This document shows, in pieces, positions 1 to 48,336 of a stretch of 48,336 bases of DNA. The position numbers were made by a program, and so were the translations under genes. How positions within the stretch are numbered: position 1 is the first letter of the stretch; each line of letters starts with the position of its first letter. The stretch comes from a virus (Duplodnaviria; Heunggongvirae; Uroviricota; Caudoviricetes): the IMG/VR virus record IMGVR_UViG_2874968258_000013; one strand, written 5' to 3'. Below the pieces are notes generated by a model. It ran no database searches. It saw only the letters and a program-made list of their open reading frames with translations, and was not told where the DNA came from.

Positions 1-336
1 ATGGCAGAATCATTTGCAACAGGTTCCGATCATCAGGTTGTAAACGAGCTCAACGGGGAAAGACTGAGAGAACCTAACGAAGTTTTTAAACGTTTAGGTC
101 GAGCAATAAGATATAATTTTCAAGTGGACGATGCAAAATTTAGACGCGACAATGTAAAAGAAATAATTTCTAATTTATTCGCTAACAAAGTTGACGTTGA
201 CCATCCTGAAAATAAATACAAAGACTTTAAGGATCTCGAAGATAACGTTGAAAAAAGACTTCAAAATCGCCAGGCGAAATATCAAAATGAAATTAATCAA
301 CTATCTGCGCCAGGTGTTAATTTTGATGATATTTAA
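1..336 (+). CDS. yfdF: C-terminal part of an uncharacterized protein (YfdF-like); 5' end lies upstream of the window
   Basis: ORF open from window position 1; placement upstream of mlaA matches recalled K-12 order yfdF-mlaA-yfdC-argW (not verified). Confidence 0.4.
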   Translation: MAESFATGSDHQVVNELNGERLREPNEVFKRLGRAIRYNFQVDDAKFRRDNVKEIISNLFANKVDVDHPENKYKDFKDLEDNVEKRLQNRQAKYQNEINQLSAPGVNFDDI

Positions 337-475
337 AATTATTTTTCCAGTTTTTTGATTTTTCAACGCCTGAATATCGGAAATAGTCAGTGACGAACAT
401 CAGTATTTTTACATCATTACGTCCGGGTCATTGTCGGTTTATCTCCTTTTACTTGTGGTAATTGAGGGATAACAA

Positions 476-510
476 CAAAAAAGGTGAGTTTTGCGACTCA
501 CCTTTTTTAT
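476..510. terminator. bidirectional rho-independent terminator between convergent genes
   Basis: hairpin GGTGAGT-tttgcg-ACTCACC (483-502) flanked by A-run upstream and T-run downstream. Confidence 0.6.
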
Positions 511-517
511 TTGTTTC

Positions 518-1273
518 TTATTCAGAATCAATATCTTTTAAATCATCCTGAATCGCTTGTGCGTTCGGATTTTCCTGCGGTTTGAGTTCGCCGCCATTAG
601 CGATGAAATCATGACGCTGGAAGTACGCTTCGCGCACCATAATATAAGGATCGGACGACTGACGCAGCAGACCATCGGAATCCAGCAGCTGAGCGCGGGT
701 TTCGATCCCTTCAAGCGTCCATTTACCCACAGACATCGGCCAGGTCAGCCAGGAAAGAACCGGGTAAAGACCATCCGCCATATCACCACCGTCATCACGC
801 AGCGTGAAGCTACCGTAGAACGGTAACTGAACGTAAGGCCCATAACCCACGCCATAATGACCAAGCGTACTACCGAAGCGGTGAGGTTCAGTCCGTTGCA
901 GTTTCGGGTTCGCCATCCCTGCAACATCAATAAAGCCGCCCATCCCCAAAATGGTGTTCAGGAAAAAGCGGGTAAAGTGGACCATCCCCTGATAAGGGTC
1001 GCCCTGCAAGAAGTAGTTAACCATCACCGCAGGTTCTTCAAGGTTGCCAGTAAAGTTGCTCAAACCATTACGCGCCGGTTGCGGAACATAATCACGCCAG
1101 GCGACAGCGACCGGTCGAACAATATACGGGTCTAATACGTTGAAGTTGAAGTTGTACATGGTGCGGTTGAACCCTTCTAACGGGTCAGAACGCCCTTGCT
1201 GATCTGTACCGGAACTCGCACACCCCACCAGAAGCGTAGTTCCCAGAGCAAGCGCCGACAGGCGAAGCTTCAT
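518..1273 (-). CDS. mlaA: phospholipid-binding outer membrane lipoprotein MlaA (VacJ)
   Basis: 251-aa ORF with lipoprotein signal (LLVGCASS) and recalled MlaA sequence; expected neighbour of yfdC/argW. Confidence 0.88.
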   Translation of the reverse strand: MKLRLSALALGTTLLVGCASSGTDQQGRSDPLEGFNRTMYNFNFNVLDPYIVRPVAVAWRDYVPQPARNGLSNFTGNLEEPAVMVNYFLQGDPYQGMVHFTRFFLNTILGMGGFIDVAGMANPKLQRTEPHRFGSTLGHYGVGYGPYVQLPFYGSFTLRDDGGDMADGLYPVLSWLTWPMSVGKWTLEGIETRAQLLDSDGLLRQSSDPYIMVREAYFQRHDFIANGGELKPQENPNAQAIQDDLKDIDSE

Positions 1274-1566
1274 AAATGTCTCCCTGTTTTTTTATGGCTT
1301 ATGCAGTTTGCCATCCATGACGGAACGATACCGTATCCGCCTGTTTAGGTGTGGGCGATTGTAACAGCACGTCAACTGATGTCCAGACGCCCTGATTTGC
1401 TGATTTGATCATAGCCTGGTAATCGCCGCCCTGTAGGCTACTTGATTCTATAGAAACAGAAAAAGGCAAACGCAGCCTTTTCTACATTTTCAGAGTAACT
1501 CCCGCCAGTTGCGAGCAAAAAAGCCGCTACGCTTTAGCTATACGTGCTAATTCAAGAGAAGAGACC

Positions 1567-2499
1567 ATGGACAACGACAAAATTGATCAACACAGCGACG
1601 AAATTGAAGTTGAGAGCGAAGAAAAAGAGCGCGGCAAAAAAATAGAAATAGATGAAGACCGACTCCCCTCCCGGGCGATGGCAATTCATGAGCATATCCG
1701 CCAGGATGGTGAAAAAGAGCTGGAACGCGACGCAATGGCGCTACTGTGGTCAGCCATTGCGGCGGGTCTGTCGATGGGCGCTTCGTTACTGGCAAAAGGG
1801 ATATTTCATGTCGAACTGGAAGGTGTGCCGGGCAGCTTCTTACTGGAGAATCTCGGTTATACCTTTGGTTTTATTATCGTCATAATGGCCCGCCAGCAAT
1901 TATTTACCGAAAACACCGTGACTGCGGTACTACCCGTCATGCAAAAACCGACAATGAGCAACGTTGGCTTACTTATGCGGTTATGGGGAGTCGTGCTGCT
2001 GGGTAATATTCTCGGGACTGGTATTGCTGCGTGGGCATTTGAATATATGCCTATCTTCAATGAAGAAACTCGCGATGCATTTGTCAAAATCGGCATGGAT
2101 GTGATGAAGAACACCCCCAGCGAGATGTTTGCCAACGCGATCATTTCCGGCTGGCTGATCGCCACTATGGTATGGATGTTTCCTGCAGCAGGTGCGGCAA
2201 AGATTGTGGTGATTATATTGATGACCTGGCTTATTGCCCTAGGTGACACCACCCATATCGTGGTCGGTTCTGTTGAAATCCTCTATCTGGTGTTTAACGG
2301 TACGCTGCACTGGAGCGATTTCATCTGGCCCTTCGCACTACCTACTTTAGCGGGGAACATCTGCGGCGGCACCTTTATCTTCGCGTTAATGAGTCATGCA
2401 CAGATTCGTAACGACATGAGCAACAAGCGTAAAGCAGAAGCACGCCAAAAAGCAGAACGTGCGGAAAACATTAAGAAAAATGATAAAAACCCGGCATAA
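1567..2499 (+). CDS. yfdC: formate/nitrite transporter family inner membrane protein YfdC
   Basis: 310-aa ORF, multiple hydrophobic segments, recalled YfdC sequence; lies immediately upstream of argW as in K-12. Confidence 0.85.
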   Translation: MDNDKIDQHSDEIEVESEEKERGKKIEIDEDRLPSRAMAIHEHIRQDGEKELERDAMALLWSAIAAGLSMGASLLAKGIFHVELEGVPGSFLLENLGYTFGFIIVIMARQQLFTENTVTAVLPVMQKPTMSNVGLLMRLWGVVLLGNILGTGIAAWAFEYMPIFNEETRDAFVKIGMDVMKNTPSEMFANAIISGWLIATMVWMFPAAGAAKIVVIILMTWLIALGDTTHIVVGSVEILYLVFNGTLHWSDFIWPFALPTLAGNICGGTFIFALMSHAQIRNDMSNKRKAEARQKAERAENIKKNDKNPA

Positions 2500-2574
2500 A
2501 TGGCGAGGGTTTAAGCAATCAAGCGGCAGCGTACTTACCCCGCACTCCATTAGCGGGTATACTCATGCCGCATT

Positions 2575-2649
2575 GTCCTCTTAGTTAAATGGATATAACG
2601 AGCCCCTCCTAAGGGCTAATTGCAGGTTCGATTCCTGCAGGGGACACCA
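2575..2649 (+). tRNA. argW: tRNA-Arg (anticodon CCU)
   Basis: 75-nt sequence GTCCTCTTAGTTAAATGGATATAACGAGCCCCTCCTAAGGGCTAATTGCAGGTTCGATTCCTGCAGGGGACACCA read directly; anticodon loop CT-CCT-AA. Confidence 0.92.
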
Positions 2650-2810
2650 TTTATCAGTTCGCTCCCATCCGTACCAGTCCGCAAAATCCCCTGAATATCA
2701 AGCCTTCCGTATATTCACGGTTCGTCATGGTTCGCGTCAGATCGTTGACAGCCGCACTCCATGACGGGTAAAAAGTGGATAAAATAATTTTACCCACCGG
2801 ATTTTTACCC

Positions 2811-3968
2811 ATGCTCACCGTTAAGCAGATTGAAGCAGCAAAGCCGAAAGAAAAACCATACCGCCTTCTCGATGGTAATGGCCTGTACCTTTATGTTCCT
2901 GTATCCGGGAAAAAGGTATGGCAGCTTCGCTACAAGATTGACGGTAAGGAGAAAATCCTGACCGTCGGAAAATATCCGCTTATGACTTTGCAGGAAGCAA
3001 GGGATAAGGCATGGACTGCGAGGAAAGACATCTCGGTTGGCATCGTTCCGGTAAAGGCGAAAAAGGCTTCGTCTAACAACAATTCATTTAGTGCGATTTA
3101 CAAGGAATGGTACGAGCACAAGAAGCAAGTCTGGTCAGTAGGCTATGCAACTGAACTTGCCAAAATGTTTGATGACGACATTTTACCCATCATCGGCGGT
3201 CTTGAGATTCAGGATATTGAGCCGATGCAACTGCTGGAAGTAATCCGCAGATTTGAAGATCGCGGTGCAATGGAGCGAGCCAACAAAGCCCGCAGAAGAT
3301 GCGGCGAGGTTTTTCGTTACGCTATTGTCACCGGAAGGGCTAAATATAACCCGGCACCTGACCTTGCAGACGCCATGAAAGGATACCGCAAGAAGAACTT
3401 CCCGTTCCTTCCAGCAGACCAGATGCCTGCATTCAACAAAGCACTGGCAACATTTTCAGGAAGTATCGTATCGCTCATTGCGACCAAAGTTTTACGCTAC
3501 ACAGCCCTAAGAACAAAAGAGCTTCGTTCCATGCTATGGAAGAACGTCGATTTTGAAAACAGGATTATCACCATCGACGCCAGTGTGATGAAGGGACGCA
3601 AAATTCATGTGGTCCCGATGTCAGACCAGGTGGTTGAACTGCTCACTACGCTAAGCTCAATCACCAAACCAGTCTCAGAGTTTGTTTTTGCCGGGCGCAA
3701 CGATAAGAAGAAGCCAATCTGCGAGAACGCGGTATTGCTTGTGATCAAACAAATCGGCTATGAAGGTCTGGAAAGCGGTCACGGATTCAGGCATGAATTC
3801 AGCACGATTATGAACGAGCACGAATGGCCTGCTGACGCTATTGAAGTGCAGCTGGCACATGCCAACGGCGGATCTGTGCGCGGTATTTACAACCATGCTC
3901 AGTATCTCGATAAGCGCAGAGAAATGATGCAGTGGTGGGCGGATTGGCTTGATGAAAAAGTGGAGTAA
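2811..3968 (+). CDS. intS: P4-type tyrosine integrase (CPS-53/KpLE1 IntS-like)
   Basis: 385 aa from MLTVKQIEAAKPKEKPYRL; directly downstream of argW; ORF-track start at 2775 is probably upstream of the true ATG. Confidence 0.88.
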   Translation: MLTVKQIEAAKPKEKPYRLLDGNGLYLYVPVSGKKVWQLRYKIDGKEKILTVGKYPLMTLQEARDKAWTARKDISVGIVPVKAKKASSNNNSFSAIYKEWYEHKKQVWSVGYATELAKMFDDDILPIIGGLEIQDIEPMQLLEVIRRFEDRGAMERANKARRRCGEVFRYAIVTGRAKYNPAPDLADAMKGYRKKNFPFLPADQMPAFNKALATFSGSIVSLIATKVLRYTALRTKELRSMLWKNVDFENRIITIDASVMKGRKIHVVPMSDQVVELLTTLSSITKPVSEFVFAGRNDKKKPICENAVLLVIKQIGYEGLESGHGFRHEFSTIMNEHEWPADAIEVQLAHANGGSVRGIYNHAQYLDKRREMMQWWADWLDEKVE

Positions 3969-4120
3969 TCCGGACCGTACTTCTTTATCCAGGCATAAAG
4001 GCTGTGGGTAGTGATATCGAGACGTGTTGCAACGCTGGCAACAGAATAACCGCGATCAACAACCTGTTTGACTGCTTCAGTTTTAAACTCTTCGGGATAA
4101 CGCTTACCGCTCATGGGCAC
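3969..4120 (-). pseudogene. IS3-family transposase OrfA N-terminal fragment (about 50 aa)
   Basis: MSGKRYPEEFKTEAVKQVVDRGYSVASVATRLDITTHSLYAWIKKYGPD helix-turn-helix motif; similarity ends at the int stop codon. Confidence 0.55.
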
Positions 4121-4180
4121 CTCTCTTTAAGCCATCTTAAATGACTCTGAGGTGTCTGTTAAACCCGTGGCGATTCAAAA

Positions 4181-4630
4181 CTGCGTGTTACGTTCGCCCT
4201 GGACTGTTGCGATCGTGAAGCCATAGACTGGGCCGCAAGCACGGGAGGTTACGATAAAGCGACAGTGCAGGATGTCATGTTAGGAGCGATAGAAAAACGC
4301 TTTGGCGATAAAGTACCGGAACAGTCCATCCAGTGGCTGACAGATAACGGTTCAGCGTATAGAGCGCATGAAACACGGCAGTTCGCCAGAGAGTTGAATC
4401 TGGAGCCCTGCACAACGGCAATCAGCAGTCCTCAGAGTAATGGAATGGCAGAAAGGTTCGTGAAAACGATGAAGGAAGACTACATCGCGTTCATGCCGAA
4501 ACCGAATGTAAGAACGGCATTGCATAATCTTGCAGTGGCGATCGAACATTACAATGAAAACCATCCGCACAGTGCGCTGGGTTATCGCTCTCCGCGAGAA
4601 TATCGACGTCAGCGGGTAACGTTAACTTAA
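4181..4630 (+). pseudogene. IS2-like transposase OrfB C-terminal fragment (DDE domain 3' half)
   Basis: frame opens with [13 protein letters not shown]..., colinear with C-terminal half of IS2 InsD; no N-terminal half present. Confidence 0.6.
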
Positions 4631-4671
4631 GATACACCCCCTGTCTGGAAATAAGGGGGCAAGAACAATGA

Positions 4672-5414
4672 TCAGATTCCCTGGTGAGTAAGAATTTTAC
4701 TTTCTGAACTCCTCTGAGAGTATTGACTTGGAGAAACACCAAAATAACGTCTAAATACATAAGTAAAGTATGAGACACTGGCATAACCACAGACCTTAGC
4801 TACTTTACTAATAGGATAACAACGAGTGCTGAGTAAATATTCAGCCATTTGCATCCTCTCATCAAGTATGATCTTACTGAATGATACCCCCTCTTCTTTC
4901 AATTTCATCTTTAGTAAACTTTCGCTGAGATATAATCTTGATGATATATCCTTAAGACGCCATGGTGCAGATAAATCCGTATGAATAATCGTTTTAACTT
5001 TAGCCCTGTGCTTTTCAAACATCCAAACAGAAATACTCCAAATTGTTTTTCAGAAGAAAATGCAGAGAGACATGTAAAAGCAATAGACTCATCAAAAATT
5101 TCTATGTATTCAGCACAGTGATTAGCCCAACTAATTAATCCTTTAATTAAACTGAAGTCAGCAAAGTTTATTTTTAAATAAGATGGATATTCCCTACAAT
5201 CAGAAATATCCCTTAAGTTATTAGCTTTCAAATAGCGACTAATAAACTCAGCGCCAAAATCCGCCACTATCACTCTTTCAGGATATGTCAGGAAAAAATC
5301 TCTAGAGCTAGAGTCGACAAGTACAGATGAACCTCTCTCCAGAAACACACTCTCTTTTCCGAAATAAACATCAAAGGACTCCAAAATCAATATAACTGAA
5401 CATGTAGTTGCCAT
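4672..5414 (-). pseudogene. AraC-family transcriptional regulator (AppY/EnvY-like), frameshifted
   Basis: N-terminal ORF (4911-5423) and C-terminal HTH ORF (4672-5022) are in different frames and overlap; AT-rich. Confidence 0.55.
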
Positions 5415-5444
5415 ATCATCCACCCAATTGGTAATGACTCCAAC

Positions 5445-5948
5445 TTATTGATAGTGTTTTATGTTCAGATAATGCCCGATGACTTTGTCATGCAGCTCCA
5501 CCGATTTTGAGAACGACAGCGACTTCCGTCCCAGCCGTGCCAGGTGCTGCCTCAGATTCAGGTTATGCCGCTCAATTCGCTGCGTATATCGCTTGCTGAT
5601 TACGTGCAGCTTTCCCTTCAGGCGGGATTCATACAGCGGCCAGCCATCCGTCATCCATATCACCACGTCAAAGGGTGACAGCAGGCTCATAAGACGCCCC
5701 AGCGTCGCCATAGTGCGTTCACCGAATACGTGCGCAACAACCGTCTTCCGGAGACTGTCATACGCGTAAAACAGCCAGCGCTGGCGCGATTTAGCCCCGA
5801 CATAGCCCCACTGTTCGTCCATTTCCGCGCAGACGATGACGTCACTGCCCGGCTGTATGCGCGAGGTTACCGACTGCGGCCTGAGTTTTTTAAGTGACGT
5901 AAAATCGTGTTGAGGCCAACGCCCATAATGCGTGCTGTTGCCCGGCAT
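5445..5948 (-). CDS. insB: IS1 InsB (expressed as InsAB' by frameshifting)
   Basis: 167-aa ORF within IS1, overlapping insA. Confidence 0.9.
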
Positions 5949-6142
5949 CCAACGCCATTCATGGCCATATCAATGATTTTCTGGTGCGTACCGGGTTGAG
6001 AAGCGGTGTAAGTGAACTGCAGTTGCCATGTTTTACGGCAGTGAGAGCAGAGATAGCGCTGATGTCCGGCAGTGCTTTTGCCGTTACGCACCACCCCGTC
6101 AGTAGCTGAACAGGAGGGACAGCTGATAGAAACAGAAGCCAC
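5867..6142 (-). CDS. insA: IS1 InsA
   Basis: 91-aa [21 protein letters not shown]... within IS1. Confidence 0.92.
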
Positions 6143-6830
6143 TGGAGCACCTCAAAAACACCATCATACACTAAATCAGTAAGTTGGCAGCATCACCAGC
6201 CTTCTTGAGGCTACCACCTGTTTTCAGGTGTCATTCAGACGTGATTTGCCCCAGATTGGGAAAGCACGCTTTTTTCTCAGCTATCGTCCTCTTATTTTGC
6301 CGTTACATTTCTTTTTGCACTCTAATGATTAATTTACAATAATAATATCGGTAATTATTGAGTAATAATAAATTGATTATTGCAAATGTAATTTAATTCC
6401 ATCTTCGCGTTATATTCCAATCTTTAATCTCCGCATGGAACAAGTTGCATGCGTGACTATATTAAGACAACTTATAACCACCAAAACATTTGCTTTGCAA
6501 GCAAAAACAGTGACCATTGACTCTAAGAAAATTCCGATCTATTGTTAGGGTCATCAAAGTTACTTAACAGTATTCCGAAATGAAAATACAAAGCAAGCTA
6601 ATTGTCTTATTAAACATTATTATTGCATTTATATTATTTGAGCTTTTAGCTCAAAAATTTGGTTTGAGTACATTATTTTAAAGCAAGATAAACAATATCG
6701 GGCACTCTAGTTTTTATAATTAACAATTAAACGTCCATAAAATGTTATTTACTTTTCTTCGCTATTGTCATATCTTAATATAGTGGCTTACGCCACTCTA
6801 CTTTCATCACATTTTGTACGTTTATGTACT

Positions 6831-6860
6831 CGCCATGAAGCTCTTTCATGGCGATTTTTT
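6831..6860 (+). terminator. rho-independent terminator-like hairpin in AT-rich spacer
   Basis: CGCCATGAA-gctct-TTCATGGCG followed by ATTTTTT. Confidence 0.5.
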
Positions 6861-6946
6861 ATTCTTAATCCAAGAACATACTCCCTACCTATAGCAAAAT
6901 CACTTTTTTAACAAAAGAATAACGTATTTAGGTAATCATTACGAAT

Positions 6947-7528
6947 TTACCCTATAGGTGCTACTGGCCATTCAATATCCGGTGCAGTTGATGTATCAAC
7001 ACGGTTCAGCAACACCCGATACTTTTTCCAGGCTTCCAGCAACAAGGTTTCTTTCTCCGTTGCGATCTCCAGATCCACAGCATCCTGAAGCGGCGCTATA
7101 TGCTCACTGGCTACCTGCATCAGGCTGTTTTTTGTTTCTTCCGCCTCCCGGATCCGGAACAGTTTTTCTGCTTCCGTATCCTTCACCCAGGCTGTGCCGT
7201 TCCACTTCTGAAACTCCCCTTCCGGGGATAACCAGGTGACATTTTCCGGTAATGAGCCGAGTTCAGAAATAAATAACGCGTCGCCGGAAGCCACGTCATA
7301 AACCGTTTTACCCCGATGATCTTCAACGAGATGCCACGATGACTCATCACTGTTGAAAACAGCCACGAAACCAGCCGGAATATCTGGCGGTGCAATATCG
7401 GTACTGTTTGCAGGCAGACCTGTATGAGGCGGAATATATGCGTCACCTTCACCAATAAATTCATTAGTTCCGGCCAGCAGGTTATAAATTTTTATGGTCC
7501 GTGCTTGTTCACTCATTCTGAATGCCAT
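6947..7528 (-). CDS. tfa: tail fiber assembly protein
   Basis: 193 aa, [22 protein letters not shown] typical Tfa N-terminus; follows stf. Confidence 0.85.
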
Positions 7529-10500
7529 TATGCGAGCCTCACAATATAGTTAAATGCGATGTTTTTGACGGTGTTTTCCGCGTTACCAGCAGCGTTAACG
7601 GTGATGGTGTGTCCATGTGAACCAATCGCAACAGAGTGCGTATGAGCACCAATACCGACAGTATGCGCGTGTGCACCCGCAGATGCTGCTGTGCCGGACA
7701 GTGAGTGTGTATGGTTTCCTTCTGAAGATGATTTACCTACCCATTGGGAGGTGCCACTGGTTAATGAGCCACTGATACCAACCTGATTAGTCCCGCTAAC
7801 TTGAGTACTCCCTGCCGGAAACATTCCAGTAGGTTGACTCCCGCTATTCGTTCTGGGCCCAGTCTGACTATGTTGGTGGGCCCCAGCTGAACTTGTAGAG
7901 CCGCTCAGACTGTGCGTATGCGCCCCGGTGTTATTCGTGGATTTAGTGCCGTAATCAAACGACGATGTGGTTTTCGTCCCCAAATCCGTACTGGATGCGC
8001 TGGCGCTGTGGGTGTGCGATTTAATGCCATCCTGTTCCTGAGACAATACGGCACGACCACTGGCGGGCTTGCCCTTAATCGTCCAGCCACGCATATCAGG
8101 GATCACGCCTGACGGATAAGCGGCTGCAAGTTTCGGGTAAGCAGATTTGTCAAAAGTCTGCCCCTGCATCAGGGCATAACCAGACGGAACGGTATCTGAT
8201 GGCCACGGGATTGGTGCACCGACTGGATAAAACTCTGCAGGAGGATGAGCCGAGGTGTAAAGCTGCGCCCACGGCGACCAGTTTGCGTCGGTCGTATCCC
8301 GTCGTGAACGAATAAATGCCGGAGCATGAGCACCGCTTGTACCACTCCAGCCGATGAGTAACTCACCTTCGCCAACGGCTGTCATCCCTTTCAGGTGAAT
8401 GATATTTCCATACGCTGTTGGATATCCGTTGTTATACACCTCGTATAACTCAAGACCTGCTGCCCCCTGCGTATTGTCTGTCAGCGCGGCTACCCGACCT
8501 TTTGAAGCCAGATTAACTGATGATACTGCTGTTCCACCTGACGGTAGCGCCCCGATCTCTGATGCCGTTGGCTTATTTCTGGAGTTATAGTCCCTTCGCC
8601 AGCCAGGTGAATAATCTGTTCCGTGATTAATATAGGTAAACTGGGCGTTGGTTGTTCCGCCACCGCTGGATGTGGTCGGAGTGGTAATGCGGATCGTCAT
8701 CGCTGACTTTATCCCCATTACTTCAATGACAGCTCCGGCGAGATGAATATTACCGCAGCCAGTATCAGTAATGATTTTATTATTGCCATAAGACCAGGAA
8801 CCCTTGCACATCCAGTATGGATGGTTAAATGCTCCCTGAGAATCCAGCCACTCGATAAACTGTGCAGTCGTCCAGTTTCCTGTTGTTGTGCTTACTGACC
8901 CACCGAAGGCACGGCAGGCACCAATATTTTTCGTAAAGGTGTCTTTGCCAGGGATATCCGCACCGTTCTGATCTTTCTGCAGACGTTTCTCAGCATTGTC
9001 ATTGGCTGCTTTTACTGCCTTTGGCGTTGCCGCCAGCGTTTCAGACGTGCTGTTGGTCGCGCTGCTTAGCTGGATTATCCCTTTCTGTGCTGTCGTTGCA
9101 TCCTGTGCGGTGTATTTCCCGTTAGCCAGGTCATACGCGGCCTTAACGGCTTTTGGTGTTGCCGCCAGTGACTCGGAAGTGCTGTTAGTCGCACTACTGA
9201 GCTGTACTATCCCCTTTTTCGTCGTGCTCGCATCCTCAAGCGCCACGGCGGATGCAATATCCTCTGCCCGTTTTGCCGCTGTCTCAGCGCGCGTTGCTGC
9301 AGATTCCGCCGTACTTTTGCTCTGAGCTGCTGCCGTCGCACTACCAGCAGCCTCTGTCGCCTTCGTGGATGCCGTCGTGGCGCTGCCCTTCGCTGCTGAC
9401 GCCTGTCTGGTCGCCTCATCTTTTGAAGCAGACGCCGATGATGCCGATGACGCCGCCGAACTGGCGGACGATGCGGCAGCCGTTTTTGAGGATTCTGCAC
9501 GGGTTTCCGACGCTTTCGCGTTCGTTTCGGATGTCTTCGCTGCGGAAGCTGACCTCGCTGCTGCCGTGGCCTGCTCAGTGGCTTCGCCAGCCTTCGTTGT
9601 GGCTGTTGAAGCGGATGATGCGGCGCTTTCTGCCGATTTTCCGGCGGCGGTGGCACTGGCTGAGGCCTGCCCGGCACTTGTTGACGCGGCGCTGGCAGAC
9701 GACGCAGCCGCTGTTTTTGAGCCTGCCGCAGCTGAGGCACTCTGTCCCGCTGCCGTTTCAGAAGACCTGGCGTTCGTCTCGGACGTTTTGGCCGCCTTCG
9801 CAGAATTTGCAGCCGCCGTCGCCGAGGAAGCTGCGCTACTGGCGCTTGATGATGCGTTCGTTTCTGATGATTTTGCCGCCTCTTTTGAAGCCGACGCATC
9901 CCGGGCTGAGGTGGCAGCTTCTGACGCTTTCGTGGTCGCGGTGGATGCAGAAGTGGCTGCTGATTGTTGTGACGCTGCCGCATTCGTTTCTAACGTTTTC
10001 GCCGCACCGGCACTGGTAGCCGCCGCGCTTTTTGAGGACTCTGCAGCGGCAGCACTTTTTGAGGCTTCAGTGGCCTTTGTTGATGCCGTTCCTGCGCTGG
10101 AAGACGCTGACTGAGCCGACGAAGCGGCCTGTCCGGCTGACGTGCTGGCTGCACGTGCTGAATCTGCAGCATCAGTCGCATGGGTTGCCGCCTCACGGGC
10201 TGATGTGCTGGCATCGCTGGCTGATTTCTTCGCGGCTGCCGTGTTCTGTGCCACCGCGGACGCGTTACGCGCCACCTCTTCCACCATCAGCTCAAAACGG
10301 CGCAGTGCCTCCGGACGGGCATCATCCTCCGTCATGGCACCGAGAAAATCATTCAGCGTACCGGGTCGGGAATCTTCATACACGGTGATGGTCCCGGCAT
10401 GTGACGGCGGGAATCCTTCCACCAACAGAATAACGCTGTACTGACCGTACTCAACGTCCATGCTGTAACGCCCGGCTTCATCCGGATTTTCTGAGGCCAG

Positions 10501-10611
10501 CGTGTTCACCACCACCGTGGTGCTGTTACGTTTTGCTTTCAGCTGGATTGTGCAGTTCTGTACCGGTTTTCCTGTGCCGTCTTTCAGTACACCTGAAATC
10601 TTTACTGCCAT
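7528..10611 (-). CDS. stf: side tail fiber protein (lambda Stf-like) with Ala/Ser-rich repeats
   Basis: about 1027 aa from [26 protein letters not shown]; conserved [26 protein letters not shown] motif duplicated; C-terminal His/Ser-rich region. Confidence 0.85.
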
Positions 10612-10709
10612 ATTCACCCCACAAAAAAGCCCGCCTGAACCGGCGGGCTGTCATAACACTGTGTTACCTGGCTAATCAGAATTTATAACCGACACCCACG
10701 ATGAAACCG

Positions 10710-11192
10710 TCAGTGCGCCAGAGACGTGTTGCTGTGGCGACCGTCATCACTTCCGGTCAGCACATCGTGCGTTTTCCCCTTATTGTCAGTTACGCGGATA
10801 TAATCCCCGGAAAAAGTCGACACACGGCTGTAAGCCACACCCGCCATCGCATACGCGCTGAACCATTCATTCACGCGCACAGACGGCCCCGCCATCACGC
10901 TGAACCAGCGGTTACGCACGGAATCTTCATGCCAGCGGGTATCGCTGTAACGGGTCAGCTGGCGATTCTTGTCTCCTGCATAGCTGAATGACGTCACCAG
11001 CCCCAGCGTATCCGTAAACTCATAACGGTATTTCACGTTAATCCCGTTCAGATCATCACTGCCGGGAACGTTGGTCCGGGCATGAAGATACCCCGCGCTC
11101 AGCGTGGACTGATGTTCAGACGCCCATGCAGGCGCACCGGATACGGCCAGGCAAATGGCTGCGGACAAAATGGCTGCACAAACTTTACGCAT
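10710..11192 (-). CDS. lom: Lom-like outer membrane protein (Ail/Lom family), C-terminally altered
   Basis: signal peptide plus Lom-like beta-barrel sequence; ORF ends at 160 aa while conserved C-terminal strand WRTDGFIVGVGYKF is encoded out of frame just downstream. Confidence 0.7.
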   Translation of the reverse strand: MRKVCAAILSAAICLAVSGAPAWASEHQSTLSAGYLHARTNVPGSDDLNGINVKYRYEFTDTLGLVTSFSYAGDKNRQLTRYSDTRWHEDSVRNRWFSVMAGPSVRVNEWFSAYAMAGVAYSRVSTFSGDYIRVTDNKGKTHDVLTGSDDGRHSNTSLAH

Positions 11193-11262
11193 AATTACCT
11201 CTCGCTTTTCTGCAATAAAAAAGGCGTCATTCCTGACGCCATTTATTGGGGTTATAAATATT

Positions 11263-14200
11263 TCAACGAATACTGATGCCGGAAGCCGCTTTTTTGGTCA
11301 CAATCACCGTACAGTCGGTGATATTGCCTGCCCCCTGATTGCCTTTCTGGAAAATCTTAAACTCCAGAGTGACGCTACCACCACCACTAGGCATATCAAT
11401 AACTGCACTGTAACTACCGGGAATGGCACCTTTAGTTTCTCTGGATGCGATTAATACGCCGTTTTTGCGAACTTCAAAACCATAACCCGTGTATCGCGTG
11501 CCTCCTGGGTTATTTCCGCTCCCCGGATCGTCATACGCTATACCGTTAAAAATAATGGGCGGAATAATAATCTGGCGGTCAAAGTTATGATCATCGCTTA
11601 TGGTGACTGTAACCGTCCCGTTTGGTGTTTCCGTGTTACCCCACGTACCAGCCTGTTTCGGAAATGATTTGGATACAGCTTTAACGAAGTCACCTCTGAC
11701 CTGAGTCGCCTCCAGCATGCCCTTAATCGTACAGTTTTCATTTACCGTGACATTGTTGAGCGTCCCGGCGTTCGCATTCACACTGCCACTGATATCCGCA
11801 TTTTTAGCGGTCAGCTTTCCGTCCGGAGTCAGGGAAAATGCCGATGGATTTCCACCGCTGGTAATGGTGGGGGCCGTCAGGCGTTTCAGGAACACGTCGT
11901 TCATGAATATCTGATCGCCCTGACCAACAAACATCGGTTTTGTGTTGCCATTCGCAGGATTAACCATCGCAATCCTGTCCGCCGCCAGCAGCACCTGACT
12001 CTGCATGCCGTCAGGGGTGTTCTCAATACCGGCACCAATACCCGCGATATAAAGGCGTCCGTCCTGCATCTGCTGCAGCTTCACAGCCCACATGCTGTTC
12101 AGGTTATTATTTGTATCAACCTGAACCTTCTGTATCTGCTGAATTGCCGCACTCTGGTCTTCCAGTTTCTTATTGACGGTCTGCGTGATTTCATTGCTGA
12201 CATCCGTAATGGACGTCCTGATTTCAGCCAGGTCAGGCGCAAGCTGACCGTTATCAATCTGCGTCCACAGCTCCTGAGCCAGATGGGTTTTCCCTATCTC
12301 GCCTTTGAAAAAATCCAGATAACCGGATGCATCATCACTCGGCTGACCGACAGCCTCCACGAATGCCGATTTGCCAACGGTGTTCACACTGCGGATATAA
12401 AAGTAATAATCATGGCCCGGTTTGATATTGATACTGGCGGCTATCCAGTACAGCGCCGTGCCAAGATAGCGTGCTGTGGTTTCAACCTGCCTGATATCCG
12501 CAATCCGCTTTTCCGAGAACCAGAACTCAAACTGTACCGTCGGATCATAAACCGCAAGATGCGGCGTGGCGGTTATCTGAAAATAGCCCGGCGTCAGCTC
12601 AATCCGCGACAGCGCTGCCGGTGCGGCAATCCGGAACGATACCGACGCCGGATCGCCCTGCTGCCCCCACGCATTTACTGCCCGGACTGTCAGCCTGTAG
12701 TTCCCCAGCGCCAGTTGTGTGAAGCGGTAAGTGGTTTCCGTCGTCCGGGCCGTGCTGACCAGCCGCTCACTGCCGTCATCCGCTGTTACGGTCAGACGGA
12801 GCAGGAAGCTCACGCCCTTCACCACCTTCGGCGTGTCCCAGCGCGCCAGCACCTGATATTCCCCGCTGTCTGCGGTGACTTCGGCAGTCAGGTGCTGCAC
12901 CGCTGGCGGCGTGACACCATTCACCGTGCCGCTCTGGTCGCCGTCAAAGTGCGCCCCGTTATCCACGATGGCTTCTTTTTCCGGCACATGCTGCACGGCG
13001 GTGATGGCATACGTGCCGTCGTCGTTCTCACGGATACTCACGCAGCGGAACAATCGCTGGTGCAGCGTCGGCAGCTTCAGCCCCCACACGCTGTATTCAG
13101 CAACACCGTCAGGAACACGGCTCACTTTTACCTTCACGCCGTCGGTGACGGACTGGACCTCCACGCTGACCGGATTCCCCTGCCCGTCAACCAGGCTTAT
13201 CAGCGTGGTGCCGGAGGATGGCAGCGTGATTTCACGGTCGAGCGTCAGCGTCCGGGTCTGGCTGTTCACCGCCAGCACGCGCCCGCCGGTGCGGATACCG
13301 GCATAGTCATCATCGCAGATTTCAATGACATCGCCCGGTACATGACGAAGCCCTTCAGCACCCACGCTGAAATCCACGGTCTGCGTCTCCAGCAGTTCCG
13401 TTTTAATCAGCCACAGCCCGGCGCGGTGTGCCTGCCCCCGGCTGGTACAGCCAAAGGCATCCATCTTCGTGACGTTACGACCGTAACGGACAATGGCCTG
13501 CGTATCCTCCACAAGCTCTGTCGCCGTCTCCCAGCCGTTATCCGGGTCAATCCAGTTCACCTCAACGGCATTATGGCGGTCTTTCAGGGCGCTGAAACTG
13601 TAGCGGAACGGCGCGCCATCATCCGGCATCACCACATTACTGCGGTTATAGGCCCACACCTTATCCGACTGTCGGTCCTGCACGAACGTCAGCGTCTGCC
13701 CGTTCCATACCGGCATACAGCGCATCGCCGAGCAGAAATCACTGAGCACATCCCACGCCTTGCGCTGTGTGGTCAGCCAGGCATTACAGGTGATGCGCGG
13801 CTCCGTGCTGCCAAAGCCGTCCGGCACCGACTGGTCACAGTACTGGCCGATGACATACAGCGCCCATTTATCCACATCTGCCGCACCAAGACGTTTCCCC
13901 ATGCCATAGCGCGGATGGGTCAGCATATCCCACAGACACCAGGCCATGTTGTTGCTGTATGCCGGTTTTAACGTTCCGTCCCAGATACCGCTGTATTGCC
14001 GCGTCTGCGGATTATAGTTCGACGGCACCTGCAGAATGCGCCCGCGAAGATGATAATTACGGCTCACCTGCTGGCTGCCGAACTGCTCCGAATCCACCTG
14101 TACGCCGACCAGTGCCGTGTTCGGGTAGCACTGTTTCACATCGATGATTTCGGTGTATGACGACCAGAGCGTTTTGTTCTGCAGCTGGTCTGTGGTGCTG

Positions 14201-14760
14201 TCCGGCGTCATTCTGCGCATCCGGATATTAAACGGGCGCGGCGGCAGGTTATCCACCACCACCGAGGCCAGATACTGCGAGGTGGTTTTGCCCTTAATGG
14301 TGATGTCTTTTTCCGTCACCCAGCCACCGTTACGCTGTATCTGAACCAGCAGGCGAACTTCAGACGGATTCCTGTCTCCCTTTGAGGTGGTTTCCACCAG
14401 TGCCTGTACACCGAAGGTAAAACGCAGTCGGTCAATGTTTGCCGACGTGATGGTCCGGGTGATCGGCGTGTCATATTTCACTTCCGTACCCAGCACCGTC
14501 TCGGAGCCGGAGGATTCAAATCCCTCCGGCGGTGACTGCTCCTGCTCACCTGCCCGGAACACCACCGTGACGCCGGAGATGTTGGTATTCCCCTCACTGT
14601 CCAGCACCGGCGTACTGTTCAGCAGCACGCTTTTTAATCCATCCACCGGACCTTCAACCGGCCCTTCGCTGATGGCATCGATCACACTCAGCAGCTGCGT
14701 GGACTTCAGGTTGTCCTTCGCTTCGCGCGGGGTATGCCCCTTACTGCTGCCTTTACCCAT
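11263..14760 (-). CDS. J: tail tip / host specificity protein J
   Basis: 1165 aa, N-terminal 900+ aa recalled as near-identical to lambda J. Confidence 0.92.
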
Positions 14761-14820
14761 TCGTCATGCTCCATAAACGATAAAACCGCCCGGAGGCGAT
14801 TTCACATAAAACATTTTGCA

Positions 14821-15492
14821 TCAGCGACCAATCACCACAACCTGACCACCGTCCCCTTCGTCTGCCGTGCTGATCTCCTGAGATACCACACGTGACCCCA
14901 CGCGCATTTCACCATACAGAACAGGCATAACATTGCCCTGGGCAACCATGTTATCCAGTGAGGAGAAATAGATGTTCTGCTTACCGTTATCCGTTGTCTG
15001 TGTGCGGGGAGTTCTGGCTTTCGGTGCCAGCATCTGAGCCACACCGCCGAGCACCATACTGGCACCGAGAGAAAACAGAATGCCGGTCATACCACCGGCA
15101 CCAATGGCAGCCCCCCATGCTGCAAGGGTGGCTCCGGCGGTAAAGAATGATCCGGCAATGGCGGCTGCTCCCAGGACAATCTGGAATACACCACCTGACT
15201 TGGCCCCGGCGACTCTGGGAACAATATGAATCACAGCGCCGTCAGGCAGAGCCTCATGTAACTGCGCCGTTAATCCGGACGTGCTAACATCCTGCCCGGC
15301 AATACGCACCTGATACCAGCCGTCGCTCAGCTTCTGACGAAACGCAGGGAGCTGTGTGGCCATCGCCCGGATGGCTTCGGCACCCGTTTTCACACGAAGG
15401 TCGATGCGGCGGCCAAATCGTTGCAAATCCCCGTAAAGGCAGATGCGTGCCATGCCCGGTGACGCCAGAGGGAGTGTGTGCGTCGCTGCCAT
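14821..15492 (-). CDS. I: tail assembly protein I
   Basis: 223 aa MAATHTLPLASPGMARICLYGDL..., lambda I-like. Confidence 0.9.
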   Translation of the reverse strand: MAATHTLPLASPGMARICLYGDLQRFGRRIDLRVKTGAEAIRAMATQLPAFRQKLSDGWYQVRIAGQDVSTSGLTAQLHEALPDGAVIHIVPRVAGAKSGGVFQIVLGAAAIAGSFFTAGATLAAWGAAIGAGGMTGILFSLGASMVLGGVAQMLAPKARTPRTQTTDNGKQNIYFSSLDNMVAQGNVMPVLYGEMRVGSRVVSQEISTADEGDGGQVVVIGR

Positions 15493-16133
15493 TTGTCGGT
15501 ATACCTCTCTCGTTTGCTCAGTTGTTCAGGAATATGGTGCAGCAGCTCGCCGTCACCACAGTAAATGGCGGCATGATTCGGCACCGATGAACCAAAACAG
15601 CACAGCAGCACATCGCCCGGCTGCGCCGCTGACAACGGCACCTGATACAGCCCTGTGGCCTCCAGATTATCCAGATAGAGATTCTGACCGTGACGCCACC
15701 AGTCATCCTCACGATGAAAATCCGGCATCTCAATCCCCGCCAGATGGTAAGCATCCCGGAACAGCGTGTAACAGTCCGTCACCCCGTGCTCAAAGCGCCG
15801 CCCGGTAAGATGTGGCACACAGCGGAACTTGTGAATCGCCCCCCGGCAGACCAGCCACCACGGCAAATCACTCTGCACCTGCAGCCGCCGGTCGGCCTCA
15901 CTCAGCCAGGGCAGACCACCGGGGTGGCTGTGGACCAGTGCCACAATCTCACCCTGCATCTCTGCCTGCAGCCAGTCTTCCGGCGACATACGGAAATACG
16001 CCTCCGGCTCACCGGAGATATTCACGCAGGGGAAATATCTTTCCCCCTCCGGCGTTCTTACCACGAAGCCGCACGACTCCGCTGGAGCACATCGCCGGGC
16101 GTGCGCCAGAATCGCTGATTCTGTCTCTGTCAT
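15390..16133 (-). CDS. K: tail tip assembly protein K (JAMM/MPN plus NlpC/P60 domains)
   Basis: HSHPGG...SEAD JAMM motif and Cys-containing NlpC/P60 region; ORF opens right after L; classical 199-aa lambda K start would be the internal Met at 15989. Confidence 0.85.
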   Translation of the reverse strand: MTETESAILAHARRCAPAESCGFVVRTPEGERYFPCVNISGEPEAYFRMSPEDWLQAEMQGEIVALVHSHPGGLPWLSEADRRLQVQSDLPWWLVCRGAIHKFRCVPHLTGRRFEHGVTDCYTLFRDAYHLAGIEMPDFHREDDWWRHGQNLYLDNLEATGLYQVPLSAAQPGDVLLCCFGSSVPNHAAIYCGDGELLHHIPEQLSKRERYTDKWQRRTHSLWRHRAWHASAFTGICNDLAAASTFV

Positions 16134-16138
16134 GGGAT

Positions 16139-16837
16139 TTACTGCGAAAGTTTGTTAATGGAAAGGAAGCCGCCAAAGTTGCCGACGTTATTGCGAAACT
16201 TACAGCCACTCAGGCATTTGCTGCATTTATCCTTCGTGATGTCGGACGTTGGCTGGTCATATTCATCCGCGACCGCCGGACCGTGATAACCGCACTCATC
16301 GCCGCGATAGGTCCAGGTGCAGGTGTTGGCCAGCATGATACGTCCCGGAAAAACAGCGCCATCTGTTTCCGTCGGCGTGGACAGTACAAAAGAGGCACTC
16401 ACCGCGCTCAGTTCGCTGCACTGCTCAATGCGCCAGCGGCTGATCACCTCCTGCTCCGGATCGGCGTCACTGTTTCCGTTGACGAAGTTCACCGCATCCA
16501 GAAAACGGGCGTAAACCTTACGCCGGACCACCGTTCCGCCGACCAGACTCTGTAGATCTTCCGCCATCCCGGTGACCATACCGTACAGGTTAGAAACCAT
16601 CAGCGTGGGGCGCGTACTGGTGCCTTTGCCATTCAGTTCAAAACCACTCCCCTGAATGGGATACGGCTGATACTGTCGCCCCTGCCAGGTGACCGGCTCA
16701 CCTTTTTCGTTCTGCTCATTACAGAAAAAATAACGTTCTCCACCGACCTCTGTCAGATCGATTTCCCAGAGCACCACGCTGGCCGACTGCTCCGCACGGG
16801 TGCATTCATTCAGTGTTTCCTGCCGGATATCCTGCAT
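16139..16837 (-). CDS. L: tail tip protein L
   Basis: 232 aa, lambda L-like with C-terminal Cys cluster. Confidence 0.9.
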   Translation of the reverse strand: MQDIRQETLNECTRAEQSASVVLWEIDLTEVGGERYFFCNEQNEKGEPVTWQGRQYQPYPIQGSGFELNGKGTSTRPTLMVSNLYGMVTGMAEDLQSLVGGTVVRRKVYARFLDAVNFVNGNSDADPEQEVISRWRIEQCSELSAVSASFVLSTPTETDGAVFPGRIMLANTCTWTYRGDECGYHGPAVADEYDQPTSDITKDKCSKCLSGCKFRNNVGNFGGFLSINKLSQ

Positions 16838-17166
16838 CAGTTCACCACCTGTTCAAACTCTGCGCTGAACTCAACACGCAGCATACTGACCCGCGACGAC
16901 CATTTTGCGCAGGTCACCTTTATCTGCCGCCACTCATAAGGCGGCGTCCACAGAAAGGCTTTCCAGCCCCCGTGCTCTTCCAGAAACGACTCCAGTACCA
17001 TGGCCTCCTCACGGGGGACAGAAAGCGTCACGCTGTACGTTTTCAGGTTGGCATTCAGCCCGGCAGGCGCTCGCTGGGAATAGCCATCACCAAAGCGCAC
17101 CTTTCTTACAGAAGGGGCCGAAGCCACATCCATACCGGGTTTCACTTTCCAGCGGAAGGTTTTCAT
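16837..17166 (-). CDS. M: tail tip protein M
   Basis: 109 aa, lambda M-like. Confidence 0.9.
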   Translation of the reverse strand: MKTFRWKVKPGMDVASAPSVRKVRFGDGYSQRAPAGLNANLKTYSVTLSVPREEAMVLESFLEEHGGWKAFLWTPPYEWRQIKVTCAKWSSRVSMLRVEFSAEFEQVVN

Positions 17167-19724
17167 CGTCCACCTCCGGAGAACAGGCCACCATCACGCA
17201 TCTGTGTCTGAATTTCATCACGGGCACCCTTGCGGGCCATGTCATACACGGCCTTCATCATCTGTGGACCTGGCAGACCATTCGTACCGTCGTTCTGAAT
17301 CACCACGTGATTGTTCTGATTAAAATTAATGCCTTCAGCCCGCCGCATCTGCGCCGGACTTCCGGCACCGCCCACATAACCACCTTCCGCATAGCCGCGC
17401 ATCAGCCGGTAGAGATTCCCCACGCCAATCCGGCTGGTTGCCTCCTTCGTGAAGACAAATTCACCACGGTGAACAATCCCCGCTGGCTCATATTTGCCGC
17501 CGGTTCCCGTAAATCCCCCGGTTGCAAAATGGAATTTCGCCGCAGCGGCCTGAATGGCTGTACCACCTGACGCGGATGCGCCGCCACCAACAGCCCCGCC
17601 AATGGCGCTGCCGATACTCCCGACAATCCCCACCATTGCCTGCTTAAGCAGAATTTCTGTCATCATGGACAGCACGGAGCGGGTGAAGCTGCGCCAGTTC
17701 TGTTCACTGCCGGTCAGCATCGCCGCCATATTCTGTGCAATACCATCAAAGGTCTGCGTGGCTGCACTTTTAACCTGTGACATACTGTCCGTGGCGCTCT
17801 CTTCCCACTCACTCCAGCCGGACTTCAGGCCTGCCATCCAGCTCCCGCGAAGCTGGTCTTCAGCCGCCCAGGTCTTTTTCTGCTCTGACATGACGTTATT
17901 CAGCGCCAGAGGATTATCGCCATACTGTTCCTTCAGGCGCTGTTCCGTGGCTTCCCGCGCTGCCTGCCGGTCAGTCAGCCCCCGGTTTTTCGCATCAATG
18001 GCTGCCCGTTTTGCCCGTTGCTGCTGTGCGAATTTATCCGCCTGCTGCGCCAGCGCATTCAGGTGCTCCTGATACGTAACCTTGTCACCAAGTGCAGCCA
18101 GCTGGCGTTTGTACTCCAGCGTCTCGTCTTTATGCGCCAGCAGGGATTTCTCCTGTGCGGACAGCTGGCGACGTTGTGCCGCCTCCTCCAGTACCGCGAA
18201 CTGACTTTCTGCCTTCCACAAATCCCGGCGCTGCTGGCTGATTTTCTCATTCGCTCCGGCATGCTTCTCCAGCGTCCGGAGTTCTGCCTGAAGCGTCAGC
18301 AGGGCCGCATGAGCACTGTCTTCCTGACGATCGCCCGCATACACCTTCACGCCGGACTGTTTCGGCTTTTTCAGCGTCGCTTCATAATCCTTTTTCGCCG
18401 CCGCCATCAGCGTGTTGTAATCTGCCTGCAGGATTTTTCCGTCTTTCAGTGCCTTGTTCAGTTCTTCCTGACGGGCGGTATATTTCTCCAGCGGCGTCTG
18501 CAGCCGTTCGTAAGCCTTCTGCGCCTCTTCGGTATATTTCAGCCGTGACGCTTCGGTATCGCTCTGCTGCTGCGCATTTTTGTCCTGTTGACGCTGTTGA
18601 TCTACCCTCTTTTGGGCTGCATCCCGCTCCAGGCGTTTTTTTTCACGATCATCCCAGTAACGCGCCCGTGCTTCATCGTTAACGAAATAATCATCCTTGC
18701 GCAGATTCCAGATGTCGTCTGCTTTCTTAAACGCAGCCTCTGCCTTAATCAGCATCTCCTGCGCGGTATCAGGACGACCAATATCCAGCACCGCATCCCA
18801 CATGGATTTGAATGCACGTGCAGTCCTGTCTGCCCAGGTCTCCAGCGTGCCCATGTTCTCTTTCAGGCGGCGGGTCTGGTCATCAAACCCTTTCGTTGCG
18901 GCCTCGTTCGCCGCCTGCAATGCCCCGGCTTCATCGCCGGAACGCTGCAACTGAGCAACATACGCAATCTGCTCCGCCGTCACGTTATGGAACTGGCGTG
19001 CCATCGCCGTCAGCCCCGACGTCGGGTCTGTGGTCAGCTTCCCGAAGGCTTCAGCGACCTTGTCCACCTCCACGCCGGATGCAGAGGAGAAACGCGCCAC
19101 ACTCTGGCTGATGGACGCAATCTGAGCCTCACCGCTTACCCCCGCCTTAACCAGTGCGCTGAGTGACTCGCTGGTCTGGTTAAACGTCAGCCCTGCCGCC
19201 TGCCCGGCTCTGGACAGGACCAGCATACGATCTGCCGTCAGTCCCGCCTGATTACCGGAAAGGACCAGCGTTTTGTTGAAATCGGACAGGGTTGAGTTGC
19301 CCTGATACCAGGCATACGCCAGCGCACCGGTCGCCACCGCCAGCGAGGTGGCCCCCACCATCGGCAGGGTGATCGCGCCGGCAAGCCCCCTGAACATGGG
19401 GATCATCCCGCCGAAGGAGTCCTTAACCTGACCACCCTGTTGCAGCAGGATCAGCCAGGGATTCTGCCCCCCTGCAAGCTGCGTGGCCACGTCGGTGAAC
19501 TGTGCAGGCAGCATACGCATGGCGGCTTTATACTGCCCGACGGAAATCCCCGCTTTCTGTGCAGCCAGCGCCTGTCGGCTCAGCGACTGTTCAACGACTG
19601 CCGCTGTTTTTTTCGCATCACTTTCCGTACCGGAAAAATGACGCCTGACTCTGGCCATCTGCTCGTCAAATCTGGCCGCATCCAGACTCAAATCAACGAC
19701 CAGATCGCCTACCGGTTCAGCCAT
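17163..19724 (-). CDS. H: tail tape measure protein H
   Basis: 853 aa, coiled-coil-rich, lambda H-like. Confidence 0.92.
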   Translation of the reverse strand: MAEPVGDLVVDLSLDAARFDEQMARVRRHFSGTESDAKKTAAVVEQSLSRQALAAQKAGISVGQYKAAMRMLPAQFTDVATQLAGGQNPWLILLQQGGQVKDSFGGMIPMFRGLAGAITLPMVGATSLAVATGALAYAWYQGNSTLSDFNKTLVLSGNQAGLTADRMLVLSRAGQAAGLTFNQTSESLSALVKAGVSGEAQIASISQSVARFSSASGVEVDKVAEAFGKLTTDPTSGLTAMARQFHNVTAEQIAYVAQLQRSGDEAGALQAANEAATKGFDDQTRRLKENMGTLETWADRTARAFKSMWDAVLDIGRPDTAQEMLIKAEAAFKKADDIWNLRKDDYFVNDEARARYWDDREKKRLERDAAQKRVDQQRQQDKNAQQQSDTEASRLKYTEEAQKAYERLQTPLEKYTARQEELNKALKDGKILQADYNTLMAAAKKDYEATLKKPKQSGVKVYAGDRQEDSAHAALLTLQAELRTLEKHAGANEKISQQRRDLWKAESQFAVLEEAAQRRQLSAQEKSLLAHKDETLEYKRQLAALGDKVTYQEHLNALAQQADKFAQQQRAKRAAIDAKNRGLTDRQAAREATEQRLKEQYGDNPLALNNVMSEQKKTWAAEDQLRGSWMAGLKSGWSEWEESATDSMSQVKSAATQTFDGIAQNMAAMLTGSEQNWRSFTRSVLSMMTEILLKQAMVGIVGSIGSAIGGAVGGGASASGGTAIQAAAAKFHFATGGFTGTGGKYEPAGIVHRGEFVFTKEATSRIGVGNLYRLMRGYAEGGYVGGAGSPAQMRRAEGINFNQNNHVVIQNDGTNGLPGPQMMKAVYDMARKGARDEIQTQMRDGGLFSGGGR

Positions 19725-20157
19725 ACCGGACTCCTCCTGCGATCCCTTCTGATACTGTCATCAGCATTACGTCATCCTCCGTCATGTCCGCCACATCCGG
19801 GGAAGCGGGGATAACTTCATTCCCGTCCGGGCCAAAGCGGACACCTCCGGCAAGCCCTGCCGCTTTCTGCATCAGCACATCATCTTCAGGCTCTTCGTCA
19901 GCCTCGCGCCGGTTCAGCAGACTGAAATCCAGCGGATGCATCTCCGGATCGCTGAAAAACAGGCTGAGCACGGTGTACGTCAGCCCGGAAAAGTGCATAT
20001 CCAGCAGAACATCATGAAAATAATGGGTACTGTAAAAGCGGTGCCAGTCGGCATACTCCGTGGATGACATCCCGGCAAGCATGGCGCGCCAGTCGGGTCG
20101 CCCCATCTCACGCGCCAGTTTCAGGGCAAAACTCAGCTCACCGTCGAACACTTTCCC
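19717..20157 (-). CDS. T: tail assembly chaperone T segment (made as G-T fusion by -1 frameshift)
   Basis: ORF in -1 frame relative to G beginning at the GGGAAAG slippery heptamer; lambda T-like sequence. Confidence 0.85.
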   Translation of the reverse strand, partial: GKVFDGELSFALKLAREMGRPDWRAMLAGMSSTEYADWHRFYSTHYFHDVLLDMHFSGLTYTVLSLFFSDPEMHPLDFSLLNRREADEEPEDDVLMQKAAGLAGGVRFGPDGNEVIPASPDVADMTEDDVMLMTVSEGIAGGVRYG

Positions 20158-20555
20158 GCAGAAACAGGCTCTGCAGGCCCGGCGTCCTCTGCCTGTTCAG
20201 GAGCATCATTCACCACAAACTCATACATACCGGACAGCCGGTACACCACGTTTTCAGCATGAGAAATTGCCTCTGTGGGCCAGGTGGTAAGCACTTCCTG
20301 CTCAATCTGTTTAACGGCTTCATTCATGGACGGCATCTGCGTCTTCTTCGGATGGTTATGCCACAGGGACATCGCAACCACAAAAGCGCCGGTTCTGATG
20401 GCGTCTTCCACAGTAAACTTCCGGTTGCTGTCTGACTCCGCCTGTTCTGCCTGCCGTTTCATCAGGTCGAGATGCTCAATACGCTGCAGGGCTGACAGTT
20501 CAGAAAGCGTGACGGTCACACCGTTATGTTCAAATGATTCGGTTTTCAGGAACAT
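20133..20555 (-). CDS. G: tail assembly chaperone G
   Basis: 140 aa ending ...SAGKCSTVS, lambda G-like. Confidence 0.9.
   Translation of the reverse strand: MFLKTESFEHNGVTVTLSELSALQRIEHLDLMKRQAEQAESDSNRKFTVEDAIRTGAFVVAMSLWHNHPKKTQMPSMNEAVKQIEQEVLTTWPTEAISHAENVVYRLSGMYEFVVNDAPEQAEDAGPAEPVSAGKCSTVS
20151..20157 (-). promoter_or_regulatory. programmed -1 ribosomal frameshift slippery site G GGA AAG (G to G-T)
   Basis: heptamer GGGAAAG read on minus strand at the G/T frame junction. Confidence 0.85.
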
Positions 20556-20570
20556 CGCTGACTCTCCGGA

Positions 20571-21311
20571 TTAACTGGCGGTGACGTTGATTTCTGCAAC
20601 CGCAGCAAACTCACCATTACCAGATACGACCGGAATGTTGACCTTGCCTGCAGCAACACCTTTCACGGTGATGGTCATACCACTGACCGACACGGTGGCT
20701 TTTGTTTTATCCGCAGACACCGCACGGAAGCTCTTGTCGGTTGCGCCATCCGGCTGGAATGCCACGGTCAGCGTGGTGCTCTGCCCTTTCACTACGGAAG
20801 CACTGGCGGGTGTCACCGTCATGCCGGTCGTCGCCGTCACCGTGCTGCGATCTTCTGCCATCGACGGACGTCCCACATTGGTGACCTTCACCGTGCGGGT
20901 AATCACCTCCTTCGCCGTCACCGCCTTACCGATACTGCTGACCCAGCCACGGAACACATCGACCGTGCCGTTCGGGAAGCGGATTTTATAGGCACGGGTA
21001 TCACCTTCATTAAACCACGCCAGCAGCGCCTGCTGCCCCTGCTCTCCGGGCATCCACGCCAGCGTGAAGCTGGTATCTCCGGCAGATTTCTGCCCCTGCC
21101 CGGTCGCAGTCCAGTCTGCATCTTCATCATCGAGATAGCTGTCGTCATAGGACTCAGCGGTCAGTTCGCCGGGCGTCAGGTCTTTAACTTTTGCCAGACG
21201 CGACCAGTCAACGTCTGAAAGCGGGTTCGCATAAGGGTCACCGCTCCCCTTATAAACCCACAGGGTGGTCCCGGCACCTTTCACCGGCATTGTAGGATTT
21301 GGTACAGGCAT
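20571..21311 (-). CDS. V: major tail protein V
   Basis: 246 aa from [22 protein letters not shown]; C-terminal Ig-like region. Confidence 0.92.
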
Positions 21312-21318
21312 AGCGTCC

Positions 21319-21714
21319 TCACATTTCATAGATAATGACATAAGTCAGATCGGCTGAACTCCACAGGCCCGCATCATCGTCGCGCCGGTAGTCATAGCCG
21401 CTGGCCACCATACTGGTGATCAAATCTGACAGTGCCGGGATATCGCTCATCACCGGATAAATCCGGGACTCCATCCACGAATCCAGCTCTGAATCCGGCA
21501 CCTGAGCAGGCAGGAAAACTTCAATATGCAGCTCCGCCTGCCAGGTATCGCTGTCCAGCTCTTCGCCCGTGTATTCAGCGCCGGTGAGATAAACGGCAAT
21601 TGCCGGAAAATCTTCCTCATCAAAAACAGCGGGGCGACCATCAAAAAGCGTCGCCCCGGTGTCATGCTTCTCCAGTGCATCCAGTACGGCTGCACGGAGT
21701 TCAGTATGTTTCAT
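21319..21714 (-). CDS. U: tail terminator protein U
   Basis: 131 aa, lambda U-like. Confidence 0.9.
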
Positions 21715-22289
21715 CGCTTTATTACCATTCTCAGTTGATGCTGCAGCGCATAGCCCAGCTCTTTCGGAAGACGTTCACGCCGTATCCGTTCAATATTCTG
21801 TTTAAACGCCGTGGTCAGCGGCACCGCCATCGGGATTTTCACCACATCAATGGGGTAACGGTTTTTCCCGGCCACACGCTGCATAACATGCCACCGGCCG
21901 TTTTTCAGTTGCTGAATAAACGCGCCGGGAATACGACGGTTACCCACCACAAGCACGCTGCCGCCACCTTTCAGGGATGAACGCTGCCCCTTTTTATGAC
22001 GCCTGCGGCGGGACAGGACAACCCGCGCATTACCCAGCTTGATTACGGGCAAATCCCCCCGGTTAACTTTGATTCTGGCCTGCGGATTTTTGACCGTGGC
22101 CCTTTTCAGCCTGGCCCTTTCCTTTACCAGTTTCCGGCGTACCTTTGTCTCACGGGCAACCTGTGACGCAGACTGCGATATCGCGGATGAAGCAACGCGG
22201 TTAATGGCCATTGCGGCGGCACCGGGCACCGCCGTTTTGCTGATACGGCTGAGGTTTTCAACGGCCTGCTCAAGACCTTTTATGGCCAT
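21711..22289 (-). CDS. Z: tail completion protein Z
   Basis: 192 aa, lambda Z-like. Confidence 0.88.
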   Translation of the reverse strand: MAIKGLEQAVENLSRISKTAVPGAAAMAINRVASSAISQSASQVARETKVRRKLVKERARLKRATVKNPQARIKVNRGDLPVIKLGNARVVLSRRRRHKKGQRSSLKGGGSVLVVGNRRIPGAFIQQLKNGRWHVMQRVAGKNRYPIDVVKIPMAVPLTTAFKQNIERIRRERLPKELGYALQHQLRMVIKR

Positions 22290-22300
22290 ACATCCCCCTT

Positions 22301-22654
22301 TCAGCGGCGACGGTTAACGGCAGGCGGTACGCCCCGTCCAAGCCAGAGATGACAACTTCCGCCATCATCCGGCGAAACCCGATCTACCCAGAAATTTTCC
22401 TCACCGATGGTCAGCGTGTCTCCACGCCGCAGCTGCCGCACCTCATCAGTCCGGACAAACAGGGACGGGCTGGAGCCTTCAACGCGCACGCCCTGTCCGG
22501 CATAGCTGATATTTTCAGGGTCATCAAAAACACCACGTATCACCGCACCTGACTGCTCACCGGATGTCATGGTGGCTGACGTTCCCATGTACCCGCGTAT
22601 CGTTTCATCGGCGCGGGCAATGGCAGCATCGAACAGGTTATCGAAATCAGCCAC
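22301..22654 (-). CDS. FII: head-tail joining protein FII
   Basis: 117 aa, lambda FII-like. Confidence 0.88.
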   Translation of the reverse strand: MADFDNLFDAAIARADETIRGYMGTSATMTSGEQSGAVIRGVFDDPENISYAGQGVRVEGSSPSLFVRTDEVRQLRRGDTLTIGEENFWVDRVSPDDGGSCHLWLGRGVPPAVNRRR

Positions 22655-22665
22655 AGCGCCTCCCG

Positions 22666-23064
22666 TTATTGCATTCTGGCCAGGCCGCGCTCTGTCATTT
22701 CGGCTGCCACACCGGCAGAGACACGAAACGCCGTTCCCGGCAGCACAAATGCCACAGGTTTATCCCGCGTGGCGTGAAGTGCATCAGTATGCAGCGTCAC
22801 CAGTGCCACGACCGTGACCAGTTCAGCCGTATCCTGAATCACGGTATCCGGCTGCGCTGATACCACCTCATTTTCATGCCCGGTCAGCACATTTTCCCGG
22901 CTGAGAGGGGTGTCCTGACCGGCAGTTTCATCCGTGTCATCAAGCTCTTCTTCCAGCTCTGCCACACGAAGCGCCAGTTCTTCTTTCGTTCCCGTCAAAC
23001 TGACATCGCGGTTCAATTGCTCACCCAGCTCCTGAAGACGGGCAATCAGTTCATCTTTCGTCAT
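22666..23064 (-). CDS. FI: DNA packaging protein FI
   Basis: 132 aa from MTKDELIARL, lambda FI-like. Confidence 0.88.
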   Translation of the reverse strand: MTKDELIARLQELGEQLNRDVSLTGTKEELALRVAELEEELDDTDETAGQDTPLSRENVLTGHENEVVSAQPDTVIQDTAELVTVVALVTLHTDALHATRDKPVAFVLPGTAFRVSAGVAAEMTERGLARMQ

Positions 23065-23105
23065 GAACTCCTCCACAGAGAGAAAATGGCCCCGAAGGGC
23101 CATGA

Positions 23106-24131
23106 TTACGCCAGTTGAACGGACACGAACTCATCAGGATCAGCCAGCAGCATCAGCGGTGCTGACTGAATCATGGTGAACTCACGCGCCGGATCGCCGG
23201 TGGTCACCCAGTTTTTCGGGTAACGGGCAGAGGCGTTAATGCCTTCGCGCTGTGCGTCCGCATCCTGAATGCAGCCATAGGTGCGCAGACCGCGAGCCTG
23301 AGTGTTCCCCAGCACCATCGTGTTGTCCGGCAGGAAGTTCTTTTTGACGCCGTTTTCCACGTACTGTCCGGAATACACGACGATGGCCACATCGCCATAC
23401 ATTCCCTTATAGGACACCGCTTTGCCCAGGTCTTTTACCGCTGTCTCCAGCTCGGAATGAGAGCCGCGACGGGTATCCAGCTTCTCCTTGACGGCTTTGA
23501 AGGAACGGAACAGCGCCCAGCCTTTCGGGTCAAACACGATGATATTCACCACACCGCTGGCGTTCAGCGCGTAGGCTTCGATATCGTCGGTCGGGTCATA
23601 CGTGGACTTGTCACGCTTGCTCCACTCCGTGACGCCGGACTGTGTGATGTTGTTCGCCGCACTGCGGCCCATATCCACCTCAACCGGATCGAAGGCTTCA
23701 CCGGTCATGGTGTATTTGCCCTTGAGCACGGCAGAAACTGCCTGCATCTCTTCGACCTGAGCAATGGCCAGCTCTTCGTCACGCATGTTCTGCATGATGA
23801 TGCGACGGCGGCGGTAAGCCGGGTCCGCCAGATTCTGCGGATCTTCATCCGGCAGGCGACGCAGGGTCATCTGCGGATTCACCTCATGCTTGGGTTTGAC
23901 ATATCCCGGCGTAAATTCAGAGGTGGAGCCGCCACGGGAACGGATAACCTCACCGGAAACAATCGGCGAAACGTACAGCGCCATGTTTACCAGTCCCGGA
24001 ATTTGTGAGAGATAGACTTTCTCCGTAGTGAAGGGATAGCTCTCACGGAAAAAGAGACGCAGAAACAGCGGATCAAACTTAAATTTCTGCTCATTTGCCG
24101 CCAGCAGCTGGGCGGTTGTGTACATCGACAT
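23106..24131 (-). CDS. E: major capsid protein E
   Basis: 341 aa from MSMYTTAQLLAANEQ, lambda E-like. Confidence 0.93.
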   Translation of the reverse strand: MSMYTTAQLLAANEQKFKFDPLFLRLFFRESYPFTTEKVYLSQIPGLVNMALYVSPIVSGEVIRSRGGSTSEFTPGYVKPKHEVNPQMTLRRLPDEDPQNLADPAYRRRRIIMQNMRDEELAIAQVEEMQAVSAVLKGKYTMTGEAFDPVEVDMGRSAANNITQSGVTEWSKRDKSTYDPTDDIEAYALNASGVVNIIVFDPKGWALFRSFKAVKEKLDTRRGSHSELETAVKDLGKAVSYKGMYGDVAIVVYSGQYVENGVKKNFLPDNTMVLGNTQARGLRTYGCIQDADAQREGINASARYPKNWVTTGDPAREFTMIQSAPLMLLADPDEFVSVQLA

Positions 24132-24186
24132 AAAAAAATCCCGTAAAAAAAGCCGCACAGGCGGCCTTTAGTGATGAAGGGTAAAG

Positions 24187-24519
24187 TTAAACGATGCTGA
24201 TTGCCGTTCCGGCAAACACGGTCCGTTTTTTCGTCTCGTCGCTGGCAGCCTCCGGCCAGAGCACATCCTCATAACGGAACGTGCCGGACTTGTAGAACGT
24301 CAGTGTGGTGCTGGTCTGGTCAGCAGCAACCGCAAGAATGCCAACGGCAGCACCGTCGGTGGTGCCATCCCACGCAACCAGCTTACGGGTGGAGGTGTCC
24401 AGCATCAGCGGGGTCATTGCAGGCGCTTTCGCACTCAATCCGCCGGGCGCGGTTGCGGTATGAGCCGGGTCACTATTGCCCAGCGGCTGGTAATGGGTAA
24501 AGGTTTCTTTGCTCGTCAT
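24187..24519 (-). CDS. D: head decoration protein D
   Basis: 110 aa from [12 protein letters not shown], lambda D-like. Confidence 0.92.
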
Positions 24520-24528
24520 AAACATCCC

Positions 24529-25828
24529 TTACACTGGTGTGTTCAGCAAATCGTTAACGGCATCAGATGCCGGGTTACCTGCAGCCAGCGGTGCCGGTGC
24601 CCCCTGCATCAGACGATCCAGCGCAGTGTCACTGCGCGTCTGTGCACTCTGTGGTGCTGCGGCCAGAATACGGCGGGCCGTTTCCACGGTCATACCGGGG
24701 GTTTCGGCCAGCACGCGTGCCTGTTCTTCGCGTCCGTGAGCCTCCTCACAGTTGAGGATCCCCATAATGCGACTGTTTTCTGCCGCAACCGCTGCGGTGA
24801 TCTGCGCGTTCACGTCCGGCTGCGCCGCGCTGGCGTTCTCGCCCTCCGTCGCTTGCACCACGCCAGTAACGTCAGCCTGCGAAGCAGTGGCTGAAACAGT
24901 TGTTGATTGAGTCTCTTTGGTCATTCGCCCTCCTGAGAGACGGGATTTACGTGCATCCAGTGCATCACGCATGACGGTGATCGCATCGGTACTGTTAACA
25001 AGTTCATCAGCCAGTCCGGCATCAATGGCCTCCTGACCGCTGTACACTGCAGCCTCGGTATCCAGCACAGCCTGCACGGACAGGCCGGTATATGCCGACA
25101 CCTTCTGTGCAAACATCCGGCGGGTTGCATCCATCCGGGACTGCAATGTTTCCCGGACATCATCCGGTAGATGGCTGTAGGGGTTGCCATCCACCTTATG
25201 GCTGCCGCTGTAAATCAGCGTGATTTCCACGCCCTGTTTCTCCAGTGCAGCGCCGTAATTACTGTGAGCCATCATGACGCCGATGGAGCCTGTCCGGGCG
25301 GTCTGCGTGACCAGACGCCGGGAGGCGGCACTGGCAAGCAGCTGACCTGCGCTGCAGTTCATGTCATTGGCCAGCGCCCATACCGGCTTTATGTCACGCA
25401 CACGGGCGATGATGTCAGCGCAGTCAAATGCTCCCGCCACCATTCCGCCCGGTGTGTCCATATCGAGCAGAATGCCGTCCACCATCGGGTCGCTGGCAGC
25501 CTGTTGCAGAAGGGCAATAATGCCGTTGTAACCGGTCATCCCCGAGTACGGCTGCAGCGCCCGCGTCCGGCTGACCAGCGTGCCGGACACCGGCAGCACG
25601 GCGATGCCGTTCATTACCTGATAACTGCGGGCCTGTCGTGGTCCGTCATCATCACCGGATAACGCCAGCGCCGCGGGTGCCTCTCCGGCAGTCAGGCTGT
25701 CGCCGGATACTGCATCCGTCAGGCAGCTGATCCCAAGCTGGCCTGCAAGCGCACAAAAGAAAACCCGCGCATAGGCGGGTTCAAGCATCAGCGGCTCATT
25801 AAAAGCCATGCTGGCAATATGCGGGAGA

Positions 25829-25848
<20 letters not shown>
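24529..25848 (-). CDS. C: head maturation protease/scaffold C (with nested Nu3 scaffold frame)
   Basis: 439 aa lambda C-like; codon at the conserved start position is GTG here. Confidence 0.85.
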
Positions 25849-29529
<3,681 letters not shown>

Positions 29530-29555
<26 letters not shown>

Positions 29556-30075
29556 TCAGCAACCCCGGTATCAGTTCATCCAGCGCGGCTGCTTTGTTCA
29601 TGGCTTTGATGATATCCCGTTTCAGGAAATCAACATGTCGGTTTTCCAGTTCCGGAAAACGCCGCTGCACCGACAGGGGGATCCCGTCGAGAATACTGGC
29701 AATTTCACCTGCGATCCGCGACAGCACGAAAGTACAGAATGCGGTTTCCACCACTTCAGCGGAGTCTCTGGCATTTTTCAGCTCCTGTGCGTCGGCCTGC
29801 GCACGCGTAAGTCGATGGCGTTCGTACTCAATAGTCCCTGGCTGGAGATCTGTCTCGCTGGCCTGCCGCAGTTCTTCAACTTCCCGGCGCAGCTTTTCGT
29901 TCTCAATTTCAGCATCCCTTTCGGCATACCATCTTATAACGGCGGCAGAGTCATAAAGCACCTCATTACCCTTGCCACCGCCTCGCAGAACGGGCATTCC
30001 CTGTTCCTGCCAGTTCTGAATGGTACGGATACTCGCACCGAAAATGTCAGCCAGCTGCTTTTTGTTGACTTCCAT
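29530..30075 (-). CDS. nu1: terminase small subunit Nu1
   Basis: 181 aa MEVNKKQLADIFGASIRTIQNWQEQGMPV, lambda Nu1-like. Confidence 0.93.
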
Positions 30076-30079
30076 TGTT

Positions 30080-30270
30080 CATTCCACGGACAAAAACAGA
30101 GAAAGGAAACGACAGAGGCCAAAAAGCCCGTTTTCAGCACCTGTCGTTTCCTTTCTTTTCAGGGGGTGTTTTAAATAAAAACATTAGGTTACGGCGAAGA
30201 AGAACGGAAACGCCTTAAACCGGAAAATTGTCATAAATAGCGAAAACCCGCGCGCCTTCCGCCCCGTAAC
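30080..30270 (-). other. cos site region (cosB plus cosN-like core at 30253-30264)
   Basis: minus-strand sequence GTTACG-GGGCGGAAGGCG-CGCGGGTTTTCGCTATTTATGA... colinear with recalled lambda cos; right half of the 12-nt core differs. Confidence 0.7.
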
Positions 30271-30463
30271 CTGTCGGATCGCCGGAAAGGACCCGCAGAA
30301 TGATAATAATTATCATCTACATGTCACAACGTGCATCTACGCCATCAAACCACGTCAAATAATCAATTATGACGCAGGTATCGTATTAATTGATCTGCAT
30401 CAACTTAACGTAAAAACAACTTCAGACAATACAAATCAGCGACACTGAATACAGGGCAACCTC

Positions 30464-30697
30464 ATGTCAACGAAGAACAGAACCCGCAGAACAACAACCC
30501 GCAACATCCGCTTTCCTAACCAAATGATTGAACAAATTAACATCGCTCTTGTTCAAAAAGGGTCCGGGAATTTCTCAGCCTGGGTCATTGAAGCCTGCCG
30601 CCGGAGACTGTGCTCAGAAAAAAGAGTTTCGCCTGAAGCAAACAAAGAAAAGAGTGACATTACTGAATTGCTCAGAAAACAGGTTAGACCAGATTGA
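30464..30697 (+). CDS. ribbon-helix-helix (Arc/CopG-like) DNA-binding protein, lambda right-end ORF homolog
   Basis: 77 aa; N-terminal region recalled as matching the ORF at the right end of lambda (complementary strand). Confidence 0.6.
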   Translation: MSTKNRTRRTTTRNIRFPNQMIEQINIALVQKGSGNFSAWVIEACRRRLCSEKRVSPEANKEKSDITELLRKQVRPD

Positions 30698-30739
30698 AGC
30701 AATTTAGATAATCGTGCAGACTACGCCCCCTCATATCAC

Positions 30740-31165
30740 ATGGAAGGTACTACAATGGCTCAGGTTGCCATTTTTAAACAAATATTCGATAAAGTGCGAA
30801 ATAATTTAAACTATCACTGGTTTTATTCTGAACTAAAACGTCACAATGTCTCACATTACATTTACTATTTAGCCACAGAGAATATTCATCTTGTTCTTGA
30901 AAACGATAATACGGTTTTAATAAAAGGACAGGGTAAGGTTGTAAATGTAAGATTTTCAAAAAATAAATGCCTTATAGAAGCCACCTTAAAAGGATTCAAA
31001 TCAGGAGAGTTATCATTTTACGAATACAGGAAAAATCTTGCTACAGCAGGGGTTTTCAGATGGATTACAAATATCCACGAAAACAAAAGGTATTACTATA
31101 CCTTTGATAATTCATTACTCTTTACTGAGAACATACAGAACACTACACAAATATTTCCGCACTAA
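30740..31165 (+). CDS. hypothetical prophage protein (possibly YbcV/DUF1398-like)
   Basis: 141-aa AT-rich ORF between cos and lysis genes; family assignment is a guess from position. Confidence 0.4.
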
Positions 31166-31344
31166 ATCATAACGTCCGGTTTCTTCCGTGCCAGAACCGG
31201 ACTCGCTGGCATGATGAAATATGTGTACCCGGTAACCCCGGTGTGCATCGTTTTTGATTATTCCCGCACACTCGCGCAGAAGGAGTTCCCCGTCGGGCTA
31301 CGGTCTCTGTTAATACGGGAATACGGCGACGATTGGATTTGCCC

Positions 31345-32250
31345 CTATATTTCCAGACATCTGTTATCACTTAACCCATTACAAGCCCGCTGCCGCAGAT
31401 ATTCCCGTGGCGAGCGATAACCCAGCGCACTATGCGGATGCCATTCGTTATAATGCTCGAACGCCTCTGCAAGGTTCTTTGCTGCCGTTAACCCGTCTGG
31501 TTTGGGCATGATACTGATGTAGTCACGCTTTATCGTTTTCACGAAGCTCTCTGCTATTCCGTTACTCTCCGGACTCCGCACCGCCGTGTTCTTCGGTTCA
31601 AGTCCCAACATCCGGGCGAACTGGCGTGTTTCATTAGCCCGGTAGCATGAACCATTATCCGTCAGCCACTCCACTGGAGACGACGGAAGATCGTTGCCGA
31701 AGCGGCGTTCCACCGCTCCCAGCATGACGTCCTGTACTGTTTCACTGTTGAAGCCGCCGGTAGTCACCGCCCAGTGCAGTGCCTCACGATCACAGCAGTC
31801 CAGCGCGAACGTGACACGCAGTCTCTCTCCGTTATCACAGCAGAACTCGAACCCGTCAGAGCACCATCGCTGATTGCTTTCTTTCACGGCCACTCTGCCT
31901 GTATGTGCCCGTTTCGATGGCGGTACAGCAGGTTTTCGCTCAAGCAACAGCGCATTCTGGCGCATGATCCGGTAAACACGTTTGGCATTGATCGCAGGCA
32001 TACCATCAAGTTCTGCCTGTCTGCGAAGCAGCGCCCATACCCGACGATAACCATACGTGGGCAGCTCTCCGATAACATGGTGTATACGGAGAAGCACATC
32101 CGTATCATCAGTGTGACGACTGCGGCGGCCATCCATCCAGTCATCGGTTCGTCTGAGAATGACGTGCAACTGCGCACGCGACACCCGGAGACAACGGCTG
32201 ACTAAGCTTACTCCCCATCCCCGGGCAATAAGGGCGCGTGCGCTATCCAC
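31345..32250 (-). CDS. insD: IS2 transposase OrfB (InsD)
   Basis: 301 aa DDE transposase, overlaps insC in -1 frame. Confidence 0.92.
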
Positions 32251-32618
32251 TTTTTTGCCCGTCCATATTCAACGGCTTCTTTGAGGAGTTCATTTTCCAT
32301 CGTTTTCTTGCCGAGCAGGCGCTGGAGTTCTTTAATCTGCTTCATGGCGGCAGCAAGTTCAGAGGCAGGAACAACCTGTTCTCCGGCGGCGACAGCAGTA
32401 AGACTTCCTTCCTGGTATTGCTTACGCCAGAGAAATAACTGGCTGGCTGCTACACCATGTTGCCGGGCAACGAGGGAGACCGTCATCCCCGGTTCAAAGC
32501 TCTGCTGAACAATTGCGATCTTTTCCTGTGTGGTACGCCGTCTGCGTTTCTCCGGCCCTAAGACATCAATCATCTGTACTCCAATGACTAGTCTAAAAAC
32601 TAGTATTAAGACTATCAC
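32208..32618 (-). CDS. insC: IS2 transposase OrfA (InsC)
   Basis: 136 aa [24 protein letters not shown]... Confidence 0.92.
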
Positions 32619-33089
32619 TTATTTAAGTGATACTGGTTGTCTGGAGATTCAGGGGGCCAGTCTAACGATACAGCGCATGATGTGTCAGGCTTGAATACCT
32701 TTATCCTTTAAAAGGGATATCAGTTAAGTTATCCCGTGTAGGGTATAAGCCATTATCAAAGCCACTCTGTAGGGAATGGCTTTTGTGATGGCATCACTTA
32801 CTCTTTACGCTGCTATCCCACTCATCCCGGAATTTTGATGGGTTATTGAAACCTTCTGCTGACATAACAACTCCTTCAATGTTTGGCTGAAATTGGGATG
32901 TCTTTCCATCAGTCCGCCACCACAAAGAATCTTTTTTGCCATAAGGCAGGAGGTTCATCTTTCAGTGGCTGCCGGTGTTATTTCCCCACTTACTGGCTTG
33001 GGTTGTTTCGTGGTACTGCCGTTAACTGGTGGCCCAGAATAAATTCCGGTTTCATTATCAAGCCCACCCGTAAATGGGCTTTGTAATGG

Positions 33090-33347
33090 CTACTTCGCTT
33101 TTGCTTCCGCTCGCTTACGCCGGCGCTCTTCTTTCCTCTCGGCTTTTGCCATGTCCATGAATGCCTGCATGATCGAGTTCCGCATCATGTAGCTAACAAA
33201 GTGATGATTGACACAGCCGTTGAGGCGCAGCTGCTCGCCAAACTCATCCACCGAGGCCAATGCTTCCATCATGCCCTTCTCGCCTTTCATGAACTCTGAG
33301 AAGTCGCGCCCCGCTCTGGAGGCGCATTCAATAACATGATCACTCAT
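33090..33347 (-). CDS. hypothetical protein translationally coupled to the KilA-N gene
   Basis: 85 aa, basic C-terminus; ATGA stop/start overlap with upstream gene. Confidence 0.45.
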   Translation of the reverse strand: MSDHVIECASRAGRDFSEFMKGEKGMMEALASVDEFGEQLRLNGCVNHHFVSYMMRNSIMQAFMDMAKAERKEERRRKRAEAKAK

Positions 33348-33841
33348 CCCGGAAGCCCGGGGATCGTAATCTGCAGCTGGTTAGCCAGGGAGTTAATCTC
33401 AGCGACCAACACTGGCTTCGTATAGCGCCATGCTGCCAGCCCTTGTCCGCAGAAGCTCGCCATGTCTTTCTTCTGGTCAAATTCATGACATTTCATGTTG
33501 AGCTGCGCACTTAAGCTGTTGCGATGCTGAAGTTCTCCGGTGAAGTAGTCATCGAGGACTTTATAGGCCGCGTACTTGAACCCGGGGTTTAACCAAGCCG
33601 CATAATCGTAAGCAACAAACTTCCCGCCATATGTTCCACCGTGTACACCGCGCTCAGTAAAAACCACAGATTCGTGGTTTTTCTCCAGCTCGGCTAAGAA
33701 CTCTTTGGTCTGCTTGTTTCGCAGGTAGTGGTAAGGCGATTCAGATTCACTTTTACCACTGGCTTTCCACATATCAGTGAGGCAGATCATGCCATCTTCA
33801 CCGATACGAATTGGTTGATTGAAGAGGGTTAATGATTTCAT
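33344..33841 (-). CDS. KilA-N domain protein
   Basis: 165 aa; IRIGEDGMICLTDMWKASGK...TKEFLAEL pattern typical of KilA-N. Confidence 0.6.
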   Translation of the reverse strand: MKSLTLFNQPIRIGEDGMICLTDMWKASGKSESESPYHYLRNKQTKEFLAELEKNHESVVFTERGVHGGTYGGKFVAYDYAAWLNPGFKYAAYKVLDDYFTGELQHRNSLSAQLNMKCHEFDQKKDMASFCGQGLAAWRYTKPVLVAEINSLANQLQITIPGLPG

Positions 33842-34042
33842 AGCGTGTACCTACTCTTTGAAATGAACCTTTGCCGCACAGGAAACCAGCCCACCGAGGC
33901 TCGCCAGCACTAACTGGTATCCTCAAAGGCCCATTCCAAAGGGGCAGGTTCGGTGTAAAAAACATGCGTTGCGGTACGCATTTATTGCAAAAAGCCCCGC
34001 ATCGCGAGGCTCATTAAATGGACTTTGTGATTTGCAAAAAAA

Positions 34043-34501
34043 TTATTTCAGGCATTGCGTCCTGATGTATTCCTGCAGGTAGTTAACCTGCGCGGTTATC
34101 TTGTCGATTCCACTTCGGAGACGGTAATAATTGAGTTCAGCATCTGCTGTAAGTCCTGGGCTTTCTCCATCGCCCATGCCGCTGGCTCCGGTCGTTGACT
34201 TTGCACAGGTGGCGGCGACTTGCAGGCGCTTACGCCCAGCAGAAACATCAGCACGGAGACTTTCGATAGTCGCGTTAGCATCAGCAAGCTCCTTTATGTA
34301 TCTTGCGTCGAGTTCTGCTACATCACGTTGACGCTTCCGCATGTCAGCGATGGTGGCGTTCGCCTTCTCCAGTTCACTGGCCTTGTTATCGCGCTGCTCT
34401 TTGTAGGCGATTGCGTTATCACGGTAATGATTAACAGCCAATGACAGGCAGACGATGATGCAGATAACCAGAGCGGAGATAATCGCGGTTACTCTGCTCA
34501 T
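34043..34501 (-). CDS. Rz: i-spanin Rz
   Basis: 152 aa from [20 protein letters not shown]; N-terminal TM plus coiled coil; overlaps R stop. Confidence 0.88.
34096..34287 (-). CDS. Rz1: o-spanin Rz1 (embedded in Rz, +1 frame)
   Basis: 63-aa ORF with lipobox LLGVSAC and Pro-rich region nested inside Rz. Confidence 0.75.
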
Positions 34502-34995
34502 TGTTTCCCCCACAAACAGACTTCACGCTCAATCTCACGGCGAGTCATCAGTCCTTTCCATTGATTACCGCCAGCGTATGTCCAGCGCCGTAGCTGATCA
34601 CATGCGCCTTTAATATCACCCTGGTTTATTTTGCGAAGAAGCGTCGATGTTCTGAAATTGCCAGCACCCACGTTGTAGACGAACGAGTAAAGAGCGCAGC
34701 GCGTTGTTTCCGGTATATCGACTTTGATGTACGGGTTAATTTGTCTGGCGACAGTGGCAAGGTCTTTATTCAGGAGGGCTTTGCACTCTGCTTCGGTATA
34801 CGTTTTACCGGGAATGATGTCTTTTCCTGTATGCCCGTAACATACAGTCCATACACCAACTATGTCTTTGTAAGGATTATGTCTCACACCTTCCAGACCA
34901 TCGTTACCACCTGGGCCAGTGATTAACACAGATGCTATAGCAATAGCCCCGCCACCAATAGCAGCAGCAACAGCTTTTCGTAATGATGGAGGCAT
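34498..34995 (-). CDS. R: SAR endolysin (phage lysozyme, phage-21 R-like)
   Basis: 165 aa; N-terminal Gly/Ala-rich signal-anchor-release segment followed by lysozyme domain. Confidence 0.85.
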
Positions 34996-35210
34996 TATCC
35001 ACCTCTCGCAGCCTTGCGCTTATCTTCTTTAATCTTGAAATAAAGGTTTGTCAGGTACGTCAGCAGGCCAAATACCAGGCTACCCAGCACTCCAATTGCC
35101 GCCCACTGTGAGGGCGTGACTTTATCTAGCAGCTGTAAAAACCAGTACCCGGCACTACCTGCTGAGGTGCCATAGGCGACACCCGTTGTTAACTTATCCA
35201 TGGATTTCAT
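34995..35210 (-). CDS. S: pinholin (phage-21 S21-like holin)
   Basis: 71 aa [26 protein letters not shown]..., two TM segments, basic C-terminus. Confidence 0.85.
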
Positions 35211-35321
35211 AACCCCACCTCGCAGACAAAGCGGGTGTAAATTGAGGGAATACTACGAAACGTAACAGACTCGGAGTCAGTGAATAACTCAGGTATTGGG
35301 TTATCAGCTAATATCGAGACT

Positions 35322-35345
35322 CAAAAAATGGAAAAACCCGCTCGA
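35322..35345 (-). terminator. tR'-like rho-independent terminator upstream of S
   Basis: minus-strand AAACCCGCCGTCGAGCGGGTTTTT hairpin about 115 bp upstream of S start. Confidence 0.55.
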
Positions 35346-35455
35346 CGGCGGGTTTAAGCTGTGTGACGAAGTAACCACTCTTAACAGCATAACCAATTTT
35401 GGTGATGCTGCCAACTTACTGATTTAGTGTATGATGGTGTTTTTGAGGTGCTCCA

Positions 35456-35731
35456 GTGGCTTCTGTTTCTATCAGCTGTCCCTCCTGTTCAGCTACTGAC
35501 GGGGTGGTGCGTAACGGCAAAAGCACTGCCGGACATCAGCGCTATCTCTGCTCTCACTGCCGTAAAACATGGCAACTGCAGTTCACTTACACCGCTTCTC
35601 AACCCGGTACGCACCAGAAAATCATTGATATGGCCATGAATGGCGTTGGATGCCGGGCAACTGCACGCATTATGGGCGTTGGCCTCAACACGATTTTACG
35701 TCACTTAAAAAACTCAGGCCGCAGTCGGTAA
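35456..35731 (+). CDS. insA: IS1 InsA
   Basis: 91-aa ORF within IS1. Confidence 0.92.
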
Positions 35732-36153
35732 CCTCGCGCATACAGCCGGGCAGTGACGTCATCGTCTGCGCGGAAATGGACGAACAGTGGGGCTATGTCG
35801 GGGCTAAATCGCGCCAGCGCTGGCTGTTTTACGCGTATGACAGTCTCCGGAAGACGGTTGTTGCGCACGTATTCGGTGAACGCACTATGGCGACGCTGGG
35901 GCGTCTTATGAGCCTGCTGTCACCCTTTGACGTGGTGATATGGATGACGGATGGCTGGCCGCTGTATGAATCCCGCCTGAAGGGAAAGCTGCACGTAATC
36001 AGCAAGCGATATACGCAGCGAATTGAGCGGCATAACCTGAATCTGAGGCAGCACCTGGCACGGCTGGGACGGAAGTCGCTGTCGTTCTCAAAATCGGTGG
36101 AGCTGCATGACAAAGTCATCGGGCATTATCTGAACATAAAACACTATCAATAA
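35650..36153 (+). CDS. insB: IS1 InsB
   Basis: 167-aa ORF within IS1. Confidence 0.9.
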
Positions 36154-36558
36154 GTTGGAGTCATTACCCCAATTTTTTACGTACGTAAACCACTAAATGA
36201 TATTTGCGAGAATGCTACCGAGTATTGAAAACACCACTACAAATACATAAGCAAATCCCAACAAATAACCAACAAATAATTTCCAGTGTTATTTTTAGCC
36301 GGTTTAAATTGAACCTTCAAATTATAGAGCACTTATAAATAACAGCCGTTAATATAAATTGGCTAATAGATTTATTTTTATTCAGCCAAGAGCCATGAAT
36401 AGGATTCGATAGAAAAAAGTTCAGATAAAAATAGAGATCTACTTCACAAATCAAACGAGAAACCAAAACTTACATCTTGAAATAATCACATTGATTAGAT
36501 GAATATTTATCGCGCAGTGACATCATTTTTTAATAATAGTTCAAAAAAAGGGCTCACG

Positions 36559-37641
36559 ATGAAAAAATTAACAGTGGCAATTTCTGCTGTAGCTGCATCA
36601 GTACTGATGGCGATGTCTGCTCAGGCAGCTGAAATTTATAATAAAGACAGTAACAAGCTGGATCTGTACGGGAAAGTTAATGCTAAGCACTACTTCTCCT
36701 CTAATGATGCAGATGATGGTGATACTACTTATGCCCGTCTTGGCTTCAAAGGTGAAACCCAAATCAACGATCAACTGACTGGTTTCGGTCAGTGGGAATA
36801 TGAATTCAAAGGCAACCGCGCTGAATCTCAAGGTTCCTCCAAAGATAAAACCCGTCTTGCCTTCGCTGGCCTGAAATTCGGTGACTACGGCTCCATCGAT
36901 TACGGCCGTAACTACGGTGTAGCATACGACATCGGTGCGTGGACTGACGTCCTGCCAGAATTCGGTGGTGACACTTGGACTCAAACAGATGTGTTCATGA
37001 CTGGTCGCACCACTGGTGTTGCAACTTATCGTAACAACGACTTCTTTGGTCTGGTTGATGGTCTGAACTTTGCTGCTCAGTATCAGGGTAAAAATGACCG
37101 CACTGACGTAACTGAAGCTAATGGTGATGGTTTCGGTTTCTCCACTACTTATGAGTATGAAGGATTCGGTGTAGGTGCAACCTATGCTAAATCTGACCGC
37201 ACTAATAATCAGGTTATCTACGGTAACAACAGCCTGAATGCATCTGGTCAAAATGCTGAAGTATGGGCAGCTGGTCTGAAATATGATGCGAACAACATCT
37301 ATCTGGCTACCACCTATTCTGAAACCCAGAACATGACTGTTTTTGGTAATAACCATATTGCCAACAAAGCACAAAACTTCGAAGTAGTTGCACAATATCA
37401 GTTCGACTTCGGTCTGCGTCCGTCCGTTGCTTACCTGCAATCTAAAGGAAAAGACTTGGGTGCGTGGGGTGATCAGGACCTGGTTGAATATATTGATGTA
37501 GGTGCAACCTATTACTTCAACAAAAATATGTCCACTTTTGTTGATTACAAAATCAACCTGATTGATAAGAGCGATTTCACGAAAGCATCTGGCGTTGCTA
37601 CCGATGATATCGTTGCTGTAGGTATGGTTTACCAGTTCTAA
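36559..37641 (+). CDS. nmpC: prophage-encoded general porin (NmpC/Lc-like, OmpC family)
   Basis: 360 aa from [23 protein letters not shown]; 16-strand porin signature ending ...VAVGMVYQF; apparently intact coding frame. Confidence 0.88.
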
Positions 37642-37770
37642 TTTGATTACTAAAAGATATGTTGCGGGAGGCTTTGCCTCCCCAACATATAAGTGGCTCC
37701 CTCAAGCCACTTCCTTTAGGAGCACAACCTTGCTTCTAACTATATAAACCTTCTGTTATATATTACCCTT

Positions 37771-37803
37771 TATTTTTGGGGGCGTTGCAACGCCCCATTT
37801 TTA
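37771..37803. terminator. bidirectional rho-independent terminator between convergent nmpC and Q
   Basis: TTTTT-GGGGCGTTGCAACGCCCC-ATTTTT palindrome. Confidence 0.65.
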
Positions 37804-37829
37804 ATAATTTTTAGTAAACAATTGGCATA

Positions 37830-38213
37830 TTAATTAGAGTTATTAACAACGATATCCATCTCTAACCGGATATCTAATGCCATTAACATCCCTTCAATTA
37901 TGCCCTCAGCCTTCTGTAACCTTTTCCCGATATAACCATCAGAGCAGCAATGCTTACCTGCCAGTGACATGAATGTCATACCGACTACATAATAATCTAC
38001 TAATAAATCGTGCAAATCGCTGTTGTTCTTTTTCAGACGGGCCATGTACCCGCAAATAATCATCGCGTCATCGTCACAACATTGCGGGCGAGATTTTACT
38101 TTTGAAGTAATTAATCCCTTAAAACCGGCGGCAATGGACGACCAGGTCACATCTTCATGATTATTAGCCGCCCACGCTCCCCAACGCTCAAGAACCATCT
38201 GAATATCACGCAT
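37830..38213 (-). CDS. quuD: late gene antiterminator Q (DLP12 QuuD-like)
   Basis: 127 aa from [24 protein letters not shown]... Confidence 0.85.
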
Positions 38214-38298
38214 CAACTTACTCCACAAAAATCAGACCAGAACGCCAATTACAAGCAAAAATCAACAAAACAGTATTAGTTGATTGTTATCTCTGACT

Positions 38299-38439
38299 TC
38301 ATACTCCTGCTCCTGTCAGGGTTTTGGCGTAATTCTTCAGTATTCGGTAATCGGTCAAAACAGAACCGGGGAAACGATATAAGCGCAGATGCCCCCAGCG
38401 GTGGCGAAGAAGTTCTGCCATATAAAACTCAAACATCAT
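38299..38439 (-). CDS. ylcG: small protein YlcG
   Basis: 46-aa [49 protein letters not shown] translated by hand; below ORF-track size cutoff. Confidence 0.7.
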
Positions 38440-38798
38440 TCATTCCCCATTTCGGTGATGGTCAGTTCCAGCCTCCCACCTTTGGTAACAGGCATCTTCA
38501 CAACGCGGTAATCAACGACCTGAGCATCATCCAGCCAGAAACCTGCTTTGGTGAGTGCGTCAAAAGCGGCTTTTTGCAGATTATCCAGGTCACGGCGACG
38601 GCGATCCGGCATGTGGCACTCAATACGGATTTTCACTGGCATAGCCAGGCCGATATCCAGCATTGCGTTTTTAATGATTCGGGTGACGTTATCGCGGTAT
38701 GCCTGCCCTTCTGCGCTGATGTGTGTGCGCCCGCGATTATGGCGGTAATAGCGGTTATTGCTCGGAGGCCAGGGTAATGTGATGCTGTAGGTATTCAC
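38436..38798 (-). CDS. rusA: Holliday junction resolvase RusA
   Basis: 120 aa, recalled RusA sequence. Confidence 0.88.
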
Positions 38799-39085
38799 GC
38801 CTTAATAACCCCCTCTTTCAGCCAGATAACCTGCGTTCTCGCCATACCTTCCAGCGCGCATTCTTTTGCATACTCAGCATCGACAAAATATGTGCGGCGG
38901 TCGATTTCGTCGTGACAGGCAGAACATGCAATGGTGGCAATCAGGTCTGGCGGTTTGATACCGGTACCGCACAATCCAGCCAGCCGGATATGTGCCAGTA
39001 CTGACGTTTCAGGATTGCCATTACATACGCCAGGGATTCTTACCTGGCATTCCCGACCACGCGCTGCTTTTCTCAAATCAGCCAT
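38795..39085 (-). CDS. ybcO: YbcO (DUF1364) putative nuclease
   Basis: 96 aa from [20 protein letters not shown]; Cys-rich. Confidence 0.8.
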
Positions 39086-39248
39086 GATTCCTCCTTGCTG
39101 CCAGTCGCAACCATTTTTTATCAACCAGGCTAGCGGTATATCCGAGCAGTGTTGGTATTTCGGATGGCTTCAGCTCAGGCTTACGCTTACGACGATTTGA
39201 TACTCTGTAGATGTGCCCGTTCATGACACGAATAAGCGGTGTAGCCAT
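39078..39248 (-). CDS. ninE: NinE
   Basis: 56-aa [59 protein letters not shown] translated by hand; TAATG overlap with ybcN stop. Confidence 0.75.
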   Translation of the reverse strand: MATPLIRVMNGHIYRVSNRRKRKPELKPSEIPTLLGYTASLVDKKWLRLAARRNHG

Positions 39249-39703
39249 TACGCCTCCTGCTTATCGCGCAGCTGCTGGTATTCACAGCTCTGCGGAATTG
39301 TCAGGTGGCAGCCGATATTCATCGCCCAGGCTTCGACTTTGCACAGGAAGATGTACATCTCGCCGGTTTCCAGCTCTGACGTATGGCGGAGGGATTGGAC
39401 GGTGGTGACCTCGCCGGACACGACATCTACACGGTCTTTGCTTTCGTAGCCGAGATAGGTGTGCTTCATCGCGTCTTTGACCCACTCAGGCGTAGCGAAG
39501 GTCTTGCCGCGGGCGATGAGATATTCGCTGATCTCCGTGTACCACATGTGGCTGAGCGCGTTCTGCGACAGGCTGCGCTTCTCGCGCCACGGCTTAACCT
39601 GCAGGCGTAAGCATTGCCCGGCATCCAGCAATGGCTGAATCTGCTGGCCGATGGCCGCGAAGTTACCGCGATGGAGTTTGATGCCGTCTACTGGCAGAGT
39701 CAT
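39248..39703 (-). CDS. ybcN: YbcN (DLP12-type nin-region protein)
   Basis: 151 aa, recalled YbcN sequence. Confidence 0.82.
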   Translation of the reverse strand: MTLPVDGIKLHRGNFAAIGQQIQPLLDAGQCLRLQVKPWREKRSLSQNALSHMWYTEISEYLIARGKTFATPEWVKDAMKHTYLGYESKDRVDVVSGEVTTVQSLRHTSELETGEMYIFLCKVEAWAMNIGCHLTIPQSCEYQQLRDKQEA

Positions 39704-39967
39704 ACGGCCTCCCTAACGGAAACCGCAGAATGCAGAAAATCGCAGGTGCATTTCTGCATCTGTGACAAGGTGATGAGTTCAGATTGTGGTCGCATTTAAG
39801 TCCCCTTAAATGCGCAGAAGTCACCGGAGTTGTTCAGGCTCCGATGAGAGGATTATGGCGGATTGATTACGATAAATCAAAACTATCTTGAAGCCAAAAC
39901 AGTGATCTTCGCTTTAAAAACCTTGTATACTTTCACCTAATCACAGCCAGAACTATGGATCTAACCA

Positions 39968-40345
39968 ATGACCAACAAAGAAAACAAAGATAAATATATT
40001 AACAAGTTCAAGAAAGAGCTTTCAAAATATATACAACCAACTGCTGGAGTGGACATTCAATTATTTAACTCTAAGGATGGTGGTGGTGTAATTAAAGCCA
40101 CTTTGAATAGAAGTGGAAAAAGAAAATCATCTATTGCTGGTAATTTTACTAAATTAGGTGAGGCAATTACCTCGAGTGGGCAGAGGGTTTTTGGTGGTGA
40201 TCTATCAAATGTGAATTTTTACGGAACAAATACGATTTTTGATGGAGATACAATATTTTTAATTAAATCACCTGATTCAGAGGAGTGGTCATCACAAAAA
40301 GCTTCCAAAGACGTAGAGGGCATCGTATTTGGAGGGAAAAAATGA
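39968..40345 (+). CDS. hypothetical soluble protein (125 aa, Gly/Lys-rich), first gene of a low-GC two-gene cassette
   Basis: AT-rich ORF with no recognisable family; stop overlaps next start (ATGA). Confidence 0.55.
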   Translation: MTNKENKDKYINKFKKELSKYIQPTAGVDIQLFNSKDGGGVIKATLNRSGKRKSSIAGNFTKLGEAITSSGQRVFGGDLSNVNFYGTNTIFDGDTIFLIKSPDSEEWSSQKASKDVEGIVFGGKK

Positions 40346-40770
40346 TTAACATTACTACTAAGGATGGCACTCAAGTCAGTGGTGAAGTAAGAGATCTAGT
40401 AATTCTTCTTGAAACTGATGGAAAAACGGTGTCTGATTATTTGCAGCCAATCCCTCCCAAAAAAGATACACACTGGAGCATGATTTTCATTCCGGTAGCA
40501 ATTTATATACTACTTAATCTTGTATACATTATTGCTCACCCATTATTTCCTGAAAAATATCTAAAAACATCAACATCTATATTTCTATTCATTTCCTTCA
40601 TATTAAGTGCAATAGTAGCATATTTTGTTTTCCATAAGCATAAATCTGCCACTCTATCCATATGCAGCTTAGTGTTCTTAGTGTTAATTGTAGGTGCTAA
40701 CGTAGGGTTTATCAGTTACAGCGACCTAACACAAAAAGCGACGCAAAAATTAGATAGTTTGTCTAAATAA
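40342..40770 (+). CDS. hypothetical small membrane protein (142 aa, soluble N-terminal 45 aa plus 3 predicted TM helices)
   Basis: hydrophobic stretches WSMIFIPVAIYILLNLVYII, SIFLFISFILSAIVAYFVF, LSICSLVFLVLIVGANVGFI; followed by hairpin 40778-40798. Confidence 0.55.
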   Translation: MINITTKDGTQVSGEVRDLVILLETDGKTVSDYLQPIPPKKDTHWSMIFIPVAIYILLNLVYIIAHPLFPEKYLKTSTSIFLFISFILSAIVAYFVFHKHKSATLSICSLVFLVLIVGANVGFISYSDLTQKATQKLDSLSK

Positions 40771-40932
40771 TTATGTTGCCATGCGAAGTATGCATGGCTG
40801 CATGTCTGCCTTCCATTTAAAATGGGCTAAGACCTATAACCCTAAATATTATTCTTTATTATCTTCTTTACCACTTCGGTGATGCTGCCAACTTACTGAT
40901 TTAGTGTATGATGGTGTTTTTGAGGTGCTCCA

Positions 40933-41108
40933 GTGGCTTCTGTTTCTATCAGCTGTCCCTCCTGTTCAGCTACTGACGGGGTGGTGCGTAACGGCAAAAG
41001 CACTGCCGGACATCAGCGCTATCTCTGCTCTCACTGCCGTAAAACATGGCAACTGCAGTTCACTTACACCGCTTCTCAACCCGGTACGCACCAGAAAATC
41101 ATTGATAT
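40933..41108 (+). pseudogene. insA: IS1 insA truncated by IS21 insertion
   Basis: InsA frame diverges after ...QKIID at the IS21 junction. Confidence 0.85.
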
Positions 41109-41209
41109 TGTCAGCGCCAGTGATATAAGACGGTAATTCGCCATTTGGATTGTCCGCTCCACCCAACATGTTGTTTCCTTAAGGTTCTCACACCAGAAAG
41201 GACATCAAC

Positions 41210-43179
<1,970 letters not shown>

Positions 43180-43260
43180 CGAAAGTATTTAGCGGGCATG
43201 AAAATGGCAAATAACGGTCAAACATCGTGGCGTTGACAATATGGCCATGAATGGCGTTGG

Positions 43261-43764
43261 ATGCCGGGCAACTGCACGCATTATGGGCGTTGGCCTCAAC
43301 ACGATTTTACGTCACTTAAAAAACTCAGGCCGCAGTCGGTAACCTCGCGCATACAGCCGGGCAGTGACGTCATCGTCTGCGCGGAAATGGACGAACAGTG
43401 GGGCTATGTCGGGGCTAAATCGCGCCAGCGCTGGCTGTTTTACGCGTATGACAGTCTCCGGAAGACGGTTGTTGCGCACGTATTCGGTGAACGCACTATG
43501 GCGACGCTGGGGCGTCTTATGAGCCTGCTGTCACCCTTTGACGTGGTGATATGGATGACGGATGGCTGGCCGCTGTATGAATCCCGCCTGAAGGGAAAGC
43601 TGCACGTAATCAGCAAGCGATATACGCAGCGAATTGAGCGGCATAACCTGAATCTGAGGCAGCACCTGACACGGCTGGGACGGAAGTCGCTGTCGTTCTC
43701 AAAATCGGTGGAGCTGCATGACAAAGTCATCGGGCATTATCTGAACATAAAACACTATCAATAA
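43261..43764 (+). CDS. insB: IS1 InsB (copy 3)
   Basis: 167-aa ORF in the right part of the split IS1. Confidence 0.85.
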
Positions 43765-43779
43765 GTTGGAGTCATTACC

Positions 43780-43841
43780 CGCTTGCAGTAACGGCGAAAG
43801 GGGCAATGACAGCGCTGCCATGTCGACAAGAACTGGAATAG
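43780..43841 (+). pseudogene. cscK: 3' terminal fragment of fructokinase gene cscK
   Basis: frame (A)LAVTAKGAMTALPCRQELE-stop begins at the IS1 junction; continues the cscK fragment at 48117-48336. Confidence 0.7.
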
Positions 43842-43912
43842 TGAGAAGTAAACGGCGAAGTCGCTCTTATCTCTAAATAGGACGTGAATTTTTTAACGAC
43901 AGGTAGGTAATT

Positions 43913-45160
43913 ATGGCACTGAATATTCCATTCAGAAATGCGTACTATCGTTTTGCATCCAGTTACTCATTTCTCTTTTTTATTTCCTGGTCGCTGTGGT
44001 GGTCGTTATACGCTATTTGGCTGAAAGGACATCTAGGGTTGACAGGGACGGAATTAGGTACACTTTATTCGGTCAACCAGTTTACCAACATTCTATTTAT
44101 GATGTTCTACGGCATCGTTCAGGATAAACTCGGTCTGAAGAAACCGCTCATCTGGTGTATGAGTTTCATCCTGGTCTTGACCGGACCGTTTATGATTTAA
44201 GTTTATGAACCGTTACTGCAAAGCAATTTTTCTGTAGGTCTAATTCTGGGAGCGCTCTTTTTTGGCCTGGGGTATCTGGCGGGATGCGGTTTGCTTGACA
44301 GCTTCACCGAAAAAATGGCGCGAAATTTTCATTTCGAATATGGAACAGCGCGCGCCTGGGGATCTTTTGGCTATGCTATTGGCGCGTTCTTTGCCGGCAT
44401 ATTTTTTAGTATCAGTCCCCATATCAACTTCTGGTTGGTCTCGCTATTTGGCGCTGTATTTATGATGATCAACATGTGTTTTAAAGATAAGGATCACCAG
44501 TGCGTAGCGGCGGATGCGGGAGGGGTAAAAAAAGAGGATTTTATCGCAGTTTTCAAGGATCGAAACTTCTGGGTTTTCGTCATATTTATTGTGGGGACGT
44601 GGTCTTTCTATAACATTTTTGATCAACAACTTTTTCCTGTCTTTTATGCAGGTTTATTCGAATCACACGATGTAGGAACGCGCCTGTATGGTTATCTCAA
44701 CTCATTCCAGGTGGTACTCGAAGCGCTATGCATGGCGATTATTCCTTTCTTTGTGAATCGGGTAGGGCCAAAAAATGCATTACTTATCGGTGTTGTGATT
44801 ATGGCGTTGCGTATCCTTTCCTGCGCGCTGTTCGTTAACCCCTGGATTATTTCATTAGTGAAGCTGTTACATGCCATTGAGGTTCCACTTTGTGTCATAT
44901 CCGTCTTCAAATACAGCGTGGCAAATTTTGATAAGCGCCTGTCGTCGACGATCTTTCTGATTGGTTTTCAAATTGCCAGTTCGCTTGGGATTGTGCTGCT
45001 TTCAACGCCGACTGGGATACTCTTTGACCACACAGGCTACCAGACAGTTTTCTTCGCAATTTCGGGTATTGTCTGCCTAATGTTGCTATTTGGCATTTTC
45101 TTCCTGAGTAAAAAACGCGAGCAAATAGTTATGGAAACGCCTGTACCTTCAGCAATATAG
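43913..45160 (+). pseudogene. cscB: sucrose:H+ symporter CscB with in-frame premature stop (TAA at 44198-44200)
   Basis: two in-frame ORFs (43913-44200, 44291-45160) collinear with recalled CscB; ...LTGPFMI-stop-VYEPLLQ... Confidence 0.8.
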
Positions 45161-45600
45161 ACGTAAACTTTTCCGGTTGTTGTCGATATCTCCCTATCCC
45201 TCAACCGGAAAATAATAATACTAAAGTGCTTAGCCCGGCTAATAATCACCTAATCCAAACGCCTCATTCATGTTCTGGTACAGTCGCTCAAATGTACTTC
45301 AGATGCGCGGTTCGCTGATTTCCAGGACATTGTCGTCATTCAGCGACCTGTCCCGTGTATCACGGTCCTGCGAATTCATCAAGGAATGCATTGCGGAGTG
45401 AAGTATCGAGTCACGCCATATTTCGCTATCAGGATTCTGTGTGATGGTTACATCGCCCGGCCCAGGGCTGTTTAGTCATCAGCGCTTTCTGACAGTGCTG
45501 AGATTTCAACCTGTTGCAGTAAAAATGAGTAGATATAAGGCAAGTGTGCTGCCAAACCCATCTTTTACGGGGTGAAGGTAGATTTCGTTTGAAGGGTATC

Positions 45601-45615
45601 TGGTGTCCCCTGCAG
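45601..45615 (-). repeat. second copy of argW 3' end (att core, 15 bp CTGCAGGGGACACCA), inverted relative to argW
   Basis: exact 15-mer identity with 2635-2649 on the opposite strand. Confidence 0.75.
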
Positions 45616-45688
45616 ACATCTACTTGAGGCGGCAGGGGATTGATTGGAATGCTGTTTTTTAGATTTGAAAAATATTTTACCCGCTATT

Positions 45689-45889
45689 TTACCCATTGGC
45701 GCGGCTTAAGAGCTTATTTTTGAATTCACAATGGTCACGATATAACCATCTTGCTCGTCCGTGGATAACTTTGGCTTTAGGCAGGTCGCCGGACTTAATC
45801 CGGTCATAGATGAAGGTCTTACCGAAGCCAGTATCAGCCATGATGAATTTCAAATCAACCAGTGAATCAGGTTGTAGTTCGTGTTGCAT
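45689..45889 (-). CDS. AlpA-family phage/island transcriptional regulator (small HTH protein)
   Basis: 66 aa; LVDLKFIMADTGFGKTFIYDRIKSGDLPKAKVIHGRARWL resembles AlpA/Phage_AlpA motif. Confidence 0.65.
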   Translation of the reverse strand: MQHELQPDSLVDLKFIMADTGFGKTFIYDRIKSGDLPKAKVIHGRARWLYRDHCEFKNKLLSRANG

Positions 45890-46011
45890 GAGTGCTATCT
45901 CCGAATATGGAATCGAACCTGCAAATCAGGCAATAAAAAGCCGCATTGATGCAGCAATGGTAGGTCTGGATATCTTGAGAAATGAACAGGCCTCATCGAG
46001 TGTGAGGCGGG

Positions 46012-46356
46012 TTAGTCCTTGCGTAGCTCGCTGATTCTTCTGTAAGTCTCTGGTGCTTTGTTCCCGTACGTCTTCATTTCAGACTTCAACAGAGCAACGA
46101 GTGAATCCCATTCGTTGAGGATTCCTTTGAATGCCGGAACGCGCTTTGCAACCTTGTCGAATGAATCTCTGATTTCTGGAATCTGCTCAACAAGTGCAAC
46201 GCATCGCCGAAAGTCTGCTGCGTCATGGGGAGCGCCGAAGTGATGACCATAGATATTCTTTTTCAGGCCACATGCGATTGAGGCAAGAGTTGCGCTACTG
46301 ATGCCGACATCGCCAGTTGATTGCCATTTCAAAACCTTCATAGCCAAATCTGACAT
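46012..46356 (-). CDS. hypothetical protein (114 aa)
   Basis: ORF upstream of and co-oriented with the AlpA-like gene; no recognisable family. Confidence 0.45.
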   Translation of the reverse strand: MSDLAMKVLKWQSTGDVGISSATLASIACGLKKNIYGHHFGAPHDAADFRRCVALVEQIPEIRDSFDKVAKRVPAFKGILNEWDSLVALLKSEMKTYGNKAPETYRRISELRKD

Positions 46357-46597
46357 TTCTTGTCTCCATAAAACAAAACTCGCCGTAGCGAGCTCAGATA
46401 AAAGAAATCCCCGTCAGTGCGAGGATGCTGTTCATTGCTGCTATACACTTTTTTGCTCTCAACGTAAGCGGTAGCCCATTCTGTTGGGTTGGTCAGTTGC
46501 TTTTAGGAAATGCTCTTTACCCCTTAAACGTCGGCTGAAAGAGCTAAAATCCATGCAAAAAATTTACGCAATTTTGTGTATTATTGTGCAGTAAGTA

Positions 46598-47200
46598 ATG
46601 AGCTATTTTCTGTGCAAAAAATGGATGATAAATTTGTCCGGGGCAGGAAAAATTTTATGGGCGCTAAACATGAAAAAAGATTCGTATCCTTATTTGATTT
46701 GCATGACAGTTTCAGGGCTGATCTTTATTTTCCTTTTCTTCTGGTGGCGGGCAGATATCTACAGGGTCACGTTTCTTAATCAGAGTATATCCCACTATTA
46801 CATTCTGTTTAGCATGGGAATAGCTTTTCTGTTATCTCTGTTTTGGGTTAAGAAGGGGATAGTAAAACAAAGCGGCTGGAAGAGTCTGTCAGCATACCTT
46901 AAGGTTTATGCAGGGATATGCATATTTTCTGGATTTTTTCTGATTATACCCCTTACAACACTAACTTATTTTTTGCCTGGAGAGACATCGTCTTATGTTG
47001 CACCGTATCGGTATACTTCCGGTAGTTCAAAAAGTTGTTCTGGAGCTGAGGTGGATGACCCCGATCTACATGAGAATATTCGCATTTGCTATCCGTATGG
47101 CAATTATGAGTACGATAATATTATCTATGTTGAAAAGAAAATTAATACATTAGGTGCGGTAGTGACATATGCACAGACCGCGCGTGATGATACTGAATGA
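46598..47200 (+). CDS. hypothetical membrane protein (3 predicted TM helices plus about 75-aa C-terminal soluble region)
   Basis: AT-rich ORF; true start may be an internal Met (about 46670); divergent from the 114-aa gene. Confidence 0.45.
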   Translation: MSYFLCKKWMINLSGAGKILWALNMKKDSYPYLICMTVSGLIFIFLFFWWRADIYRVTFLNQSISHYYILFSMGIAFLLSLFWVKKGIVKQSGWKSLSAYLKVYAGICIFSGFFLIIPLTTLTYFLPGETSSYVAPYRYTSGSSKSCSGAEVDDPDLHENIRICYPYGNYEYDNIIYVEKKINTLGAVVTYAQTARDDTE

Positions 47201-47363
47201 GATAGTATATAGCGGGCAAGTTTTAGTTAATTTATCGAGGTAATATAATTTACCTCGACTCGTTTATTCTGGTATGAATATTTCGCTTTACGATCGATTT
47301 TTATCTGATGATATCATGCGGTTTTCATATACTGACTTACTGTCTTTTGGTAATGACTCCAAC

Positions 47364-47867
47364 TTATTGATAGTGTTTTATGTTCAGATAATGCCCGATG
47401 ACTTTGTCATGCAGCTCCACCGATTTTGAGAACGACAGCGACTTCCGTCCCAGCCGTGCCAGGTGCTGCCTCAGATTCAGGTTATGCCGCTCAATTCGCT
47501 GCGTATATCGCTTGCTGATTACGTGCAGCTTTCCCTTCAGGCGGGATTCATACAGCGGCCAGCCATCCGTCATCCATATCACCACGTCAAAGGGTGACAG
47601 CAGGCTCATAAGACGCCCCAGCGTCGCCATAGTGCGTTCACCGAATACGTGCGCAACAACCGTCTTCCGGAGACTGTCATACGCGTAAAACAGCCAGCGC
47701 TGGCGCGATTTAGCCCCGACATAGCCCCACTGTTCGTCCATTTCCGCGCAGACGATGACGTCACTGCCCGGCTGTATGCGCGAGGTTACCGACTGCGGCC
47801 TGAGTTTTTTAAGTGACGTAAAATCGTGTTGAGGCCAACGCCCATAATGCGTGCAGTTGCCCGGCAT
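47364..47867 (-). CDS. insB: IS1 InsB
   Basis: 167-aa ORF within IS1. Confidence 0.9.
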
Positions 47868-48061
47868 CCAACGCCATTCATGGCCATATCAATGATTTTC
47901 TGGTGCGTACCGGGTTGAGAAGCGGTGTAAGTGAACTGCAGTTGCCATGTTTTACGGCAGTGAGAGCAGAGATAGCGCTGATGTCCGGCAGTGCTTTTGC
48001 CGTTACGCACCACCCCGTCAGTAGCTGAACAGGAGGGACAGCTGATAGAAACAGAAGCCAC
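47786..48061 (-). CDS. insA: IS1 InsA
   Basis: 91-aa ORF within IS1. Confidence 0.92.
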
Positions 48062-48116
48062 TGGAGCACCTCAAAAACACCATCATACACTAAATCAGTA
48101 AGTTGGCAGCATCACC

Positions 48117-48336
48117 CTGCAAGCGCTCCGCAACGTTGAGCGAGATCGATAATTCGTCGCATTTCTCTCTCATCTGTAGATAATCCCGTAGAGGACAGAC
48201 CTGTGAGTAACCCGGCAACGAACGCATCTCCCGCCCCCGTGCTATCGACACAATTCACAGACATTCCAGCAAAATGGTGAACTTGTCCTCGATAACAGAC
48301 CACCACCCCTTCTGCACCTTTAGTCACCAACAGCAT
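48117..48336 (-). pseudogene. cscK: fructokinase gene cscK truncated by IS1 (5' part continues beyond window end)
   Basis: frame ...MLLVTKGAEGVVVCYRGQ...DLAQRCGALA runs into the IS1 terminal repeat; ribokinase-family GAGD motif. Confidence 0.8.

What the first reader, a model, noticed from the sequence alone, without database searches (positions are those of the whole stretch)
45689..47200. AlpA-like regulator, unknown 114-aa protein and divergent 3-TM membrane protein next to the att core copy
A three-gene AT-rich module sits between the att core copy and IS1 copy 4: a 114-aa ORF followed by an AlpA-family HTH gene on one strand and a divergently oriented membrane protein (3 TM helices plus soluble C-terminus). 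In the orientation of the att core, the AlpA gene reads toward the core; in an excised circle this would place it directly upstream of intS across attP, a CP4-57-like AlpA-int regulatory layout split between the two prophage ends. The 114-aa and membrane proteins match nothing I recognise and could be cargo (exclusion/defense or conversion).
Basis: partly seen in the sequence, partly recalled or inferred. Interest (0 to 1): 0.55.

Follow-up and report, generated by a model that had tools for sequence, protein, structure and literature searches.

The report
TorI excisionase end of argW prophage
The "AlpA-like regulator" is TorI, the well-studied excision factor of argW-integrated prophages. Its two neighbours are uncharacterised accessory genes already sequenced in phage 434, so the finding is largely ordinary, apart from a small membrane protein that may be an anti-phage exclusion gene.

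Summary
The three ORFs exist at the stated coordinates. The 66-aa ORF (45689-45889, -) is 100% identical to TorI (PDB 1Z4H), the recombination directionality factor of KplE1/CPS-53, HK620 and Sf6. It fails the Pfam AlpA cut-off (12.7 vs 21 bits).

The layout with torI at attR and intS at attL is the published KplE1-type recombination module. There, TorI helps excision and represses intS; it does not activate it.

ORF114 and the membrane protein are mosaic lambdoid "exo-xis region" genes, 94-98% identical to phage 434 (ORF114, CPT_434_36). They occur independently of torI: each is in about 17-18% of complete E. coli genomes, and all three occur together in about 2%.

The real membrane protein probably starts at 46670 (176 aa). 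It has 3 TM helices and a periplasmic beta domain with two invariant Cys. It has its own terminator and a conserved upstream leader. Homologues sit in the P2 gpA-gpQ (old/tin) defence hotspot, so it is a candidate exclusion moron, but this is untested. Neither protein matches a known fold or family.

In this Shigella sonnei-like window, an IS1 inversion has flipped the whole end segment. This is shown by a split 9-bp target duplication.

The parts
2575..2649 (+). argW tRNA-Arg(CCT), the integration target
   Evidence: ARAGORN
2635..2650 (+). attL core CTGCAGGGGACACCAT (16 of 16)
   Evidence: Exact match to the published KplE1 core
2657..2750 (+). Five TorI-site motifs (GTTCG 2657, GTCCG 2677, GTTCG 2720 and 2730, GATCG 2740), followed by the PintS -35 TTGACA at 2745
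   Evidence: Motif scan and alignment to K-12 attL. The sites are defined in PMC2951348.
2811..3968 (+). intS integrase (385 aa, 2 differences from K-12 IntS)
43780..43788 (.). CGCTTGCAG, one half of a split IS1 9-bp target duplication; left limit of the inverted segment
   Evidence: Reverse complement of 48117-48125. It is single-copy between cscK and cscB in intact E. coli.
45600..45615 (-). attR core copy (15 of 16), inverted relative to attL
   Evidence: (pair I10)
45674..45694 (-). Two GGGTAAAAT repeats, resembling integrase arm-type sites and overlapping the torI stop codon
   Evidence: Read from the sequence. The TAAA arm-type motif is described in PMC2951348. Assignment as arm sites is inferred.
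45689..45889 (-). torI: recombination directionality factor (excisionase) and TorR inhibitor
   Evidence: 100% identical to PDB 1Z4H. RefSeq annotates it as torI. PHROG 66, excisionase.
45909..45924 (-). Exact 16-nt copy of the argW T-arm (TTGCAGGTTCGATTCC) just upstream of torI; contains a GTTCG motif
   Evidence: pair I15. Conserved in K-12. Motif scan.
45940..46008 (-). Two hairpins downstream of ORF114. 45940-45955 plus a T-run corresponds to t'I of phage 434; 45990-46008 is the second. This stretch is a mosaic joint.
   Evidence: Homology to K-12 ends at 46008 and homology to 434 starts at about 45921-45936. Many E. coli matches stop near 45944.
46012..46356 (-). ORF114, an exo-xis region gene of lambdoid phages (phage 434 ORF114); all-alpha, function unknown
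46376..46426 (-). Tandem terminator-like hairpins upstream of ORF114, equivalent to tL4 of phage 434
   Evidence: z = -2.75
46626..46634 (+). TGATAAATT, an extended -10-like motif conserved upstream of the membrane gene in lambdoid, P2-like and Cedecea contexts (putative promoter)
   Evidence: Alignment of upstream regions. The promoter assignment is inferred; the consensus scan did not call it.
46670..47200 (+). 176-aa inner-membrane protein: 3 TM helices and a periplasmic beta domain with invariant Cys147 and Cys164 (200-aa numbering). RefSeq annotates it from 46598 as 200 aa.
47235..47258 (+). Intrinsic terminator of the membrane gene
   Evidence: (z = -3.9)
47349..48116 (-). IS1 copy forming the right limit of the inverted segment
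48117..48125 (.). CTGCAAGCG, the other half of the split 9-bp IS1 target duplication, next to cscK
40878..43779 (+). IS1 copy in the opposite orientation, itself split by a 2125-bp insertion; left partner of the inversion

Best explanation
The segment is the attR-proximal end of a defective lambdoid prophage integrated in argW. It consists of two unrelated layers.

(1) The KplE1/HK620-type recombination module. TorI (45689-45889) is the recombination directionality factor. It binds GTTCG-type sites in attL, bends the DNA and, together with IntS made from the other prophage end, directs attL x attR excision. It also represses PintS and can inhibit the TorR response regulator.

(2) Two mosaic 'exo-xis region' accessory genes that are also present in phage 434.
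- ORF114 is the last gene of the N-antiterminated PL (early-left) transcript before xis/torI. It is bracketed by terminators.
- The membrane gene is divergently oriented and self-contained, with its own conserved leader and terminator. It encodes a 176-aa inner-membrane protein (N-terminus in the cytoplasm, 3 TM helices, disulfide-bearing periplasmic beta domain). It behaves as a moron. Its most likely role is a prophage-expressed envelope function such as superinfection exclusion. This last step is inferred, at about 35-40% probability.

In this Shigella sonnei-like genome, IS1 has inverted the block cscB'-attR-torI-ORF114-membrane gene and deleted the region from PL/immunity through exo. As a result attL and attR are in inverted orientation and torI and ORF114 have lost PL. 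IntS and TorI could at most invert the roughly 43 kb between the sites, not excise it.
For: TorI identity:
- 66 of 66 residues match PDB 1Z4H. RefSeq annotates torI in all best E. coli matches.
- PHROG 66, excisionase, E = 2.7e-8.

Recombination module intact at sequence level:
- The 16-nt core in argW, five TorI motifs and the -35 box are as in K-12. IntS has 2 of 385 differences from K-12. The attR core matches 15 of 16.
- Published mechanism: PMC2951348 and PMC3509656.

Mosaic origin of the other two genes:
- 94-98% DNA identity to phage 434, where the order is int-xis-t'I-ORF114-ORF55-tL4-[membrane gene, divergent]-traR...exo-bet-gam.
- The same membrane gene sits beside lambda-type int-xis at the ybhC attB site in O157:H7 and O104:H4.
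- Distribution among 5426 complete E. coli genomes: torI piece 1643, ORF114 963, membrane gene 915, all three contiguous 116.
- ORF114 homologues in Citrobacter and Cronobacter are always the last or nearly last early-left gene before the integrase.

Membrane protein:
- Homologues start at M25 and have invariant C147 and C164.
- The AF2 model has pLDDT 86, with 3 helices and a 5-strand domain.
- The positive-inside pattern is KK at the N-terminus and 5 K in loop 2, with an acidic C-terminal domain.
- It has its own terminator. About 115 nt of upstream leader is conserved between lambdoid and Salmonella P2-like contexts.
- Salmonella and Klebsiella homologues lie between gpA and portal gpQ. That interval is the P2 old/tin defence hotspot defined in PMC9122126.

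Inversion:
- The 9-bp CGCTTGCAG at 43780-43788 is the reverse complement of 48117-48125. Each abuts one of two inverted IS1 copies. The 9-mer is single-copy between cscK and cscB in intact genomes.
- No exo, bet, N or cI genes remain.
Against: - No experiment or expression data exist for this window.
- PtorI is uncharacterised even in K-12.
- The membrane-gene promoter is only a conserved motif and was not picked up by the consensus scan.
- The membrane protein has no PADLOC hit and no PDB or BFVD fold match. It is not homologous to P22 SieA.
- Some homologues are lone chromosomal genes beside LysR regulators in Klebsiella, Enterobacter and Cedecea, with no phage genes nearby. This fits a general membrane role as well as it fits exclusion.
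- In the P2-like prophages the gene always occupies the same gpA-proximal slot. It might therefore be a lineage-conserved gene rather than variable defence cargo.
Confidence: 0.85

Rival explanations
1. First reader's model. The HTH protein is an AlpA-family transcriptional activator. After circularisation it sits upstream of intS across attP and switches on integrase expression and excision, as in CP4-57.
For: There is weak HTH-core similarity to PF05930 (12.7 bits, E = 0.12) and to K-12 AlpA (6 of 20 residues). In intact relatives the gene order in the circle would indeed be torI-attP-intS.
Against: The score is below the Pfam gathering score, whereas real AlpA scores 83.9 bits. The protein is TorI, a structurally and genetically characterised RDF. 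TorI and IntS repress PintS through sites I4 and I5 next to the -35 box, and those sites are present here. intS has its own promoter inside attL. In CP4-57, alpA lies about 1.2 kb downstream of intA at the same end and is not split across att. In this window att is inverted, so no circle forms.
Confidence: 0.03
2. The three genes form one functional cargo or defence module specific to argW-integrated elements. For example, torI could act as the HTH regulator of a defence system, as suggested by its mad1 (MADS) hit.
For: TorI hits PADLOC mad1 at 7.6e-14. The three genes are contiguous in 116 E. coli genomes.
Against: ORF114 and the membrane gene occur without torI, next to other int/xis types. 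torI occurs without them in K-12 and in most of the 1643 genomes that carry it. ORF114 and the membrane gene occur apart from each other: HK022 has only ORF114 and O157:H7 has only the membrane gene at that locus. Terminators separate all three genes. The neighbours have no PADLOC hits.
Confidence: 0.03
3. The membrane protein is not an anti-phage factor. It would instead be a general envelope or stress-related small membrane protein that phages picked up, or a phage-development factor for the lytic cycle. Its P2-hotspot location would then be incidental.
For: Lone chromosomal copies lie next to LysR regulators and metabolic genes in Klebsiella, Enterobacter and Cedecea. There is no hit to any defence model. 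The gene holds a fixed position in the P2-like prophages. Only 3 of 50,697 sequenced phage records carry it.
Against: The gene is divergent and self-terminated, with low GC, inside an otherwise co-directional early operon. Its leader is conserved across unrelated phage types. It is retained intact in heavily decayed prophages: this window, the O157:H7 cryptic prophage at the ybhC lambda attB site, and L001. [quoted passage not shown]
Confidence: 0.35

Closest known systems
TorI / KplE1 (CPS-53) recombination module of E. coli K-12; identical RDFs HkaC of HK620 and P18 of Sf6
   Same: The protein is 100% identical to TorI. The 16-nt core in argW, the five TorI sites and the PintS overlap in attL, and IntS (99.5% identical) are the same. 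The RDF lies next to attR and reads toward the core.
   Different: Here the attR end has been flipped by IS1, so attL and attR are inverted. The upstream neighbours are phage 434-type ORF114 and the membrane gene, instead of K-12 yfdT/ypdJ.
Phage 434 early-left end (GenBank M60848 ORF114; OL657226 CPT_434_33 and CPT_434_36), i.e. the lambdoid exo-xis region
   Same: 94-98% nucleotide identity over ORF114, the terminators corresponding to t'I and tL4, and the divergent membrane gene. The order and orientation are the same.
   Different: Phage 434 has lambda-type xis-int downstream instead of torI-attR, and an extra ORF55 between ORF114 and tL4. The studied lambda exo-xis genes (ea8.5, ea22, orf60a/61/63) are not homologous to these two.
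AlpA of CP4-57 (Pfam PF05930)
   Same: A small (66-70 aa) winged-helix/HTH protein of an integrative element that promotes excision.
   Different: TorI fails the family threshold, and only about 20 residues of the HTH core align. alpA lies at the same end as intA. AlpA is annotated as a transcriptional activator in the K-12 record, whereas TorI is an architectural RDF and a repressor of intS.
P22 SieA, a prophage-expressed 3-TM inner-membrane exclusion protein of 162-164 aa
   Same: Similar size, three TM segments, a single gene with its own promoter in a temperate enterobacterial phage, and inner-membrane location (predicted for the protein here).
   Different: There is no sequence or profile similarity (hhalign probability 0.2%). 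SieA lacks the Cys-containing C-terminal beta domain. No exclusion phenotype is known for the protein here.
P2 old/tin hotspot cargo (gpA-gpQ interval)
   Same: Homologues at 56-70% identity occupy this interval in Salmonella and Klebsiella P2-like prophages.
   Different: The window copy is in a lambdoid prophage. The family is absent from PADLOC 2.0, and defence activity is untested.

Membership tests
AlpA family (Pfam PF05930 Phage_AlpA) | Scores at or above the Pfam gathering threshold (21 bits) | tested here: not met
   12.7 bits, E = 0.12. Positive control: K-12 AlpA scores 83.9 bits.
AlpA family (Pfam PF05930 Phage_AlpA) | Full-length pairwise similarity to CP4-57 AlpA | tested here: not met
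   BLASTP aligns only 20 residues, 30% identity.
TorI-type RDF (KplE1/HK620/Sf6 recombination module) | Sequence identity to TorI, whose structure is solved | tested here: met
   66 of 66 residues identical to PDB 1Z4H, E = 6.6e-43.
TorI-type RDF (KplE1/HK620/Sf6 recombination module) | Gene adjacent to attR and reading toward the 16-nt argW core | tested here: met
   The stop codon at 45689 is 74 nt from the core at 45600-45615.
TorI-type RDF (KplE1/HK620/Sf6 recombination module) | Cognate IntS at attL, with a promoter overlapped by five TorI sites | tested here: met
   Motifs at 2657, 2677, 2720, 2730 and 2740, TTGACA at 2745, and IntS with 2 of 385 differences.
TorI-type RDF (KplE1/HK620/Sf6 recombination module) | attL and attR in direct orientation, so that recombination excises the element | tested here: not met
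   The cores are inverted (pair I10) because of an IS1 inversion. This is a property of this genome, not of the protein.
TorI-type RDF (KplE1/HK620/Sf6 recombination module) | Stimulates IntS-dependent excision; inhibits TorR | not testable with these tools
   Established for the identical protein in PMC2951348 and PMC3509656.
Lambda Xis family (Pfam PF07825 Exc) | Profile match | tested here: not met
   No PF07825 hit at E <= 1. Phage 434 Xis scores 139 bits.
Lambdoid exo-xis region genes (ORF114, membrane gene) | Located between xis/RDF and exo in the early-left arm of lambdoid (pro)phages | tested here: met
   Seen in ECC-1470, phage 434, O157:H7 and O104:H4. In the window itself exo is deleted.
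Lambdoid exo-xis region genes (ORF114, membrane gene) | Homology to a characterised exo-xis gene (ea8.5, ea22, orf60a/61/63) | tested here: not met
   No Pfam or NCBIfam hit. The only matches are PHROGs of unknown function, 1229 and 1416.
Moron (autonomous prophage-expressed cargo gene): membrane gene | Own terminator, opposite orientation to the flanking operon, and lower GC | tested here: met
   Terminator at 47235-47258. The gene is divergent from ORF114 and traR. GC is 38.8% against 51.1%.
Moron (autonomous prophage-expressed cargo gene): membrane gene | Own promoter active in the lysogen | tested here: inconclusive
   The leader is conserved and carries a TGnTAAnTT motif across phage types, but there was no consensus promoter call and there are no expression data.
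Moron (autonomous prophage-expressed cargo gene): membrane gene | Presence/absence polymorphism among otherwise related phages | tested here: met
   HK022 and the Stx phages match ORF114 only. Phages 434, 2B8 and mEp332 carry the membrane gene.
Known anti-phage defence or exclusion families (PADLOC 2.0; P22 SieA) | Profile or sequence match | tested here: not met
   No PADLOC hit at E <= 1. hhalign against SieA gives probability 0.2%. There are no significant PDB or BFVD fold matches.
MADS defence system (mad1) | mad1-like HTH accompanied by the other mad genes | tested here: not met
   TorI hits mad1 at 7.6e-14, but its neighbours have no PADLOC hits. The hit reflects the shared HTH fold only.

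The most novel reading that the evidence does not exclude
The 176-aa protein (46670-47200) would found a new, small, Enterobacterales-restricted family of single-gene exclusion or defence proteins. The family has 61 representatives at 50% identity among 1.84 billion proteins. Its members have 3 TM helices and a disulfide-bonded periplasmic beta domain. The gene travels with its own promoter-leader between the lambdoid exo-xis region, the P2 gpA-gpQ (old/tin) defence hotspot and chromosomal islets. It would block DNA entry of incoming phages at the periplasmic face of the inner membrane.
Probability: 0.3. Interest if true: 0.55.

Novelty: already known. Interest (0 to 1): 0.27.

Why it matters
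For genome annotation, the finding resolves to a textbook element: the TorI/IntS recombination module, plus lambdoid mosaic genes first sequenced in phage 434.

Two points have some value.
1. The IS1 inversion that puts attL and attR in inverted orientation explains mechanistically why this Shigella prophage remnant is locked in place. It predicts TorI/IntS-driven inversion instead of excision.
2. The membrane protein is carried by about 17% of complete E. coli genomes, including O157:H7 and O104:H4, and has no family, fold or function assigned. Its appearance in the P2 defence hotspot with a conserved portable leader makes it a cheap and reasonable candidate for a phage-exclusion screen.

Tried and rejected
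- Pfam and NCBIfam scans gave no family for ORF114 or the membrane protein. PADLOC gave none for either.
- PDB sequence-profile searches with both family alignments gave nothing below E = 0.06.
- Foldseek against BFVD gave no hit with E <= 1e-3. The afdb50 library was unavailable.
- A profile search with the ORF114 family found only proteins labelled 'hypothetical' across Enterobacterales.
- The exhaustive HMM search with the membrane family found only 61 representatives, all with the same architecture. The one exception is a 3074-aa repeat protein whose weak matches look spurious.
- The idea that the protein is a fourth SieA type was rejected.
- Rfam found nothing in 45100-47400.
- Literature searches by RefSeq accession and for 'mEp332' gave nothing functional. 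The exo-xis modelling paper does not mention a membrane protein or phage 434.
- My first estimate of torI prevalence, 3994 genomes, was inflated by flanking chromosomal DNA in the query. It was corrected to 1643.
- The second IS1 target duplication expected for a simple two-IS inversion (40869-40877 against 47340-47348) is not complementary. Further IS1 rearrangement or deletion must have occurred, and I did not reconstruct it.
Full report
**Observation**

- 45689-45889 (-), 66 aa
- 46012-46356 (-), 114 aa
- 46598-47200 (+), 200 aa

An IS1 copy follows at 47349-48116, with InsA/InsB ORFs on the - strand. The stretch has 42.6% GC against 51.1% for the window, and the membrane gene has 38.8%.

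The only tRNA in the window is argW, tRNA-Arg(CCT), at 2575-2649. It is followed by intS. The published 16-nt KplE1 core CTGCAGGGGACACCAT is at 2635-2650. Its second copy, matching 15 of 16 bases, is at 45600-45615 but on the opposite strand (pair I10).

**The 66-aa protein is TorI, not an AlpA-family member**

It is 66/66 identical to PDB 1Z4H, 'Tor inhibition protein'. RefSeq annotates it as torI in every close E. coli match.

Family scans gave the following:

| Model | Query | Score | Cut-off |
|---|---|---|---|
| PF05930 Phage_AlpA | TorI | 12.7 bits | 21 |
| PF12728 HTH_17 | TorI | 16.9 bits | 27 |
| PF05930 Phage_AlpA | K-12 AlpA (control) | 83.9 bits | 21 |
| PF07825 Exc | phage 434 Xis (control) | 139 bits | 23 |

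BLASTP of TorI against AlpA aligns only 20 residues. PHROG 66, 'excisionase and transcriptional regulator', matches at 2.7e-8. A PADLOC mad1 hit (7.6e-14) reflects only the shared HTH, because no neighbour has a defence-model hit.

**What is published about TorI**

Panis et al. 2010 (PMC2951348) and 2012 (PMC3509656) establish the following:
- TorI is the recombination directionality factor of KplE1/CPS-53. It is identical to HK620 HkaC and Sf6 P18.
- In this phage sub-family, intS sits at attL and the RDF gene at attR.
- PintS overlaps attL.
- IntS and TorI both repress intS. TorI acts through sites I4 and I5 next to the -35 box.
- Control of excision rests on RDF expression.

In the window, all five TorI motifs (2657, 2677, 2720, 2730, 2740) and the TTGACA at 2745 are present as in K-12. 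IntS differs from K-12 IntS at 2 of 385 residues. Two GGGTAAAAT repeats lie between torI and the core.

In CP4-57 itself, alpA lies about 1.2 kb downstream of intA at the same end.

**The segment is inverted here**

Two complete E. coli genomes, Res13-Lact-PEA14-20 and ECC-1470, have the order cscK-cscB-attR-torI-ORF114-[membrane gene]-traR. In ECC-1470 this continues through exo, bet, gam, kil and cIII.

In the window, cscK (48112 onward, - strand) and cscB (43913-45160, + strand) point at each other's far sides. BLAST of ECC-1470 against the window shows that window 48336-48117 (reversed) and window 43780-47348 both abut the same 9 bp. CGCTTGCAG at 43780-43788 is the reverse complement of 48117-48125. 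Each copy touches one of two inverted IS1 copies.

This is the signature of an IS1 insertion between cscK and cscB followed by IS1-IS1 inversion, or of intramolecular replicative transposition. The other pair of flanks is not complementary. Nothing of traR, exo, bet, N, cI, O or P remains between ninB (39248-39703) and the left IS1. Further IS1-mediated deletion must therefore have occurred.

Consequences (inferred):
- attL and attR are inverted, so IntS and TorI cannot excise the element.
- ORF114 and torI have lost the PL promoter.

The exact 200-aa protein belongs to a Shigella sonnei cluster of 873 sequences. This, together with the IS1 load, indicates a S. sonnei-like source.

**ORF114**

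It matches PHROG 1229, of unknown function, at 1.8e-51. It has no Pfam, NCBIfam or PADLOC hit.

The DNA is 94% identical to phage 434 (GenBank M60848, 'ORF114'). There it lies between terminators tL4 and t'I, directly upstream of xis in the PL direction. HK022, the mEp phages and many Stx phages also carry it. The window has terminator-like hairpins at the corresponding places: 46376-46426 upstream, and 45990-46008 and 45940-45955 downstream.

Homologues of 113-124 aa occur across Enterobacterales: Salmonella, Citrobacter, Enterobacter, Klebsiella, Cronobacter, Pantoea, Serratia, Yersinia and Plesiomonas. All are unnamed. In the contexts I examined, the gene is the last or nearly last early-left gene before integrases of several types.

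I conclude that ORF114 is an N-dependent, delayed-early 'exo-xis region' accessory gene. Its function is unknown, and by position and orientation it is not prophage cargo.

**The membrane protein**

PHROG 1416, of unknown function, matches only residues 113-200.

*Start codon.* Every homologue below about 80% identity is 169-180 aa and starts at M25, with the sequence MKK(D/Y)SYP. The 24-aa extension carries 3 of the 6 differences from the 97%-identical E. coli form P0002. The corresponding DNA in Salmonella is conserved but is not an open reading frame. The real start is therefore most likely 46670.

*Topology.* The hydropathy scan gives three TM segments. The N-terminus has KK, loop 2 has 5 K and no acidic residue, and the C-terminal 74 residues have a net charge of -6. 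C147 and C164 (numbering of the 200-aa annotated form) are invariant within a CSGA...ICYP motif. The AF2 model (pLDDT 86) has three long helices, a short strand in loop 1 and a five-strand C-terminal domain. This supports an N-in/C-out inner-membrane protein with a disulfide-bonded periplasmic domain (inferred).

*Known folds and families.* No PDB or BFVD fold match is meaningful, and the PDB profile search is negative. There is no homology to P22 SieA, itself a 3-TM exclusion protein of 162-164 aa.

*Family size.* The family is tiny: 61 representatives at 50% identity among 1.84 billion proteins.

**Context of the membrane gene**

It has its own terminator at 47235-47258, with z = -3.9. It is divergent from the flanking early-left genes in every lambdoid copy examined: ECC-1470, phage 434, O157:H7 and O104:H4. 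In the last two it sits next to lambda-type int-xis at the ybhC attB site.

It is in 915 of 5426 complete E. coli genomes, but in only 3 phages among 50,697 phage records.

Homologues at 56-70% identity in Salmonella and Klebsiella michiganensis lie in P2-like prophages between replication gene A and portal gene Q. That interval is exactly the one Rousset et al. 2022 defined as the P2 old/tin anti-phage hotspot (PMC9122126).

About 115 nt upstream of the start codon is conserved between the lambdoid and the Salmonella P2-like copies. A TG(A/G)TAA(N)TT extended -10-like motif about 40 nt upstream also recurs in a Cedecea chromosomal copy.

More distant homologues (44-56% identity) in Klebsiella, Enterobacter and Cedecea are lone chromosomal genes, several next to LysR regulators, with no phage genes around.

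Together this fits a self-contained moron that hops between phage accessory hotspots. Superinfection exclusion at the inner membrane is the most economical guess, at about 30-40%, but nothing tests it. The chromosomal copies keep a non-defence role open.

**Are the three genes a module?**

No. The counts among 5426 complete E. coli genomes are:

| Piece | Genomes |
|---|---|
| torI piece (45616-46008) | 1643 |
| ORF114 | 963 |
| Membrane gene | 915 |
| All three contiguous | 116 |

K-12 KplE1 has yfdT/ypdJ in place of ORF114, and its homology to the window stops at 46008. Homology to phage 434 starts at about 45921-45936. Many E. coli matches break at about 45944. The roughly 90-bp terminator-bearing stretch between torI and ORF114 is therefore a mosaic joint shared by different recombination modules.

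**Verdict**

The element is already known.

The residual interest lies in two uncharacterised proteins, chiefly the membrane protein, and in the IS1-driven inversion that locks the prophage remnant in place.

Noticed in passing
window 45909-45924 (- strand); also argW 2620-2635: An exact 16-nt copy of the argW T-arm (TTGCAGGTTCGATTCC) lies 20 nt upstream of the torI start codon and is conserved in K-12 KplE1. Together with the att core it reconstitutes the last 31 nt of argW, split by torI. It also contains a GTTCG TorI-site motif. It may be a relic of a longer ancestral attP, or an autoregulatory operator.
   Followed up: partly
window 43780-43788, 48117-48125, IS1 40878-43779 and 47349-48116: An IS1-mediated inversion of the block cscB'-attR-torI-ORF114-membrane gene, shown by a split 9-bp target duplication. 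The second pair of IS1 flanks (40869-40877 and 47340-47348) is not complementary, so additional IS1 deletion or rearrangement occurred.
   Followed up: yes
window 43913-45160: The sucrose permease gene cscB is broken into two ORFs (43913-44200 and 44291-45160). It is an intact 415-aa gene in E. coli ECC-1470. cscK is separated from it by the inversion, so the csc regulon is inactivated.
   Followed up: partly
window 41114-43238: The left IS1 copy is itself interrupted by a 2125-bp insertion carrying overlapping 390-aa and 266-aa ORFs. The organisation looks like IS21 istA/istB, but I did not test the family.
   Followed up: no
window 39704-40877: The whole region from replication/immunity through PL to exo of the lambdoid prophage is missing between ninB (39248-39703) and the IS1. 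In its place are two + strand ORFs (39968-40345 and 40285-40770) that match only PHROGs of unknown function (18061, 16940).
   Followed up: no
proteins P0107, P0108, P0125, P0126, P0089, P0091: The N-terminal 50-70 residues of ORF114 occur fused, at 95-99% identity, to fragments annotated as Kil, Ea22-like, ERF or dATP/dGTP pyrophosphohydrolase in other E. coli genomes. These look like deletion or recombination joints within decaying exo-xis regions.
   Followed up: no
L021-L023, positions 1281-4623: In Klebsiella michiganensis P2-like prophages, the gpA-gpQ hotspot carries a 790-aa AAA_16 protein and a 279-aa protein next to the membrane-protein homologue. This pair is a possible two-gene defence system.
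   Followed up: no
L007, L009, L016 and L017, positions 4100-4890: In Salmonella P2-like prophages, the membrane-gene homologue is preceded on the same strand by conserved ORFs of 81 (or 123) aa and 119 aa with no Pfam hits. L008 lacks both, and L018 has only the 81-aa ORF. They may be separate cargo or may be co-expressed with it.
   Followed up: no
protein P0183: A 3074-aa repeat protein gives ten weak matches to the Cys-motif region of the membrane-protein profile (positions 122-158). Its repeats have a different Cys spacing, so the match is probably spurious.
   Followed up: partly
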